Below are positions 1 through 64,000 of a stretch of 64,000 nt of DNA, piece by piece. Numbering within the stretch: position 1 is the stretch's first letter; the number at the start of each line of letters is the position of its first letter. Made by a program: the position numbers and the translations under genes. The notes below the pieces were generated by a model that searched no databases, was not told where the DNA came from, and saw only the letters and a list, made by a program, of their open reading frames with translations. The stretch comes from an uncultured Syntrophaceae bacterium (GTDB lineage: Bacteria > Desulfobacterota > Syntrophia > Syntrophales > PHBD01), in contig CAZLFA010000005.1 in assembly GCA_964558665.1 (NCBI GenBank), positions 7,603-71,602 of the forward strand, given 5' to 3'.

Positions 1-3
1 TCC

Positions 4-549
4 ATGAAAACCATTTTCTCAATCATAATATCGACAGGAGTTTTCCTGCTGGTTTATCCCATCACCGCAACCATATCCGCGGAGTTGGCCCCAATTCCCT
101 CCGGCACCGTCGTCTGTGGCGGTCATGCCTACACCGTTGATCCCGACCCCAAAGGCATAAACATCAGGACAGCGCCTGATAAAAATTCCCCCGTTCTCCG
201 TGTGATTACCCATGACTCTGAAGGAACATCCGTGATACTTGCGGGCTCTTTTAAAGACTGGATACTCATCCAATCGGCTGAGGGAATAACTTCGGAGTTC
301 CGGTTTCAGGGAAAGGGATGGATCCATGCCTCGCTTCTTGCCGTTCGTGCCGTCCACAACAGCGGGCGAAAGGTTGTTCTCTACGGCAAGCCCGATACTG
401 GAAGTCAGGCGGTCAGAACATTTCCCGGAGAAACGGAAGTACGGTTGGCGGGATGCAAGGGGCAATGGATGCAGGTAAAGATCGGGAAAAAGCAGGGATG
501 GCTTGCGCCGGGCGAATATTGCGGCAATCCCGTTACAACATGTCCATGA
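4..549 (+). CDS. secreted protein with SH3b-like repeats (hypothetical)
   Basis: Complete ORF. Hydrophobic signal-like N-terminus (MKTIFSIIISTGVFLLVYPITA). Two blocks resemble bacterial SH3 (INIRTAPDKNSPVL...GWIHASLL; GQWMQVKIGKKQGWLAPGEY). Family call by eye. Confidence 0.45.
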   Translation: MKTIFSIIISTGVFLLVYPITATISAELAPIPSGTVVCGGHAYTVDPDPKGINIRTAPDKNSPVLRVITHDSEGTSVILAGSFKDWILIQSAEGITSEFRFQGKGWIHASLLAVRAVHNSGRKVVLYGKPDTGSQAVRTFPGETEVRLAGCKGQWMQVKIGKKQGWLAPGEYCGNPVTTCP

Positions 550-568
550 AAGGAGATATAAAGAAGGC

Positions 569-1246
569 ATGAAAAACATGAAATTCATAAAGCTCTCATT
601 GATCTTGTTCATTATCCTGTTGTGGACGGTTGAATCCCGCGCGGAAGGATTGCCTGTAAAGGACATTCCCGCCGCCGGAAAGTCATTGAATGCATTCCTT
701 CCCAGGGGATGGACAGTAGAGGATCACGCAAGCGGCGACCTGAATGGAGATGGAGTTTCCGATATATCAGCCATACTTATTCAAGGCAAAGCCGGGGGTA
801 GTATCCGTGAAGCGGATGATAATCCTCGCGCCTTGATAGTGCTTCTGGGGCACGACAAGGGTGAATTCACCCTGGCGGGAACAAATGATAGACTCCTGCA
901 ATGCAGGGGATGCTGCGGCGTCAAGGAGGGTGTCGGCATCAGCATCAGAAAAGGGGTAATCATCGTCCGGCAGATGACCGGTTCACGTGAGTTTTCCGAC
1001 GAGACATGGCGGTTTCGTTATGAACCTCAGAAACAGCGGTTCGTGCTTATCGGCCGGGACATTGAATCCGGAGACGGCATGCTGGGGACGGGAACCATAG
1101 TGAGTTTCAATTACCTGACCGGCCGGAAAATAACCAAGAACTACCGGTACGACAAAAAGGGTGAAAATAAAATGGTGACCGCTACAAAGCAAGAAAATGG
1201 TCCCCGGAAGACACCTTTTATGGAAGATGTCAAAGCGAGTTACTGA
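569..1246 (+). CDS. secreted hypothetical protein with FG-GAP/VCBS-like DxNGDGxxD motif
   Basis: ORF 503..1246. I prefer the ATG at 569, preceded by aggaga/gaagg and followed by a signal peptide (MKNMKFIKLSLILFIILLWTVESRAEG). Contains a DLNGDGVSD motif. Confidence 0.45.
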   Translation: MKNMKFIKLSLILFIILLWTVESRAEGLPVKDIPAAGKSLNAFLPRGWTVEDHASGDLNGDGVSDISAILIQGKAGGSIREADDNPRALIVLLGHDKGEFTLAGTNDRLLQCRGCCGVKEGVGISIRKGVIIVRQMTGSREFSDETWRFRYEPQKQRFVLIGRDIESGDGMLGTGTIVSFNYLTGRKITKNYRYDKKGENKMVTATKQENGPRKTPFMEDVKASY

Positions 1247-1329
1247 GTCCACAGCATGTCCTTGAACAGAAGAGAAGAAGTGGCAGAACAACTATATAAC
1301 AAAGGAGAAACACCATTACGGCTTTTAAT

Positions 1330-2427
1330 ATGGATTCCGAACCAGGTGCGCGGTCAGAAGTTTTACAAAAGAAAAATGTCATCAGGTTTATATGCCTGCT
1401 GTGCTTCATCCTGCTTACCGTGCCACTCACGGCACAGGCACAAACGGAAGCAATCTATACGATAGACCGTTTCAAATTCGAGAACGGCGTCGAAATCGCC
1501 GGCATGAAGGTAGGATATGTCATCCGGGGAAGGCTGAATAAGGCAAAAGACAATGCCATCCTGCTGCTGCCGGGCAGCAGCAACGGCAGGCATTTTGCCG
1601 ACGCGCATATCGGGCCTGGCAAGACCTACGACACGGACAAGTATTTCGTCATCTGCGTCGATCCGATCGGCGGCGGAAATTCGTCGTCGCCGAAGGACGG
1701 TATGGGCACGGCTTTCCCGAAATATACAGTACGCGACATGGTGCGCGCCCAGTATCTGCTGATTACCAAGGGTCTTGGTCTGACCCGTTTGCTGGCAGTC
1801 GGGGGCCCGTCGATGGGTTCCTTACAGAGTCTGGAGTGGGGAATCAGCTATCCCGATTTCGTAACCGGGTTGATTCTGATCGTGCCGGCGGCGCGCATGG
1901 ACCGCCATTTTACACCCGTTATGGATGGACTTGAAGCGATAATCAAACTCGACCCCAAATACCGGAACGGAAGATACACGGAGAACCCCGCAGAAGGTAT
2001 ACGCGGCGCCGCGCTCATCTTCTTTCCCTGGATATGGAGTGACGAATATCTTGCCACACTGGACGAATCCGCCTACGTAAAAGCCAAGTCCTCCATTGCC
2101 GACGGATGGGCAAAGGAGTGGGACGCCAACAGCCTTCTTTGGCGTTTCTATGCCAGCAGCACATACGATGCCTCAAAGCCGTTCGGCGGCGACATGAAGA
2201 AGGCGCTGAGCAGTGTGAAGGCTAGAGTGCTGGTGCTGTACAGTCCGACCGACCGCACCGTTCCGGGCTATCTGACACGGGAGTTGTGTCAGGGGCTGAC
2301 GGATGCAAGCTGCGTCGAGATTCCTTCGATCCGCGGCCACATGGCCGGCGTCATGCCCCCCGGCACTGCGGAATACGACTTTGTCGGCAGGAAGGTTAAG
2401 GAATTTCTTGTCTTGTTGAAAAAATAG
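1330..2427 (+). CDS. alpha/beta-fold hydrolase, MetX (homoserine O-acetyltransferase)-like, with N-terminal signal/TM segment
   Basis: GGPSMGS nucleophile elbow and overall MetX-like layout. N-terminal hydrophobic stretch IRFICLLCFILLTVPLTAQAQ. Confidence 0.65.
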   Translation: MDSEPGARSEVLQKKNVIRFICLLCFILLTVPLTAQAQTEAIYTIDRFKFENGVEIAGMKVGYVIRGRLNKAKDNAILLLPGSSNGRHFADAHIGPGKTYDTDKYFVICVDPIGGGNSSSPKDGMGTAFPKYTVRDMVRAQYLLITKGLGLTRLLAVGGPSMGSLQSLEWGISYPDFVTGLILIVPAARMDRHFTPVMDGLEAIIKLDPKYRNGRYTENPAEGIRGAALIFFPWIWSDEYLATLDESAYVKAKSSIADGWAKEWDANSLLWRFYASSTYDASKPFGGDMKKALSSVKARVLVLYSPTDRTVPGYLTRELCQGLTDASCVEIPSIRGHMAGVMPPGTAEYDFVGRKVKEFLVLLKK

Positions 2428-2491
2428 AGAGAAACAGACACCGTGAAATGCTTCCTCCGTTCTGCGGATTATGAAGGCATAAAAAGGACAA

Positions 2492-3058
2492 ATGGAAAAT
2501 AAGGCAATGAATAAATTCAATCCGGATACGTACTGCGGAATTTACTGCGGATCTTGTTCAGTAGCAATGTGCGGCAGCTCCGGTCACTCTGACGTGTTCG
2601 CTGCCTGCCTTGGAAACATACCGAAGGAAGAGCTTGCCTGCTGCGGATGCAAATCCGATACAGTGTACGCGGGCTGCAGCATATGCAGCCTCCGTCGTTG
2701 CGCACGAGAAAAAGGCATTGAACACTGCATCGATTGCGCCGACTATCCGTGTAAAATGTACAGAGCATGGCAGTCAACGGCACGATTTCTTCCGCACACC
2801 CAAGGGGCTCCATCCGGCCTGGAGGCAATCAAGCAAGACGGCGTCGGCCCCTGGCTCACGGCACAGAAAAAGCGCTGGTCATGCCCTGACTGCGGCACTC
2901 CGTTTTCGTGGTACGCACAGGCGTGCCACAGGTGCGGCTGCAACCTTATGTCAGAAACATACAGGCTGTCCGGCTGGAAGAAACTTTTGTGCCGATTAAT
3001 CTTCCCTATGGTGTACCGGAAAGCAAAAGCAAAAAAGCTTCAGAACACTGATCCTTAG
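2492..3058 (+). CDS. DUF3795-like cysteine-rich protein with C-terminal zinc-ribbon
   Basis: YCGIYCGSCS...CCGC...CSLRRCAREKGIEHCIDCADYPC pattern typical of DUF3795, followed by CPDCG...CHRCGC. Confidence 0.6.
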   Translation: MENKAMNKFNPDTYCGIYCGSCSVAMCGSSGHSDVFAACLGNIPKEELACCGCKSDTVYAGCSICSLRRCAREKGIEHCIDCADYPCKMYRAWQSTARFLPHTQGAPSGLEAIKQDGVGPWLTAQKKRWSCPDCGTPFSWYAQACHRCGCNLMSETYRLSGWKKLLCRLIFPMVYRKAKAKKLQNTDP

Positions 3059-3533
3059 CACCGGATAGCGGCACAGTGATCACATAAGATGTTTCAAAAG
3101 AACAAAAGCGTTTAACAAACTGCAGATAACGATCTGCGGCCCGCAGACCTGCTTCGGCTTGATTTTTGGCAGGAGAAGTTATCTTATATCGTCCTTAAAA
3201 TCTCTTAATGTAGGAACATGATGAAAATCTTAACCAGTCTTGGCAGCACCTTTCGCAGCATCAGGCTTGTTGTTATTGCCGCAGTCATGTTTGCTTGCTT
3301 CACGGGGAACGGCTTGCAGGTAGTGCATGCAGATCAATTTCTCGATGAAATGGTCGAATTCACCGTGGGCGTTTTTTCATTGCCGTCAACAAATTCGACT
3401 TCGACGCCGCTACGGCCGTGGCTGAAGCCGCCAATGACCTGATTGCGATAATCGCGCCGCAATAAGAGGGCTCACTGACACCAACTAACGGGTAACAATT
3501 GATCATGCAGCAACACATAGGAACGGAAGAATT

Positions 3534-4127
3534 ATGCTGAACGTCGGAATATTACTTTTCAATGATGTGGAAGTTCTTGATTTTGCAGGCCCCTTTGAAG
3601 TGTTCTCGGTTACGTCGGAACTCAACAACTGTGATCTGTTTAAAGTTTTTACAATCACAAAAGACGGGAAACTAATAACAGCGGTAAACGGTTTGAAGGT
3701 TTTGCCCGATTACTCATTCAACGATCATCCTCAAATAGACGTCCTTATTATACCGGGAGGAATCGGCACAAGGAAGGAGATGGAAGATGAAAATGTTCTT
3801 GAATGGATCAAAAACAAATACGCATCTTCGCAAATTACATTTTCGGTATGCTCGGGGGCAAGAATATTGGGAAAAGCAGGACTGCTTGATGAAATTGAGG
3901 CCGTTACCCACCATGAAGTAATACCGCACCTGAAAGAGATCGCACCGAAAGCAATCATCAATGAGAAGGCCAGGTTTATTGACAATGGCAGGATTATGAC
4001 CTGCGGCGGCATATCGGCGGGCATCGATCTTTCATTGTACATTGTTCAAAAACTGTTTGGAGAAGGCATTACAAAGAAAACAATCGGATACATGGAATAT
4101 GGAGATTGGAGAGGAGAGAAGATTTGA
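3534..4127 (+). CDS. DJ-1/PfpI family protein
   Basis: LIIPGG, nucleophile-elbow Cys in FSVCSGARILGKAGLL, GGISAGIDL. Confidence 0.8.
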   Translation: MLNVGILLFNDVEVLDFAGPFEVFSVTSELNNCDLFKVFTITKDGKLITAVNGLKVLPDYSFNDHPQIDVLIIPGGIGTRKEMEDENVLEWIKNKYASSQITFSVCSGARILGKAGLLDEIEAVTHHEVIPHLKEIAPKAIINEKARFIDNGRIMTCGGISAGIDLSLYIVQKLFGEGITKKTIGYMEYGDWRGEKI

Positions 4128-4197
4128 AATATAATTCGTGTTTGAAATCCGCGGCGGCAGACGAGATGGCTTCGCCGATAAGGAATACACTGAGGCA

Positions 4198-4824
4198 ATG
4201 ACAACAAAGCAGCCAACATATCGCCTTCGCAAATTCTCCCGCAGGGGAGATTTGCCGGAAAACTATCGGGGCACCTTCGAATTGCTCGATGATCAGACTC
4301 GACAGGTCATGGCTTCCTGTGACGTATCGGGTCACGCCACTTTCTCTCCGGTTTCGATTATCGACAGCGAACATCAGGCATGGACCATGAAACCGAATCG
4401 TAAGATCATGCCCACACGCTGGATTCTTACCGATCCCGGCCGGTCCGTCGCCATGCAATTCGATCAGAATCTGTCGAGCAAACTGAAAAAGTATAGAACC
4501 ATCCTCACGCTGCTGGACAGCCGGGACAAAGAGTTCTACCGCATTGTTGATCCACGGAAAAGTACTATCAACCGGATATTGGGGGTCGGCCCGGATGATT
4601 GGGCGATCATGGACGGCGACAAACTTGCGGCGAAGGTCACCTTCCTGACAGAAGCAAAGGCACCGCCTTCCGGCCTGTGGCAAAAGATCACGGATTTTCT
4701 TACATCCTCAGACAAAGGTATTGTAAGCATCGGTCTCAACCATATAATGCCGCCGCCGACAGCGCTTGCCATGATGCTGATCCTCAAGGAAGTGACGGCA
4801 TACGAAAGCTGCGACAAGACGTGA
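4198..4824 (+). CDS. hypothetical protein
   Basis: ORF 4138..4824. ATG at 4198 is preceded by tgagg. The composition looks protein-like, whereas the overlapping antisense ORF looks Arg/Cys-rich and non-protein-like. No family recognised. Confidence 0.45.
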   Translation: MTTKQPTYRLRKFSRRGDLPENYRGTFELLDDQTRQVMASCDVSGHATFSPVSIIDSEHQAWTMKPNRKIMPTRWILTDPGRSVAMQFDQNLSSKLKKYRTILTLLDSRDKEFYRIVDPRKSTINRILGVGPDDWAIMDGDKLAAKVTFLTEAKAPPSGLWQKITDFLTSSDKGIVSIGLNHIMPPPTALAMMLILKEVTAYESCDKT

Positions 4825-4892
4825 AGTTTTAATAACAGCAGCATGAATTGTTTTGTTCGGCAGTTTAGAATACAAAGGAGAAAAGCTATATC

Positions 4893-5537
4893 ATGAGCAA
4901 AGAAAAGCGGGAGTTCGATAAAGAGGCCGCCTCGTGGGATGAAAATCCCGGAAGAGTCAAGCTGGCTAACGATATTGCCCGGGCAATATCAAGGCAGATT
5001 ACACTGACGCCCGACATGAGCGTCATGGACTTCGGGTGCGGCACAGGATTGCTGACAATACATTTGCAACCTCTCGTCCGTTCCATTATCGGCGTTGACA
5101 GTTCGCAGGGAATGCTCGACATATTGAAGACAAAAATCGCCAAAATGAATCTGAACAATGTCAAAGCCGAACTTGTCGACCTTGACAGAGGCGATATCCT
5201 GACAGGTAGTTATAATCTTGTTTTGAGCAACATGACCCTTCACCATATAAAGGATATAAAGCATCTTTTCGATCAATTCCATAAAATCACGGCTCTGCCT
5301 GGTTATCTATGTATTGCCGACCTGGATTCCGATGAAGGCCGGTTTCACGATGATAACACAGGGGTATTCCACTTCGGATTTGCCCGTCCCGAGTTGCGCC
5401 GGATTTTCAAAGAAGCGGGATTTGATAATGTTCAGGATTTAACCGCAGCAGAGGTGATGAAACCGAGCAGTGACGGAGAGATGAAGTGTTTCACCGTGTT
5501 TCTCATGACCGGCCGCAAGGGGTCGGATAAAGAATGA
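4893..5537 (+). CDS. class I SAM-dependent methyltransferase
   Basis: Motif I VMDFGCGTGLL. RBS aaaggag upstream. Confidence 0.8.
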   Translation: MSKEKREFDKEAASWDENPGRVKLANDIARAISRQITLTPDMSVMDFGCGTGLLTIHLQPLVRSIIGVDSSQGMLDILKTKIAKMNLNNVKAELVDLDRGDILTGSYNLVLSNMTLHHIKDIKHLFDQFHKITALPGYLCIADLDSDEGRFHDDNTGVFHFGFARPELRRIFKEAGFDNVQDLTAAEVMKPSSDGEMKCFTVFLMTGRKGSDKE

Positions 5538-6010
5538 TCATGAATGTCACTATTATTAAGGCAAACGCAGATGATGCCGTTGAGATTCTTACCTTGCAGA
5601 AACTGGTATATGAAAGTGAAGCAAGGCTTTACAGAGACTGGAACATCCCTCCCCTCACCCAGACTATTTCTGAAATTGAAGCAGAATTTAAAGCCAATGT
5701 ATTTCTGAAGGCTGTATCGGGGGAAAGAATCATTGGTTCAGTAAGAGGTTGGCTTGCCTCCGGCACATGTCGGATAGGAAGGCTCATTGTTCATCCTGAC
5801 TATCAGGGAAATGGCATCGGTACATTGCTCATGGAGGGTATAGAGAGGGCATTCCCGGGTGCAGACAGGTTCGAGTTGTTTACCGGCACAAGGAGCGTCG
5901 CCAATATCCGGCTCTACCGAAGTCTCGGATATCGGGAGTGCCGTGAAGAGGAGCTGTCACCGGAAGTCCGGCTTGTCTTTATAGAGAAACTCCCGGTAAC
6001 CAGCCGATAG
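5534..6010 (+). CDS. GNAT family N-acetyltransferase
   Basis: RLIVHPDYQGNGIGTLLM (acetyl-CoA binding Q/RxxGxG). 4-nt overlap with the upstream methyltransferase gene. Confidence 0.75.
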   Translation: MIMNVTIIKANADDAVEILTLQKLVYESEARLYRDWNIPPLTQTISEIEAEFKANVFLKAVSGERIIGSVRGWLASGTCRIGRLIVHPDYQGNGIGTLLMEGIERAFPGADRFELFTGTRSVANIRLYRSLGYRECREEELSPEVRLVFIEKLPVTSR

Positions 6011-6107
6011 GCAATTAAAACTGATATCGTTTCTCCCGTGCACCACGACAGCATCCATTTTATAATGGTGAAAACAGCGGGGCAACCTCTTTATCTTTTG
6101 CATCCCG

Positions 6108-6884
6108 TCAATCAGGTTCCGCAAAGACTTCCCTAGCTGCCGATATCCCGTTCAATGCAGCGGGAAAGCCCGCATATACCGCCGTATGATACATAATCTC
6201 TATTATCTGTTCCTTCGTGAGACCTACATTGATGGCGGCTTTGATATGAACTTTCAGTTGCGGCCTCATGGTTCCTGCAGCGGTCATGCCGGCAATGGCG
6301 ATTATCTCCTTCCGGCAGGGAATCAGGACTTCCCGGCAAAAAATGGTGCCGTAGGAAAACTCGATCAGGAAATTCACCATGTCCGGGGCAATATCGCCGA
6401 GGCTCTCCATCACCTTCCGGCCCGCCCCCTTACTGGTTTCCTCAAGCATACGGATGCCGCGCTCCCGTTTGTCCGCCTTGCAGTCATCCCATGCGGCCGG
6501 TCTGAAATCCACCTGCCTTTCGTTAAAAACATCCCGCGCCGCAAAGATCGCGTTGAGGCCTGATGGAAAACCTGAATATACAGTCTGCACATAGATCGTA
6601 TCGATGATCTCCTGCGGCGTAATTCCGATATTCAGTGCAGCGCCGATATGCCACTTCAGTTGCGGCTGGGCATTTCCCAGAGCTGTCAGAATGGCGATTG
6701 TTGCCGTCTGCCGCGACACGGCGTCGAGGGCGGGGCGGAAATAAACGTCACCATATGCGAAGCAAACCAGAAACTGTGCCATATCCGGGGCAATATCGGA
6801 CAACCCTTTCAAAACCTGTTCTGCGCCCTCAGGGTTGAGGTTTTCCAATTGCCGGTACCCTCTGTCAAATCTGTCTTGCTCCAT
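6108..6884 (-). CDS. carboxymuconolactone decarboxylase (CMD/AhpD-like) family protein, tandem domains
   Basis: Two homologous halves (...DIAPDMAQFLVCFAYGDVYFRPALD... and ...DIAPDMVNFLIEFSYGTIFCREVL...). Start moved to the ATG at 6884, with aaggaggg 7 nt upstream. Confidence 0.75.
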   Translation of the reverse strand: MEQDRFDRGYRQLENLNPEGAEQVLKGLSDIAPDMAQFLVCFAYGDVYFRPALDAVSRQTATIAILTALGNAQPQLKWHIGAALNIGITPQEIIDTIYVQTVYSGFPSGLNAIFAARDVFNERQVDFRPAAWDDCKADKRERGIRMLEETSKGAGRKVMESLGDIAPDMVNFLIEFSYGTIFCREVLIPCRKEIIAIAGMTAAGTMRPQLKVHIKAAINVGLTKEQIIEIMYHTAVYAGFPAALNGISAAREVFAEPD

Positions 6885-7051
6885 AGCAATCCCTCCTTTC
6901 AATTAACCGTATTTCCTCGTCTAATGGGTATCTTCTCTCCAGGAGATTCGTATATTCGGTTTTTACATACCTATTTTTCTCTTGACGTTCTATCGTATTA
7001 CGGACAAGATACTACAGAATATGGACATTATATGTTCGCGGAACCGGATAT

Positions 7052-7840
7052 ATGGAAACAATGGATTTAGGAATAGACTGGAAAAAGTTCCATGCCATGG
7101 GACTGCACGGCAGCCTGGAGGACTTCTCTTCCGAAACGCTTCACATCCACCCTTTCCACCAGGTCCTGCATATCCGGAACGGCGTTGCCCTTCTTCAGGA
7201 TGCCGGGGGGACGCGTCCGCAATACGGACATATGGCGGCATTCATTCCCGCCTGCGTCCCGCACAGAACGGAAGTTATCGGGGATTCCGTGGCGTACCAG
7301 TCTTTATATTTCAGAGCATCCTTTTTTAGGTGGCGCGGCCGTACCGTACAGACGTTTCAGATGAGCCCTTTGGGGTTTGTCCTGCTGCAACGGATCAATG
7401 AGGAGGAACCGTTGCAGAACATCGAGCGCGGCATCGCCGGAGATTGTGTTGATCTGTTCCTGAAAATACTCCCGACTGATATGCAGAATGAAAGTCCGTC
7501 TCTTTTCCTGCCGGAATCAAAAACAGAGCTCAACAGAAAAGTCTGTCGCTTCCTCGAAAAAAACTATCGCACGCGGATAACGGCCGAAGATATTTCACGA
7601 GCAGCATCTTTCTCCTTCCGGCAGATTTCGCGGATATTCAAGGCCGATACGGGATTGACCGTCTTCGGATACCTGAAGGTCTACAGGATGCTTCAAGCCT
7701 CGATTGATCTCAGCACGACCGGCAACAAGATCATCTCCATAGCCTATGATTGCGGCTACGATTCAATTTCTTCTTTTTTTGTCGACTTCAAAAAACTCTT
7801 TGGTGTTTCACCGGCAGAGTTCCGCAGCGGCCATCGATAA
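7052..7840 (+). CDS. AraC family transcriptional regulator
   Basis: C-terminal AraC HTH (ISIAYDCGYDSISSFFVDFKKLFGVSPAEFR) and cupin-like N-terminal half. Divergent from the CMD gene. Confidence 0.8.
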   Translation: METMDLGIDWKKFHAMGLHGSLEDFSSETLHIHPFHQVLHIRNGVALLQDAGGTRPQYGHMAAFIPACVPHRTEVIGDSVAYQSLYFRASFFRWRGRTVQTFQMSPLGFVLLQRINEEEPLQNIERGIAGDCVDLFLKILPTDMQNESPSLFLPESKTELNRKVCRFLEKNYRTRITAEDISRAASFSFRQISRIFKADTGLTVFGYLKVYRMLQASIDLSTTGNKIISIAYDCGYDSISSFFVDFKKLFGVSPAEFRSGHR

Positions 7841-7916
7841 TCTGCGTACAGGCCGGATGGTTTAAACTTGACATTATATGCATTATATTTTATTTTTATG
7901 CATAAGGAGGCGGGTT

Positions 7917-8120
7917 ATGAGAACAACACTTGATTTACCTAAAGAGTTGATTGATGAGGCCATGAAGGCCACCAATATTAACACAAAGACTCAGGTTATC
8001 ATTACTGCGCTGGAAGATTTAATTAGAAAATCAAAAATAGCCGGACTGAAAAAGTTCAAAGGTAAAATCGACTTGAATATCGATATGAATGTTGTGAGAG
8101 GGCGTCGATGTCGGTATTAG
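7917..8120 (+). CDS. vapB: type II antitoxin, VapB-like (DUF2191-type)
   Basis: MRTTLDLPKELIDEAMKATN... N-terminus typical of this antitoxin class. aaggagg RBS at 7904-7910. Overlaps the PIN gene start. Confidence 0.65.
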   Translation: MRTTLDLPKELIDEAMKATNINTKTQVIITALEDLIRKSKIAGLKKFKGKIDLNIDMNVVRGRRCRY

Positions 8121-8488
8121 TAGATACCTCTGTATGGATAGAATATTTCAGGAACATACATAATTCAGAAAAGCTTGATTTTCTGATTGATGAAAACCTT
8201 GTTGTCACTAACGATCTTATTCTTGCAGAACTGATCCCTTTTTTGAAAGTTCGCAAACAGGCGAGGATTATTGATTTAATGCGCAGCATCAGCAGATTGG
8301 AGTTATCGATTGACTGGAACCAGATTATTGATTTCCAATTCAAATGTTTGAAAAACGGTTTAAATGCCGTTGGAATTCCGGACCTTATTATTGCACAGAA
8401 TGCAAAACAAAATTCCTGTGCAATATATTCACTCGATAATCATTTCCGACTGATGAAAGATATACTTGAGCTGCAACTGACAAAATAA
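8108..8488 (+). CDS. vapC: type II toxin, PIN-domain VapC
   Basis: VLVDTSVWIEYF N-terminal acidic PIN motif. About 126 aa. 13-nt overlap with the antitoxin gene. Confidence 0.75.
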   Translation: MSVLVDTSVWIEYFRNIHNSEKLDFLIDENLVVTNDLILAELIPFLKVRKQARIIDLMRSISRLELSIDWNQIIDFQFKCLKNGLNAVGIPDLIIAQNAKQNSCAIYSLDNHFRLMKDILELQLTK

Positions 8489-8568
8489 AAGGAATATTAC
8501 CAAACCGGCCATTTGCTGAAATTATGTTCCTGAGGGCGGTGATTTTAGTTTTTGAAAGGATTACCCTT

Positions 8569-9534
8569 ATGCTTCCAACTTTAGAGGATATTGAAAAGGC
8601 CGCAAAAATTGTCTACTCAGTAATGCCCCCCACTCCTCAGTACTGCTGGCCGCTCCTAAGCGAGCGCCTGGGTACGGAAATATGGGTCAAACACGAAAAT
8701 CATACCTCCGTCGGGGCGTTCAAGATTCGCGGCGGTCTTGTCTATCTCAACGCGCTTGCCGCAGAAAAAAAGGATTTGAAAGGGGTGATTTCCGCCACGC
8801 GCGGCAATCACGGCCAGTCGGTAGCTATAGCGGCACGTCGTTATGGTATACCGGCGAAGATCGTTGTCCCGTTCGGTAACAGCAGAGAGAAAAACGCAGC
8901 CATGAGGTCACTCGGCGCCGACCTGGTAGAATTCGGCGACGACTTCCAGACGGCGCTTGAACATGCACAAATGCTTGCGCAGGAAAATTCGCTCCACATG
9001 GTCCCGTCATACCACCAACTTTTGATCGCCGGCGTGGCAACCTACTGTCTTGAGCTGCTCAAGGCTGTCCCCGACCTGCAAACCGTTTACGTTCCCATCG
9101 GTCTCGGTTCCGGAATATCCGCCATGATCGCCGCGCGGACGGCTCTCGGATTGCAGACGGAGATCGTCGGTGTGGTTTCGTCCCAAGCGCGGGCTTACGC
9201 AGAGTCCTTCCGGCGCAAGACGCCGGTTGACTCCCCCGTAACCACCCGCATAGCCGACGGCATTGCCTGCCGTTCGCCTAATCCTGAAGCGCTCGATGTT
9301 ATCTTGAATGGTGTTGACCGCGTTGTTGAGGTGTCGGACATGGAAGTTGCGGAGGCGATCAGAACCATTTTCGAGTGCACCCACAACGTCAGCGAGGGCG
9401 CCGGCGCTGCGGGTACAGCGGCAGCGCTGCAGGAGAAATCACGCAACGCCGGGCGCAGGATTGCCGTAGTTATTACCGGCGGCAACATTGACAGGGAACT
9501 ATTTGCCGGTGTGCTGAATATGTCTTTTGCATAA
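8569..9534 (+). CDS. PLP-dependent serine/threonine dehydratase family enzyme
   Basis: HENHTSVGAFKIRG (PLP lysine motif), GNHGQS, GGNID. Start set at MLPTLEDIEKA. Confidence 0.8.
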   Translation: MLPTLEDIEKAAKIVYSVMPPTPQYCWPLLSERLGTEIWVKHENHTSVGAFKIRGGLVYLNALAAEKKDLKGVISATRGNHGQSVAIAARRYGIPAKIVVPFGNSREKNAAMRSLGADLVEFGDDFQTALEHAQMLAQENSLHMVPSYHQLLIAGVATYCLELLKAVPDLQTVYVPIGLGSGISAMIAARTALGLQTEIVGVVSSQARAYAESFRRKTPVDSPVTTRIADGIACRSPNPEALDVILNGVDRVVEVSDMEVAEAIRTIFECTHNVSEGAGAAGTAAALQEKSRNAGRRIAVVITGGNIDRELFAGVLNMSFA

Positions 9535-9589
9535 AACCCGAAGTGTGCACACACACTCTAAAAAATATACCAGGGAGGAGCAATATTTC

Positions 9590-9958
9590 ATGCAGCCAAA
9601 ACTGCGAACCACCATCGCTTACATAGCGGGAAAGCTTATCACAGAAATCAACACGTATTCCATTTACGATCATCTGCAATCCAAATCCGTGAATTTCGAG
9701 GGAAACGTAGCGCCGAATCATGTTACGGTCTTCAGCGATGACAGGGGGTGCTACACGTCAGGACCGGGGGAAGAAAACATCTTCGATCTCCATGACTACG
9801 GCGTCGGGCATCTTATCGACCTGCAGATAAACGGCAACAAGTTCAAGGGCTATGATGATTACACGCGTTTTAATTACAACGGCGAGGTCAACGGAAAAGA
9901 TATCTCCTTTTATGATGACGGCGAAGAAAAGACTTTCCTGTTCAGTTTTGAACATTAG
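9590..9958 (+). CDS. hypothetical protein
   Basis: ATG at 9590 preceded by gggaggag. No family recognised. Confidence 0.4.
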   Translation: MQPKLRTTIAYIAGKLITEINTYSIYDHLQSKSVNFEGNVAPNHVTVFSDDRGCYTSGPGEENIFDLHDYGVGHLIDLQINGNKFKGYDDYTRFNYNGEVNGKDISFYDDGEEKTFLFSFEH

Positions 9959-10081
9959 CGGAACTTGGGTAAAATGTTATTAACTGAGCATGAAAGCATG
10001 CTGAGATTCAAGAACCGTTTATTGTCACAATGCCGGGGTTCTTCTATTCCGGGACCGGATGGCCATTAACAGGAGGGAGAA

Positions 10082-10837
10082 ATGGACATCTTTTTATGGA
10101 TTATCGTCGCGCTGTTTTTGGCCCCGATGATTCTCGGACCAATCCTGGTCAAGTTCACCCACTGGGTCTCCACAAATGCGAATATCTCTGAAATGTCTCC
10201 GGACATGCTGGACCAGAATATAAGGTCTTACATCGATCAGGCAGGGACGGAGGTCGAAGCCCTTGGTTTTCGCTTTGTCGGATATATGACTCTATCCGAT
10301 TTCATGCCGGGCATTACATCGTATTTCGGCCTGTTCTCACACGACAGTGAGAAAGTGGGTTTCATGGCGGCCGTTATCAGGCATGGGTCCGGCAAGTCAG
10401 TACACTATTGCGAGTTTAGCAACAAATATTCCGACGGAAGCGTAATCAATGTCAACAATTCGTCCGTGATGGGGGGATACAGGAACCCCAAGAAGAAAAC
10501 ATATCGATACCCAAAAGTAGAATCACTGAAAATCCTCTATGAAATCAATGACTGGGTTAACAGAGCAGAAATGGTAATGTCATATCGCGAGGGGATGGGA
10601 AAGGGTCGTGAAAAAATCATCCTGAGTGATCATATCAATGAAGAAATTAGGCTTCAGGCTGCATACGGATACTACATGCCGGATGAGGGCAATAACAGAT
10701 ACCGGCTCACCTGGAAAGGCGCATTTATCATGACGGAAAAACAGGTATTTCCGTTTAAGAACATTCTTATGCATCTTGATCTTCAATCAGCGAAGAAGGC
10801 AATAGCAGGCAGCCCGCTGTATAAAGCGGCAGCCTGA
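10082..10837 (+). CDS. hypothetical protein with N-terminal TM helix
   Basis: aggaggg RBS. MDIFLWIIVALFLAPMILGPILV membrane anchor. No family recognised. Confidence 0.45.
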   Translation: MDIFLWIIVALFLAPMILGPILVKFTHWVSTNANISEMSPDMLDQNIRSYIDQAGTEVEALGFRFVGYMTLSDFMPGITSYFGLFSHDSEKVGFMAAVIRHGSGKSVHYCEFSNKYSDGSVINVNNSSVMGGYRNPKKKTYRYPKVESLKILYEINDWVNRAEMVMSYREGMGKGREKIILSDHINEEIRLQAAYGYYMPDEGNNRYRLTWKGAFIMTEKQVFPFKNILMHLDLQSAKKAIAGSPLYKAAA

Positions 10838-10884
10838 TTATCGTTGCAAGTAAAGAATACTTCATTACAGGGGCATTCACAATA

Positions 10885-11646
10885 ATGAAAAAAAACATCA
10901 CAAAACGGACGGCCGTATGTTTCGTCTCTCTATTGATACTGTTGGCAACCCCGTTTTGGGGACATGCTGAGTCATCAGCGATCAAACCCGGCAAGTATGT
11001 TACGGAAGGCGGCTGGGGTGACTTATCAATCATAGTGAAGGACGGCAAGCTGAGCTTTGCCATCACCTCGATAGGTTCCAATGCCCACACCTGCTCGCTG
11101 GATGGCATTATCAAAGACGGCCGTTATACAATGGAATCCTTTGACGAAGGCAAGCCGTGCATTGTGACTTTTCAACCCAGGGGACATGACATAGAAGTGA
11201 CGGACAATGAAGGCGCCTGCCGCTATTATTGCGGAGTGCGTGCCGGGTTCACGGGACTTTACCTGAAACCGAAGGCGGGTTGCGAAGGCGTGGCCATTCA
11301 AAAATCCCGCAGGAAGTTCAAGCAGCTATACGACAAAAAGGCATATCCGCAGGCGAAAGCCGTTCTAGAGCCGATACTCAAGGATTGTTCAAGATATATT
11401 CATTGGCTGGATGCTGCCTGGATCAGAAATGATTTTGCCATTACGCAATACAAACTTGGCGATTATGAAGGATGCCTGCAAACCCTGAAAACTCTGGAAG
11501 AAGATGCTCTGAAAACGGATGATCAACTCCGCGATTCATACCCTCCTGCCGACGCTGAAAGTGTTATACCCATTGCCAGGGCGACGCGTACTAATCTGAG
11601 CCTCTGCAGGAAGAAAAGCGAAAAAAAGACCATAAAGGATTACTGA
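10885..11646 (+). CDS. secreted hypothetical protein (Cys-containing N-domain plus helical C-domain)
   Basis: Signal peptide MKKNITKRTAVCFVSLLILLATPFWGHA. No family recognised. Confidence 0.45.
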   Translation: MKKNITKRTAVCFVSLLILLATPFWGHAESSAIKPGKYVTEGGWGDLSIIVKDGKLSFAITSIGSNAHTCSLDGIIKDGRYTMESFDEGKPCIVTFQPRGHDIEVTDNEGACRYYCGVRAGFTGLYLKPKAGCEGVAIQKSRRKFKQLYDKKAYPQAKAVLEPILKDCSRYIHWLDAAWIRNDFAITQYKLGDYEGCLQTLKTLEEDALKTDDQLRDSYPPADAESVIPIARATRTNLSLCRKKSEKKTIKDY

Positions 11647-11670
11647 AGATAATTTCAGCGGCAAGACGCT

Positions 11671-12567
11671 ATGGACAATATATGGATTGCAATGGGACTG
11701 ACCTTATTCGCCGGGATGGCAACCGGTATCGGCAGCGCCTTTGCGTTTGCCTCGAAAAGAACAAACTACCGGTTTCTCTCAATTGCCACAGGCTTTTCCG
11801 CGGGCGTTATGATTTATGTTTCTCTTGTCGAGATATTCCAGAAAGGCGTAAAATCGCTTACGGTCGTATACGGCGACTACTGGGGGCATTGGGTAAATGC
11901 GGCCTCCTTTTTTGGCGGGATGCTCTTTATCGGTCTGATCGACCATTTGATACCGGCTGCGGAGAATCCACATGAAACGCATTCGGAAGAGGAGACGGCG
12001 CCTCTTCATGATCCATCGGCACCGCTCCCCGTATTCCGTGCAACGGCTGGTGAAAATACTGCATCGGGAATGCATGACCACAGCGCAAGAACCAGAAAGC
12101 TCATGCGGATGGGGTTGTTCACAGCGGCAGCTATCGCCATTCATAACTTTCCGGAGGGACTGGCCACCTTCCTTGCAGCGCTTGACGATCCCAAGCTCGG
12201 CGTCGCTATCGCCATTGCGATCGCTCTTCACAACATACCGGAAGGGATAAGCGTGGCCGTACCGATATTCTATGCCACGGGAGACCGGAAGAAGGCCTTT
12301 TTCTACTCGCTGCTCAGCGGCCTGTCGGAACCCGTAGGCGCAGGGATTGCCTATCTGTTGCTTCTTATGTTTGTCGGTGCGGATTCAGGCATGTTTCTGC
12401 CTTCCGCAACCGGCATTCTTTTCGGCGGCATAGCCGGCATCATGGTCTATATCAGCCTCGATGAACTGCTGCCGACGAGCCGGGCTTACGGCAAAGGCCA
12501 CGACAGCATGATCGGGCTTGCCGGGGGAATGCTGGTGATGGCTATAAGCCTGCTGTTGATGAAATAG
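11671..12567 (+). CDS. zupT: ZIP family zinc transporter ZupT
   Basis: HNFPEGLA and HNIPEGISV motifs, multiple TM helices, His-rich loop. Confidence 0.85.
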
Positions 12568-12584
12568 TGAAATAAAGGAGCAAA

Positions 12585-13055
12585 ATGAGAAAAAAAGAAA
12601 GACAGATAACGGATCGCAGGCATATTGATTCCATCATCAGGCGGTGCCGCGTCTGCCGCATGGGAATGGCGGACGGAGGACAGCCTTACATCGTACCTTT
12701 TTGTTTCGGATACGACGGACATTCGGTTTATTTTCACATGGCAAATGAAGGCAGGAAAATCGACTGCCTCCGGAAAAACAACCAAGTGTGTATCGAGTTC
12801 GACTTACCCGGAGAGATAAGCGAATCGCCAAGCGCTTGCGCTTTCTCGATCTCTTATGAAAGCGTCATCGCGTTCGGGGTAGCGGAATTTCTTGAATCTG
12901 CCGAAGACAAGCGTTATGGTCTTATGCAGATCATGCGTCAGTATTCTGAAGCAGAAGCAGAATGGTCTTTTCCGGAAAATATTCTTGATAAAACCACGGT
13001 GGTGAAGGTCCTGTTAACGGAAATAACAGGCAAGGCCAAAGCAAACAAAATATGA
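12585..13055 (+). CDS. pyridoxamine 5'-phosphate oxidase family (flavin-binding split-barrel) protein
   Basis: MRKKERQITD...CRVCRMGMADGGQPYIVPFCFGYDG pattern typical of NimA/PNPOx-like proteins. Confidence 0.7.
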   Translation: MRKKERQITDRRHIDSIIRRCRVCRMGMADGGQPYIVPFCFGYDGHSVYFHMANEGRKIDCLRKNNQVCIEFDLPGEISESPSACAFSISYESVIAFGVAEFLESAEDKRYGLMQIMRQYSEAEAEWSFPENILDKTTVVKVLLTEITGKAKANKI

Positions 13056-13163
13056 TTTATCATTATGTAAAAAATAGCAACATTCTACAATACAGCATTC
13101 GCTTGCCCGGTTAGGCTTCTTTCAATGAGGCAGATAATCTGCCCGGTAACGAAAGGAGCAAAT

Positions 13164-13553
13164 ATGAAAAAAACGGAATGTATCGAATTCATCAACAGCG
13201 GCATGGTAACATCAACAGGGGGCGACATAAATATTGATGCAACATGGCATGAACACCCGAAATTCAGAGGGGTTTATTTGAAGCATCTCATAAAAGGAGC
13301 CGATACGAATGGCATGTTAAGTTCCCATGTGGTAAGAATAGCTCCGCATGCCGTCCTGGAGGAGCATGTCCATGATGCGCAGTGGGAGCTTCATGAGGTG
13401 ATCGAAGGTGAAGGCGTGTTTCTCCTGGACAAAAACGAAGCGCCCTATCATCCGGGACGCATGGCGGTAATCCCGAAAGGTGTTAAACACCGGGTAACTG
13501 CCGGAAGCAGCGGTCTGGTAATGCTGGCCAAATTCTTTCCTGCATTGCTGTAA
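13164..13553 (+). CDS. cupin domain protein
   Basis: HxH...E...H cupin pattern (EEHVHDAQWELHEVIEGEG...IPKGVKHRV). ATG at 13164 follows aaaggag. Confidence 0.65.
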   Translation: MKKTECIEFINSGMVTSTGGDINIDATWHEHPKFRGVYLKHLIKGADTNGMLSSHVVRIAPHAVLEEHVHDAQWELHEVIEGEGVFLLDKNEAPYHPGRMAVIPKGVKHRVTAGSSGLVMLAKFFPALL

Positions 13554-13581
13554 TCTCCGGCACGGATTAGAGACATATAAT

Positions 13582-14397
13582 ATGCAGAGAAAAACCGGAG
13601 GAGTTGTTCGTTTTTACAGTCATCCTGATTTGCCTGGTGTTCACGCCGTACATGGCGTTAACGTGCGGAATGATTTTACCCGTCATACGCACAACGGATT
13701 ATGTATCGGTATTGTCGAAAAAGGAGAGAGAATCATCGAGCAGAAATATCTCCAGACGGTAATTCCGGAAGGATCGCTGTTTGCAATCAACCCCGGTGTC
13801 TCTCACAGATGTAAATCCAGGCATGGCGAACACAGCTACCTTGTTTTCTGTATTGATCAGGACAGGGTAAAGACGGCTGCATCCCGCTTATTCGGGAAAG
13901 CAATGCCCATGCCGCATTTCAAAAGTGCACTCATCAATGATCGTCGAATGCGTATGAAAATGAACAGGCTCTTTATGCTTATACAGGAGAGAGGGCCAGT
14001 TTGTGAAATTGAGAAAGCATTAGAGTCTCTTTTGATCATGCTTATTATACAGACAGGCGAGGTTACGGCGCCGTCTATTCCCAAATCAAACAGAGCGGCC
14101 GTAAAAAGAGCATGCACGTTCATCAATAACAACTGCACGCATAATTTTACCCTGAAGGATTTATCAAAAGTTGCGCATTTGAGTCCATACTACCTGCAGC
14201 GTCTGTTTCTCGAAGAGAAAGGGGTTTCCCCCCACGAATATTCAATGCAGCAGAAGATAAGGAAGGCAAGAGAGCTTCTTTCAAAAGGGCATAGCATAGC
14301 AGGTATCGCTTTCGACCTTGGGTTCGCGGATCAAAGTCACTTTACGCGTTCCTTCAAGAAAGTGACGGGCACAACACCCGGAGCTTATCTTGCCTGA
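13582..14397 (+). CDS. AraC family transcriptional regulator
   Basis: C-terminal HTH IAFDLGFADQSHFTRSFKKVTGTTPGAYL. N-terminal AraC-type ligand-binding half. Confidence 0.8.
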   Translation: MQRKTGGVVRFYSHPDLPGVHAVHGVNVRNDFTRHTHNGLCIGIVEKGERIIEQKYLQTVIPEGSLFAINPGVSHRCKSRHGEHSYLVFCIDQDRVKTAASRLFGKAMPMPHFKSALINDRRMRMKMNRLFMLIQERGPVCEIEKALESLLIMLIIQTGEVTAPSIPKSNRAAVKRACTFINNNCTHNFTLKDLSKVAHLSPYYLQRLFLEEKGVSPHEYSMQQKIRKARELLSKGHSIAGIAFDLGFADQSHFTRSFKKVTGTTPGAYLA

Positions 14398-14447
14398 GGA
14401 TAAGGAATACTTTAATTGAGACTATCGTTGAAAGGAGAGTTATTTAC

Positions 14448-15431
14448 ATGAGACATGGAAATTCACGTTGTATTATGAATGTCGTTTTAACGATTGCCTG
14501 CGTGCTGCTGCTTGCCGGAAATTTCTCGGCGTCATGGGCAGAAGCCCCCATGGTTAAAACGCAGGTTCCGGCATACTACAGAATGATGGTGGGTCAGTTC
14601 GAGATTACCGCCCTGGCGGACGGATTTATAGACATGAATACGAAACTGATGCGCAACGCTTCCGAAGAAAAGCTTAATACGCAGCTTGACCGCTACTTCA
14701 CTGATCACGCCAAAGCGAAAGCGGCCGTCAACTCCTATCTGATCAATACCGGCAGCAAACTGGTGCTTGTGGATCCCGGGGCAGGCACGATGTTCGGAGC
14801 CGCGCTGGGCAAGCTTGCAATCAACATGAAGGCGGCGGGCTACGACCCTTCACAGGTCGATGCCGTACTGATTACGCATATGCACGTTGATCATATAGGC
14901 GGACTATTGGGCGCAGACGGCAAGCCCGCATTTCCGAAGGCAACTGTATATGTTTCAAAAGCGGAAAGTGACTTCTGGCTGTCCAAGTCCGAAGCGGAGA
15001 AAGTGCCGGTTGAAATGAGAAAATTTTTCACAATGGCGCAAAAGGCGGCAGAACCTTATATAGAGGCGAACAGGTGGAAGATATTCGAAGGCAGCGATCT
15101 TCCTGTTCCCGGCATCAGGGCGATCCCCATTCACGGGCACACAGCCGGACATACCGCCTTTGAAGTTAAATCAGGCAGCGATACACTGCTGATTATCGGC
15201 GACATGGTGCACAATATGGCGATTCAGTTTACTTTGCCGGATGTGGCTATTTTGTTCGACAAAGATATGAAACAGGCAGTAAAGGCAAGGCAGGACATGT
15301 TCAGGAAGGCCGCCCAAAGCAAGATACTTATTGCCGGTATGCACATACCTTTCCCCGGCATCGGCCATATAAGAGCAGAGGGTAAAAACAGCTACTCCTG
15401 GGTGCCTGTCGAATTTATGCCTATGCCGTGA
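14448..15431 (+). CDS. secreted MBL-fold metallo-hydrolase
   Basis: ITHMHVDHIGG (HxHxDH). Signal peptide ...LLLAGNFSASWAEAP. Confidence 0.8.
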   Translation: MRHGNSRCIMNVVLTIACVLLLAGNFSASWAEAPMVKTQVPAYYRMMVGQFEITALADGFIDMNTKLMRNASEEKLNTQLDRYFTDHAKAKAAVNSYLINTGSKLVLVDPGAGTMFGAALGKLAINMKAAGYDPSQVDAVLITHMHVDHIGGLLGADGKPAFPKATVYVSKAESDFWLSKSEAEKVPVEMRKFFTMAQKAAEPYIEANRWKIFEGSDLPVPGIRAIPIHGHTAGHTAFEVKSGSDTLLIIGDMVHNMAIQFTLPDVAILFDKDMKQAVKARQDMFRKAAQSKILIAGMHIPFPGIGHIRAEGKNSYSWVPVEFMPMP

Positions 15432-15472
15432 CGAAAAGCGGACGGAATCGAAAGAAAGGATAATTACCCGTC

Positions 15473-16309
15473 ATGGATAAGATCCATTATCGTGTATCAT
15501 TAAGGTCATTATTATCTTCGCTGATTGTCTGTACAATCTTAATAACGACAGGATGCGCAGCGGCGACGAAGCAGGCAATGCCGATTGTTATTATTCACGG
15601 TGCATGGTACGATTCGCAGTCCTGGTCTAAGGTTACCCCTCTCCTTGAAGCAAAGGGTCATTCTGTAACAGTGCCTGATATGCCCGGTTACGGGAAAAAC
15701 ATTGTCCCCTATGACACTATTACCTTCGAAAGTTATCTCAACGAAGTAAAGAAAGCCATCAGCAGATATCCCGGAAAAGTCCTGCTGGTAGGAAACAGCC
15801 TGGGAGGGACCTACATCAGCCAGACCGCGGAGCAGATGCCGGATCGCATCGCCGGTCTTGTCTATGTATGCGCGTTCATGCTTCGTGACAGCGAGTCGCG
15901 CATCTCTGTGGTCAAACTTGACCCTCAATCACTGGCTCTCAAGCACAGAAAGACAATCGGCAAGGGGCTTCTAACTTATGAAAATGCACACTTCGCCGAG
16001 ATTTTTTTCAACGACTGTGACCGGGAGGATATTGCGCGCGAGTTGGAGCGCATTAAGCCGCAGCCTGTTGCTCCCGTCAAAACCCCGCTCAAAATCACTC
16101 AGGAAAACTACGGACGTGTGCCGCGGTTTTACGTAAGATGCCTTCTTGACAGGGCGATCACGCCGGCATTTCAGGACGTAATGATCAAGGCATCGCCGGT
16201 AAGGAAGGTTTTCGACATTGACGCAAGTCATTCCCCCTTCATCTCCAAACCGGGTGAGCTTGCAGATATTATACTCCATGTTGTGAGAGAACTGGAAAGC
16301 AGCAATTAA
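15473..16309 (+). CDS. alpha/beta hydrolase lipoprotein (esterase-like)
   Basis: Lipobox-like LITTGC, GxSxG elbow (VGNSLGG), HSPF near the C-terminus. Confidence 0.7.
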   Translation: MDKIHYRVSLRSLLSSLIVCTILITTGCAAATKQAMPIVIIHGAWYDSQSWSKVTPLLEAKGHSVTVPDMPGYGKNIVPYDTITFESYLNEVKKAISRYPGKVLLVGNSLGGTYISQTAEQMPDRIAGLVYVCAFMLRDSESRISVVKLDPQSLALKHRKTIGKGLLTYENAHFAEIFFNDCDREDIARELERIKPQPVAPVKTPLKITQENYGRVPRFYVRCLLDRAITPAFQDVMIKASPVRKVFDIDASHSPFISKPGELADIILHVVRELESSN

Positions 16310-16334
16310 TGATATACAAGAAAGGATATAAACC

Positions 16335-16793
16335 ATGAGAAAAAACATTTTTACAGCGGTGATTCTGTGCATTCTTCTAATACCGGTTGCATCATCGGCT
16401 ATAGAGCCGACGGCCGACGTTAAAGTAACACCACTGCTGAAAGCATCGACAAGCTGGAACGGAGACCAAATTGTTTATCCGCAGGGGAAGGCGGAAGTTA
16501 CGGGAATTCTTGTTGAAGTGGCTCCCAACATGGAGACCGGATGGCATTCGCACCCGGTGCCCTCTTTCGCCTATATGCTGGAAGGCATTCTCGAGGTACG
16601 CCTTAAAGACGGCAGGATTAAGCGTCTCTATGCGGGAGATGCGCTGGCCGAAGTGGTAAATACATGGCATAATGGCAGGAATGTCGGGAAAACACCGGTG
16701 AAAATCGTTGTCTTCTATACCGGCGTGGCAGATGGTGCCGTAACCGTTAAAGCTCCATCAGGTGTTGCAGGGGAAGATAATAAGAAGAAATGA
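16335..16793 (+). CDS. secreted cupin domain protein
   Basis: Signal peptide MRKNIFTAVILCILLIPVASSA. Cupin motif GWHSHPVP...WHNG. Confidence 0.65.
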   Translation: MRKNIFTAVILCILLIPVASSAIEPTADVKVTPLLKASTSWNGDQIVYPQGKAEVTGILVEVAPNMETGWHSHPVPSFAYMLEGILEVRLKDGRIKRLYAGDALAEVVNTWHNGRNVGKTPVKIVVFYTGVADGAVTVKAPSGVAGEDNKKK

Positions 16794-16802
16794 AGGCGTG
16801 GC

Positions 16803-17168
16803 ATGAAAGCCATCACGATTTTTTACATTCTTAATGCAACGCTGCTTCTGCTGCACGAGATTGAATCAGCCTATGAAAAGGAATGGGATATTCTCAAGCT
16901 GCCCGGGGGTATAACCGGCTTCCTGATTATGCATGTTCCCATCATCGCTTTCTTTTTTTATGGATTGATTGAAATCGAAAAGAGTTCTTCCATAGGATTC
17001 TTATGCGGCATCATTACGGGGATCGGCGGCATTGTTCCCTTCATTGTACACAAGATAGCATTCAAAAAAAATGACCGGTTCAATCTGGCCGTATCAAATG
17101 CAATCATATTTCTGAATATTCCGTCAGGTTTAGGATTGCTTATTTTGTCGGTTCTTTCATTTGGCTGA
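16803..17168 (+). CDS. small integral membrane protein (hypothetical)
   Basis: Four hydrophobic segments. 9-nt gap to the upstream gene. Confidence 0.45.
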   Translation: MKAITIFYILNATLLLLHEIESAYEKEWDILKLPGGITGFLIMHVPIIAFFFYGLIEIEKSSSIGFLCGIITGIGGIVPFIVHKIAFKKNDRFNLAVSNAIIFLNIPSGLGLLILSVLSFG

Positions 17169-17186
17169 TATACGGAGGATTTGTAC

Positions 17187-17813
17187 ATGACAGCTTCTGA
17201 CTTCGGTATCATCGCAGTAATCGGGGTTGTGCTCCTTATCGCCAGCATTGCGATCTACCAATACAGCAATCAGAGGGGAAGCATGACTTCGGGGCGACTC
17301 ATCGGACATTACATAGCCGAGAAAACGGGAGATTCTTTCTATTTTAAGTGTAAAATCTATGTTACGGAAGGGATGAAGTGGTGCCGCTTGATTCTGGACA
17401 TAAAAAGCGAATCGTCTTTTGAGTATAGTTCTTTGCCGTTCAAGGAAGTGGCGGTGGCTGTCGGCGTCCCCTTTACTTTATCCATAAACAACGCCGGTGG
17501 TAACAAACTTTATGAAGACAAGGGAACCCTTGCGCCTTTCATCTCTTGGCTGGCGGGAAAAGGAGGATCAAGTGAGAGTTTCTTTAAAGAATCCGTCAAG
17601 GGCAGCCAGTATGGGGCATTTACACTGCTGGAATTTCTTCCTTCCGCGGCCGGACATTATGAAATATCTCTGCGGATGGACGCGCAAAACAGGACAGGCA
17701 CCGAAATTTCCAAGTCCCTGTGGGAATTGAGGGAGGCGCAGATGAAAATAATGGAGGACGTTGCCCCTCTGTCAAAGACAGTCAAATACCCGCACAAGCG
17801 CATTCATCTATAA
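17187..17813 (+). CDS. hypothetical protein with N-terminal TM helix
   Basis: ATG at 17187, 8 nt after ggagg. FGIIAVIGVVLLIASIAIY anchor. Confidence 0.4.
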   Translation: MTASDFGIIAVIGVVLLIASIAIYQYSNQRGSMTSGRLIGHYIAEKTGDSFYFKCKIYVTEGMKWCRLILDIKSESSFEYSSLPFKEVAVAVGVPFTLSINNAGGNKLYEDKGTLAPFISWLAGKGGSSESFFKESVKGSQYGAFTLLEFLPSAAGHYEISLRMDAQNRTGTEISKSLWELREAQMKIMEDVAPLSKTVKYPHKRIHL

Positions 17814-17922
17814 AGTGTATTCATCCATAATAAACAAGAAATGATTTCTTTCGGCTTTCCATCAGAGATAACGGCAAAACAGCCGGTGCTCTGACAGGGA
17901 ACCGGGAACAAGGATCCGGCAA

Positions 17923-18357
17923 ATGAGACTCTGGAGCCTTCACCCGAAATACCTGGATGCACGAGGATTGACTGCCCTCTGGCGGGAAGGACTGCTTGCC
18001 AGAAAGGCGCTTTTGGGAGAAACAAAGGGTTACAAAAACCACCCCCAGTTGGAAAGGTTCAAGTCGACGGCGGATCCGGTGGCAGCCATCGACTATTATT
18101 TGTCGTATATCTTCAGGGAAGCACAAAAACGCGGATACGGTTTCGATCACAGCAAGCTGGGTTCAGGATTGGAAACTGTCAAGATGTCCGTCACTGAAGG
18201 ACAGTTGAAATATGAAATGAAGCATCTCAAAAAAAAACTGAAACTGCGGAACATCGGGCAATACGGCAAAATAGCGTCGATTGACAACCCGGAACCTCAT
18301 CCCGCCTTCAATGTTGTGCCAGGAGAAATCGAATTATGGGAACGCGTTGTCAAATAA
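17923..18357 (+). CDS. pyrimidine dimer DNA glycosylase/endonuclease V family protein
   Basis: N-terminus MRLWSLHPKYLDARGLTALWREGLLA is the signature start of this family, as I remember it. Confidence 0.7.
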   Translation: MRLWSLHPKYLDARGLTALWREGLLARKALLGETKGYKNHPQLERFKSTADPVAAIDYYLSYIFREAQKRGYGFDHSKLGSGLETVKMSVTEGQLKYEMKHLKKKLKLRNIGQYGKIASIDNPEPHPAFNVVPGEIELWERVVK

Positions 18358-18477
18358 ATATCATGACACGTATCAGTAAAGGAAAAGTACCGAAGCGCGG
18401 CAGCCATCAAAAGGCCAATACACAATACAGTTTGTATAACAAGCGTTATACGGCCGCACAGGTGCCTGCCGAATCGA

Positions 18478-19854
18478 TTATCTGCCTATTCGCTGCCTGA
18501 GTTCGGGTTTGTTTATTATATCGGTCGTATATTTTCCTGACACGAAATCTTCATCTTCCAGGAGAGCTTTGTGGAACGGGATCGTTGTATGTATCCCTTC
18601 GACCCTTATTTCACTGAGAGCTCGCTTCATCCTGGCGATAGAATATTCCCGCTTTCTTCCCCAGCTCATGATCTTCATCAAAAGCGAATCGTAGTATATG
18701 GAAACCTCGCATCCTTCATAGATGCCCTCATCGATTCGAATATTGGACCCATGGGGAAGGCGAAGCCTGCTGATAACGCCTGGTGAAGGAATGAAGTTGC
18801 GGGCGGGGTCCTCAGCCATGATGCGGCATTGCATGGCATGATAATCGAAGCGGATGTCATCCTGGCTGCATTGGAGGGGCATGCCGGAGGCAATGCGAAT
18901 CTGTTCCTTGACTACGTCCAGGCCGGTTGCAAGTTCGGTGACGCAATGCTCAACCTGGAGGCGTGAATTTATTTCATTAAAATAGAACTGTCGTGTTTCC
19001 GGGAAATAGAAAAACTCAACGGTCAGCGCGTTGACATATTGGAGTATCATGGCCACGTCGATGGCGGCTGCCCCCATCTTCATGCGGAGAAAAGGCGTCA
19101 TTATCGTGCTGGGCGTCTCCTCGACCAGTTTCTGGTAGCGCCGCTGCACGGAACAATCCCTGTCTCCAAGATGAAGGATGTTGCCGTGATTGTCGGCCAG
19201 AATCTGGAATTCTATATGCTTCACACCCTCCAGATATTTTTCAATATAAAAGGCCGATATACCAAATGCGTTTCGGCCTCTCAACTCCGCAAACTTTATC
19301 GCTCTGTCCAGTTCCTCCTGATCACGGGCAATGCGGATACCGATGCCGCCGCCTGCTCCTGACGGTTTAACTATCACCGGATAGCCGATCTCGGCGGCAA
19401 TTTCCCTCGCCTTTTTCACACCCCTGGTTCCGGTGTTCATTATTGCCTCATCGCTGCCGGGGGTCACCGGTATGTTGATCATCTTCATGAGCTGCCGGGC
19501 GCGATTTTTCGGCTTTGCCTTATACATGCACTGGCTTGGCGGTCCGATGAAAACGATGCCGCGCTGTTCGACCATATCGACGAACTCCGGATTCTCAGCC
19601 AGAAAACCGTATCCGGGATGAATCGCCTCGGCTCCGCTTCTTTCCGCAACTTCAATTATTTTCTGCATGACAAGATAACTCTTGGAAGGTCTGGGAGTTC
19701 CGATCTCGTAAGCCTCATCGGCAAGCCTGACATGAAGAGAATTCCTGTCCGCCTCGGAATAGACTGCGACAGACTTGATGCCCATATCTTTGCAAGTGCG
19801 GATAATGCGAACCGCTATCTCACCGCGGTTAGCGATAAGGATTTTCCTAAACAT
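18478..19854 (-). CDS. accC: biotin carboxylase (AccC / pyruvate carboxylase subunit A type)
   Basis: MFRKILIANRGEIAVRIIR, ATP-grasp and biotin carboxylase C-terminal blocks, 458 aa. No accB or carboxyltransferase gene adjacent. Confidence 0.9.
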   Translation of the reverse strand: MFRKILIANRGEIAVRIIRTCKDMGIKSVAVYSEADRNSLHVRLADEAYEIGTPRPSKSYLVMQKIIEVAERSGAEAIHPGYGFLAENPEFVDMVEQRGIVFIGPPSQCMYKAKPKNRARQLMKMINIPVTPGSDEAIMNTGTRGVKKAREIAAEIGYPVIVKPSGAGGGIGIRIARDQEELDRAIKFAELRGRNAFGISAFYIEKYLEGVKHIEFQILADNHGNILHLGDRDCSVQRRYQKLVEETPSTIMTPFLRMKMGAAAIDVAMILQYVNALTVEFFYFPETRQFYFNEINSRLQVEHCVTELATGLDVVKEQIRIASGMPLQCSQDDIRFDYHAMQCRIMAEDPARNFIPSPGVISRLRLPHGSNIRIDEGIYEGCEVSIYYDSLLMKIMSWGRKREYSIARMKRALSEIRVEGIHTTIPFHKALLEDEDFVSGKYTTDIINKPELRQRIGR

Positions 19855-19995
19855 GGTAAATTCCTCCAGGCTGACAAGAATTGACGACAGAGTAAATACT
19901 TCAAGAGGATACGCCGGCCCTCAACCTCTGTCGCGGCTCCATAGCATAAAATGAAGGCAATTTGAAATCATTCTTTGCGATAAACTAATTAAAAC

Positions 19996-20023
19996 TTGAC
20001 AAAATACTTCTGTTGATTAAGAT
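19996..20023 (+). promoter_or_regulatory. sigma70-like promoter candidate for tRNA-Gly/rimP operon
   Basis: TTGACA (19996-20001), 16-nt spacer, TAAGAT (20018-20023), about 28 nt before the tRNA. Confidence 0.4.
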
Positions 20024-20051
20024 TGCCTTTCATTTTTACTGCCTTTACAGA

Positions 20052-20126
<75 letters not shown>

Positions 20127-20256
20127 GTTATTTCTCCCCTTCCTTCCGGCATAGCATGCACCGAACCGCTATAAGCCTCGAAAAACTTGATTTTTCTCTT
20201 GCAATGGCAGGGGCGCTGTGCTATGGGATTTCGAAAATCATCGGTTCTCAATGATG

Positions 20257-20279
20257 AGTGGGCGTTTGCCCACTTTTTT
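20257..20279 (+). terminator. intrinsic-terminator-like hairpin in the rimP-nusA leader (candidate attenuator)
   Basis: AGUGGGC-GUUU-GCCCACU followed by UUUUUU, ending 18 nt before the rimP ATG. Confidence 0.5.
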
Positions 20280-20296
20280 GTTTCTGGGGCAATTTT

Positions 20297-20764
20297 ATGG
20301 AGCGCATCGAAGACAGGATCAGTGAACTGGCAGATCCTCTCGTCGAATCAGAAGGGATGGAATTGATTCATGTGGAATGCGTGAAGATGAAATCCCGCTG
20401 GATAATACGGCTTTTTCTCGACAAGGAAGGCGGCATTACAATCGATGACTGCGCTGAAATCAGCAATCAGTTGGGCGACATCCTGGACGTACACGATGTG
20501 CCTCCGGGACCATATACCTTGGAAGTATCGTCACCGGGGCTGGATCGCCCTCTTTCACGGGACAGGGACTACAATAAATTCAAAGGAAGAAGAATACACG
20601 TGAAACTGATTGAAAAAGTCAACGGCAGTAAAAATTTCGATGGACTACTCGTTGACTATATACAGGAAGCAGAAGGAAAAACCATCATTATGGATGTTGG
20701 CGGCAGTATTCTGCATATTCCAAGACAAAAAGTTGCGAAGGCCAATATCAAAGAGGATATCTGA
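20297..20764 (+). CDS. rimP: ribosome maturation factor RimP
   Basis: PYTLEVSSPGLDRPL motif. Position upstream of nusA. ATG at 20297 chosen over the upstream GTG. Confidence 0.85.
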   Translation: MERIEDRISELADPLVESEGMELIHVECVKMKSRWIIRLFLDKEGGITIDDCAEISNQLGDILDVHDVPPGPYTLEVSSPGLDRPLSRDRDYNKFKGRRIHVKLIEKVNGSKNFDGLLVDYIQEAEGKTIIMDVGGSILHIPRQKVAKANIKEDI

Positions 20765-20828
20765 GACAACCGGGCATTTGGTTAAATCGCCTTAAAGGTC
20801 TTATATATAAATACTGGAGGAGCTTTCA

Positions 20829-22091
20829 ATGTTTTCAGAGCTTAAACGTCTGATTGAACAGATGGGCAAAGATAGGGGAATCGATAAACAAATCATTATC
20901 GAGGCGCTTGAGGCGGCTATGCTGACGGCTGCGCGCAAAAAACTCGGTCCCGAAGTTGATATCGAATCCCATTATAACGAAGAAGCCGGCGAGATCGAAG
21001 TGTTTCAGTTCAAAAAGGTCGTGGAGAAAGTAGTCGATCCGGACACACAGATATCTCTGGCCGAGGCAAGGACCAGCCTGGACGAGGAAGCCGAGCCGGG
21101 TGACAGCCTGGGGATGAAAATTGATACCAGCACATTCGGCAGAATCGCCATACAGACAGCAAAACAGATCATCATCCAGCGGGTAAAAGACGCGGAACGC
21201 GACAATATTTACGACGAATATAAGGACAAAAAGGGAGAGTTGGTGAACGGCTTCGTCCAGCGTTTTGACGGTGGAGCGATAATTGTCAATCTGGGACGTG
21301 CGGAAGGGGTAATCCCTACTTCTGAACAGATTCACAGAGAAGTATATAAACGGGGAGAAAGAATAAGAGCCTATATCTTCGATATAAAAAGGATATCCAA
21401 AGGGCCGCAGATTATTCTGTCACGGACGCATCCGGGATTCTTAAAGTCTCTTTTTGAAGTGGAAGTGCCTGAGATATCGGAAGGGCTGATTGAAATAGTC
21501 AACGTGGCCAGAGAACCGGGGAAACGCGCCAAGATATCGGTTCGTTCCAAGGATAAGGATATCGATCCCGTAGGAGCCTGTGTCGGCATGAGAGGCTCCC
21601 GCGTCCAAAGTGTAGTTCAGGAACTTCGGGGAGAAAAAATCGATATCGTGCCCTATGCGGACGATCAGGCAAAATATGTATGCAGCGCGCTGTCCCCGGC
21701 AAAGGTTGACCGCGTCTTCATGGATGAAGACAACCGGTCGATGGAGATCATCGTTCCCGACGACCAGTTGTCGCTGGCAATAGGAAAGAACGGACAGAAT
21801 GTCAGGCTCGCAGTCAAATTGACAGGCTGGAAAATTGATGTAAAGACGGAGGCCATCGCCGCCGATCAGCAGGAGGAAGGGTATCAGTCCCTGATGAACA
21901 TTCCGGGCATAGGGGAAGTTACAGCCGAGCGTCTTTACAATGAAGGACTCAAGAGTGTTGCGATGATAGCCGCAACAGATGTGGAAACGCTTTCAGCCAT
22001 ACCGGGGATTGGTGAAAAGACCGCTTCCCAGTGGATCGATGCTGCAGTGAAGATCATAGAGCAGAAAGCCGGTGGAGAAAAGAGCGATTAA
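20829..22091 (+). CDS. nusA: transcription termination/antitermination factor NusA
   Basis: N-terminal domain, S1 and two KH blocks (GACVGMRGSRVQ), C-terminal HhH region. Confidence 0.95.
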   Translation: MFSELKRLIEQMGKDRGIDKQIIIEALEAAMLTAARKKLGPEVDIESHYNEEAGEIEVFQFKKVVEKVVDPDTQISLAEARTSLDEEAEPGDSLGMKIDTSTFGRIAIQTAKQIIIQRVKDAERDNIYDEYKDKKGELVNGFVQRFDGGAIIVNLGRAEGVIPTSEQIHREVYKRGERIRAYIFDIKRISKGPQIILSRTHPGFLKSLFEVEVPEISEGLIEIVNVAREPGKRAKISVRSKDKDIDPVGACVGMRGSRVQSVVQELRGEKIDIVPYADDQAKYVCSALSPAKVDRVFMDEDNRSMEIIVPDDQLSLAIGKNGQNVRLAVKLTGWKIDVKTEAIAADQQEEGYQSLMNIPGIGEVTAERLYNEGLKSVAMIAATDVETLSAIPGIGEKTASQWIDAAVKIIEQKAGGEKSD

Positions 22092-22133
22092 TACATATTT
22101 ACATTTTTAACCATCTTTATGGGAGTTTCAGGG

Positions 22134-24761
22134 ATGTCCAAAAAAAGGGTATACGAGCTGGCTAAAGAATTGGGGATAGAAAACAAAGAGCTGATCGGAC
22201 GTCTTGAGAAGCTGGGTATTGCCGTAAAATCGCACTCCAGCAGTCTCGAAGATAGCGATGTAGAAAGGGTCAGGAAGGATTTTCTTTCCACCGAGGCACG
22301 GGAGGTGGTCGAAAAGAGGATCAAATCTACGGTCATCAGAAGAAGATCTGTAGTAACTCATACAGAGGAAATCGCTGCGGTTGATGCGGAATCTGCAGTA
22401 CCTGATGCGGCTATAGAGCCACAAAAAGAAGACAAGGTCGAAATCGAAGTGGTGCCACCCAAACCGGCGGCAAAAGAAGAACCTGTCGTCCAAGCCGTGC
22501 CTGTGAAAGAAGAAATTCCGGAAAAGCAGGAACCGCCCAAGGCGCCGCAAGAGATAACGCCGCAGGAAGCCGCAGAGGAAAAGCCCATCGTCCAGATGCC
22601 GCCCAAGGCTGAGATCAAGAAGTTCCCCCCCAAAAAAGACAAGGCACCGGAGCAACCAAGGCCGAAACATACTGAAGCTAAGGAAGTGCATAAAGAGGCG
22701 CCTAAAAAAGAGCATCCGTTGACACCGGGACTCAAGGTTGTGAAGCCTGCGCCTCCCTCCGAAGAGGCCAAACCATTAAAGCTTGAGCCGGAAAAATTTG
22801 CCAAAAAGGGGAAAAAACCGGTTGAAGTGGTAATGGGGGATCAGGCGGCGACCCGCAAAAAGGCTTTCATAAAGAAGAGCGTGGATAAAAAGGATCGCCG
22901 GGAAGACACTGATACTGTGGATGACCGACCGCTCAAATGGGTGCCAAAGTGGAAAGAGGAAAAAAAACCGACGGTCGCCAAGATGAAAAAGACCGAGATT
23001 ACCGTTCCCAAGGCGATTAAAAGACGCATTAAGGTTGTGGAAGCAATAACCGTCGGCGATCTCGCAAAGAAAATGGGCGTTAAGGCCAACGAGGTAATAA
23101 AGAAACTGGTTGCATTGGGTCTGATGGTCACAATCAATCAGGCCGTGGACTGCGATACCGCATCAATCATAGCTTCCGATTTCGGTTATCAGGTCGAGGC
23201 GGCGGTTGAGTATGAAGAAGCGTCCTACAAACCCGAGACGCAGTCGGACAATCTCAAGCCCCGAGCGCCGGTCGTAACGATTATGGGACATGTCGATCAC
23301 GGTAAGACGTCCCTCCTTGATGCGATACGCCAGACCAATGTCATCGGTGGCGAAGCGGGCGGAATTACGCAGGCAATAGGGGCATATCACGTACATATTA
23401 AAGACAGGGACATCGTCTTTCTGGATACTCCCGGTCATGAAGCATTTACAGCCATGCGCGCACGCGGAGCAAAAGTTACAGATATTGTGGTTCTGGTAGT
23501 TGCAGCAGACGATGGGGTTATGGATCAGACAATAGAGGCCATCAACCACTCCCGTTCTGCAGGCGTTCCCATCATGGTTGCCATCAACAAGATAGACAAG
23601 CCGGGCGCAGATCCCGGTAAAATAAAGCAGGCTCTTACCGAATACAGCCTGGTGGCCGAAGAATGGGGCGGTGATACTATCTTTTCCGAAGTCTCCGCAA
23701 AAAAGAAAACCGGAATAGAAGAATTGCTTGAACTCATTCTGTTGCAAGCCGATATCCTGGAGTTAAAAGCAGATCCCGACCGTCCCGCAAGCGGTGTTAT
23801 TATTGAATCAAAGCTTGATCGGGGCCGCGGACCGGTTGCCACAGTGCTCATTCAGGAAGGCACCCTGAGAGAAGGCGATGCCTTTGTGTCGAAGACTGAA
23901 TTCGGCAGAGTGAGAGCTTTGATAAATGATCAGGGCAAGAGGGTCAAAGAGGCCGGACCCGCAATGCCGGTTGAAGTAATTGGCTTTTCCGGGGTTCCTC
24001 AGGTCAGCGCCGAATTCACCTGCGTTGAGGATGAAAAGAAAGCCCGCAGTATCGGAGAATACTGGATGAGAAAAGAGCGGGAACGTGAACTTTCCGCGTC
24101 ATCTAAAATAACCCTGGAACAGTTATATCAAAAAATAAAGGAAGGCATCAAAGAGCTTAATGTAATCATTAAAGGTGATGTTCAGGGGTCAATAGAGGCC
24201 CTTTCAGAGTCTTTAAACAAACTGAGCACGCCTGACATCAAGGTAAAGATAATTCACAGTTCAACAGGAACTGTTACAGAGACGGACGTCATGCTCGCGT
24301 CGGCGTCAAACGCCGTAATAATCGGATTTAATGTCCGCCCGGACGCGAGGGTTACAGAACTCGCCGAAAAGGAAGGCGTTGACATCAAGCTGTATGACAT
24401 CATTTACAACGTCATCTCGGATGTTAAAGCCGCAATGGAAGGGCTGCTGGAACCGGTTTACAAAGAGGTTACACAGGGAAGAGCGGAAGTCCGCCAGCTC
24501 TTCAAGGTCCCCAAGGTGGGCACGATAGCAGGCAGCTATGTACTGGACGGCAAGATTACACGGCAGAGCAGCCTCAAGCTGGTGAGAGACGGTGTTGTTA
24601 TCTATACTGGAAAAATCTCTTCGTTACGGAGACTGAAGGATGATGTCCGGGAGGTAATGTCCGGGTTTGAATGCGGTATAGGCATAGAAAACTTTAACGA
24701 CCTTCATGAAGGGGATGTGATAGAAGCCTATACCAGCGAAAAAGTTGAACAAAAACTTTAG
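22134..24761 (+). CDS. infB: translation initiation factor IF-2
   Basis: [14 protein letters not shown] start, Pro/Lys/Glu-rich N-region, G domain [24 protein letters not shown]. Confidence 0.95.
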
Positions 24762-24826
24762 CAACAGATTCGGCCAGTTAAAACTGATTGTTAAAAGCAA
24801 TTCAGAGAAAAACATAGAGTCACTCT

Positions 24827-25165
24827 ATGATTATAGGTTCAGGCATTGTTGAACTGCTCATCGCAGAAAGTCGATCTCTTAAAGAAAAGCGATCTGTTCT
24901 TAAGAGCATACTGAAGAGAACACAGAACGAATTTAATATATCGATTGCCGAGATAGGCGACAACGATCTATGGGGACGCGCCAGGCTGGGATTCAGCATG
25001 GTCGGCAACGACAAGCGATTGATCGACGCCAAGATCAATCATATGCTCAAGTTCATTGAAAGCATGAATCTGGCAGAGATAGTCAACGCAAAGATTGAAA
25101 TGATCGGCATGTCAGACGAATTGCCTCCTGTGCAATATGAGGAGGAAAAATATGACATCATTTAA
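24827..25165 (+). CDS. DUF503 (YlxP-like) protein
   Basis: About 110 aa between infB and rbfA, as in the B. subtilis ylxP position. SLKEKRSVLK motif. Confidence 0.7.
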   Translation: MIIGSGIVELLIAESRSLKEKRSVLKSILKRTQNEFNISIAEIGDNDLWGRARLGFSMVGNDKRLIDAKINHMLKFIESMNLAEIVNAKIEMIGMSDELPPVQYEEEKYDII

Positions 25166-25526
25166 AAGAGCTGACCGGGTTGCAGATCTCATCAAGGCTG
25201 AGATATCCGATATACTGTTGAAGCAGATAAGAGATCCGCGAATTGGTCTGGTGACAATCACCGGTGTGAAAATGACCGACGATCTTCGTATTGCCAAGGT
25301 GTTTTTTGTCGAGATGGGCAAAGATACCTTAAGCGACGAGACCGTCAGCGGATTGAACAAGGCAAAAGGATTTTTGAAAAGAGAGCTCGGCAAAAGGCTG
25401 AAGCTTAGATATATGCCCGATATCATTTTTCATTATGATCCGTCATTCGCGTACGGGAACCGTATTGAAAAGCTGATAGCAGAGATACACCACGAAGAGG
25501 AAGTGAATGCTGAAGAAGATCGCTGA
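25152..25526 (+). CDS. rbfA: ribosome-binding factor A
   Basis: RADRVADLIKAEISDIL...DPRIG...VTITGVKMTDDLRIAKVFF. aggagg RBS before the ATG at 25152. Confidence 0.9.
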   Translation: MTSFKRADRVADLIKAEISDILLKQIRDPRIGLVTITGVKMTDDLRIAKVFFVEMGKDTLSDETVSGLNKAKGFLKRELGKRLKLRYMPDIIFHYDPSFAYGNRIEKLIAEIHHEEEVNAEEDR

Positions 25527-26460
25527 TGTCATCGTACAACATGACAAATTTCTTGTGACATCACATGTGAGACCTGACGGGGATTCATTGGGATCCACCC
25601 TGGCTTTGTATCACATGCTTCGGAACATGGGGAAATCTGTTACAGTTTATAATCAGGACAAAACCCCGGACAACTACCGTTTTCTTCCCGGAGCCGGAGA
25701 GATTGTGCATGAACTGCCTGCTGTATACGCTTACGACGTAGTATTCATACTGGATTGCAGTGAACTGGAAAGAATCGGAGAGGAAGCGGAAAAGATTACC
25801 AGTGGCCGCCTGATGATCAATATAGACCACCATATATCCAACAGGCAGTTTTGCGAACTGGCATTCATAGACGGACACGCCAGCTCCACGGCCGAACTTT
25901 TATTTCGACTCGCCGATGTCATGTCCATCAATTTGACTAAGGATATAGCAGACAATCTATATACAGGCATTCTCACGGATACAGGCGGTTTTCGCTACGG
26001 GAGCACAAGCAGGGAATCATTGGCGGCAGCATCATTAATGGTGGCCCATGGCGCCGATCCTCAGTGGCTTTCAGAAAACATATACGAGAATAATCCTGAA
26101 GCCAAAATCAAGCTGCTTGCACGGGTTCTTGAAACACTTTCTTTCGACCTTGATGGAAGAGTTGCTTCCCTGGTAGTTTACCAGAAAAGCCTTGATGCCG
26201 CCGGCGCCATGATGGAGCATACGGAAGGTTTCGTAGACATTCCACGATCGATTGCCGGTGTGTCAGTCTCCATATTATTCAGTGAAATGAACGACACTCT
26301 GTATAAAATAAGTCTGCGGTCGAAAGGGCATTACAATATTGCTCGTGTCGCCGAAAAATTCGGTGGAGGCGGCCATGCAAACGCAGCGGCGTGCAGACAT
26401 AAAGGTGATATCTCCGATGTAAAAGAGAGCATCTTGAACGCAGTGGCCGATGTATTTTAA
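25507..26460 (+). CDS. nrnA: DHH/DHHA1 phosphoesterase (NrnA-like oligoribonuclease/pAp phosphatase)
   Basis: HVRPDGDSLGS, NIDHHISN, GGGHANAA. Confidence 0.8.
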   Translation: MLKKIADVIVQHDKFLVTSHVRPDGDSLGSTLALYHMLRNMGKSVTVYNQDKTPDNYRFLPGAGEIVHELPAVYAYDVVFILDCSELERIGEEAEKITSGRLMINIDHHISNRQFCELAFIDGHASSTAELLFRLADVMSINLTKDIADNLYTGILTDTGGFRYGSTSRESLAAASLMVAHGADPQWLSENIYENNPEAKIKLLARVLETLSFDLDGRVASLVVYQKSLDAAGAMMEHTEGFVDIPRSIAGVSVSILFSEMNDTLYKISLRSKGHYNIARVAEKFGGGGHANAAACRHKGDISDVKESILNAVADVF

Positions 26461-27402
26461 ATGAATATGGATGGGATTGTTGTAATTAATAAACCCGCGG
26501 GCAAGACATCACACGATATAGTTTATGATGTGAAAAAAACTCTTGGCGCAAAAAAGGTGGGACACACGGGAACACTGGATCCCTTGGCTACGGGCGTGCT
26601 CCCCATTTGTATCAACGAAGCCACCAAGATTGCACAATATCTTACTCAGGATAAAAAAGAGTATCGGGCCACGATGCAATTGGGCATAAGAACCGATACC
26701 CTGGATATAGAAGGCAATATAATAAACCGAAGCAATCCTTGTGTTACCAGAGGGGATGCAGAAAGAGTTCTCGGCAGACTAACGGGCATCATAGAACAGT
26801 TGCCGCCTATGTTCTCTGCCGTTAAATATAAAGGAAAAGCTTTATACAAATGGGCCAGGCAGGGCATTGCCGTCGAGACAACATCCAGAACCGTAGAGAT
26901 TCAGAAGATCGAGATACTGGATTTTTCTCTGCCGTATGTCACCTTTGATGTATGCTGTTCCAAAGGCACTTACATCAGGTCTATATGCTCGGAAGCAGGT
27001 GATATGTTGGGATGCGGTGCATGTCTCACCGCGCTGGAGAGAACCAGGAGCGGGGCATTTACCAGCAGCATGGCGATATCCCTGACGGGTTTGAACACCG
27101 AGGAGAAAAGAAAAATTATCGGAAGGGAAACAATCCGCTTAAGGGACAGCCTGCCGGATGTTTCTTCCCTGATCATTGACAAATCATATGCGGATAAAAT
27201 CAGGGACGGTTATCAACCGTCGGTGGAAGCCATGAAAATGTATCATATTCCTTTTCTTGCATCAGGAGATATGATAAAGTTTATAATAGATGAAGAAGGC
27301 CTGATTGCCTTAGGTAAAATGATGTGCTCATCGGATGAATTATCATCTCTTGAGGACAGGAAACAGGCTGTAAAAATATTAAGGGTTTTCAACAGCGGAT
27401 AG
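26461..27402 (+). CDS. truB: tRNA pseudouridine(55) synthase TruB
   Basis: GHTGTLDPLATGVL catalytic Asp motif. C-terminal PUA-like region. Confidence 0.9.
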   Translation: MNMDGIVVINKPAGKTSHDIVYDVKKTLGAKKVGHTGTLDPLATGVLPICINEATKIAQYLTQDKKEYRATMQLGIRTDTLDIEGNIINRSNPCVTRGDAERVLGRLTGIIEQLPPMFSAVKYKGKALYKWARQGIAVETTSRTVEIQKIEILDFSLPYVTFDVCCSKGTYIRSICSEAGDMLGCGACLTALERTRSGAFTSSMAISLTGLNTEEKRKIIGRETIRLRDSLPDVSSLIIDKSYADKIRDGYQPSVEAMKMYHIPFLASGDMIKFIIDEEGLIALGKMMCSSDELSSLEDRKQAVKILRVFNSG

Positions 27403-27501
27403 CTTGAAATTCAATGGCGTTCGGAAAATTAGTTTGCCGGAAAACAATCTATGAGGCTGTAAACTAATCAGAGATGAATAGAATAAGGAGGAGATAAGGC
27501 A

Positions 27502-27768
27502 GTGTTAGATACGGAAAGAAGAAAAGACATCATTGGCAAATATAAAGTCCATGAGAACGATACAGGTTCTCCGGAAGTTCAGATTGCATTGATCAGCGCC
27601 AGGATAGAATACCTCACACAGCATTTCAAGGCGCATAAAAAAGATCATCACTCCCGCCGAGGATTACTGAAACTTGTCGGACAGAGAAGACGCCTTCTTG
27701 ATTACTTGAAGAAGAAGGATGTGGAGCGATACAGAAGTGTCATCCAGCGTCTGGGACTCCGGAAATAG
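27502..27768 (+). CDS. rpsO: 30S ribosomal protein S15
   Basis: [38 protein letters not shown] start after ggaggag. Confidence 0.95.
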
Positions 27769-27791
27769 TTTTTATCTTCATCGGCATGAAG

Positions 27792-27832
27792 AGGCAGTGC
27801 AACATTGCATAGGGCATTGTTGCAGAGTGCCT
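27792..27832 (+). promoter_or_regulatory. long imperfect hairpin in the pnp 5' leader (candidate RNase III/PNPase autoregulatory site)
   Basis: AGGCA-G-UGCAACAUUGC / GCAUUGUUGCA-GAG-UGCCU. About 16 pairs folded by hand, 58 nt before the pnp ATG. Confidence 0.35.
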
Positions 27833-27889
27833 TATTCCTATGCTGATGGCAGAATGTCATTTGCTTTGGCAATGAAAGGAAATTAAATA

Positions 27890-30013
27890 ATGAGTCAAGT
27901 ATTTAGTGAAGATTTTGCAGGAAGACCCATCTCACTGAAAGCGCGGTATATGGCCGAACAGGCTGATGGTTCAATCCTGGCAAGATATGGAGATACCGTT
28001 GTGCTTGTGACAGCTGTATCTTTGAAGTCCGCGAGGGAGGGCCTTGATTTTCTGCCTCTTACAGTAGACTACCAGGAGATGACATATGCGGCAGGCAAGA
28101 TACCGGGCGGTTTTTTCAAACGGGAGGGAAGGCTTAACGAAAGAGAGGTACTGACATCACGTATTATCGATCGCTCTATCCGACCGCTCTTTCCCAAAGG
28201 ATATTTCTTTGAAACCCAGTTAGTAGCAACGGTACTATCTGTGGATGGGGAAAATGATTCAGACGTAGCGGCAATGTTAGCAGCGTCTGCTGCCCTCGAG
28301 ATATCCGATATCCCGTTCAGTGGACCCATTGCCGGAGCACGTGTCGGGCGTATCGATGGGAAGCTTGTCTGCAATCCGTCACCGGAGACCATGGCGCAGA
28401 GCGATATCAACCTCTTCCTGGTGGGAAGAAAGGTTGTTCCGGGCACAGGCGGAAGAGATTATGATGTGAACCTTGTTATGCTCGAAGGAGATGCCAAGGA
28501 GGCAGATGAAGATTCAATTGTCGAGGCCATCAATTTCGGTCTGGAGTCAATACGACCCATGATTGACCTGCAGGACAAAATGCGCAAGTCAATTGGAACG
28601 GCCAAGCGACAATTCAGCGCGCCGACGATTGATGTATCTTTGATCGAGAAACTGTCGGGAGAAGCGGATGCCGGATTACGTGATGCCTATAGCACACCAA
28701 GAAAGCAGGAAAGATATGCCAAGCTCGACTATATCAAGGAAAACCTGATCAAATCCTTCGTAACCGAGAATGGAGAAGTATCCTCATCAACCGTGGCAAA
28801 CATTTACGAAGGGCTGGAACGAAAAGTTCTGAGAGAGAAGATTCTGCAGGAAAAAAAGCGCATCGATGGACGCTCCTTTACCGACATAAGATCTATATCA
28901 TCAGAAGTAGGAATTCTGCCCCGTGCCCACGGATCTGCTCTGTTCAACAGGGGAGAGACCCAGGCTCTGGCAGCACTTACTCTCGGTACGTCATCCGACG
29001 AGCAGAGGCTTGATTACATAGCAGGGGAAGAACGGCGGGCCTTCATTCTCCACTATAATTTCCCTCCTTATAGCGTCGGAGAGGCAAGGTCGCTGAGAAG
29101 TCCGGGTAGAAGAGAAATCGGTCACGGAAACCTTGCCAGAAGATCATTATTGCCGATACTTCCTTCGCCTGAGACATTCCCCTACACAATAAGGATTGTC
29201 TCGGAGATTCTGTCTTCCAATGGTTCCTCATCCATGGCGACAGTATGCGGCGGCACTCTCGCCCTTATGGACGCAGGGGTGCCGGTAAAGGATATTGTTG
29301 CCGGTATTGCCATGGGCCTGCTTAAAGAGGGTGATGATGTTGTAGTCCTTTCCGACATCCTCGGCGACGAAGATCATGCCGGAGACATGGACTTCAAGGT
29401 GTGCGGTACGAAAAAAGGCGTCACAGCAATGCAAATGGATATAAAGATAGACGGCTTAACCGAAGACATCCTAAAGAAGGCTCTCTATCAGGCCAGGGAC
29501 GGCAGAGTTTTCATAATCGACAAGATCAGCGAAACGCTTGCCGAACCGAGAAAAGATATATCTCTCTATGCACCACGAATTACAACAGTGATGGTCAGAC
29601 CGGAAAAGGTCCGAGACGTGATAGGATCCGGCGGCAAGAACATCAGACAGATAATCAGCGAGACAGGCGTAACTATAGACGTGGAAGATGATGGAACTGT
29701 TACGATAGCCTCCAGTGATGCAGATGCGGCAGCCCGTGCAATAGCAATGGTCAAGTGGCTTACGGAAGATGCCGAGATTGGCAAGATATACAAAGGGACA
29801 GTAAAGAAGGTTGTTGATTTTGGAGCCTTCGTTGAAATTCTGCCGGGAACTGAGGGCTTGGTGCATATATCTCAACTGGCAAAGGAACGTGTTAACAAGG
29901 TTACCGACGTCGTTAAAGAAGGCGATGAAATATACGTCAAGGTTCTTGAAATTGACAAACAGGGAAAGATCAGGCTGAGCAGGAAGGAAGCCTTGGGATT
30001 CAATGATCAATAA
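27890..30013 (+). CDS. pnp: polyribonucleotide nucleotidyltransferase (PNPase)
   Basis: Two RNase PH domains, FKVCGT, KH (GSGGKNIRQI) and S1 (GKIYKGTVKKVVDFGAFVE) domains. Confidence 0.95.
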   Translation: MSQVFSEDFAGRPISLKARYMAEQADGSILARYGDTVVLVTAVSLKSAREGLDFLPLTVDYQEMTYAAGKIPGGFFKREGRLNEREVLTSRIIDRSIRPLFPKGYFFETQLVATVLSVDGENDSDVAAMLAASAALEISDIPFSGPIAGARVGRIDGKLVCNPSPETMAQSDINLFLVGRKVVPGTGGRDYDVNLVMLEGDAKEADEDSIVEAINFGLESIRPMIDLQDKMRKSIGTAKRQFSAPTIDVSLIEKLSGEADAGLRDAYSTPRKQERYAKLDYIKENLIKSFVTENGEVSSSTVANIYEGLERKVLREKILQEKKRIDGRSFTDIRSISSEVGILPRAHGSALFNRGETQALAALTLGTSSDEQRLDYIAGEERRAFILHYNFPPYSVGEARSLRSPGRREIGHGNLARRSLLPILPSPETFPYTIRIVSEILSSNGSSSMATVCGGTLALMDAGVPVKDIVAGIAMGLLKEGDDVVVLSDILGDEDHAGDMDFKVCGTKKGVTAMQMDIKIDGLTEDILKKALYQARDGRVFIIDKISETLAEPRKDISLYAPRITTVMVRPEKVRDVIGSGGKNIRQIISETGVTIDVEDDGTVTIASSDADAAARAIAMVKWLTEDAEIGKIYKGTVKKVVDFGAFVEILPGTEGLVHISQLAKERVNKVTDVVKEGDEIYVKVLEIDKQGKIRLSRKEALGFNDQ

Positions 30014-31268
30014 AACGATTCTCGACAACGGTGTTCGTGTAATTACGGAAGAGATCAGCCATGTTCATTCCGTATCCATAGGTGCATGGATTCGATGTGG
30101 TGCCCGCCATGAAAGCAACGGCACAAATGGAATGTCTCATTTTATTGAACACATGCTCTTTAAGGGAACGAAGACACGATCGGCATTTGACATAGCGTCG
30201 GCGATAGATTCCGTCGGCGGTATAATGAATGCATTCACGGGCAAGGAGTACACTTCGTTTTATATTAAAATCCCCGACTATCATCTGGGGCTTGCGATTG
30301 ATCTTCTCGCAGATATATTTCTCAACTCAGTCTTTGATAAAGAAGAGTTTTCCAGGGAAAAAGCTGTTATTCTTCAGGAAATACTCCTGTTGGAAGATTC
30401 GCCTGACGAACATATTCATGACCTTTTCGAAACCATGTTCTGGAACGGCAACTCCCTGGGATTGCCTATATTGGGGAAAAAAGAGCAGGTCGAAGGTTTT
30501 AAAAGAAAAGACGTCATCGAATTTTTCAAAGGGCACTATTGTGGAGATAACCTGGTAATCACAGCAGCCGGCAATCTCAAACATGACATTCTGGTCGATT
30601 ACGCAAACAGGCACTTTGGTTCACTGCAAAGGAGCTACGAGCATTATAACAAGAAAGATATGTCAGTCCCTCTAGTATCAGCGAAGATTGAATCTTTTGA
30701 AAAGGAACTGGAACAGGTTCATCTGGTTATCGGCACGGTAGCGCCATCGGTTGTCAGTGATAAGAGACATGCCGGAGTGCTTATCAATGCCATTCTCGGC
30801 GGCAGCATGAGTTCAAGGCTTTTTCAGGAAATAAGAGAAAAAAGAGGGCTTGCATACGCCATTCACTCATATATTGTGCCTTATATAGACACGGGGATGC
30901 TGGGCATTTATGCGGGCATGATGGAGGACAAGCTGCAGCAGGTTATCGGGCTGATTCTTGATGAATTGAACCGTTTGTCTGTAGAAGGACTCACAGAAAA
31001 AGAGCTGTCCTCCACAAAAGAACTGATTAAGGGAAACTTCCTCCTGAGCATGGAAAGCACTGACAACCGGATGTCACGACTGGCAAAAAACGAGTTGTGT
31101 TTCGGGCGTCATGTTCCTTATGAAGAGATAATAGCACGTATAAATGCCGTTGAGGTGAAAGATATTCTTGAATTGTCGAAGGAGTTGTTCAACCCGGCGA
31201 TAATATCCATAGCGGCAACCGGCAAGGTATCTAACAAGGATCTTACTCTTGGAATCCTTCGAGGGTAA
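30003..31268 (+). CDS. M16 family zinc peptidase (insulinase-like)
   Basis: HFIEHMLFKGT (HxxEH) motif. 421 aa. Confidence 0.85.
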   Translation: MINKTILDNGVRVITEEISHVHSVSIGAWIRCGARHESNGTNGMSHFIEHMLFKGTKTRSAFDIASAIDSVGGIMNAFTGKEYTSFYIKIPDYHLGLAIDLLADIFLNSVFDKEEFSREKAVILQEILLLEDSPDEHIHDLFETMFWNGNSLGLPILGKKEQVEGFKRKDVIEFFKGHYCGDNLVITAAGNLKHDILVDYANRHFGSLQRSYEHYNKKDMSVPLVSAKIESFEKELEQVHLVIGTVAPSVVSDKRHAGVLINAILGGSMSSRLFQEIREKRGLAYAIHSYIVPYIDTGMLGIYAGMMEDKLQQVIGLILDELNRLSVEGLTEKELSSTKELIKGNFLLSMESTDNRMSRLAKNELCFGRHVPYEEIIARINAVEVKDILELSKELFNPAIISIAATGKVSNKDLTLGILRG

Positions 31269-31272
31269 GTCC

Positions 31273-31731
31273 TTGAAAGAAGATATTCATATATCAATTA
31301 AAAAAAAACCGGGGTGTGAGGACATTCCTCTGCCGACCTATATGACGGAAAACGCCGCCGGCATGGATATATACGCTGCGGTGGAGAGCGATACAATTGT
31401 TCTGCCGGGAGAAAGGATACTTATTCCGACAGGTATATTTATCGCGTTGCCGGAGGGCTATGAAGCGCAAGTAAGGCCTCGAAGCGGACTCGCAATTCAC
31501 AGGGGAGTCACTCTGCTCAACGCTCCGGGAACCATAGATGCAGATTATCGGGGAGAAATCGGAGTGATCATTATCAACCACGGCCAAGATCCCTTTGTTG
31601 TAAAAAGGAGGGATCGAATTGCTCAGATAGTTGTCCATAAGGTTTACAGGGTATCCTGGAAAGAAAGTGATAATCTGGAAACATCTTCCCGGGGACAGGG
31701 AGGATTCGGGCACACTGATCGAGAAATTTAA
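31273..31731 (+). CDS. dut: dUTP diphosphatase
   Basis: IPLPTYMTENAAGMDIYA, RPRSGLAIHRGV, GTIDADYRGEI. A TTG at 31273 (7 nt after gaggg) fits the family N-terminus better than the ATG at 31249. Confidence 0.88.
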   Translation: MKEDIHISIKKKPGCEDIPLPTYMTENAAGMDIYAAVESDTIVLPGERILIPTGIFIALPEGYEAQVRPRSGLAIHRGVTLLNAPGTIDADYRGEIGVIIINHGQDPFVVKRRDRIAQIVVHKVYRVSWKESDNLETSSRGQGGFGHTDREI

Positions 31732-31841
31732 AACGGTCAATAAGACAAGGTTTTAGCACGTAAATATTTTTATACAGGCAAGAAAGTATCAAAAGTTTCC
31801 GGATAGAAACTACCATAAGCAACAAGCGGGGATGAGAGCTT

Positions 31842-33020
31842 ATGAAAAAGCACAAAGTTAACAAGAGCTACAAAGAGATCAATGAAAGAATCAGACAGGG
31901 CAAGGCTGTTGTCGTAACCGCTGAGGAGATTATTGATATTGTAGAAAGGCATGGCGATGTAGAAGCAGCCCGTAAGGTGGATGTAGTAACGACCGGCACC
32001 TTCGGACCGATGTGCTCCTCAGGGGCTTTTCTTAATATCGGTCATGCTTCACCAAGAATCAAGGCGTCGAAGGTCTGGCTCAACGATGTCCCGGCATACG
32101 CAGGTATTGCGGCGGTTGATTGTTATATAGGTTCGACAGAAGTTGTTGAAGGAGATCCACTAAACAGTGTTTATCCCGGTGAATTCAACTATGGCGGTGG
32201 CCATGTGATTGAAGATTTTGTGGCGGGAAATGTTATTCGTCTTCGCGCAGAAGCATACGGCACTGACTGCTATCCATCGAGAAGACATGAAAAAAATATC
32301 ACTATTAATGATTTAAGAGATGCCATGCTCTTTAATCCGCGCACAGCTTACCAGAACTACAGTTGCGCTGTAAATATGTCGGACAAGACTATATATACGT
32401 ATATGGGTGTTCTAAGACCACGTATGGCGAATGCCAACTTTTCGACTGCCGGCCAATTGAGCCCTCTGTTGAATGACCCCCACTATAAGACGATAGGCAT
32501 AGGAACCAGAATCTTTCTTGGGGGGGGCCAAGGCTTTGTGGCCTGGCATGGTACGCAGCACAGCCCGAATGTGCCGAGAGGTGAAAATGGCGTCCCTAAA
32601 CAGGGTGCCGGCACAATATCAACTATTGGAGATATGAAGGCCATGAGTCCTGAATGGCTGGTCGGCGCCAGTTTGATAGGATATGGCGTATCTTTATATA
32701 TTGGCATAGGCATACCTATTCCCATTCTCAATGAAGAGATGGTGCGTTATACAGCAGTAAAAGACGAGGATATTTTCGTGCAGGTATATGATTACAGCAT
32801 GGATTATCCAAAAGGCGGTTCTCCAAAAAGTTTGGGGGAGGTAAGTTACAAAGAACTTCGCAGCGGTACGATTACGCTTAACGGCAAGGTAATTTCATCA
32901 TCACCCCTTTCCAGCTATTACAAAGCTCGGGAAATTGCATATATCCTGAAAGAGTGGATTGAACGGGGAGATTTTATTCTTGGAGAGCCGCAACAAACTT
33001 TACCTGATGCAGACAGTTGA
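31842..33020 (+). CDS. COG1900/DUF39 homocysteine-biosynthesis-type protein
   Basis: N-terminus KSYKEINERIRQGKAVVVTAEEIIDIV and about 390 aa length match my memory of the DUF39 family. Confidence 0.7.
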   Translation: MKKHKVNKSYKEINERIRQGKAVVVTAEEIIDIVERHGDVEAARKVDVVTTGTFGPMCSSGAFLNIGHASPRIKASKVWLNDVPAYAGIAAVDCYIGSTEVVEGDPLNSVYPGEFNYGGGHVIEDFVAGNVIRLRAEAYGTDCYPSRRHEKNITINDLRDAMLFNPRTAYQNYSCAVNMSDKTIYTYMGVLRPRMANANFSTAGQLSPLLNDPHYKTIGIGTRIFLGGGQGFVAWHGTQHSPNVPRGENGVPKQGAGTISTIGDMKAMSPEWLVGASLIGYGVSLYIGIGIPIPILNEEMVRYTAVKDEDIFVQVYDYSMDYPKGGSPKSLGEVSYKELRSGTITLNGKVISSSPLSSYYKAREIAYILKEWIERGDFILGEPQQTLPDADS

Positions 33021-33147
33021 GATGCCCTTGATATGATTAGCAAAAGAATCTGTTTTGTGCAACATGTCAATATAATTGATGTTTTGCATGCAGGATTTGC
33101 TGCTCGCAGATATAAATGATTGCTTTCAAATACTTCGAATTTTTGTG

Positions 33148-33176
33148 TTGCAAAGTTACGATTTTTGTTATATATT
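33148..33176 (+). promoter_or_regulatory. sigma70-like promoter candidate upstream of ftsB/pilM
   Basis: TTGCAA, 17-nt spacer, TATATT. Confidence 0.3.
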
Positions 33177-33232
33177 TCGCTACATGGATTTTACAATTTC
33201 AATAATTAGTCTGTTCCAGGATGGTGTTCACC

Positions 33233-33499
33233 ATGAAAGTGGGCAGGTATCTGGTTGTTTTTGCAGTGTTTATGGGGTTGCTAATCGTTTTTGGTAACAG
33301 AGGACTCCTTGACAACTATAGACTAATGCAAAGACTGGAGGATGTTAAGCAGAAAAATCAAGTCATTAACGCAGAAAACAAGGATATTAAGAAAAAAATT
33401 GTTTTACTGAGAACAAATCTCCCGTACATAGAAAACATCGCCAGAAGCGAATTAGGAATGGTCAGGAAAGGGGATATCGTATATCGGTTTTCAAATTAA
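33233..33499 (+). CDS. ftsB: septum formation initiator (FtsB/DivIC family)
   Basis: TM helix, then a coiled coil, then ARSELGMVRKGDIVYRF C-terminal signature. Start could be 33221 or 33233. Confidence 0.7.
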   Translation: MKVGRYLVVFAVFMGLLIVFGNRGLLDNYRLMQRLEDVKQKNQVINAENKDIKKKIVLLRTNLPYIENIARSELGMVRKGDIVYRFSN

Positions 33500-33597
33500 G
33501 CCGGTATAAACAAAAAAAGACAATTCATACAGAGCAACCTCAGGCCAGCGAATTATTGACGTAAACACAATGAAGGGATAAAAAAAACGGGGTCCCA

Positions 33598-34677
33598 ATG
33601 TTCGACATCAAAAGTCTTTTTAGCAAAAGAAAATCAATAGTTGGACTCGATATTGGGTCAAGTTCCATAAAACTTTTGGAAATAGCCGATACACCAAAAG
33701 GATATCAACTTAGCCATTTCTCGATGCTTCCTCTCCCCAGAGGAGTAATTGCTGATGGAGTTATTCATGATCCAAAGGCTCTTACAGATCACATCAAAGA
33801 ATTATTCAAAAAAACAAGTTTTGCCCGCAAGGGAATTGCGACATCATTGTCAGGACATTCAGTAATAGTCAAAAAAGTTAATTTCAATCTGATGGAAGAC
33901 AATGAATTGCGGGAACTTCTCAAGGACGAAGCAGGCAAATATCTGCCCTTCGATAATATGAATGATGTAAGTTTTGATTTTCACATCCTTGGGCCCACAG
34001 ATTATAATCCTAACCAGATGAATGTAATGCTAGTTGCCGCTAAGAAAGATGTCGTGAACAGTTATGTGGATTCACTATCAGACGCGGGTATGACCGCCAC
34101 CATCATGGATGTCGATTCATTTGCCCTTGAAACGATGTTTGAAGAAAACTACAGCTTCGATGAAAACGAGGTAACCATTCTCGTCAACATTGGAGCAAGT
34201 ATAACCAATATCAATGTTGTTCAGGGTGGGTCTTCCATTTTTACCAGAGATTTTACTCTGGGAGGAAATGCCATAACCGAAGCCATACAGGAAAAAATGG
34301 GCATATCATTTGAAGAAGCAGAAGACATAAAATTAGGAACTGCTGAAGTTGATGAATCCGTGCTCAAGGAAATTCACGACAGCCTCCTGATTTTTGCCGA
34401 ACCCCTCTGTTCAGAAATTGAAAGGTCCATTGAATATTTCACATCAACCTATGGTTCTGAATCGGTCAAGAGGGTTATTCTTTCAGGCGGGGGGGCAAAT
34501 ATTCCTGGGATAGCTGCAGACTTATCACACAGATTGAATATTGAAGCAGAAATCGTAAAACCCTTTCAGAAAATTGAAATTGGAAAGAATGTCATTGATG
34601 CTAAAGACATTTCCAATATCGCTCCCATTGCAGCGGTAGGAGTGGGTTTAGCATTAAGGAGGGTTGGGGACCGATGA
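33598..34677 (+). CDS. pilM: type IV pilus assembly protein PilM
   Basis: Actin-like ATPase fold, VGLDIGSSSIKLLE. Followed by pilNOPQ. Confidence 0.9.
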   Translation: MFDIKSLFSKRKSIVGLDIGSSSIKLLEIADTPKGYQLSHFSMLPLPRGVIADGVIHDPKALTDHIKELFKKTSFARKGIATSLSGHSVIVKKVNFNLMEDNELRELLKDEAGKYLPFDNMNDVSFDFHILGPTDYNPNQMNVMLVAAKKDVVNSYVDSLSDAGMTATIMDVDSFALETMFEENYSFDENEVTILVNIGASITNINVVQGGSSIFTRDFTLGGNAITEAIQEKMGISFEEAEDIKLGTAEVDESVLKEIHDSLLIFAEPLCSEIERSIEYFTSTYGSESVKRVILSGGGANIPGIAADLSHRLNIEAEIVKPFQKIEIGKNVIDAKDISNIAPIAAVGVGLALRRVGDR

Positions 34678-35222
34678 TAAAAATCAACCTTCTTCCTTAT
34701 GTTGAAGCAAAGAAAAAAGAAACAGCGGTAAGCCAAATTATTATCATTGCAGCATCATTAGCACTGTTTGCAGTTATTATTGCCGCTGTCTTCCTTTACA
34801 TGATGCTCAGCATTATGGGACTTGAAAAAGATCTAAAAGATAGTGAAGCCAAACTGGCGGCATTGACCAAGGTTGTCGGGGAAGTTGAAAATATAAAGGC
34901 AGAGAAACAAATTGTTGAAAAGAAATTGGCAATTATTAGAGGACTTGAGGAAAATAAACTTTATCCAATAAAAATGCTTGATCAGTTCTCAACTCTGGTA
35001 CCGGCAAAGGAGATTTGGCTGGAAAAAGTGTCGGAAGTCGGCACAGACATGAACATAGATGGCATTGGAAGAGACGGTATTGCCGTTGCCAAGTTTATGA
35101 AAACACTGGAAACCGCAAACTTCATTAATTCAGTTGAGCTTATCGCTTCAAGACAGAAAGAGATTGCCGGGGTTAAACTACAGCAATTCTCATTAAAATG
35201 CGCTACCAAGAGGAAGAAATAG
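34674..35222 (+). CDS. pilN: type IV pilus assembly protein PilN
   Basis: MIKINLLPY start, single TM helix, coiled coil. 4-nt overlap with pilM. Confidence 0.8.
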   Translation: MIKINLLPYVEAKKKETAVSQIIIIAASLALFAVIIAAVFLYMMLSIMGLEKDLKDSEAKLAALTKVVGEVENIKAEKQIVEKKLAIIRGLEENKLYPIKMLDQFSTLVPAKEIWLEKVSEVGTDMNIDGIGRDGIAVAKFMKTLETANFINSVELIASRQKEIAGVKLQQFSLKCATKRKK

Positions 35223-35225
35223 ACC

Positions 35226-35945
35226 ATGGCAATTGATATGGAAAGCATTAAAAATATGAATCCCAAGATGAAAGCCCTGCTTGTGGGGCTATTGATGATT
35301 CTCGGGGCTTATTTGTTCTGGTTTCTATATTTGGATTCGGCACTTGCAACAAAAGCTGATCTGACAAAAAAACTGGATGAAGTGCAAAAAGATATAAGCG
35401 CTAAACAGCTAATTGCCAATCAAAAGCAGAAATACCTTAGCGAAATTAAAGACCTGAGGGAGCTCTTTAATATCGCCCTGACAAAGCTTCCTGAGCAAAA
35501 GGAAATTCCAGGCCTTTTCCTGTCGGTTTCTGAAGCGGGGAAAGAAGCCGGCGTTGAATTTGTTCTTTTTGAGCCCCAGGCACCACCGAAGCAGCCTCCA
35601 CCAAAACCGGATGTCAAAGCCAATTTAAAGCCGTCCGATCAGAGGGCTGACCAACCGGCCAAAGACCAGAAACCTGATGCAGCAAAGGCAGCAGCGCCAA
35701 AGAAACCAGCAGAACCTGAAAGGTTTTACGAAGAAATACCGGTTCGCGTATCTGTAAATGGAGGCTTTCATAACACGGCAATTTTCTTTGACAAAGTTGC
35801 AAAACTATCCAGGATCGTTAATATAGAAGATATAAGCATGGGCGAGGGCAAAGATACGAAGGGGCGGGGACGTGTTGTTAATACTTCCTGCGTTATCAAA
35901 ACATACATGTTTTTGGAAAAGAAGGATGCAAAAACACAAAAATAG
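35226..35945 (+). CDS. pilO: type IV pilus assembly protein PilO (with Pro/Lys-rich insert)
   Basis: TM helix, coiled coil, C-terminal FYEEIPVRVSVNGGFHNTAIFFDKVAKLSRIVNI block. Operon position. Confidence 0.75.
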   Translation: MAIDMESIKNMNPKMKALLVGLLMILGAYLFWFLYLDSALATKADLTKKLDEVQKDISAKQLIANQKQKYLSEIKDLRELFNIALTKLPEQKEIPGLFLSVSEAGKEAGVEFVLFEPQAPPKQPPPKPDVKANLKPSDQRADQPAKDQKPDAAKAAAPKKPAEPERFYEEIPVRVSVNGGFHNTAIFFDKVAKLSRIVNIEDISMGEGKDTKGRGRVVNTSCVIKTYMFLEKKDAKTQK

Positions 35946-36651
35946 CCTGAAAGTAAAAAGTATATTTGTATTGACGGTATCTGTCATGACGGTAATGCTT
36001 TTTACCGTTGCAGAAGCAAGAGTATCAGTTAAATCATTCAAGTCGTCTTCACCGTCAAAATCCGTTGCACCGGCCCCAGCCCCTGCAGCACCGGCAAAGG
36101 CGGCGTCAGATAAATCTACCCTGTCAACTGCGGCAGGAGCAGCCGTTGGCGCAACGGCAGGAAGGGCTGTAGGCTCGGCAGTGGCAGGCACCCCATCAAA
36201 ACCAGCCACAACTACGCCGGCAGCAGCGCCAATAACAGATATAGCAGCAACCAAGACTGCTTTGCTTAACCCGGAAACATTTACATACACCCCTCTAGGG
36301 AAATCGGATCCCTTTAAACCGTTTATCGAAACGGATATTAAGGCTGCGTCTGCTGAAGGACGTGTGAGATCTATTCCTCTATCACCCTTGCAGAGACTGG
36401 ATGTAGAACAATTTACTCTTGTCGGAGTCGCCGGAAGTCCTAATCGCCGTGTCGCTATGGTAGAAGATAAAATGAACAAGAAATTTTACCCCGTAACAGT
36501 AGGGACGTCAATCGGTAAAAATAGTGGAAAAGTTGTAGATATTCTTGCTGATCGCGTAATAGTGGACGAAAAAGGAACTGTCTTCGAGGGTTCAAAAATA
36601 AAACCAAAGAGAATTATCATGAGGCTTTCAAGAGACGAGGTAAAACCATGA
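35926..36651 (+). CDS. pilP: type IV pilus assembly protein PilP (Ala/Pro-rich linker)
   Basis: Signal/anchor MQKHKNSLKVKSIFVLTVSVMTVMLF. C-terminal beta domain (DPFKPF...LVGVAG...VAMVED...Y.V..G). Start at the in-frame ATG at 35926. Confidence 0.65.
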   Translation: MQKHKNSLKVKSIFVLTVSVMTVMLFTVAEARVSVKSFKSSSPSKSVAPAPAPAAPAKAASDKSTLSTAAGAAVGATAGRAVGSAVAGTPSKPATTTPAAAPITDIAATKTALLNPETFTYTPLGKSDPFKPFIETDIKAASAEGRVRSIPLSPLQRLDVEQFTLVGVAGSPNRRVAMVEDKMNKKFYPVTVGTSIGKNSGKVVDILADRVIVDEKGTVFEGSKIKPKRIIMRLSRDEVKP

Positions 36652-38369
36652 AAAAACCCGCATCAATAATATTGTCGGTCATTGTATCTTGCGCAGTTTT
36701 TTGTTTTTTACTGGTGCCTTCCGCATCTATTGCACAGGAGAACAAAAGTGCCGGTGTCCGATCTGACAATGTCGGTATTTTGGAGAATATAGTTTTTCAA
36801 AAACTAAAGGGCAAAGAACGGATTGTTATTACACTCACCAAGAAGTCCCCTTTTAAAACTGAAGATAAGGCGGGAAGGACCATCACAATCAACCTTGAAA
36901 ATGCATTTGTACCGGAAGATTTGAGAAGGTCACAGGGTGAGGGGCAGCTTGACAATATTACACAGGCAGTACCCGATCAAAAGACAATTAATGGCAAACA
37001 ATGGATTTCTGTATCCATTGATCTTAAAGAACGTGTACCCTACAGCGTCAGGCGGGATGGGAAAAAGATAATTCTCGATTTTAATATTGCCTCTCTCGCG
37101 GGAAGAACACCTGCTTCACAGAGATCAGAAGCATTTGCAGATTCTTCGCCGGTAATGATCAAAAAAACCGAAAGAGACATTGCCGCAGGGCAACCGGGGA
37201 AATATTCCGGTCACAAGATAACAATTGATTTTCAGGATGCTAACATAAAGTCAGTACTTCGTCTGCTGGCGGAAGTGAGCGGCAAGAATATCGTCTCTGG
37301 AGAAGATGTGAAAGGCAACGTGTCTATAACCATGAAAAACGTTCCTTGGGATCAGGCACTGGATACGGTACTGGCTTTAAACGGTCTTGCAAAGCTGGAA
37401 AGCGGCAATGTCATATCTGTCATGACCTCCGAAAGACTCAGGAAAGAGACGGAAGAAAGGCGCAAAGCTGAGGAAGCCATCATAGCGGAGGAGAAGAAAC
37501 GCAAAGAGGAAGAGGTAAAGCTTCTCTCAGAACAGGGAAAATTAAGGCAGATTGCGATAGAAGCAAAGATTGTGGAAGCCTCGGATGAATTTGTACGCAA
37601 CCTCGGAGTTCGATGGGGTGGTAATACTCAGCAAAAAATGCATACCGGTGATTATTCATACGGGCTTTCCGGCGGGACAAACGTTTCTCAAACCAACCAG
37701 ATGATGTATAATTATCCTAGCGGCATCGGTTATACGAACGCAACAACGGGTCTACCGCTTACAATGGCGCCTGTTAACCTCCCCTCTGCATTGGCAGCAC
37801 CAACTTTCGGACTGGTTATCGGAGGTGCCAATGCTGTTCTGGAGGCGCAGATTCAGGCCCTTGAGACAACCAGCCAGGGTAAAATTATTTCTTCTCCAAA
37901 AGTAACCACAATGGACAATGTCAAAGCCGTTATTGAACAGGGACAGGATATACCATATGTTACCCCGGCAAGCGCTTCATCTCCGGCAACAGTCAACTTC
38001 AAAAAGGCGACACTTAAACTTGAAGTAAAACCTACCATCACATCTGAAGGCAAAGTTTCTATGGAAATTGCGGCAACCAACGACAGTGCAGACTACACAA
38101 AGGCTGCACAGCTTCAGGGAAATCCACCCATTAATACAAATCGCATTGAATCAAAGGTTGTCCTTAATGACGGCGATACCCTGGTCATTGGTGGTGTGCT
38201 AAAGACGGAAGATACAAAGGGTGTAACCGGAGTCCCCTGGCTCTCCAAAATTCCCATCCTGGGCTGGCTTTTCAAGGAAGAAGATGTCACCAAGAAGAGA
38301 AGGCAGCTGCTGATATTTGTGACACCGAAGATTTTGAAGACGGGAGACAAAATAGCGGAAAGAAGATAA
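36648..38369 (+). CDS. pilQ: type IV pilus secretin PilQ
   Basis: AMIN-like N-terminus, N0 block (ITIDFQDANIKSVLRLLAEVSGKNIV), secretin C-domain (VPWLSKIPILGWLFK). Confidence 0.9.
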   Translation: MKKPASIILSVIVSCAVFCFLLVPSASIAQENKSAGVRSDNVGILENIVFQKLKGKERIVITLTKKSPFKTEDKAGRTITINLENAFVPEDLRRSQGEGQLDNITQAVPDQKTINGKQWISVSIDLKERVPYSVRRDGKKIILDFNIASLAGRTPASQRSEAFADSSPVMIKKTERDIAAGQPGKYSGHKITIDFQDANIKSVLRLLAEVSGKNIVSGEDVKGNVSITMKNVPWDQALDTVLALNGLAKLESGNVISVMTSERLRKETEERRKAEEAIIAEEKKRKEEEVKLLSEQGKLRQIAIEAKIVEASDEFVRNLGVRWGGNTQQKMHTGDYSYGLSGGTNVSQTNQMMYNYPSGIGYTNATTGLPLTMAPVNLPSALAAPTFGLVIGGANAVLEAQIQALETTSQGKIISSPKVTTMDNVKAVIEQGQDIPYVTPASASSPATVNFKKATLKLEVKPTITSEGKVSMEIAATNDSADYTKAAQLQGNPPINTNRIESKVVLNDGDTLVIGGVLKTEDTKGVTGVPWLSKIPILGWLFKEEDVTKKRRQLLIFVTPKILKTGDKIAERR

Positions 38370-38391
38370 TAAGTTTTAAAGAGATTATTTG

Positions 38392-38429
38392 AACTGCCTG
38401 CTTTATTCATTTTTAGCAGGCAGTTTTTT
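38392..38429 (+). terminator. rho-independent terminator after pilQ (convergent junction)
   Basis: AACUGCCUGCU / AGCAGGCAGUU 11-bp stem followed by UUUUUU. The T-tract overlaps the stop codon of the convergent minus-strand gene. Confidence 0.7.
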
Positions 38430-39276
38430 ATTTGCTTCCGAGCTGATACTCAAAGACCTTAACAACCTTGTTGCCATCCGTATCGGTAACAGATGCTCCG
38501 AATTTGTATGCACCAGGTTTTTCAGCCATCCAGATTATCTTACCGGAATCCTTATTGATGGTCATACCTTCCAGAAGGGGTTTCTCAAGGGCATATATCA
38601 GCTTTTCTCCTTCCGACCCTTGACCCGTTAATTGTATTTCAAAAGGAGCTCCCCGTTTAAGGCTGCTCGACAACACCTTCATTTCCAGAGTAGGTGGAAG
38701 TGTATGAATGACAACCGCACTCGTGAACGGCTCAGATCTGACTCCATCAATGACAGGAACCACAGTGATACCGACCTCGTCTTTCTTTTTCAGGGTGTAT
38801 GACCGCAACTCGTTTCCTCTGGCATTCTCTATAACATTTCCGTTTATTTTCCATTCGTACTCGAAGGAGACTTCTGCCGTACCATTATAGTCATAGATCA
38901 CTTCCGCCTTAATCGGTTCCGTTGCCGTAGGCTGATCAGGAATGAACCTTACAGCTTTTATATTAACCTTGTTGCTTATTGGCAGTCGAGACTGGTCTAT
39001 GGGCTTGTCCTCACTGCCCATGATGAATTTTACCGGTGTTTGGACACCATCTTTTTGAACAGCTGCTTCCTGGACGTTCTTTTTATCCGGTACGGCAAAG
39101 AAATAAACTGCCGTTCCCACTAAAATCACGGCAGCCGATGCAATAGCAATTTGATTTACATATTTTGGTTTTTGCTTTACGGCTAGTTCAGGTTTTCCTG
39201 GTTTTCCCGGTGCCCCCGGTTTTCCCACTTTTCCTGGTACTTTCTTTTTTTTCGCTGTTGTCTTTTCAGTTTCCAA
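38428..39276 (-). CDS. membrane-anchored protein with GKPG repeats and two Ig-like extracytoplasmic domains (hypothetical; last gene of minor-pilin operon)
   Basis: N-terminus KKKKVPGKVGKPGAPGKPGKP, TM helix IAIASAAVILVGTAVYFF, then beta-rich repeats (FEYEWKINGN...; YALEKPLLEGMTINKDSGKIIWMAEKPGAYKF). 21 nt downstream of pilY1. No prepilin motif. Confidence 0.5.
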   Translation of the reverse strand: METEKTTAKKKKVPGKVGKPGAPGKPGKPELAVKQKPKYVNQIAIASAAVILVGTAVYFFAVPDKKNVQEAAVQKDGVQTPVKFIMGSEDKPIDQSRLPISNKVNIKAVRFIPDQPTATEPIKAEVIYDYNGTAEVSFEYEWKINGNVIENARGNELRSYTLKKKDEVGITVVPVIDGVRSEPFTSAVVIHTLPPTLEMKVLSSSLKRGAPFEIQLTGQGSEGEKLIYALEKPLLEGMTINKDSGKIIWMAEKPGAYKFGASVTDTDGNKVVKVFEYQLGSK

Positions 39277-39297
39277 TTTATAAACCTGTCGACTTTT

Positions 39298-42200
39298 TTA
39301 TTCCAGTCTCTTGTCTTTCCAGTAAAGTATATTTGTCCGGTTCGAAACGCCCGGCGGATTGAAGTTGATGCGTGTCGTATTTGCTGAAGTTCCGCTGCCG
39401 CCGCTTACTGTCACGTAAAGATCAGACATTGATGACCCGCCCGGTCTCATTGATATGATCGGGGCTGACGATATGCCTGATCCCACCGACATCGACCTGC
39501 TTCCGCTCGAGAAAACCGGCCCGCCCGTTACCATGTTTATCGCGTAAAGATACGAAGCTCCTCCCTGGTCGCACGGATTGTTTCCACTTGCGGGAACATA
39601 AGATGTGAAATAGGCGACACCGCCAAAAACAGTAGGATCAGCCAGAATCTTTTCGCCGCTTCCCGACAGGTTTATGTAATAACCGACTTTTGTTGTTGAA
39701 GATGTATCATATGTCGATCCGGCGGAAGTAATGTTATCGAGATCGTTTATGCTGTATGTCGTCGTGCGGTTGTTGTCCTTCACGGCAAAGAATTTCTCCT
39801 GCGCGTTGGATGCCGTAGGATCTACCTTGTCGCCCGTACCCCATTGAACCCACATATTGCCGCTCGAATCCTTTGCCACCACGGGAATTGTATAGATCGG
39901 CCTGATTGTGCCCGTCGATGCTCCAAAGAGTTTGCTTCCGGTCCAGTTTCCGGTATTGCAGGTGGCAGAGGCATCAAGCATCGCCTTGGTGCACATCTTG
40001 AAACGCCACATGGTGCCGCCGAGATCTCCGATATACACGGTATCTACGAAACTGTCGTTGTCTGTATCCACAATGGCCGCTGTTCCCGGAAGGCTGTAGT
40101 CCATGTCGGCGTTATCGGCATGGGTGTAGCTCCAGAGGATATTTCCGTTGCTGATATCTACAACGTAGAAACCCTTGCCCCGCGTATCGCAGGTGCCGCC
40201 TCCGGAACAGTCGGCGGCGTTGTATCCGGCCCCGACAAAGGCGGCCCATTTCTCTTCTTCGGAACCGCTGGTTTTGATCAGAACTCTGCCTGTCATGAAC
40301 TTGTTCCAGGGCTCCCCTATATACGGCGCCAACGTGGAACCAGGATTGATGCGCCAGGGAGATTTCGACGCCGTCGGGTAATCCGTTTTGCTTGATACAT
40401 TAGTAATAGGATCAGTAATGTCAAATATCCAGTATCCGCAGTAGTAAGGATACGATGTGGAATATGTAGCGGAAAATCCTTCGTCACAGTACTGGGAAGA
40501 GCTCCATGTCCACGAGGAAGCGCCGCGGCCCTCGCCGAATGCAAGAATTGTATGCCAATCGGTGCTTGTTTTCGATGTCCCGCTGCTTCCGGCCGACCAC
40601 CACACATCCGCCACGGTCACAGGGCCATCGACAAAATAGGCATGTGTCTGGGTGGTAGGATGGACGTTGTGGGCTATGTTTTTCAGCTTCAGCATCAGGT
40701 TCGGCGGGACAAAGCTCCAGGCCTCCGAGCCGTCGGTGGTTTTAAAGGCATGGAACTGCCCGTCATTCGCACCTGCCACGATCAGGCGATTTCCCTGTTC
40801 GGTGGTTGTGGCACAACTTGCAGCCCGGCAATGATCGCAGCGGTGCTTGGCAAAGGCGTTGATTGAGGTGGTAGTGCCGCAGCTATATGTTTTATTCGTG
40901 TCCCGCGCATCGTCATAGAACGCCGAAGGCGTCCCGACGGTTATCGGCGTGGCGCGGAAGATGTCCCCCAGTTTCCAGTTTTCCAGATTATAAGTACTGT
41001 CTCCGCGTATGAAGCCGACGATCATGGTCGCCTGCGAACTCGTGCAGTTATAACTGCAGTTCGTCTGTGATACCGTGCAAAAACCGCTGTTGCAGTTGGT
41101 GCCGGTACAGTTGGTCGTATCTGCCGTACAGGCGGAACTGTTTCCGTAAAGTATGCTTGTATATAAATCTTCAGTCGCAATATTGGAGGTTGTAAACTTT
41201 TTCAATTCCGCGGTGCCCGTTAAAAGACCGGTTCCGGAATCGCGACTCCTCTTGTAAGTCAGGATGTTCCGGCAGCCGGAACCTGCTGACGTCAGCGTGG
41301 TGGTGCACTCCGAAGAGACCGCAGACTGCAGGACACTGCCGGCGTCCCATATAACGGATCCCACCGAGCCGTCGGAGTTGATCTGGTACTTTTTCAGGTG
41401 GCCGAGCCAGAAAGACTCATTTTCGACGGGCTGGAAGGAGCCTTCGTAGAGGTAGTTTTCATCCTGGGTACGCGATGACTGCACGGAGGCCTGTGAAAAT
41501 GAATAAGTCGCTTCCCTGATGATATCGATGGCGGAACGCATCGCCTGTGAAAGCTGAGTGGCGTTTCCGGCCAGAAAGGCATAACCGGCAAGAGAGGCGG
41601 TACCGGGTTCGTTGGTTGTCGCACAATCATATGATGTTGAACCTGAACCCGTACAGGCGGCGGAGGTATCAGACATGCAGGAAGTAACGCCTGTCGGAAA
41701 CAGGTTGGCGGCACCGGAAGCGATAGAGTAACCGGTGGTAGAGCCGGTGTTGACCAGAAGCGGATTGTCGGTCCCGCCGTAGTAGGCCATCCAGTTGAGA
41801 GTGTTTTCAAAGATGTCGGGCATTCCTGAACCGAAACCGACGATAAATGTCTGATAGCCGGCCTCCTTCAATGCCTTCGCTTGTGCTACAGATTCCCGAC
41901 GCCTTTTGTAGGAACCGGACGTGTATTCAGCGCCGTTGCCCCCGCAGGCGTAGGTATCCGAGCCGTCGGTCATCATGATGACAAATTTTTTCCGGCAGCT
42001 TCCCGCATTGTCCGCCGCCTTGTTGGCGTCGAGATAGAGTTTTGCCTCATTGAGCGCCGCCGCCAGGGGCGTGCCGCCGCTGGCATATTCTCCGACTGCG
42101 CACTCTGTGGCCGTGGAGCATTTGTCGCCGCCGGATGTAACGCAAGAGGTTGTAGTCGTTGAACAGCTTGTTTTGTTGTTGCAGAAGATGCAACTGTACT

Positions 42201-42630
42201 TTACGCCCAGCTCTTTTCCGCTCACCAGGCGAATGCTGCCTGTTGAATAGTCGCCGTCGTCATTGCCGCCGGCATCCCGGTAACGCATAAAACCGATGCG
42301 GATCCCCAGGGTACTCTCATCCTGGGCATCGATCGTGCCGTCGCCGTTGTCGTCGAGGACATTGGCTATCGCGCGCTTGGCGATGGCAAGCCTGCTGCAG
42401 TCAACGGTATGGCCTGAACCGGAACTGCTGTAAAACGGGCCGGCACAGGTTGAATCCCCGTATATATTGCTTCCCCCGGCGGGATTCCATGACATACTGC
42501 CGGAGAGATCGAGGACAATGAGGGCGTCGGGGGCCACGGAGGTGAAGATGGCGGTCTCGTCGGCCTGTGCTCCGCCGACGGCAAGAACAACCATCAATGC
42601 ACAAATAATTTTCAGCAAATGCTTCTTCAT
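39298..42630 (-). CDS. pilY1: PilY1-like type IV pilus tip-associated protein with N-terminal vWA domain, unusually Cys-rich
   Basis: Signal peptide, vWA MIDAS DLSGSM (42493-42510) and MMTDGSD, C-terminal propeller-like region with a DTDNDSFVD loop (40042-40068). Follows pilX with a 10-nt gap. Confidence 0.85.
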   Translation of the reverse strand: MKKHLLKIICALMVVLAVGGAQADETAIFTSVAPDALIVLDLSGSMSWNPAGGSNIYGDSTCAGPFYSSSGSGHTVDCSRLAIAKRAIANVLDDNGDGTIDAQDESTLGIRIGFMRYRDAGGNDDGDYSTGSIRLVSGKELGVKYSCIFCNNKTSCSTTTTSCVTSGGDKCSTATECAVGEYASGGTPLAAALNEAKLYLDANKAADNAGSCRKKFVIMMTDGSDTYACGGNGAEYTSGSYKRRRESVAQAKALKEAGYQTFIVGFGSGMPDIFENTLNWMAYYGGTDNPLLVNTGSTTGYSIASGAANLFPTGVTSCMSDTSAACTGSGSTSYDCATTNEPGTASLAGYAFLAGNATQLSQAMRSAIDIIREATYSFSQASVQSSRTQDENYLYEGSFQPVENESFWLGHLKKYQINSDGSVGSVIWDAGSVLQSAVSSECTTTLTSAGSGCRNILTYKRSRDSGTGLLTGTAELKKFTTSNIATEDLYTSILYGNSSACTADTTNCTGTNCNSGFCTVSQTNCSYNCTSSQATMIVGFIRGDSTYNLENWKLGDIFRATPITVGTPSAFYDDARDTNKTYSCGTTTSINAFAKHRCDHCRAASCATTTEQGNRLIVAGANDGQFHAFKTTDGSEAWSFVPPNLMLKLKNIAHNVHPTTQTHAYFVDGPVTVADVWWSAGSSGTSKTSTDWHTILAFGEGRGASSWTWSSSQYCDEGFSATYSTSYPYYCGYWIFDITDPITNVSSKTDYPTASKSPWRINPGSTLAPYIGEPWNKFMTGRVLIKTSGSEEEKWAAFVGAGYNAADCSGGGTCDTRGKGFYVVDISNGNILWSYTHADNADMDYSLPGTAAIVDTDNDSFVDTVYIGDLGGTMWRFKMCTKAMLDASATCNTGNWTGSKLFGASTGTIRPIYTIPVVAKDSSGNMWVQWGTGDKVDPTASNAQEKFFAVKDNNRTTTYSINDLDNITSAGSTYDTSSTTKVGYYINLSGSGEKILADPTVFGGVAYFTSYVPASGNNPCDQGGASYLYAINMVTGGPVFSSGSRSMSVGSGISSAPIISMRPGGSSMSDLYVTVSGGSGTSANTTRINFNPPGVSNRTNILYWKDKRLE

Positions 42631-42640
42631 TTAACCCTCC

Positions 42641-43156
42641 TCATCTCGACATCGTCGAAATTTCAATTGGCCCGTAGCCGACTCCGACCCCGATAGCCGC
42701 AGTTGTATTGTACTTGGTATTCCGGCCTGTAACAGTTACATTGTAGCGCCTCTGCCCCCACGTCTGACCTCCTCCGATGGAATACCCGACCATGGGAATA
42801 AATACCGGCCCCGTAGTCGGTACGGTAGGCGTACCTATTGTGTACAGCGACGTCGGATCGACGGCGATGTCATCCGCAACCGTGGTTCCGGCACTGGCGG
42901 CAAGATTCTGCGGGTCAAAGGTCATGGTAAGGCGGTTAATGCCCTTCTCTGCAGCGGCAAGCGCCTTCTTGTCTCCCATGACCTGTACACTTGTCCTGAC
43001 ATCCTGAGTTGACAAGGCAACGACGAGCATCGCCAGGGCCATCAGGATCATAGAGGCGATTATCGCCAGAACCAGGGCAAATCCCTGCTGAGATCCCAGC
43101 CTGGGAAGGTTACCGATCATAATAGCCGTGATATCCTTTTTATTGTGCTGGTGCAT
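42641..43156 (-). CDS. pilX: PilX-like minor pilin
   Basis: QQGFALVLAIIASMILMALAMLVV hydrophobic N-terminus without Glu5, as is usual for PilX. Operon position. Confidence 0.6.
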   Translation of the reverse strand: MHQHNKKDITAIMIGNLPRLGSQQGFALVLAIIASMILMALAMLVVALSTQDVRTSVQVMGDKKALAAAEKGINRLTMTFDPQNLAASAGTTVADDIAVDPTSLYTIGTPTVPTTGPVFIPMVGYSIGGGQTWGQRRYNVTVTGRNTKYNTTAAIGVGVGYGPIEISTMSR

Positions 43157-43859
43157 GGTTCCTCACAATCACACTTGATGAATAGATTATCCTTGACGGC
43201 TGATTGGTTGTCGGATTCGCGTATTCCGTTTCCACGGCAAGAATTATGTCAATCCTCCTGATATCCGGCATGGTGGCGGCGGTAAGGGTTGACCCGGGTA
43301 GCAGCTCCGTCCCGGATCCGTTGAAGTAGCGAAAAACAGGCAGGCCCAGGGTGGTGTTTATCACCCTGACAGTTTTCTGATTGCCAACGCTGCCGCCCAA
43401 TAGAGGCTGGCCGCCGGGACTGCAACTGCCGGGCGGAGGTCTTTTGGATTCTCTGGTAATCTGCTGGTTAGCCGTATCGTAATTAAAGCGGATGATTTCG
43501 TTTTCCACATCACCGATTGATGAACTCTCGTTTATATCCATTTGAACAGTAATGGAGTTGGCGGTCGCTTCCTGAATTCCTTTATAAGTGGGAGTTGCAG
43601 AGGTACTGAAACAGTTCGCGGTGCTCAGCCACAATTCGGAGTCCATCACAAAATTGGGGTTGAACGATGCCATGCGGATTTCCATTTCCATCAACCCCAG
43701 GGCTGCCTTTTCGTCCTGTTGTGCCATTACTCTTCTTTCAATACCGCTTGATGAGCGTTGGGCTATATTCACAACGCCGTAAATCGCCACCAGCAGCAAC
43801 ATGCCGATCGTCATCGCCACTACAATCTCAACCAGGGTAAAACCTTTATGATTTTTCAT
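43140..43859 (-). CDS. pilW: PilW-like minor pilin
   Basis: Prepilin motif KGFTLVEIVVAMTIGMLLL. The ATG at 43859 forms an ATGA overlap with the pilV stop. The long upstream extension in the ORF track was rejected. Confidence 0.7.
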   Translation of the reverse strand: MKNHKGFTLVEIVVAMTIGMLLLVAIYGVVNIAQRSSSGIERRVMAQQDEKAALGLMEMEIRMASFNPNFVMDSELWLSTANCFSTSATPTYKGIQEATANSITVQMDINESSSIGDVENEIIRFNYDTANQQITRESKRPPPGSCSPGGQPLLGGSVGNQKTVRVINTTLGLPVFRYFNGSGTELLPGSTLTAATMPDIRRIDIILAVETEYANPTTNQPSRIIYSSSVIVRNHAPAQ

Positions 43860-44293
43860 ACGCATCCAAACCTGAAACGTTCCTGCCTTGTAACAACAAG
43901 GCTTTCCGTTACTCCTGTATTGTTTATCGGGGGCCAGGTAACCGTGACAGTCACCCGCCATGCGTTTGTAGCAATATTCGTTATTGTCGTTTGTACCTGA
44001 TATACGGCATCTCCCTGAACCGAGCCTGTCGTACCGCTTATCTTTACAGACTCTGTCGGTAAAGTGCCCGTGGTTACTGCAAAGCAGGGGTTCATGATCA
44101 GCGATTCCCGCAACTCCAGCTGGCTTTGCAGTATGCCTGCCGCCCGGCCAAGATAGTCTGATCTGGCTGTCATCTTCCATGCTGATGGCTGCAGGGCAAG
44201 CAGCGCCAGGATGCCGGTTACGGTTATCATTATTGCTATCAGCACTTCTATTAAGCCGAATCCTCGTTTATTATTGCATATTGAAAGTGACAT
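43856..44293 (-). CDS. pilV: PilV-like minor pilin
   Basis: KRGFGLIEVLIAIMITVTGILAL prepilin cleavage/methylation motif. Confidence 0.7.
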   Translation of the reverse strand: MSLSICNNKRGFGLIEVLIAIMITVTGILALLALQPSAWKMTARSDYLGRAAGILQSQLELRESLIMNPCFAVTTGTLPTESVKISGTTGSVQGDAVYQVQTTITNIATNAWRVTVTVTWPPINNTGVTESLVVTRQERFRFGCV

Positions 44294-44747
44294 AGGCCTT
44301 TCCTGTCGTACTTACAGTGATGACTGCTGTTGACCCCCTGCTGTTTCTTAAAGTAACCGTACCGTTTGGATCGCTTGTTCCCCGTACTCTGAAGAAAATT
44401 TGCTTTGTGCCTGAAAAATTGGCTGCTGATATCGCAATATCGGCGTCAAATGTTCTCGGTGTCTTGGTTTGATAAGTATTAAATACCGTCGGCGTAGCCG
44501 TCTCTGCATAAGATATAACATAGTTGTTATTGCTGGAATCATCAAAAGTAATTTTGTAGATTCTGCTCTCGCTTCTCGCCTTTTCTTTTGCATTTGCCAT
44601 GTCTGCTTGGACATCCCTGGCTGCTGATCGCAAATTGGCATTTGAAGAGTATCTGTTCCAGGTAAATGTGGTAAAAGTTGCCAAAATGCCCATAATGAAC
44701 ATTACGATCAGTACTTCCACCATTGAAAAGCCGCGTCTGTTTTTCAT
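44271..44747 (-). CDS. fimT: FimT/FimU (GspH-like) minor pilin
   Basis: MKNRRGFSMVEVLIVMFIMGILA prepilin motif. About 158 aa. First pilin of the operon. Confidence 0.7.
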   Translation of the reverse strand: MKNRRGFSMVEVLIVMFIMGILATFTTFTWNRYSSNANLRSAARDVQADMANAKEKARSESRIYKITFDDSSNNNYVISYAETATPTVFNTYQTKTPRTFDADIAISAANFSGTKQIFFRVRGTSDPNGTVTLRNSRGSTAVITVSTTGKAYVTFNMQ

Positions 44748-45601
44748 TACATCTTTCCGTCTATGGTCTGTATAAGTTCATCCTCGGGCAACGCCCCTTC
44801 GCGAACCCGCCCATCCGGCATGATTATGGTCGGAGTTGCTCCGAAACCGAGAGATTGCGCCAATTTTTTTGAATTATCGATCTCCTCGGTGTTGCATTCC
44901 ACTTTTTTTATCTCTTTTCTATCGAAATTATCTTCAAGCATTTTCATTGATTTACTGCACACGACACTCTTTGCCTTCCAATATGCGTCCTTATGAAAAT
45001 CGAGTGGAAAAAATTTTATATAGAAGGAGATGTCTTTTCGTTTCAAAGCAATCTGCTTAATCGTCTTATGAAGCTGGCCGCAGAAACCGCAATCCGGGTC
45101 CGTAAACAAAATTACCTTTTTTGAAGCTGCAGTTTCACCTACCACCAATGCCTCATTCAAAGGAATCGCTGATATATCGACTTTTTTATTATCCTTTATC
45201 TTCCGTATCGTCTCTGCCGTAAAATTTACCATGGGATCAAGTCCGATCAGCGAACCCATCATCACATATTTCTTGTTCACATCGACATATAGAATATATG
45301 GCTTCCGCCTGCTTTCAATTACAATCTCGCAAAATCCCTTTGCCGCACTGTCCGACCAACTGACAATTTTTACATCCGATGCATCAAGCTTTTTCAATAC
45401 ACCCCTGATATCCTCCTCGGTGAAAGTTGTACAAGTTGTCTGCGAAGATTTCTGCTGTATAACCTTTGAAGATTTCTTGCCCCTGTCACTCTTGGATTCC
45501 TTTCCCCAGGCTGCAGTTCCCGTCTGAACAATAAACAATAATAAGACGAAACAAAAAACCAGACCTTGATTCTTCGGCTGTTCAAATCGATTCATTATCA
45601 A
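44747..45601 (-). CDS. DsbC/DsbG-like periplasmic thiol:disulfide isomerase
   Basis: FTDPDCGFCGQLH (compare E. coli DsbC FTDITCGYCHKLH), thioredoxin fold with an N-terminal domain, signal peptide. TTG at 45601 lies 9 nt after AGGAGG (45611-45616); the ATG at 45595 is an alternative. The stop overlaps the fimT ATG by 1 nt. Confidence 0.75.
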   Translation of the reverse strand: MIMNRFEQPKNQGLVFCFVLLLFIVQTGTAAWGKESKSDRGKKSSKVIQQKSSQTTCTTFTEEDIRGVLKKLDASDVKIVSWSDSAAKGFCEIVIESRRKPYILYVDVNKKYVMMGSLIGLDPMVNFTAETIRKIKDNKKVDISAIPLNEALVVGETAASKKVILFTDPDCGFCGQLHKTIKQIALKRKDISFYIKFFPLDFHKDAYWKAKSVVCSKSMKMLEDNFDRKEIKKVECNTEEIDNSKKLAQSLGFGATPTIIMPDGRVREGALPEDELIQTIDGKM

Positions 45602-45789
45602 GCGGCAGCACCTCCTGAAGTTTATCAACCATTTATTATTCTTTAAAAAAATGTTTAATAATTATACCTTGAGTTAAAAGTTTTAACAATATATTTACTT
45701 TGCTCGGTTTTAGGAATTTGTTTTTGGCAGGGGCTTTGGAACACCTCTTCCGGGGCTAAACACCTATCCCAGAGGAGGTGCTATGCTCA

Positions 45790-45880
45790 CCCGGCAACCC
45801 TGCTGCCATATCCAATTCACTTAAGACTTAGGCCAGAAGCTCTGCGTCCCACCCTTTCGGATGGTTTGCCTTTATCAGGA
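45790..45880 (-). promoter_or_regulatory. c-di-GMP-I (GEMM-I) riboswitch aptamer
   Basis: Minus-strand AAAGGCAAACCAUCCGAAAGGGUGGGACGCAGAGCUUCUGGCCUAAGUC..GGAUAUGGCAGCAGGGUUGCC. It matches the remembered Vc2 core GGGCAAACCAUUCGAAAGAGUGGGACGCAAAGCCUCCGGCCUAAAC almost base for base. GAAA tetraloop hairpin plus both halves of the 11-nt tetraloop receptor (CCUAAG/UAUGG). Confidence 0.8.
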
Positions 45881-45933
45881 AAAGCAATCAACAATGAGAA
45901 ATTGACACTTGTTTACTATTAATGGGGTGATAA

Positions 45934-45962
45934 ACAGTAACACCAATAGATTATGTTGTCAA
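45934..45962 (-). promoter_or_regulatory. sigma70-like promoter candidate for the riboswitch-led operon
   Basis: Minus strand: TTGACA (45957-45962), 17-nt spacer, TACTGT (45934-45939), about 50 nt upstream of the aptamer. Confidence 0.3.
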
Positions 45963-46089
45963 TAAAAAATATTACCCACGCCGAATTCTCTCTTGACACG
46001 TTACAGGTGCTGTGTTAGCGTTCAAACCAATTCTAATAATATTGAAATATCGCAATAATATCAATGCACAACAGCATGCGGTTGCCTTG

Positions 46090-46776
46090 ATGATCACGGA
46101 AACTGATTCCCTAAAAAAAAGAATAGCTGATTGTATCGAAAGAAAAAAATTGGCCGATGCCAAGAATCTCTTAATGCAGCAATTGAATGAACACCCCATG
46201 GATATTGAAGCAAAAATGCTTCTTGGAAGGGTATTGATTGAGGCAGGGGAAGTGCGAGCGGCATTTGAAGTTTTTCGAGAAATCGAATCCGCTTTTATTG
46301 ACTTAAGCATGTTTTTTGTGCATCTTGGCGACATATACAGAAACCGGGGCATGAACAGGGAAGCCACGGACTGTTATCATAAATTTCTGGATTTAAACCC
46401 CGGATCGGCAATTTCCAAGGAACTCTCAGTTACCATAGATTCTTTAATCGGTAATCATGAATCATACAGCGGGGACAAAGATTCCTCAAAAGAAATGGCA
46501 GGAATTGCACCTGAATTCTATACAATCACATTAGCTGATCTTTATGTAAGGCAGGGACATATAGACATGGCCTGCGAAGTTCTTGAGAAAATGCTTATAA
46601 AAAACCCTGCCAACGAAGATGCAGCGAAATTGCTGAGAGAACTTAAGCCAGTTACTTGTAGCGAATCGGATTCAGGTGTTTTAAAAAACAAAAAAATGGA
46701 AATTGTTATTAACAAGCTCACCCAGTGGCTTAATAAGTGCATTGATCGCAAGGCAGATCAACCAATGGTGCATTGA
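46090..46776 (+). CDS. TPR repeat protein (cytoplasmic)
   Basis: Several TPR-like helical pairs (LLGRVLIEAGEVRAAFEVF..., LGDIYRNRGMNREATDCYHKFLDLNP, LADLYVRQGHIDMACEVLEKMLIKNP). The start is uncertain. 4-nt overlap with pepP. Confidence 0.55.
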   Translation: MITETDSLKKRIADCIERKKLADAKNLLMQQLNEHPMDIEAKMLLGRVLIEAGEVRAAFEVFREIESAFIDLSMFFVHLGDIYRNRGMNREATDCYHKFLDLNPGSAISKELSVTIDSLIGNHESYSGDKDSSKEMAGIAPEFYTITLADLYVRQGHIDMACEVLEKMLIKNPANEDAAKLLRELKPVTCSESDSGVLKNKKMEIVINKLTQWLNKCIDRKADQPMVH

Positions 46777-47846
46777 TGGAAGAAAATAATCGCATCTCCA
46801 GAGTTCTAACGATTGTAAACAACGCCGGCGTGGACGGGCTGATTTTTTTCAATATCACTAATATAAGATACTTAACGGGCTTTTCTGGAAGCGAAGGAAC
46901 ACTTCTAATCGACAAAGAGAAAATAACCCTGTTGGTCGATGGAAGATACATTAACCAGGCTAAATCGGAAACAACAAATATTGCGATTGTTGAATATCAG
47001 GATAAGATCGACGGCATAGTTAATCTAGTTAAAGAACATAGATTGAAAAAGGTCGGCTTTGAATCTACAGCTATTGATGTACACACGTTCGTACAGATAA
47101 GACACAAACTCGAACCTGTTGATCTGCTCCCCGTTGCACAAGAAATTAGACTACTGAGAGCTCGCAAGGAAGATTCTGAAATCTCACTGGTTAAAAAGGC
47201 TTCTACTCTGGCTAGCTCAGCTTTGCTCAACACATTAAAGATTATCAAGCCCGGCATTAAGGAAAAAGATCTTGCGCTTGAGATAGATTATACGATCAGG
47301 CAATTAGGCGCCAGCAATACATCCTTTGACACGATAGTGGCGTCTGGCTTAAATTCAGCCTTGCCTCATGCAAAGCCGACCATCAAAACACTTGCAAAGG
47401 GTGATGCTGTTGTGATTGATTACGGAGCAGTAATAGAAGGATACAGATCCGATGAAACGTGTACTTTTTTCTTAGGCCCGGTTAATGAAAAACAGCAAAA
47501 AGTATACAACATCGTTAAGACCGCACACGATCTGGCTATAGAAGCTATAAAGGCGGGAATTTCTTGCAGAGAAATCGATCGTATCGCAAGAGAGTATATA
47601 AGCAAACACGACAAAGGGCATTTTTTTACACATGCAACAGGGCATGGAGTTGGATTGGATGTACATGAATCACCGAGACTTTCTCCAAAGTCCGATGAAA
47701 TTCTTGAAGCAGGAATGCTTATAACCGTTGAACCAGGTGTGTATATCCCCGGCTCTTGGGGAGTAAGGATAGAAGATACGGTGATTGTCAAGGAAGATGG
47801 TTGTGAGATAATAACTGAAATGTCAAAAGAACTTACCATATTATAA
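46773..47846 (+). CDS. pepP: M24 family Xaa-Pro aminopeptidase
   Basis: Creatinase-like N-domain, VVIDYGA, HATGHGVGLDVHE, VEPGVY, RIEDT metal ligand blocks. Confidence 0.85.
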   Translation: MMEENNRISRVLTIVNNAGVDGLIFFNITNIRYLTGFSGSEGTLLIDKEKITLLVDGRYINQAKSETTNIAIVEYQDKIDGIVNLVKEHRLKKVGFESTAIDVHTFVQIRHKLEPVDLLPVAQEIRLLRARKEDSEISLVKKASTLASSALLNTLKIIKPGIKEKDLALEIDYTIRQLGASNTSFDTIVASGLNSALPHAKPTIKTLAKGDAVVIDYGAVIEGYRSDETCTFFLGPVNEKQQKVYNIVKTAHDLAIEAIKAGISCREIDRIAREYISKHDKGHFFTHATGHGVGLDVHESPRLSPKSDEILEAGMLITVEPGVYIPGSWGVRIEDTVIVKEDGCEIITEMSKELTIL

Positions 47847-47923
47847 CAGTAAACGACCCGATGTCTTTTCTTATATATTGTTAAACAGGAAATAATAAAG
47901 TTTATCGCTTTGGAGTTATAAAA

Positions 47924-48319
47924 ATGAAAGTTTTTCCGGATGATCTTCTTTACAGTCGCGAACACATGTGGGTTCGAGTCGATGGTGAATTGGCCACGAT
48001 AGGCGTCACAGATTATGCTCAGGAGCAAATGGGAGAAATTCATGCGATTGAACTTCCCAATGTCGATTCTTCAGTTGATCGTGATGAACCTTTCGGAAGC
48101 ATAGAATCGGTAAAAGGTGTTATCGAACTCATATCTCCTGTCAGTGGCGATGTCGTCCATTCTAACGAAGACCTTGTTGATGACATTGGAATTATCAACA
48201 GTGATCCTCATGATACGGGATGGATGGTTGTCGTAACGATGTGTGACTTGGAAGAGCTCGATGACCTTCTTGACTCCCGGGGATACCATGACTTTGTGCT
48301 GCAGGAATTGGGGGGGTAA
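47924..48319 (+). CDS. gcvH: glycine cleavage H-protein family lipoyl carrier
   Basis: YSREHMWV..., lipoyl-lysine block GSIESVKGVIELISPVSGDV. Confidence 0.85.
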   Translation: MKVFPDDLLYSREHMWVRVDGELATIGVTDYAQEQMGEIHAIELPNVDSSVDRDEPFGSIESVKGVIELISPVSGDVVHSNEDLVDDIGIINSDPHDTGWMVVVTMCDLEELDDLLDSRGYHDFVLQELGG

Positions 48320-48329
48320 TTAAGCCCTC

Positions 48330-49160
48330 GTGAACAAATGGAGAATCATTCCCTTCAGGGTCGGAAGTGCCTATGAAAATATGGCTATTGATGAAGCATT
48401 GTTTCGACTGAACCACAAAGATGATTCACCTCCTGTCCTAAGATTCTATTCTTGGCAAAACCCAACTGTATCACTCGGCTATTTCCAGAAAACAGTTAAG
48501 GAAATAAACGTTGAAGCTTGTTCCCAACTGGGTATTGATCTGGTAAGACGACCTACTGGAGGTAAGGCCGTCCTCCACAGTAATGATTTAACCTATGCGG
48601 TTGTTGCCAAAGAAACCAACCACTTATTTTCAAAAGATCTTCTTGATACATACAGAACTATAAGTCATTGTCTCGCGGAAGGCTTGAGAAGATTAGGGAT
48701 ATGTGCTGTTATGGCAGATGAACCAAGAAAGGAAATATCACCTTCTTTAAAAAATTACTGTTTCTCCTCACCTTCCCGTTATGAACTGCTTGTTAGCGAT
48801 AAGAAAATATGTGGCAGTGCCCAGGCAAGAGCTCAAGGTGTATTTTTACAGCATGGAGCCATGTTGCTTGATTTTAATGCAAATGAAAGCTTGTCCGTTC
48901 TTAAACAGCATGACGATGCCCCCGATCAGTTTCAATACCTCGTAAATTCCGTAACGTCGATTCGTCAGTGCATAGGTCGCAATATCGACATAATAAGACT
49001 TTGTAACATATTGCAATCCGGATTTGAAAATATTTTGGGTATTAGCTTTGATGTCATTGACTTGACCTCTGAGGAGAAGGCATTAGCAAAAGAACTGATT
49101 AAGAACAAATACTCTCTACGTCACTGGAATATGGATGGTGGAATGAGCAAAAGTGATTAA
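48330..49160 (+). CDS. lipoate-protein ligase/octanoyltransferase family protein (BPL/LplA catalytic domain only)
   Basis: RRPTGGKAVLHSNDLTYAV and the KICGSAQ catalytic lysine block. 276 aa, no LplA C-terminal domain. GTG start. Confidence 0.8.
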   Translation: MNKWRIIPFRVGSAYENMAIDEALFRLNHKDDSPPVLRFYSWQNPTVSLGYFQKTVKEINVEACSQLGIDLVRRPTGGKAVLHSNDLTYAVVAKETNHLFSKDLLDTYRTISHCLAEGLRRLGICAVMADEPRKEISPSLKNYCFSSPSRYELLVSDKKICGSAQARAQGVFLQHGAMLLDFNANESLSVLKQHDDAPDQFQYLVNSVTSIRQCIGRNIDIIRLCNILQSGFENILGISFDVIDLTSEEKALAKELIKNKYSLRHWNMDGGMSKSD

Positions 49161-49201
49161 ATAAATTTCAGGTGCAAATTTTATTTTTTGGTTGCACTTT
49201 T

Positions 49202-49230
49202 GGTATAGATCGCGTATACACTGAGATATT
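49202..49230 (+). promoter_or_regulatory. sigma70-like promoter candidate in lplA-rpsU spacer
   Basis: TTGCAC, 17-nt spacer, TATACA. Confidence 0.3.
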
Positions 49231-49236
49231 CCAAGG

Positions 49237-49436
49237 GAGTATCCCGATCATCTCTTTAGAGATAATACAAAAAATACATAAGGTAACCGTTGGAATAGGC
49301 GATGAAAACAGTGAGTTTATTAGCTCTTTTAAGGAAATTCTCGCCGAAGCAAGGAGCGTGATTTAAACATAAGAAACATTTAAAGGGTAGAGAGCGGTAT
49401 TATGGTGTGTACCATAAGCCGTGCTGCCCTTTTTTT
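49237..49436 (+). ncRNA. candidate structured small RNA or 3'UTR element (unclassified)
   Basis: Bounded by the promoter-like motif and a strong terminator. Hand-folded helices: UAUUCCAA (49237-44) / UUGGAAUA (49300-07) enclosing two small hairpins, and GGCGA...UCGCC. No convincing ORF or RBS. Confidence 0.3.
49382..49436 (+). terminator. rho-independent terminator
   Basis: AAAGGG..CGG..UAUGGU-GUGU-ACCAUA..CCG..CCCUUU composite stem followed by seven U residues. Confidence 0.6.
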
Positions 49437-49485
49437 GTATCTTCTAAGTGGTTGTTTTATATAAAAAATCATCAAAAAGAAAGGA

Positions 49486-49686
49486 ATGAATGTCTTGGAA
49501 GTTAAAGTATTCGACAATGATGTAGAAAAAGCTTTGAAGATTCTCAAAAACAAGCTTTCTAAAAGCGGCCTGTTTAAAGAATTGAAACTGCGGCGAGCCT
49601 ATGAAAAACCATCGGTAAAAAAGAAGAGAAAGGCAATCGAAGCTCGAAGACGCTTTGCCAAGGTTCAGAGAAGAAGAAGCGCATAG
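49486..49686 (+). CDS. rpsU: 30S ribosomal protein S21
   Basis: VEKALKILKNKLSKSGLFKELKLRRAYEKPSVKKKRK... typical S21. Confidence 0.9.
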   Translation: MNVLEVKVFDNDVEKALKILKNKLSKSGLFKELKLRRAYEKPSVKKKRKAIEARRRFAKVQRRRSA

Positions 49687-49758
49687 GGGAATAGGCTGGT
49701 TAAAATTTCTGAAGAAAAGCAGCAAGTCTGAAGACAGCGTTTTTATTAATTAACAGGT

Positions 49759-50418
49759 GTGCGAGTGGAAGAAAAGCAATACCTCGTTGATGCCTTACGA
49801 ATAGAAGAATCATGGCGGATATTCAGAATAATGTCCGAGTTCGTAGAGGCGATAGAAGAGCTATCCAGATTGCAAAATGCAGTTACGATCTTTGGATCAG
49901 CGCGTACTGAACCAGATGATATTTATTATAGAAAATCAGAAGACCTTGCACGCAGATTGGCTCTGAAAGGGTTTAGCGTCATTACGGGTGGCGGACCTGG
50001 AATCATGGAGGCGGCCAATAAGGGGGCTGCTGAGGCCGGAGGCAAGTCGGTCGGCATGAACATTCGTTTGCCCTACGAACAGAAACCCAACGCCTACGCA
50101 AATATCAGCATTGATTATAAATATTTTTTCATCCGTAAAGTCATGTTTGTCAAATATGCCGTAGCCTATGTTATACTACCCGGAGGCTTTGGCACGATGG
50201 ACGAGTTGTTTGAAGCATTAACACTGATTCAGACAAGACGCATCAAAAGCTTTCCTGTAATTCTTATGGGCAGCGAATATTGGAGCGGCCTTGTCGAATG
50301 GTTGAAAACAACAATGCTGAAAGAAGGGAAGATCGACAAAGAAGACTTGGATCTATTGCATATTATTGACGAACCCGAGGATGCTGTTAAGCATATTCAG
50401 AAATTCGTTATATTATAA
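49759..50418 (+). CDS. TIGR00730/LOG family Rossmann-fold nucleotide-binding protein
   Basis: GGGPGIMEAANKGA and PGGFGTMDELFE motifs. Confidence 0.85.
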   Translation: MRVEEKQYLVDALRIEESWRIFRIMSEFVEAIEELSRLQNAVTIFGSARTEPDDIYYRKSEDLARRLALKGFSVITGGGPGIMEAANKGAAEAGGKSVGMNIRLPYEQKPNAYANISIDYKYFFIRKVMFVKYAVAYVILPGGFGTMDELFEALTLIQTRRIKSFPVILMGSEYWSGLVEWLKTTMLKEGKIDKEDLDLLHIIDEPEDAVKHIQKFVIL

Positions 50419-50463
50419 AGCATCATACCTCGATTCATTCTTTTAACTCCAAATCAAATAATC

Positions 50464-51885
50464 ATGTCATCCAGCCAGAGACACACCGAAGATACAATAT
50501 CACTGGACAAGGTACTTAAAGATCTCAAAAAAGGGGTATTCCATCCGTGTTATCTTCTCTACGGCGAGGAAGAGTATCTCGTTAAAGACTCAACACAAAA
50601 AATAATAGATTTGATGATTCCTAGTAAGGCTGACCGGGATTTCAATCTTTTCATAATAGATGGGGATCAACAGGATATAAACAGTGTTTGCGAATCACTC
50701 CAAGCCATCCCACTTTTGCCGGTAAGAAAAGTAATTCTTCTGAAAGACACTTCCGTTTTCCAATCGAGAGAAACAGCACCTGATATCATTAGGAATATCA
50801 AGGATTGTATCGATAAAGATCCTTCAAGGGCATGCAGGTACTTTCTGACTTTCTTGAGGATCTCAGGCTGGAATCTCAAGGATTTTTATAATGACGGCTG
50901 GAAAAGAATTTCAAATGATCAATGGCAATCAATAACCGGCACCAGTGATACAACACATCGAGAGGATTGGATTCCCAAAGTCGTTGATCTGTGTATTCAG
51001 CGTGGCATGGAAGAAAAATCATTTAACGAAACAGATCGTTTGAGTAATTTGCTGAAGAGCGGTCTTCCAGAGGAAAATCATTTGATTTTAACAGCCAATG
51101 CGGTCGACAGGAGAAAATCTCTATTCAAGATAATATCCGAACTGGGCATTGTTATTAATTTTCCCAAAATAAAGGGAGATTTAAAACAACGTAACATGCT
51201 TCAGGAAATAGCAAACAGAACCCTGCTTGATCACGGGAAAGCTTTATCAAAAGATGCCTGGCAGGCAATAGGGCGAAAAACAGGTTTTAATTTGAGAGAT
51301 GCAATGGGCGCCATCGAACAAATAGTCGATTATACAGGAGACAGCAAATTTGTTGAAGAGAAGGATATAGAAGAAATTGTCGGCAAGACCAAAGAGACTG
51401 CTGTCTTTGATCTCACAGCGGCTCTAGTTGAAAAAGATACACAAAAAGCGCTTATCACCCTTGACGCACTTTTCAAACAGGGCGTTAATCATATCCTGAT
51501 ACATTCCGTCCTGGCAAGAGAGATCAGAATGCTGATTCATGCGAAAATAGTAACAAAAGCGTTATCCATTAAACCATTAACACATGAATTGGACTATAAC
51601 CGGTTTCTTAAAACAATCCATCCTGTTATAAAGGAACGTTCAAAGTCGCTGGGATTGCAGGGAAGCTTGGCCAATCAGAATCCCTATGTAATCTTCATGG
51701 CAATTAAAAACTCGATCTCTTTTTCTTTCGAAGACCTCAGAATATATTTGCAGAAACTGGTTGATATGGACATTTCTTTTAAGTCGACTCCTAAAGATCA
51801 CAGAATATTACTTGAACATTTTTTAATTGATGTCTGCTCTTCTTCAAAAAACAGTTCTCAGCAATCCTCGATTGCGAACTTGTAA
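50464..51885 (+). CDS. holA: DNA polymerase III delta subunit (HolA), extended
   Basis: CYLLYGEEEYLV and PLLPVRKVILLKD N-domain blocks, C-terminal helical domain. 473 aa, longer than the roughly 340 aa I expect. Confidence 0.7.
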   Translation: MSSSQRHTEDTISLDKVLKDLKKGVFHPCYLLYGEEEYLVKDSTQKIIDLMIPSKADRDFNLFIIDGDQQDINSVCESLQAIPLLPVRKVILLKDTSVFQSRETAPDIIRNIKDCIDKDPSRACRYFLTFLRISGWNLKDFYNDGWKRISNDQWQSITGTSDTTHREDWIPKVVDLCIQRGMEEKSFNETDRLSNLLKSGLPEENHLILTANAVDRRKSLFKIISELGIVINFPKIKGDLKQRNMLQEIANRTLLDHGKALSKDAWQAIGRKTGFNLRDAMGAIEQIVDYTGDSKFVEEKDIEEIVGKTKETAVFDLTAALVEKDTQKALITLDALFKQGVNHILIHSVLAREIRMLIHAKIVTKALSIKPLTHELDYNRFLKTIHPVIKERSKSLGLQGSLANQNPYVIFMAIKNSISFSFEDLRIYLQKLVDMDISFKSTPKDHRILLEHFLIDVCSSSKNSSQQSSIANL

Positions 51886-51903
51886 AGCAGCCATAGCGAC
51901 ACC

Positions 51904-52824
51904 TCATTTATGAGTAAAGGTGACCTCGATTCTTCTATTGGCTTCTCCCGATGCTTTTGGATAAATACTTGATTCTGTTCCTGCTCCGGCAACAGTAAGC
52001 GAGGATGCATCCATCTTGCCTCTTTCCACAAGGAGATCCTTAATTTTTTTTGCCATGTCATCAGTGGCTTTGATGTTTTCATTTTTTAAAGGTTTACCAT
52101 ATCCGAAAACCATAACGCCTATTTTATATTCAGGGTTTTTAGAAGCCAAAGCAGCAATATCCGTTGCAATCTTGTCGGCTCCAGGAGCCGGCTCTGGACC
52201 CTTTCTTCCAATCTTAATCATATTGCTTCTAGGGATGATGACGGTGGCCCCATCTGACGTTATTTTCGTCACAAGACCCATCTGACTGAGTCCCACAAGC
52301 AATGCTCTGGCTTTTGATGATGCAACATACTCCACGCCTTTCTGGGCAATGATGCCATTGAGATCGCCCTTCATTTTCTGGTTTTCACTCTTTAAAGATA
52401 AAATCTCCTTTTTTTGATCATCATATATTTTTATTTTTTTCTTCATTAATTCTGTGTTCTTCTCTATCTCTTCTTTTTCCTTCAACAAATTTGCTTTTTC
52501 GAAACGGGCCGCTACAATAGCTATTGTTACATCTGCCATAGAAGTATAGTGAAGGATAATGGGTTCTGCTTCATCTTTAAGTCCGCCCATTATTCCCAAT
52601 CCCTTATTAAATTCAGTTTCAGCCCAATTCAGATAGTTTTTGGCAATAATTACATCATCCTTGTATTCACTGCTGTCAGCACCTTTTTTAAGCAGATTAT
52701 CGAGGCTTGTTTTCGTGTTCACAATGGCATTAAGAGCCTTGTCCTTGTCTGCTGCCGATACTGCGGATGAAAACATGCTAAAACAAATAAAGAATAATGA
52801 AACAAAAAAAACAGTCCTTTTCAT
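51904..52824 (-). CDS. secreted DUF4398-like/OmpA-like C-terminal domain protein
   Basis: Signal peptide, helical N-region paralogous to the upstream gene, coiled coil, C-terminal OmpA-like end (ASGEANRRIEVTF). Confidence 0.6.
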   Translation of the reverse strand: MKRTVFFVSLFFICFSMFSSAVSAADKDKALNAIVNTKTSLDNLLKKGADSSEYKDDVIIAKNYLNWAETEFNKGLGIMGGLKDEAEPIILHYTSMADVTIAIVAARFEKANLLKEKEEIEKNTELMKKKIKIYDDQKKEILSLKSENQKMKGDLNGIIAQKGVEYVASSKARALLVGLSQMGLVTKITSDGATVIIPRSNMIKIGRKGPEPAPGADKIATDIAALASKNPEYKIGVMVFGYGKPLKNENIKATDDMAKKIKDLLVERGKMDASSLTVAGAGTESSIYPKASGEANRRIEVTFTHK

Positions 52825-53219
52825 TTCACTTCTCCTTTCCCGGCCAAAATATCTTCCATTCTTTGTTCATACTTTTTCAGTTCTGCTCGCGCTTTGGCCG
52901 CGCTCTCGGCAGCTTCCCGCTGATCGGCAGTAACTTTTGCCAAAGTAATCTGAAGATTTGTTATTTCCAAAACTTGCTTAGTAATCTTTTCATCTCCCGC
53001 TTCAATTGCCTGCTGAGCCTTAAGGACGCTATTATTCACCTTTTCGATAATGTCTTTTGCATACTTGCCGGCATTGGCCCCCACTAGTTTGTCCGCGGCA
53101 TTTTTTATCTGCCGGTACTCATCAATCGTTGCTTTTGAAACACCTTCTCCCGCAAATGTAATGCCAGAGAACATAAACGTTGTTAAGACTAAGGCAAACA
53201 TAAATTTTTTGATTTTCAT
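52821..53219 (-). CDS. secreted DUF4398-like helical protein
   Basis: Signal peptide MKIKKFMFALVLTTFMFSGITFA and a helical repeat body. 4-nt overlap with the downstream gene. Confidence 0.5.
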   Translation of the reverse strand: MKIKKFMFALVLTTFMFSGITFAGEGVSKATIDEYRQIKNAADKLVGANAGKYAKDIIEKVNNSVLKAQQAIEAGDEKITKQVLEITNLQITLAKVTADQREAAESAAKARAELKKYEQRMEDILAGKGEVK

Positions 53220-53310
53220 ATAACCTCCTGATGGGGAAAGAGTTATGAATTGTTTTTATCTATTAGTTATAGGGCATAAAGACGACATATGTCAATTTAA
53301 AAACCGGCAT

Positions 53311-53832
53311 TTACAGTTTACTGGTTTTAATGAGCGATTCCCTCTTCGCCTTCGATAGTTTTCTTGACGGCCCTTTTTTCCTTGTTCCTCTTTTTGTCGA
53401 CTCATCTTCTCCGTTGTCGCCCTTTTCCTCTTTTACAATAATTGTTGATTTATTCATCCTGGTTTCAAATTCCTGTGCACTGATTACAACTTTACTTCTA
53501 TGAGTTACAAATGAGGCTATATCACGGTCTGAAGTTACAACAACAATATCTTCTCCTCTGTTAGTCTGCACAATTCGCTTGATGACATCATCAGCTTTTT
53601 CTCCAAGTCGTGAATAAATGATATTCATTCCTCCGTATCTGTCTCGTTCTTCCTGGATTGATCCACCCAGCCAACCATCAAAAACAATGGTTATCCGATG
53701 GTTTCTATCTTTGTTATAAAGAAATAATCTTTTGACCAACTCCCGCCTTCCTTCATCAAGACCGCGTCGTTCAAAATCTCTTAACGAAACGGATTGTCTG
53801 ATAAGGTTGTAACCATCTACAATTATATGCAT
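53311..53832 (-). CDS. NYN/YacP-like (PIN-related) RNA-binding/nuclease domain protein
   Basis: MHIIVDGYNLIRQS start, ITIVFDG, VVTSDRD blocks typical of the YacP family. Confidence 0.7.
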   Translation of the reverse strand: MHIIVDGYNLIRQSVSLRDFERRGLDEGRRELVKRLFLYNKDRNHRITIVFDGWLGGSIQEERDRYGGMNIIYSRLGEKADDVIKRIVQTNRGEDIVVVTSDRDIASFVTHRSKVVISAQEFETRMNKSTIIVKEEKGDNGEDESTKRGTRKKGPSRKLSKAKRESLIKTSKL

Positions 53833-53933
53833 ATTAATATTTGGCCAAAATAATTAATTGACAGGCAAACACTCACTACAATTATGCTTTAAGGATAAAA
53901 AGAAATGGTAGAATAAGGTTGATTTCCATTAAC

Positions 53934-54935
53934 TTAAAACAGGAAACTTAACATTACATAAAGAATCGCTGATATTGCTGCCGATAGCGGTATCGTTAAA
54001 ATCCATGCCCAGACAATCTCTCCGGCAACGCCCCATCTCACTGCTGTCAGGCGCTTTGTGGCTCCTACACCTACAATGGCACCAGTTACTGTATGAGTTG
54101 TACTAACCGGTATACCACCCAGCGATGCGCTGATGATTGAGATAGCCGCAGCCGCTTCAGCGCAGAAGCCACCCATTGGCTGAAGCTTGGTTATCTTGTT
54201 GCCCATGGTTTTAACAATGCGCCAGCCACCAGTCATTGTCCCAGCTGCTATTACAACATAACATGATAACATAACCCAGAAGGGCACATAAAATTTCCCC
54301 TCAAGATATCCACCACTGAAAAGGACAATAGCAATAATTCCCATTGTCTTTTGAGCATCATTCATACCATGACTCATGCTGTAAACGGCTGATGACAGAA
54401 GTTGCATTTTTCGAAAGAAAGAATCGGAACGGCGTACATTGCTGTTACGAGACATATTCAATGTAATAATCATCAATATAAAACCAAGCAGTAAACCTAA
54501 GGCCGGTGAAACAACAATGAATATGGTTGTCTTCAATATGCCTTTCCACACAAGGATATCTGCACCGCCTTTAACTATGCCAGCCCCTATCATGCCTCCT
54601 ATCAAAGCGTGTGAAGAACTGCTTGGCAATCCCAGCCACCAGGTAATTAAATTCCAGATTATGGCCCCCCCCAGTGCGGCAAGAATGAGGTAATTTTCCA
54701 CTATTTGGGGATCAACGATACCTGTGCCAATGGTTCTTGCAACAGGAATACCGCCTATAAAGAAAGCCATAAATTCGAAGGAAGCTGCCCAGATAACGGC
54801 ATTACGGGGAGACAGAACACGGGTAGAAACAACTGTAGCTATTGCATTTGCGGAATCATGAAAACCGTTAATAAAGTCAAATATGTAAGCAACGGCAATA
54901 ATAAAAATGATTAACGCCAGTGAATGGCTATCCAT
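53934..54935 (-). CDS. pit: inorganic phosphate transporter, PiT family
   Basis: GFHDSANAIAT and GMNDAQKTMG signature repeats. Polytopic membrane protein. Confidence 0.9.
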   Translation of the reverse strand: MDSHSLALIIFIIAVAYIFDFINGFHDSANAIATVVSTRVLSPRNAVIWAASFEFMAFFIGGIPVARTIGTGIVDPQIVENYLILAALGGAIIWNLITWWLGLPSSSSHALIGGMIGAGIVKGGADILVWKGILKTTIFIVVSPALGLLLGFILMIITLNMSRNSNVRRSDSFFRKMQLLSSAVYSMSHGMNDAQKTMGIIAIVLFSGGYLEGKFYVPFWVMLSCYVVIAAGTMTGGWRIVKTMGNKITKLQPMGGFCAEAAAAISIISASLGGIPVSTTHTVTGAIVGVGATKRLTAVRWGVAGEIVWAWILTIPLSAAISAILYVMLSFLF

Positions 54936-55548
54936 GTTTAAGGACTATTCCTTCCACAACATTAGACACATCCTCACACATATCAATACCCTCTTCGACT
55001 CTCTCAAAAATCTCTTTAACCTTTATCAGTTCAACAGCATCCTTTTCCGTTTGAAAAAGCCTGGCCATTGCCTGCCTTAATATATAGTCTCCTTCATTTT
55101 CCAAGGTATTGATTTCAACACATGCCTTTATAATCATATCGGAATTTTTCTTATTTCTCATGGCATGAACAATCTTTTTTACAAGAGCAATGGCGTTATT
55201 CAATATCAATGCCAGTTCTTTCACCTCGTTGGCCGGTTTTTTGACCTTATAAAGATATAGCCTGACGGCAGCCGCTTCAATAATGTCGAGTATACTATCC
55301 ATCTTGTTTGCAAGGGCATAAATATCTTCTCTATCCAATGGAGTTAAGAATGTTTGGTGCATTTTATTATATATCTGATGAGTAATTTTATCTGCCTCAT
55401 GTTCAATCTCTTTAAGGGTAGACACCTTTGCTTCTGAATGCTCATAATTGTCTAATATGTCAATAAAGAGCTTCCCCCCTTCTTCTATCTTGTCTGCCAA
55501 CTGTTCAAAAAAATCAAAAAACTTCTCTTCTTTGGGAACTAAAATCAT
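54928..55548 (-). CDS. DUF47 (PhoU-like) PiT accessory protein
   Basis: Helical about 206 aa protein (EADKITHQIY...REDI...). 8-nt overlap with pit. Confidence 0.8.
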   Translation of the reverse strand: MILVPKEEKFFDFFEQLADKIEEGGKLFIDILDNYEHSEAKVSTLKEIEHEADKITHQIYNKMHQTFLTPLDREDIYALANKMDSILDIIEAAAVRLYLYKVKKPANEVKELALILNNAIALVKKIVHAMRNKKNSDMIIKACVEINTLENEGDYILRQAMARLFQTEKDAVELIKVKEIFERVEEGIDMCEDVSNVVEGIVLKHG

Positions 55549-55642
55549 GAAGAATACCTCCTCATATGTTGCTTTTTCGGGTCATGCCTTTAACACAAAA
55601 GAATTCCATTTGTCCATCTAAAGGGCAAAAGGTATTGTATAC

Positions 55643-55675
55643 AAAAAAGGGGTTAGAATTTAATTTCCAACCCCC
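55643..55675 (-). terminator. rho-independent terminator after tRNA-Leu
   Basis: Minus strand: GGGGUUGGAA-AUUAAA-UUCUAACCCC followed by UUUUUU. Confidence 0.7.
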
Positions 55676-55710
55676 ATTTTCAAGTGAGAAAACTCACCCT
55701 CTTTCCTATT

Positions 55711-55797
55711 TGGTGCCGAAGCCGGGACTTGAACCCGGACGAGCGGTGCTCACTACCCCCTCAAGATAGCGTGTCTACCATATTCCACCACTTCGGC
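55711..55797 (-). tRNA. tRNA-Leu (anticodon GAG)
   Basis: Hand fold: acceptor GCCGAAG/CUUCGGC, anticodon arm CUAUC-UUGAGGG-GGUAG, long variable arm, T loop UUCAAGU, encoded CCA. Confidence 0.9.
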
Positions 55798-55902
55798 ACT
55801 ATGTATTACTCAGCTATACAGTTTTAAACTTGCAAATGATTGCTACATTTTCAGGAACATTTTGTCAACCCGAAAAGTATTTCAGGTACCTTTATTGCTG
55901 AA

Positions 55903-56250
55903 TTACTTGCCGGGCGAAGGCTGTGCCTGCTGCGTAGTTGCCGGCGGAGCTTGAGGCACCTGCGCGCCGGTTTTGCTGTCCTGTTGTTTAACTGCTCCCT
56001 TCATCAGAGATCCGCCACTTGCATTGTTGAATGTCGGATGCGAAAGAGCCAGTGATGTCAGCATAAAAATGATGGCTATCCATGTGGTCATTTTGCTTAA
56101 GAAAGTAGCAGGACCGCTACTTCCAAACACTGTCTGGCTTGATCCGCCAAAGGCGGCTCCCATACTGGCCCCCTTGCCTGCCTGAAGCAGAACCACCATA
56201 ATCAAAACAACACAAACTATAACATGTGTGACTGTTATCAATATTTGCAC
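55903..56250 (-). CDS. secG: preprotein translocase subunit SecG
   Basis: VVLIMVVLLQAGKGASMGAAFGGSSQTVFG signature. GTG at 56250 lies after aaggag. Pro/Ala/Gln-rich tail. Confidence 0.85.
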   Translation of the reverse strand: MQILITVTHVIVCVVLIMVVLLQAGKGASMGAAFGGSSQTVFGSSGPATFLSKMTTWIAIIFMLTSLALSHPTFNNASGGSLMKGAVKQQDSKTGAQVPQAPPATTQQAQPSPGK

Positions 56251-56293
56251 TTTATTGCTCCTTAACCAGTAAATTAGTCGGTTACACAATACT

Positions 56294-57043
56294 TCAATGT
56301 ATTATTATTTTAAGGAAGGATTCTATTTCTAAGCTTGCTCCTCCTACCAATACACCATTGATATCCGGCATTTCCATAAGCCCTTTTATATTATCGGGTG
56401 TTACGCTTCCACCATAAATCACCCGCGATTCTTTTGCGAGATCATAATTATATGCATCGCTTAAGAAACGCCTGATTCCCGCATGCACCTCGTCAGCCTG
56501 CGCCGGAGTGGCCGTCTTCCCGGTTCCTATAGCCCAGACAGGCTCATATGCGATGACGAGGCGCCGTATATCATTGGTTGTAAGATTATTCAATCCTTCT
56601 TTAATCTGTTTTTCTATAACCTCAAACGTAGTTCCCGATTCTCTCTCCTGAAGAGTTTCTCCTACGCAAAAAATGGGAAAAAGCTTATGCATCAACGCCT
56701 TATGAATTTTACGGTTAACAAGAGAATTATCTTCCTGAAAAAGCGTCCGCCTTTCCGAATGTCCTACAATAACATACCGGCAACCGGCATCTGCGATCAT
56801 CATGGCTGACACCTCTCCCGTGTAGGCGCCGCTGTCCTGATCGTGAAGGTTTTGAGCTGCTACAGAAACAGAGGATCCTTCGCACACCCTGGCAACACTG
56901 AATAAGGCAGTAAAAGGCGGTGCTATGACGACTTCTCTGTTTGGAGAATTATTCAGCAGGGACTTTAGATTAGAAGCAAACTCGACGGCCTGACCGATCG
57001 ATTTGTTCATCTTCCAGTTTCCGACAATAAGAGGTCTTGTCAA
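56294..57043 (-). CDS. tpiA: triosephosphate isomerase
   Basis: GNWKMN, IVGHSERR, AYEPVWAIGTG. Confidence 0.95.
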   Translation of the reverse strand: MTRPLIVGNWKMNKSIGQAVEFASNLKSLLNNSPNREVVIAPPFTALFSVARVCEGSSVSVAAQNLHDQDSGAYTGEVSAMMIADAGCRYVIVGHSERRTLFQEDNSLVNRKIHKALMHKLFPIFCVGETLQERESGTTFEVIEKQIKEGLNNLTTNDIRRLVIAYEPVWAIGTGKTATPAQADEVHAGIRRFLSDAYNYDLAKESRVIYGGSVTPDNIKGLMEMPDINGVLVGGASLEIESFLKIIIH

Positions 57044-57051
57044 TTGTATAA

Positions 57052-58065
57052 CTATGCTCCCAGTTTCTTTCCCATAAACAAAGCAAGATCACGCATCCGG
57101 CATGCATACCCGCTCTCATTGTCATACCACGAAAATACTTTTACAAACGATCCATCCATTACTGCTGTAAGAGGAGCATCAACTATGGATGAATAAGGAC
57201 TGCTCGTAAAGTCCACACTTACAAGTTCTTCATCGCAGTAAGCAAGAATACCCTTCATTCTTTCCTGAGATGCCTTCTTCAATGCAGCATTAACATCATT
57301 TACTGTTACTTTCTGATCAACCTGAACTGCAAAATCGACCAGTGAGACATTGGGGGTCGGCACTCTCAGCGCAACACCATCGAGTTTTCCCTTGAGATCC
57401 GGTATAACCTCTGCAACGGCCGACGCTGCTCCTGTGGAAGTAGGCACGATAGACATTGCCGCCGCTCTCGCCCTCCTCAAGTCTTTATGTGATCCGTCAA
57501 GAAGACGCTGGTCCATTGTGTATGCATGAACCGTTGTCATAAAGCCTCTGACTATCTTGAATTGTTCATGAATTACCTTTGCAACGGGTGCAAGACAATT
57601 TGTGGTGCACGAGGCATTTGACACTATATGGTGTTTTTCCGGATTATAGCTCTCCTCATTTACTCCCATAACAAAGGTGCCGTCAATCCCTTTGCCAGGG
57701 GCGGCCAGAATTACCTTTTTTGCTCCCGCCTTGATATGACCCGACACTTCATCCTTTTTCCTGAATTTACCCGTTGATTCAAGAATAATGTCTATACCAA
57801 GCGACTTCCAGGGCAGTTCCTCCAGGTTCTTTGTCTCTCCTAAGACTTTAATTTTCTTGCCATTAACCAAGAGAGTATCCTTATCGCTGGAGATATCCGC
57901 ATCTAATGTACCATGAACCGAGTCATATTTAAGCAGGTGAGCTAATACTTCCGGATTAGCCCGGGAATTAACAGCCACAATATCAATGTCATCACGTCCC
58001 ATGCATGCTCTTACAAGATATCTGCCAACCCTTCCAAATCCGTTAATTGCCACTTTAACAGTCAT
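57052..58065 (-). CDS. gap: type I glyceraldehyde-3-phosphate dehydrogenase
   Basis: INGFGRVGR, SNASCTTNCLAP active site, WYDNE. Confidence 0.95.
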   Translation of the reverse strand: MTVKVAINGFGRVGRYLVRACMGRDDIDIVAVNSRANPEVLAHLLKYDSVHGTLDADISSDKDTLLVNGKKIKVLGETKNLEELPWKSLGIDIILESTGKFRKKDEVSGHIKAGAKKVILAAPGKGIDGTFVMGVNEESYNPEKHHIVSNASCTTNCLAPVAKVIHEQFKIVRGFMTTVHAYTMDQRLLDGSHKDLRRARAAAMSIVPTSTGAASAVAEVIPDLKGKLDGVALRVPTPNVSLVDFAVQVDQKVTVNDVNAALKKASQERMKGILAYCDEELVSVDFTSSPYSSIVDAPLTAVMDGSFVKVFSWYDNESGYACRMRDLALFMGKKLGA

Positions 58066-58104
58066 AATGCACTCCTTTGCTGATTACCTAAATATCGGGG
58101 AGGG

Positions 58105-58133
58105 ATAATACTGTCCCCCCAATCAATAGTCAA
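58105..58133 (-). promoter_or_regulatory. sigma70-like promoter candidate for gap-tpiA-secG-tRNA-Leu
   Basis: Minus strand: TTGACT, 17-nt spacer, TATTAT. Confidence 0.4.
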
Positions 58134-58150
58134 TATTTTTCTGGCAGGGC

Positions 58151-58702
58151 TTATTTCGTGGGATCACCAAAGATGTCTGCTGAAAACACAAATATTTTCG
58201 TTTCTTTGTCTTTCCAGGAATTTGAAGGCAGACCTGCCTTCCGGCATGTTTGCTCCAGAAAAGTTTCCCTGTCCCACTCATACTCTGTAGCAACCTGGGG
58301 CAGAAGAAGCCCCGAAAAAGAGCCCCTTGTTATGTAGAGTCCATGTAAGCCGACAACTATTTCTTCCATGTTTTCAATCTCTTTTAGCGGCGTCAGCACA
58401 GAAATTTCAAAAGAAAGCTGAGAAAGCTCTCCTTCTGTTACAGGAGGAAACCTGGGATCATTGAAGGCGGCTGCTCTGGCCATTTCTTTTACCGTGGATT
58501 CTAAATCCTTGACGGCATGTATATAACCGATGCATCCTCTGAGAAGTCCTTTTTTCTTGATAGTAACAAATGCCCCTCTTTTCTCTCCCAAGGCCGGATC
58601 ATCGTCTTTAAACTCAGGCATGGGTTTGTTTTTCAGTCGGTTTTCTATACTTTTTTTCGCTGCCTCAAGAAGCGCTTTTTTCCCTTTTTCCGTTAGTTCC
58701 AT
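58151..58702 (-). CDS. AmmeMemoRadiSam system protein A (AMMECR1 domain)
   Basis: GAFVTIKKKGLLRGCIGYI and LPQVA blocks. Confidence 0.85.
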   Translation of the reverse strand: MELTEKGKKALLEAAKKSIENRLKNKPMPEFKDDDPALGEKRGAFVTIKKKGLLRGCIGYIHAVKDLESTVKEMARAAAFNDPRFPPVTEGELSQLSFEISVLTPLKEIENMEEIVVGLHGLYITRGSFSGLLLPQVATEYEWDRETFLEQTCRKAGLPSNSWKDKETKIFVFSADIFGDPTK

Positions 58703-58738
58703 AAAATCCTTCTATAGACCAAGAACTATTTTGATAAA

Positions 58739-59566
58739 TCACTTTTTGATGAATGCCGCAGATGCATATCCCACCACACGCGACCTGTCTCCTGTTACAT
58801 CACCGGAATTTGCATATTTCAAAATCTTAGCTTCACTCGCCCCCATCATTTTCGAAGTCATGACAGTAACCGCGGCAGGACCTCCGCCACAGGCTTCACA
58901 TTTACCACTTTTTAAATCTGCGAGCATCCCCCGTACATCCATTTTCCCCAAATTCCCCAAAAATTGAGAATCCTTTTTTACTGCCTGATTATAATCATGA
59001 AAATGAGAAAGATCGGAACTGCCGACAATGAGAATATTGCTATCACCGGCGGACTGGAATATGGCATTTGCCAGTTCTTCACAGGTTTTTGAATCCTGAT
59101 TACCCATAACCAGGGGAACAAACGAGAATTCTCCCAATGCCACCTGAAGGAAGGGAAGTTGAATCTCGAGGGCATGTTCCTGGATGTGAGCAGAAGGAAT
59201 GTCATCAATCATTCGGCTGAAATTCATCAGCCTGCCTGCCATGGCTCTGTTTACCGGCACAACTCCCAGGGGAGTTTCATATCCGCCGCCGAGGTAAACA
59301 GAAACACCGGGAAACGCCATACGATGGGACGGGCTTATAACAAACACCGTATCGTATAGTTTTTTTCTTATTGTGTGGTATGCATATGCGGCAACCTGAC
59401 CTGAATATACATAACCTGCATGAGGGGCGACAAGACCGACAATATGACCCTCTATCTTGTCAACGGCAACATTGCTGAAATAGTCTTCGATATCCTTTTT
59501 CAGGATACTTGAGTCTCCAGGATACCATGAGCCGGCAATTACAGATTTTCTTATGTCATTAATCAT
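58739..59566 (-). CDS. AmmeMemoRadiSam system protein B (Memo1 family)
   Basis: AGSWYPG, VAPHAGYVYSG, SSDLSH blocks. The ATG at 59566 forms an ATGA overlap with the stop of the upstream fusion gene (track start 59581 is also possible). Confidence 0.85.
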   Translation of the reverse strand: MINDIRKSVIAGSWYPGDSSILKKDIEDYFSNVAVDKIEGHIVGLVAPHAGYVYSGQVAAYAYHTIRKKLYDTVFVISPSHRMAFPGVSVYLGGGYETPLGVVPVNRAMAGRLMNFSRMIDDIPSAHIQEHALEIQLPFLQVALGEFSFVPLVMGNQDSKTCEELANAIFQSAGDSNILIVGSSDLSHFHDYNQAVKKDSQFLGNLGKMDVRGMLADLKSGKCEACGGGPAAVTVMTSKMMGASEAKILKYANSGDVTGDRSRVVGYASAAFIKK

Positions 59567-61875
59567 GACTTGAATCTCCATACCATGCCGTCAGGCGTGT
59601 CGGACACTTCAATCCCTATTTCATGAAGTTTCATCCTCATCGAATCTGACTCCTGCCACTTACCCTCACGTCTCATTGCTTCTCTTTCATCAAGAAGCTT
59701 TTTAATCTCCTCGCTAATAGGTTCCTGCTTAAATTCCATAACACCCAATACGGTATCCAATGCTTTCATAGTATTAATTATATGATCTCTATTCTGCTCA
59801 CTCAACAACTTTCTGGAAAGAGGTACATTGACTTTCTTAACAAACTCAAAAAGAGAAGCTAAAGCACCGGAGATGTTCAGATCATCATCCATGGCATCAG
59901 CAAACCCCTGCTTTATATCATAGATAATCTGCTCGGTATCCGGATAGCCCTCGCCCTTCGTATAATGAAGTAATCTCTGAATGAAACCGTCAAGCCTTTT
60001 TACTGTATTTCTTGCCGAGTCAAGCGCGCCAAAGGAAAAATGAAGAGGTTTTCGATAATGTGACCCTAGAAGGAAAAAACGGATTTCTCTTCCGTTGTAT
60101 CCGCGTCTTTCCAAATCTTCAATTGTCAGAATATTATCCAGAGAACGGGACATTTTCTTACCGCCTACCATCAGCAGCTCCGTGTTTATCCAGTAGTTTG
60201 CCATCTGTTTTCCCGTTGCAGCTTTTCCGATAGCCATTACATTTTCACAATGAGGGAAAATAATATCAGAACCACTGGCATGGATGTCGAAATTGTCTGC
60301 AAGGTATTTAAGTGAGATAGCTGCACATTCCAAATGCCAGCTTGGTCTTACATTGCCCCATGCCGTTTTAAAATAGACACCCCTTTTCAATTCCGCCAGA
60401 CTTGATCTTTTTAGCAAAGTAAAATCCACGGGACTGTCTTTTGCGTAATCATCGAGGTCAACAGTCTTTCCGGGTTTCATTTTTTTAAGATTGACATTAG
60501 ATAGCCTGCCGTAATTATCCAGCTTTGAGATATCAAAATATACGGATCTCAGCTTCTCATATGCAAACCCTTTTTCAACGAGCCGCTCAGTAAGCTTGAT
60601 CATGGCATCCACATTTTCACTGGCTTTAGGAAGCGGTTCATCATGCTTGATGTTGAGTTTCTCAATTCCCCCGGTGAAGGTTGCCGTACATTTTTCGGAA
60701 TAATCTCTTATTTCCATTTGCGCGCGCTCTGCCCCGCGTATTGACCTGTCTGCAAGGTCAATTACATTCATGACATGCTTAACCCGATAACCTTTATATT
60801 CCAGATAACGCCTGATCAAATCCGAAACTACAAAGCGCCGGTAACTGCCTATATGAGGCACATCGTGCACTGTAGGGCCGCAAGAGTGCATCAAAACCTC
60901 TGTAGGCCTGATGGATTTAAAGTAATCCTTTTGCTTGGTAAGGGTGTTAAACAAGCGCAATGTTGTCTCTTGTCTGTCAGCAAAAAGTTCCGTACTGAGG
61001 TACCGTTCTCCACTGTCCGGGCATATAACGACAATCAAGCCATCCTGCATTGTTTTGGCCTTTTCTATTGCCACATGCATAGCAGCACCCGAACTCATGC
61101 CGACAAACAGGCCCTCTTCTTTGCTGAGCCTCCTGGCCATTTCGAAGGCATCCTCATCAAGAATATTGATTTTTTCATCAAGTCGATCCCTGTCAAATAT
61201 ACCGGGCATGTACGACTCTTTCATATTTTTCAGCCCTTGAATCTTGTGCTGAAGATAAGGTTCCACACCGACAATTCTTATTTCCGGGTTATATTCCTTG
61301 AGACGCTTCGAAATGCCCATCGCTGTACCGGTTGTGCCAAGAGCTGATACAACCATGGTAACTGCGCCGTTGGTCTGACGCCAGATTTCCTCGCCTGTAC
61401 CATGATAGTGTGCCATGATATTATCTTCATTATTGAACTGATCTGTTCCAAAGTACTTATCCGGATTGTCGCGAAGCAGTTTGTAGGCCATCTCAATGGC
61501 ACCATCAGTTCCAAGACCGGCCGGTGTAAAATGGATTTCCGCGCCCATGGCTTTAAGTATCCTCTTTCGCTCTTCGCTCGCGGCTTCCGACATAGCAAGG
61601 CAAAGGCGGTACCCTTTGGCGGCGGCAACCATAGCAAGACCGATACCTGTATTGCCGCTTGTGGCCTCAAGAATTATCTTCTCTTTGGACAGTTCCCCCC
61701 TTTTTTCAGCTCCCTCAATCATGGCAAGAGCAACCCTGTCCTTTATAGAACCGCCAGGGTTGCAACTTTCCAGCTTTGCGTAGATTGTGACTTTTTTATT
61801 AGGATTTAAACGAACAATCTGAACAAGCGGGGTGTTGCCTATTGTTTCTGTAATATTATTGTGAAGTGAAGACAT
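59563..61875 (-). CDS. fusion protein: CysK/CysM-type cysteine synthase (aa 1 to about 300) plus full-length cysteinyl-tRNA synthetase (aa about 305-770)
   Basis: N-terminal half: TIGNTPLV, NPGGSIKDR (PLP Lys), TSGNTGIG, LGTTGT. C-terminal half: LFNTLTKQK, SCGPTVHDVPHIGS (HIGH-like), WHLECAAI, FPHCENV, KMSRS, and a helical anticodon-binding end DGMVWRFK. One uninterrupted 770-codon ORF. Confidence 0.85.
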   Translation of the reverse strand: MSSLHNNITETIGNTPLVQIVRLNPNKKVTIYAKLESCNPGGSIKDRVALAMIEGAEKRGELSKEKIILEATSGNTGIGLAMVAAAKGYRLCLAMSEAASEERKRILKAMGAEIHFTPAGLGTDGAIEMAYKLLRDNPDKYFGTDQFNNEDNIMAHYHGTGEEIWRQTNGAVTMVVSALGTTGTAMGISKRLKEYNPEIRIVGVEPYLQHKIQGLKNMKESYMPGIFDRDRLDEKINILDEDAFEMARRLSKEEGLFVGMSSGAAMHVAIEKAKTMQDGLIVVICPDSGERYLSTELFADRQETTLRLFNTLTKQKDYFKSIRPTEVLMHSCGPTVHDVPHIGSYRRFVVSDLIRRYLEYKGYRVKHVMNVIDLADRSIRGAERAQMEIRDYSEKCTATFTGGIEKLNIKHDEPLPKASENVDAMIKLTERLVEKGFAYEKLRSVYFDISKLDNYGRLSNVNLKKMKPGKTVDLDDYAKDSPVDFTLLKRSSLAELKRGVYFKTAWGNVRPSWHLECAAISLKYLADNFDIHASGSDIIFPHCENVMAIGKAATGKQMANYWINTELLMVGGKKMSRSLDNILTIEDLERRGYNGREIRFFLLGSHYRKPLHFSFGALDSARNTVKRLDGFIQRLLHYTKGEGYPDTEQIIYDIKQGFADAMDDDLNISGALASLFEFVKKVNVPLSRKLLSEQNRDHIINTMKALDTVLGVMEFKQEPISEEIKKLLDEREAMRREGKWQESDSMRMKLHEIGIEVSDTPDGMVWRFKS

Positions 61876-61886
61876 TATGCTGATTA

Positions 61887-62300
61887 TTAACTATTGAGTT
61901 TTGGGTAAGGAATTTTCATGAATTTTATTCCCTCTTCGGAGAGCATTGATTCTTCTTCTTTTGTGGTTGTTCCTTTGATATTTCTTGCCTCTTCTTCTCC
62001 CTTGTGGATACTGACTGCCACCTCAGCAAAACGGTCCCCTACATCATCGAAATTCCGATTAATAAAATCATAAAGGGATTGAAGGGTCTTAGCTGCAGAT
62101 AACTCTTTTTCATTTACCCGTACAGATTGATTATTCTTGCCGACCACTTTAAGTGAGGGCATGATGACATCTACACCGGCATCACCACATACAGGACAAG
62201 AAATAAGATTTTGAACCTTCTGTTTTTCAAATGAGTCAATATCCTTAAACCAACCTTCGTATTTATGGTTGTTCTTGCATTTAAGATCGTAAATTATCAC
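61887..62300 (-). CDS. DUF1178-like zinc-ribbon protein
   Basis: IYDLKCKNNHKYEGWF...SCPVCGD pattern. GTG at 62300 lies 7 nt after aggag. Confidence 0.6.
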   Translation of the reverse strand: MIIYDLKCKNNHKYEGWFKDIDSFEKQKVQNLISCPVCGDAGVDVIMPSLKVVGKNNQSVRVNEKELSAAKTLQSLYDFINRNFDDVGDRFAEVAVSIHKGEEEARNIKGTTTKEEESMLSEEGIKFMKIPYPKLNS

Positions 62301-62376
62301 TACTTTACTCCTCTGCGCCAGGTGCAAAAAAAGTTATGGACATTTAATTATAAATTATATATCTTGCGCGCCAAGT

Positions 62377-62453
62377 CGGGATGTGGCCCAGCCTGGTAGG
62401 GCACTGCGTTCGGGACGCAGGAGTCGCGCGTTCAAATCGCGCCATCCCGACCA
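62377..62453 (+). tRNA. tRNA-Pro (anticodon CGG)
   Basis: Hand fold: acceptor CGGGAUG/CAUCCCG, anticodon arm CUGCG-UUCGGGA-CGCAG, T loop UUCAAAU, encoded CCA. Confidence 0.9.
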
Positions 62454-62487
62454 TTTATTGATAAACTTCTTAAACACTAAACCATCA

Positions 62488-63696
62488 TTATCCGACAACG
62501 GATGCCATTTTGAATATCGGCAGGTACATCGCTATAATCATCCCGCCGACAACGCCACCCAGAAAAACCATCATAAAAGGTTCCAGCAGAGCCGTCATAG
62601 CATCAACAGCCGTATCAACCTCATCGTCATAAAAATCTGCAATCTTGGCAAGCATTGCATCAAGGGCACCCGTAGCTTCTCCGACGGCAATCATCTGTAC
62701 AACCATACTGGGAAATATGCCTGTTTCTGTAAGAGGCTCGGCAATCGTCTTCCCTTCACTGATGCTTTGCCTGACCTTTATTAATGCATTTTCAATTATC
62801 ACGTTTCCGGCGGTTTTACTAACGATGGTTAAGCCTTCAAGAATAGGTACCCCACTCGACATCATCGTGGCCATGGTTCTTGTAAATTTTGCCACAGCTA
62901 CCTTTTTTAAAAGAGGACCAAAAACCGGTGATTTTAGAACCAGATTATCGATCATATACGTACCTTTTTCGGTTTTCTTGAAAGCCTTGAAGGCACTGAA
63001 AAGACCTATGACTATCCCAAGCATTATCCACCAGTAGCTCTGCATAAACGCGCTCGCATTAACGAGAAACTGCGTAGGCCCGGGCAACTCCCCCCCCATT
63101 CCTTCGAACATTTTTTGGAACACGGGAATAACCTTCAGCAACAGCAATGCAACAACACCTATTGAAATGACGAGAACCGAAGCCGGATATGTCATGGCCC
63201 CTTTGACCTTGCTTTTCAATTTGGCTGCTTTTTCCATGTAAGCAGATAAACGGTTTAATATAACATCCAATATACCGCCACTTTCGCCGGCGGCAACAAG
63301 GTTCACAAAGAGCTGATCAAAGATATCCGGATATTTCTTCAAGGCATCGCTGAGCGTTGAGCCACCTTCAATATCATCTTTAATAGTCTGAATAATCTTT
63401 TTAAACGTCTTATTATCCTGCTGATCGCCTAAAATTTCCAGACACTGAATAAGAGGCAGCCCCGCATTAATCATAGTCGCAAATATTCTACAAAAAACGA
63501 CAACATCCTTTTCCTTGACCTTCTCTTTCAGAAAAGGGAAGTATTCCATAAGATCTTTGGGTTTTTCCTTAACCGTGATGGATTTGAATCCCTGCTTACG
63601 AAGTATGTTTCGAACTGCAGCCTGATCAACGGCCTCAAGTTCTCCTTTTTTTTCCTGACCTTTTCTTGTGGTTGCTTCCCATAGAAATACCGGCAT
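62488..63696 (-). CDS. pilC: type IV pilus assembly platform protein PilC (GspF family)
   Basis: Two GspF repeats, three TM regions, 402 aa. Confidence 0.9.
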   Translation of the reverse strand: MPVFLWEATTRKGQEKKGELEAVDQAAVRNILRKQGFKSITVKEKPKDLMEYFPFLKEKVKEKDVVVFCRIFATMINAGLPLIQCLEILGDQQDNKTFKKIIQTIKDDIEGGSTLSDALKKYPDIFDQLFVNLVAAGESGGILDVILNRLSAYMEKAAKLKSKVKGAMTYPASVLVISIGVVALLLLKVIPVFQKMFEGMGGELPGPTQFLVNASAFMQSYWWIMLGIVIGLFSAFKAFKKTEKGTYMIDNLVLKSPVFGPLLKKVAVAKFTRTMATMMSSGVPILEGLTIVSKTAGNVIIENALIKVRQSISEGKTIAEPLTETGIFPSMVVQMIAVGEATGALDAMLAKIADFYDDEVDTAVDAMTALLEPFMMVFLGGVVGGMIIAMYLPIFKMASVVG

Positions 63697-63749
63697 AGTT
63701 CATACCCTTTCTTGAAAAAAAGCTTCCATTGCAAATTAATTATACTCCG

Positions 63750-64000
63750 TCATTCACTGACAATTAGTAATCTTCTGGATACTTCATAAAGAATTATCCC
63801 TGCCGCTACAGATACATTCATAGAATCTATCTGCCCCAGCATGGGAATAGACATCAGGAAATCACATTTTTTTTTGACCAGATGTCTCATACCCTCTCCC
63901 TCGCTTCCCACAACTATAGCAATATCTGTTTCATACTCAAGAGAATTCAGCGGCTTTCCTGAATCAGTATCTGTTCCGTATATCCAGAAGCCTCTATCTT
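63750..64000 (-). CDS. SpoU/TrmH-family RNA 2'-O-methyltransferase (RlmB-like), C-terminal part; 5' end beyond the window
   Basis: My own translation of the minus strand: ...DIAIVVGSEGEGMRHLVKKKCDFLMSIPMLGQIDSMNVSVAAGIILYEV...*. These are SpoU motifs 2 and 3. Not in the ORF track because it is truncated. Confidence 0.6.
   Translation of the reverse strand, partial: DRGFWIYGTDTDSGKPLNSLEYETDIAIVVGSEGEGMRHLVKKKCDFLMSIPMLGQIDSMNVSVAAGIILYEVSRRLLIVSE

Follow-up and report, generated by a model that had tools for sequence, protein, structure and literature searches.

To our knowledge and according to the searchable literature, no enzyme has been characterised in which the last enzyme of an amino-acid biosynthesis and the cognate aminoacyl-tRNA synthetase (aaRS) are covalently linked. 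For cysteine, synthesis and tRNA charging were stated as separate steps in a review, and a coupling of cysteine formation to tRNA-Cys is described there for SepRS-SepCysS(-SepCysE) (PMC5424206). The derivatives of cysteinyl-tRNA synthetase (CysRS) listed in another review are MshC and CysRS* only; CysRS* is devoid of the anticodon-binding domain and occurs in Desulfobacterales as well (PMC9437257). HisZ is an established case of an inactive aaRS paralogue by which the synthesis of the cognate amino acid is controlled (PMC9437257). A fusion of the cysteine synthase CysM with CysRS was not found described in the searchable literature. Such a protein is encoded in the 64-kb stretch of DNA analysed here (the window). 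It is read in the following, with a probability of roughly 0.6, as a bifunctional housekeeping enzyme that would make cysteine and charge tRNA-Cys.

A conserved fusion and its distribution

The fusion is encoded by an ORF of 770 amino acids (59563..61875, stop codon at 59563-59565) on the minus strand, as are all features given below. Its translation contains no internal stop, in agreement with the 770 uninterrupted codons of the preliminary description. Pfam matched PALP at residues 8-287 (2.7e-70), tRNA-synt_1e at 319-622 (4.9e-84), DALR_2 at 658-713 and CysS_C at 720-767. According to the domain boundaries from profile and structure matches, the modules are joined by a linker of about eight residues (ADRQETTL, residues 299-306, 60958..60981), right where the junction had been expected (near nt 60960-60975). 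In the AF2 model, the linker showed a pLDDT of about 68-77, and the relative placement of the two modules was predicted with moderate confidence (pTM 0.68).

More than 120 full-length homologues (∼769 amino acids, 68-78% identity) were found in independent assemblies from NCBI, JGI, ENA and Logan, including the closed chromosome of Syntrophus aciditrophicus SB (CP000252). The junction is identical, also in the closed isolate genomes of S. aciditrophicus, T. marina, M. hydrothermalis and Desulfonema ishimotonii, and the length of the linker region is kept across homologues. Because the homologues stem from independent assemblies, the probability that an assembly or frameshift artefact merged two separate genes is regarded as negligible, even though one homologue (P0131) appears frameshifted and split cysM/cysS pairs with a gap of 2 nt are known in other organisms. 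The Pfam domains and the homologues together confirm the fusion as genuine and conserved.

Within Thermodesulfobacteriota, the protein belongs to a large lineage of CysM-linked CysRS, which occurs in three forms: as adjacent split genes (cysM and cysS 2 nt apart), as fusions that are intact and as fusions whose synthetase site has decayed. Fusions are found across several orders of sulfur-cycling anaerobes and are concentrated in sulfur-cycling Thermodesulfobacteriota. In a MAG of Nanoarchaeota, CysM is fused to a fully canonical CysRS, apparently independently of the bacterial lineage. The split neighbours, the fusions in several orders and the apparently independent archaeal fusion speak for selection that ties the synthesis of cysteine physically to tRNA-Cys.

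Genomic neighbourhood

A DUF1178 zinc-ribbon gene (61887..62327), which is a conserved neighbour in Syntrophales only, lies 11 nt upstream of the fusion and probably opens the operon. It is preceded by a sigma-70-like promoter match (TTGGCG-16-TATAAT, 62347..62374) that is a consensus match only. Downstream, the ATG of a Memo-family gene (58739..59581) overlaps the 3' end of the fusion by 19 nt, and both genes are probably co-transcribed. An AMMECR1-family gene (58151..58702) follows in the same direction.

The gene order in Syntrophales is rlmB-pilC-DUF1178-fusion-Memo-AMMECR1-nusG-rplKAJL-rpoB, and the fusion of T. marina adjoins ispF and ispD. Both contexts match the order ispD-ispF-gltX-cysE-cysS-mrnC-rlmB...nusG-rplK of Bacillaceae, and by its position the fusion occupies the ancestral chromosomal slot of cysS. 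In the Firmicutes operon gltX-cysE-cysS-mrnC-rlmB, which belongs to the same conserved neighbourhood, cysS is likewise directly preceded by a gene for cysteine biosynthesis. This gene codes for serine acetyltransferase and is separate from cysS, whereas the partner in Syntrophales is a sulfhydrylase that shares one gene with the synthetase. A further cysS was found neither in the window nor in the Syntrophales loci examined, which represent a small fraction of each genome, and no SepRS, SepCysS or sulfur-carrier genes were adjacent to the fusion at the examined loci.

The CysM-type module

The N-terminal module (residues 1-300, 60976..61875) matched the fold-type II PLP family PALP with 237.5 bits and was predicted to be a CysM-type O-acetyl/O-phosphoserine sulfhydrylase. 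With 368.8 bits on TIGR01136 (cysKM), it exceeded the curated subfamily cutoff of 344.15. On the cysM equivalog TIGR01138 it reached 365.3 bits and stayed under the cutoff of 394.2; loop length and a basic residue (K216) correspond to CysM. The closest solved structures include CysM 2jc3 and 2bhs. K45 in NPGGSIKDR (61741..61743), by its motif position the PLP Schiff-base lysine, was 100% conserved in clades with live and with dead synthetase alike. Invariant in 105 family members were K45, T72-G77, Q146, G180/T181/G183/T184, K216 and S261, and with them the TSGNTG substrate (Asn) loop, the GTxGT phosphate loop and the Ser to PLP N1.

The specificity loop HKIQGLKNMKESY (residues 210-222, 61210..61248), whose motif is common to all members of the fusion family, aligned gaplessly to 2bhs, 2jc3 and 3dwi. 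The invariant K216 aligns with R210 of E. coli CysM and residue 220 of M. tuberculosis CysM. Compared with CysM (O-acetylserine sulfhydrylase B of E. coli and Salmonella, 2bhs/2jc3; O-phosphoserine sulfhydrylase of M. tuberculosis, 3dki/3dwi), the fusion runs without gaps through the short loop and has all PLP-site residues. It differs in that Lys replaces Arg at the basic position (R210/R220), that it scores under the cysM equivalog cutoff (365 vs 394) and that a C-terminal CysRS module of 470 residues is added. By sequence, the N-terminal module is an intact CysM-type sulfhydrylase. Candidate substrates are O-acetylserine or O-phosphoserine, with sulfide, thiosulfate or thiocarboxylate.

The CysRS module and its zinc site

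The C-terminal module (residues 305-770, 59566..60963) consists of a Rossmann catalytic fold, a CP insertion, a DALR helical domain (PF09190) and an anticodon-binding domain (PF23493 CysS_C, residues 720-770, 59566..59718), the latter two both being detected by their profiles. It matched the structures 8qhp (7.4e-96) and 1li5 (9.2e-80) along its entire length and was collinear with E. coli CysRS (1li5) over residues 2-461. On the cysS equivalog TIGR00435 it scored 385 bits at a cutoff of 340. To call the module a complete CysRS from domain matches was an over-reading, as relatives without KMSKS or the first zinc cysteine (C28) also pass this cutoff (355 and 342 bits).

We take C28, C209, H234 and E238 to be the zinc ligands of E. 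coli CysRS. In the 1li5 alignment, Cys332 (60880..60882) is equivalent to C28 and 100% conserved in the clade. WHLEC (60325..60339) corresponds to W205-C209 and contains the substrate-packing Trp as well as the zinc ligand C209, and H542 in FPHCENV (60238..60258) is equivalent to H234. The set is incomplete, since V546 stands in place of E238; in addition, C543 replaces H235. All 85 of the 85 representatives of ordinary CysRS have Glu at position 238, and Cys is fixed at position 235 in the window's clade. An altered zinc shell, proposed earlier by comparison with FPHHENE of E. coli (H234-H235-E236-N237-E238 in the alignment), is well founded; of FPHCENV itself, the motif was correct and the end coordinate (60255) was 3 nt short.

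H37, H206 and E208 also have their equivalents, and the KMSKS loop is present as KMSRS (60142..60156) with Arg for K269, a position that Lys occupies in 82 of 83 representatives of ordinary CysRS. This Arg is common to most motif-intact CysM-linked CysRS-like modules, and P0144 has KMARS. HIGS (60844..60855) had been regarded as deviating from HIGH, which was not confirmed: the fourth position is naturally variable with N (HIGN) as the commonest residue in ordinary CysRS, Ser is within the natural range, and HIGS retains both the first His and the Gly. All motifs quoted for both modules (NPGGSIKDR, TSGNTGIG, LGTTGT, LFNTLTKQK, SCGPT, HIGS, WHLEC, KMSRS) were located at the expected places. In the anticodon-binding domain, R731, R735, W740, D744, R747 and D759 map to E. 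coli R423, R427, W432, D436, R439 and D451. R427, W432, D436, R439 and D451, presumably the anticodon contacts in 1u0b, have retained equivalents in the window protein and its clade.

Genuinely anomalous are the zinc site, with E238V and H235C, and the KMSKS loop, with K269R. It is in these residues and in its position behind CysM that the module differs from E. coli CysRS (1li5/1u0b). From ordinary CysRS it is further set apart by a segment of the CP domain that is specific to the subfamily (DFTLLKR...ELKRG...KT.WGN) and contains an insertion of 4 residues, and its clade split off with 100% bootstrap. In E. coli CysRS, the two zinc-bound cysteines were confirmed (Akaike et al. 2017, PMC5660078); mutants of C28 and C209 do not support translation, while K269A still does (PMC5660078).

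For ordinary CysRS, a PLP-dependent persulfide synthase activity requiring K73 and K269 was reported (PMC5660078). Both residues are Arg in the window protein, to which a dedicated PLP module is fused. Together with the remodelled zinc site, the invariant basic residue in the CysM-type loop and the concentration of the family in sulfur-cycling Thermodesulfobacteriota, this would be consistent with a non-canonical sulfur chemistry. Cysteine persulfide or S-sulfocysteine might then be made in a CysM-type reaction with thiosulfate or polysulfide and loaded by the cooperating modules, or these might act on a substrate bound to tRNA and synthesise cysteine in a tRNA-dependent way, as a fold-type II analogue of SepCysS. 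Such chemistry appears improbable, however. Of the four zinc ligands three remain, as does the Trp that binds Cys, which fits ordinary cysteine recognition; neither SepRS nor a sulfur-carrier gene is adjacent, the CysRS of the archaeal fusion is fully canonical, and the taxonomic bias may reflect mere descent.

Decay of the synthetase site in related lineages

The Syntrophales clade to which the window protein belongs ranks among the best preserved, with all 12 synthetase catalytic-site residues in 116 of 119 members (counted as 90%-clusters). In its CysRS half, only 32% of the positions are conserved to at least 97%, and divergence reaches 63-75% identity. In Desulfovibrionales (120 clusters) and many Desulfobacterales clusters, the fused module is without C28, C209, HIGH and the whole KMSKS loop, yet R423, R427, D436, R439 and D451 are kept at 97-100% and the CysM site is intact. 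Cultured Desulfovibrionales have a dead synthetase site, with PLP-site and anticodon-domain residues conserved at 97-100%. As most sister lineages lost the synthetase active site and retained CysM and the residues of the anticodon domain, charging alone cannot account for the benefit of the association. Decay of the same catalytic residues was fast and independent in the sister lineages, and their maintenance in Syntrophales therefore indicates selection for catalysis. The widespread decay also implies another CysRS in many host genomes.

The CysRS-like half of the window protein might likewise have ceased to charge and act as a tRNA-Cys-binding, anticodon-reading regulatory or scaffolding module that couples CysM activity to the state of the tRNA-Cys pool, while charging would fall to a canonical cysS at another place in the genome; its function would be analogous to that of HisZ with HisG or of the HisRS-like domain of GCN2. 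HisZ offers a precedent, the dead relatives keep CysM site and anticodon residues, and E238V and K269R are essentially absent among ordinary CysRS. In addition, the derived states K73R, S204 and a hydrophobic residue at 238 are common to the window's clade and the decayed clades; clearly decayed relatives read HYENV, HFENV, HHENV and HLENL there. A loss of charging is nevertheless rather unlikely, as the remaining catalytic residues are fixed in 116 of 119 members of the clade and lost in non-charging relatives, the gene lies in the ancestral cysS slot and no second cysS was seen at the loci covered.

A broader proposal can be made tentatively: the CysM-linked CysRS lineage may represent unrecognised aaRS-derived readers of tRNA-Cys that are coupled to cysteine synthesis as a protein-level demand sensor. 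The Syntrophales form would combine charging with tRNA-dependent control of CysM or hand-off of the cysteine it makes, and those of Desulfovibrionales and Desulfobacterales would be pure sensors.

A putative bifunctional enzyme

As a bifunctional enzyme, the fusion would be one of the housekeeping enzymes of its host, an uncultured Syntrophales-type bacterium. Its CysM module, which probably dimerises the protein by analogy with CysM and CysK, would form L-cysteine via β-replacement on O-acetyl- or O-phospho-serine with sulfide. The C-terminal module would be the resident CysRS of the organism. It is expected to bind tRNA-Cys through the conserved anticodon-domain residues and cysteine at the remodelled zinc site, with Cys332, Cys517 and His542 kept, the equivalent of Glu238 lost and Cys543 gained, and to form Cys-AMP and then Cys-tRNA-Cys. 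A pair of cysM and cysS genes at the ancestral locus of cysS may have given rise to the fusion. Equal expression and proximity would couple cysteine supply to tRNA-Cys charging, and tRNA-dependent control of CysM or channeling might add to this.

Two full-length modules with their respective catalytic residues, as found with Pfam, TIGR models and structure alignments, argue for this enzyme, as do the ancestral cysS slot, the split pairs at 2 nt, the Nanoarchaeota fusion and the retained anticodon residues. Against it count the replacement of Glu at 238 and of Lys at 269, a cysS score no better than that of relatives without essential motifs, the additional CysRS implied by the decay for many host genomes and the moderate inter-module confidence of the AF2 model. 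K269R is not disqualifying because E. coli K269A still supports translation (PMC5660078) and both zinc cysteines are kept. E238V could be the first step of decay, as position 238 is also hydrophobic in clearly decayed relatives.

Implications and comparison with known systems

Split genes, active-looking fusions, partly decayed and fully dead fusions form a natural series within one family. It makes testable a possible hand-over of cysteine, which is toxic and prone to oxidation, from synthase to synthetase, the possible use of a pseudo-synthetase as tRNA sensor for a bacterial metabolic enzyme and the limits of zinc-site remodelling in CysRS. The NCBI cysS equivalog model labels motif-less members as 'cysteine--tRNA ligase' and others are plainly named 'cysteine synthase', which may cause errors when pathways are reconstructed or marker genes are counted in Thermodesulfobacteriota.

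MshC, the mycothiol Cys ligase, has no anticodon-binding domain. An assignment to MshC was rejected, with 184.7 bits on TIGR03447 at a cutoff of 485.1 and the anticodon-binding domain present in the fusion. MshC and CysRS* are derived from CysRS with altered roles like the fusion family, but neither is fused to a PLP enzyme, and unlike CysRS* the fusion keeps the anticodon-binding domain. The parallel to SepRS/SepCysS drawn in the preliminary description is conceptual only. A fold-type II PALP module and a class I tRNA-synt_1e module share no homology with the fold-type I SepCysS and the class II SepRS, and the CysM type acts on free serine esters and is not known to use a tRNA-bound intermediate.

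As in HisZ-HisG, where the HisRS paralogue HisZ serves as regulatory subunit of the enzyme that starts histidine biosynthesis, an aaRS-derived module is physically tied to a biosynthetic enzyme of the cognate amino acid. HisZ is catalytically dead (PMC9437257), as are the aaRS modules of the Desulfovibrionales and Desulfobacterales relatives. The window protein was not classified as a HisZ-like non-catalytic paralogue: the association exists as a fusion, but the active site is retained in the window and its clade. The family differs from HisZ-HisG in being a covalent fusion and not a hetero-oligomer, class I and not class II, and connected to the last and not the first pathway step. Unlike HisZ, it keeps the anticodon-binding residues, which suggests tRNA rather than an amino acid as ligand; should the sensor lineage exist, it would be for cysteine a counterpart to HisZ or to the HisRS-like domain in GCN2.

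Gene structure and authenticity of the fusion

The open reading frame at 59563-61875 on the minus strand comprises 770 codons without interruption. Pfam assigned PALP to residues 8-287 (2.7e-70), tRNA-synt_1e, the catalytic domain of CysRS, to residues 319-622 (4.9e-84), DALR_2 to residues 658-713 and the anticodon-binding domain CysS_C to residues 720-767. The NCBIfam models cysKM (368.8 bits, cutoff 344, residues 8-298) and cysS (385.1 bits, cutoff 340, residues 306-767) were both exceeded. The nearest solved structures were cysteine synthases for the N-terminal half, CysM 2jc3 and 2bhs among them, and the CysRS structures 8qhp and 1li5 for the C-terminal half. Every motif quoted in the preliminary description was found in the protein and its coordinates were re-derived. 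Both modules are connected by a linker of about eight residues, ADRQETTL (60958-60981). The G+C content of the gene is 44.1% compared to 46.0% for the whole window.

Among 5.8 billion proteins searched, more than 120 full-length homologues of about 769 aa had both domains and 68-78% identity to the fusion; they stem from independent NCBI, JGI, ENA and Logan assemblies. Syntrophus gentianae is represented, as is Syntrophus aciditrophicus SB with its closed 3.18-Mb chromosome (CP000252), where the gene encodes the fused protein and is flanked as in the window. An assembly artefact was thus ruled out, and the single fused ORF proposed initially is real. One further protein of 761 aa (P0131) matched the query only in residues 5-383 and continues as an unrelated sequence with much Arg, Gly and Ala, probably because a fusion gene was assembled with a frameshift.

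Synthetase active site

The CysRS module was compared with 93 ordinary CysRS representatives, using the residue numbers of the E. coli enzyme (1li5). HIGS in place of HIGH had been pointed out as a peculiarity, but the fourth position is usually Asn in ordinary CysRS, and K73 and K76 are variable; after this count, these changes were dropped as anomalies. The altered zinc site, with a Cys gained and a Glu lost, held up. The window protein carries H235C and E238V, while H235 is present in 84 of 85 and E238 in 85 of 85 ordinary enzymes; both exchanges are confined to the Syntrophales clade, where their fixation reaches 97-100%. The zinc ligands of E. coli CysRS, which we take to be C28, C209, H234 and E238, were placed by alignment. 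A third exchange, K269R, concerns a position with Lys in 82 of 83 ordinary CysRS and is common to most motif-intact CysM-linked modules. Cell-free translation still works with E. coli CysRS K269A but fails with C28 and C209 mutants (PMC5660078). By analogy, K269R need not abolish function.

Apart from H235C, E238V and K269R, 116 of 119 clade members share all twelve active-site residues, a conservation reached by only 32% of the positions in the CysRS half of the clade. Close relatives of other intact lineages decay fast, with KMSYS or KMSYA instead of KMSRS and with W205L. The long retention of these residues in the Syntrophales therefore argues, at sequence level, for selection on catalysis. 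With a probability of roughly 60%, the fusion would be a housekeeping enzyme with two functions, cysteine synthesis and the charging of tRNA-Cys, the latter by means of a remodelled zinc site. Channelling between both activities, as suggested in the preliminary description, is treated as a hypothesis.

CysM module

The N-terminal half aligns without gaps to CysM of E. coli and Salmonella through the loop where CysK-type enzymes have a 7-residue insertion. Its invariant K216 (numbering of the window protein) corresponds to R210 of E. coli CysM and to residue 220 of M. tuberculosis CysM, an O-phosphoserine sulfhydrylase. The arginines at these two positions are determinants for larger or phosphorylated substrates. 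An unusual sulfur chemistry or a tRNA-dependent synthesis would be a further explanation for the fusion; its support is circumstantial and it is regarded as quite improbable.

Range of the family

Representatives at 50% identity were searched exhaustively for members of the family, and further searches and alignments followed. Several deep fusion lineages were found with 41-57% identity to the window protein, and their CysRS Pfam scores range from 390 bits down to nothing. Two JGI metagenomes contain a split pair, namely a 296-aa cysM followed after a gap of 2 nt by a 484-aa cysS of the same subfamily (L083 7108-9455 in 3300037047 and L084 3842-6189 in 3300037045). Given this arrangement (TGA, 2 nt, ATG), loss of one stop codon could have made the fusion. 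Motif-intact fusions occur in Syntrophales, in Ca. Desulfofervidaceae MAGs (loci L004, L005 and L046) and in a few other lineages. The cultured Thermosulfurimonas dismutans and T. marina possess a partly altered form reading KMSVS. HIGH, the KMSKS loop and/or a zinc cysteine are missing in Desulforegula conservatrix, Desulfonema ishimotonii and many Desulfobacterales MAGs. Finally, at least 120 clusters form a clade in which the synthetase site is fully dead. It comprises cultured Desulfovibrionales (D. ferrophilus, Desulfocurvus, Desulfobaculum, Maridesulfovibrio, Salidesulfovibrio and Desulfoplanes), and its proteins are named 'cysteine synthase' by NCBI.

Whether split or fused, all bacterial CysM-linked CysRS modules are set apart from ordinary CysRS by a node with 100% bootstrap support. 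Deeper in the CysRS trees, bootstrap values were low, and only this separation and shallow clades were used; the neighbour-joining tree of the CysM half was unresolved and distorted by fragments, and its topology was not drawn on. A fusion in a Nanoarchaeota MAG has a fully canonical CysRS half, placed within ordinary CysRS in the trees, and so looks like an independent event. A presumed Bacillota fusion (L037) was rejected, being an ordinary cysK beside a PLP gene of Cys/Met metabolism. Other cysteine-pathway fusions in the representative library were tandem PALP-PALP, PALP-PALP-serine acetyltransferase (about 960-995 aa) and SAT-PALP proteins (P0143, P0163, P0211, P0146, P0149, P0166 and P0242).

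The cutoff of the equivalog model TIGR00435 (cysS, 340 bits) was also passed by members without KMSKS or C28, with 355 and 342 bits. The score is therefore uninformative on activity and was rejected as evidence of function. The KMSKS loop is absent from P0458 (Desulfonema ishimotonii), P0452 (Desulforegula conservatrix), the protein P0531 and the locus L090, some of which also lack the first zinc cysteine. NCBI names motif-less members passing TIGR00435 'cysteine--tRNA ligase' and equally related Desulfovibrionales proteins 'cysteine synthase'. This naming probably reflects a systematic misannotation and could lead to false counts of cysS as a marker.

Conservation of the two modules

Identity to the window protein is higher in the CysM half than in the CysRS half, with 75-82% and 63-75% within Syntrophales, about 69% and 47-50% in Desulfofervidaceae, and 60-63% and 29-34% in the dead clade. 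Neither live nor dead members vary at the PLP lysine, Asn loop, Q146, glycine loop, K216 or S261. C28, H37, H206, C209 and the KMSKS loop are lost in the dead clade, which retains the CP-domain segment (residues 436-513 of the window protein) and, at 97-100%, the equivalents of E. coli R423, R427, D436, R439 and D451. When E. coli CysRS is bound to its tRNA, these five residues contact the anticodon. As PLP-site and C-terminal residues are kept throughout, the common feature of the family appears to be an active CysM with a module apparently still capable of reading tRNA-Cys. Judged by these residues, aminoacylation chemistry seems to have been dispensable in many lineages, and the family-wide pattern suggests that charging alone is not what selection preserves, but a coupling to tRNA-Cys.

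An AF2 model of the fusion from a 105-sequence alignment had a mean pLDDT of 88 and a pTM of 0.68; each module was confidently modelled and their relative placement only moderately. The pLDDT fell below 50 solely at residues 467-481 (KPGKTVDLDDYAKDS, nt about 60433-60477), a loop among the most conserved segments of both live and dead clades. High conservation together with low pLDDT suggests a binding loop that may become ordered on a partner, e.g. tRNA or another subunit.

The dead clade also illustrates the main rival explanation, a tRNA-Cys-binding module that does not charge, with a canonical cysS elsewhere in the genome. No second cysK or cysS was detected in the 64-kb window or in 90 loci, which represent a tiny share of any one genome; a GTDB scan with a single protein was based on query-specific peptides, so that fusions were under-sampled and second copies not detectable. 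Considering the retained catalytic residues of the Syntrophales, this explanation is rather unlikely for the window protein.

Genomic context

In three Syntrophales genomes, the gene order is gmk-rpoZ-pyrF-rlmB-pilC-DUF1178-fusion-Memo-AMMECR1-(rpmG-secE)-nusG-rplKAJL-rpoB, of which pilC to AMMECR1 are visible in the window. The fusion of T. marina comes after ispF and ispD. A Bacillaceae locus carries an ordinary cysS within ispD-ispF-gltX-cysE-cysS-mrnC-rlmB...nusG-rplK-rplA. Compared with this locus, the fusion sits in the ancestral cysS slot, in which cysS already comes after a gene of cysteine biosynthesis. Unlike the dead Maridesulfovibrio gene, which is solitary among signalling genes, this position favours a descent from the resident housekeeping cysS. 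In some lineages, the synthetase module may have decayed after gain of another CysRS.

A sigma-70-like match upstream of DUF1178, the lack of a terminator-like site between the fusion stop and the Memo gene, and an overlap of 19 nt between fusion stop and Memo start codon make an operon likely. No riboswitch or T-box was found, and a SNORD65 match was attributed to chance. The DUF1178 zinc-ribbon gene (61876-62327, minus strand, including the spacer) ends 11 nt before the fusion ATG; the spacer TAATCAGCATA contains no Shine-Dalgarno-like run, and this upstream neighbour is conserved in Syntrophales only. The Memo and AMMECR1 genes directly downstream (58151-59581, minus strand) are likewise conserved in Syntrophales (loci L001 and L088) and not in other clades. 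The genes gap and tpiA come next, and no adjacent gene encodes the radical-SAM member of the AmmeMemoRadiSam trio. A tRNA-Pro(CGG) gene (62377-62453, plus strand) lies between DUF1178 and pilC on the opposite strand, and a listed ORF overlapping it (62383..62784, plus strand) is probably spurious. The window also contains tRNA-Gly(CCC) (20052-20126, plus strand) and tRNA-Leu(GAG) (55711-55797, minus strand), but no tRNA-Cys gene.

Relation to known systems

No description of a CysM-CysRS architecture was found in the searchable literature, and text searches gave no statement on the CysRS complement of S. aciditrophicus. The fusion proteins have been public under bland names since the deposition of its genome. 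In most organisms, synthesis and charging of cysteine are separate steps (2017, PMC5424206), and the CysRS derivatives named in a 2022 review are MshC and CysRS* alone (PMC9437257). Next to these, the present protein is an aminoacyl-tRNA synthetase fusion or paralogue with an unusually informative evolutionary series.
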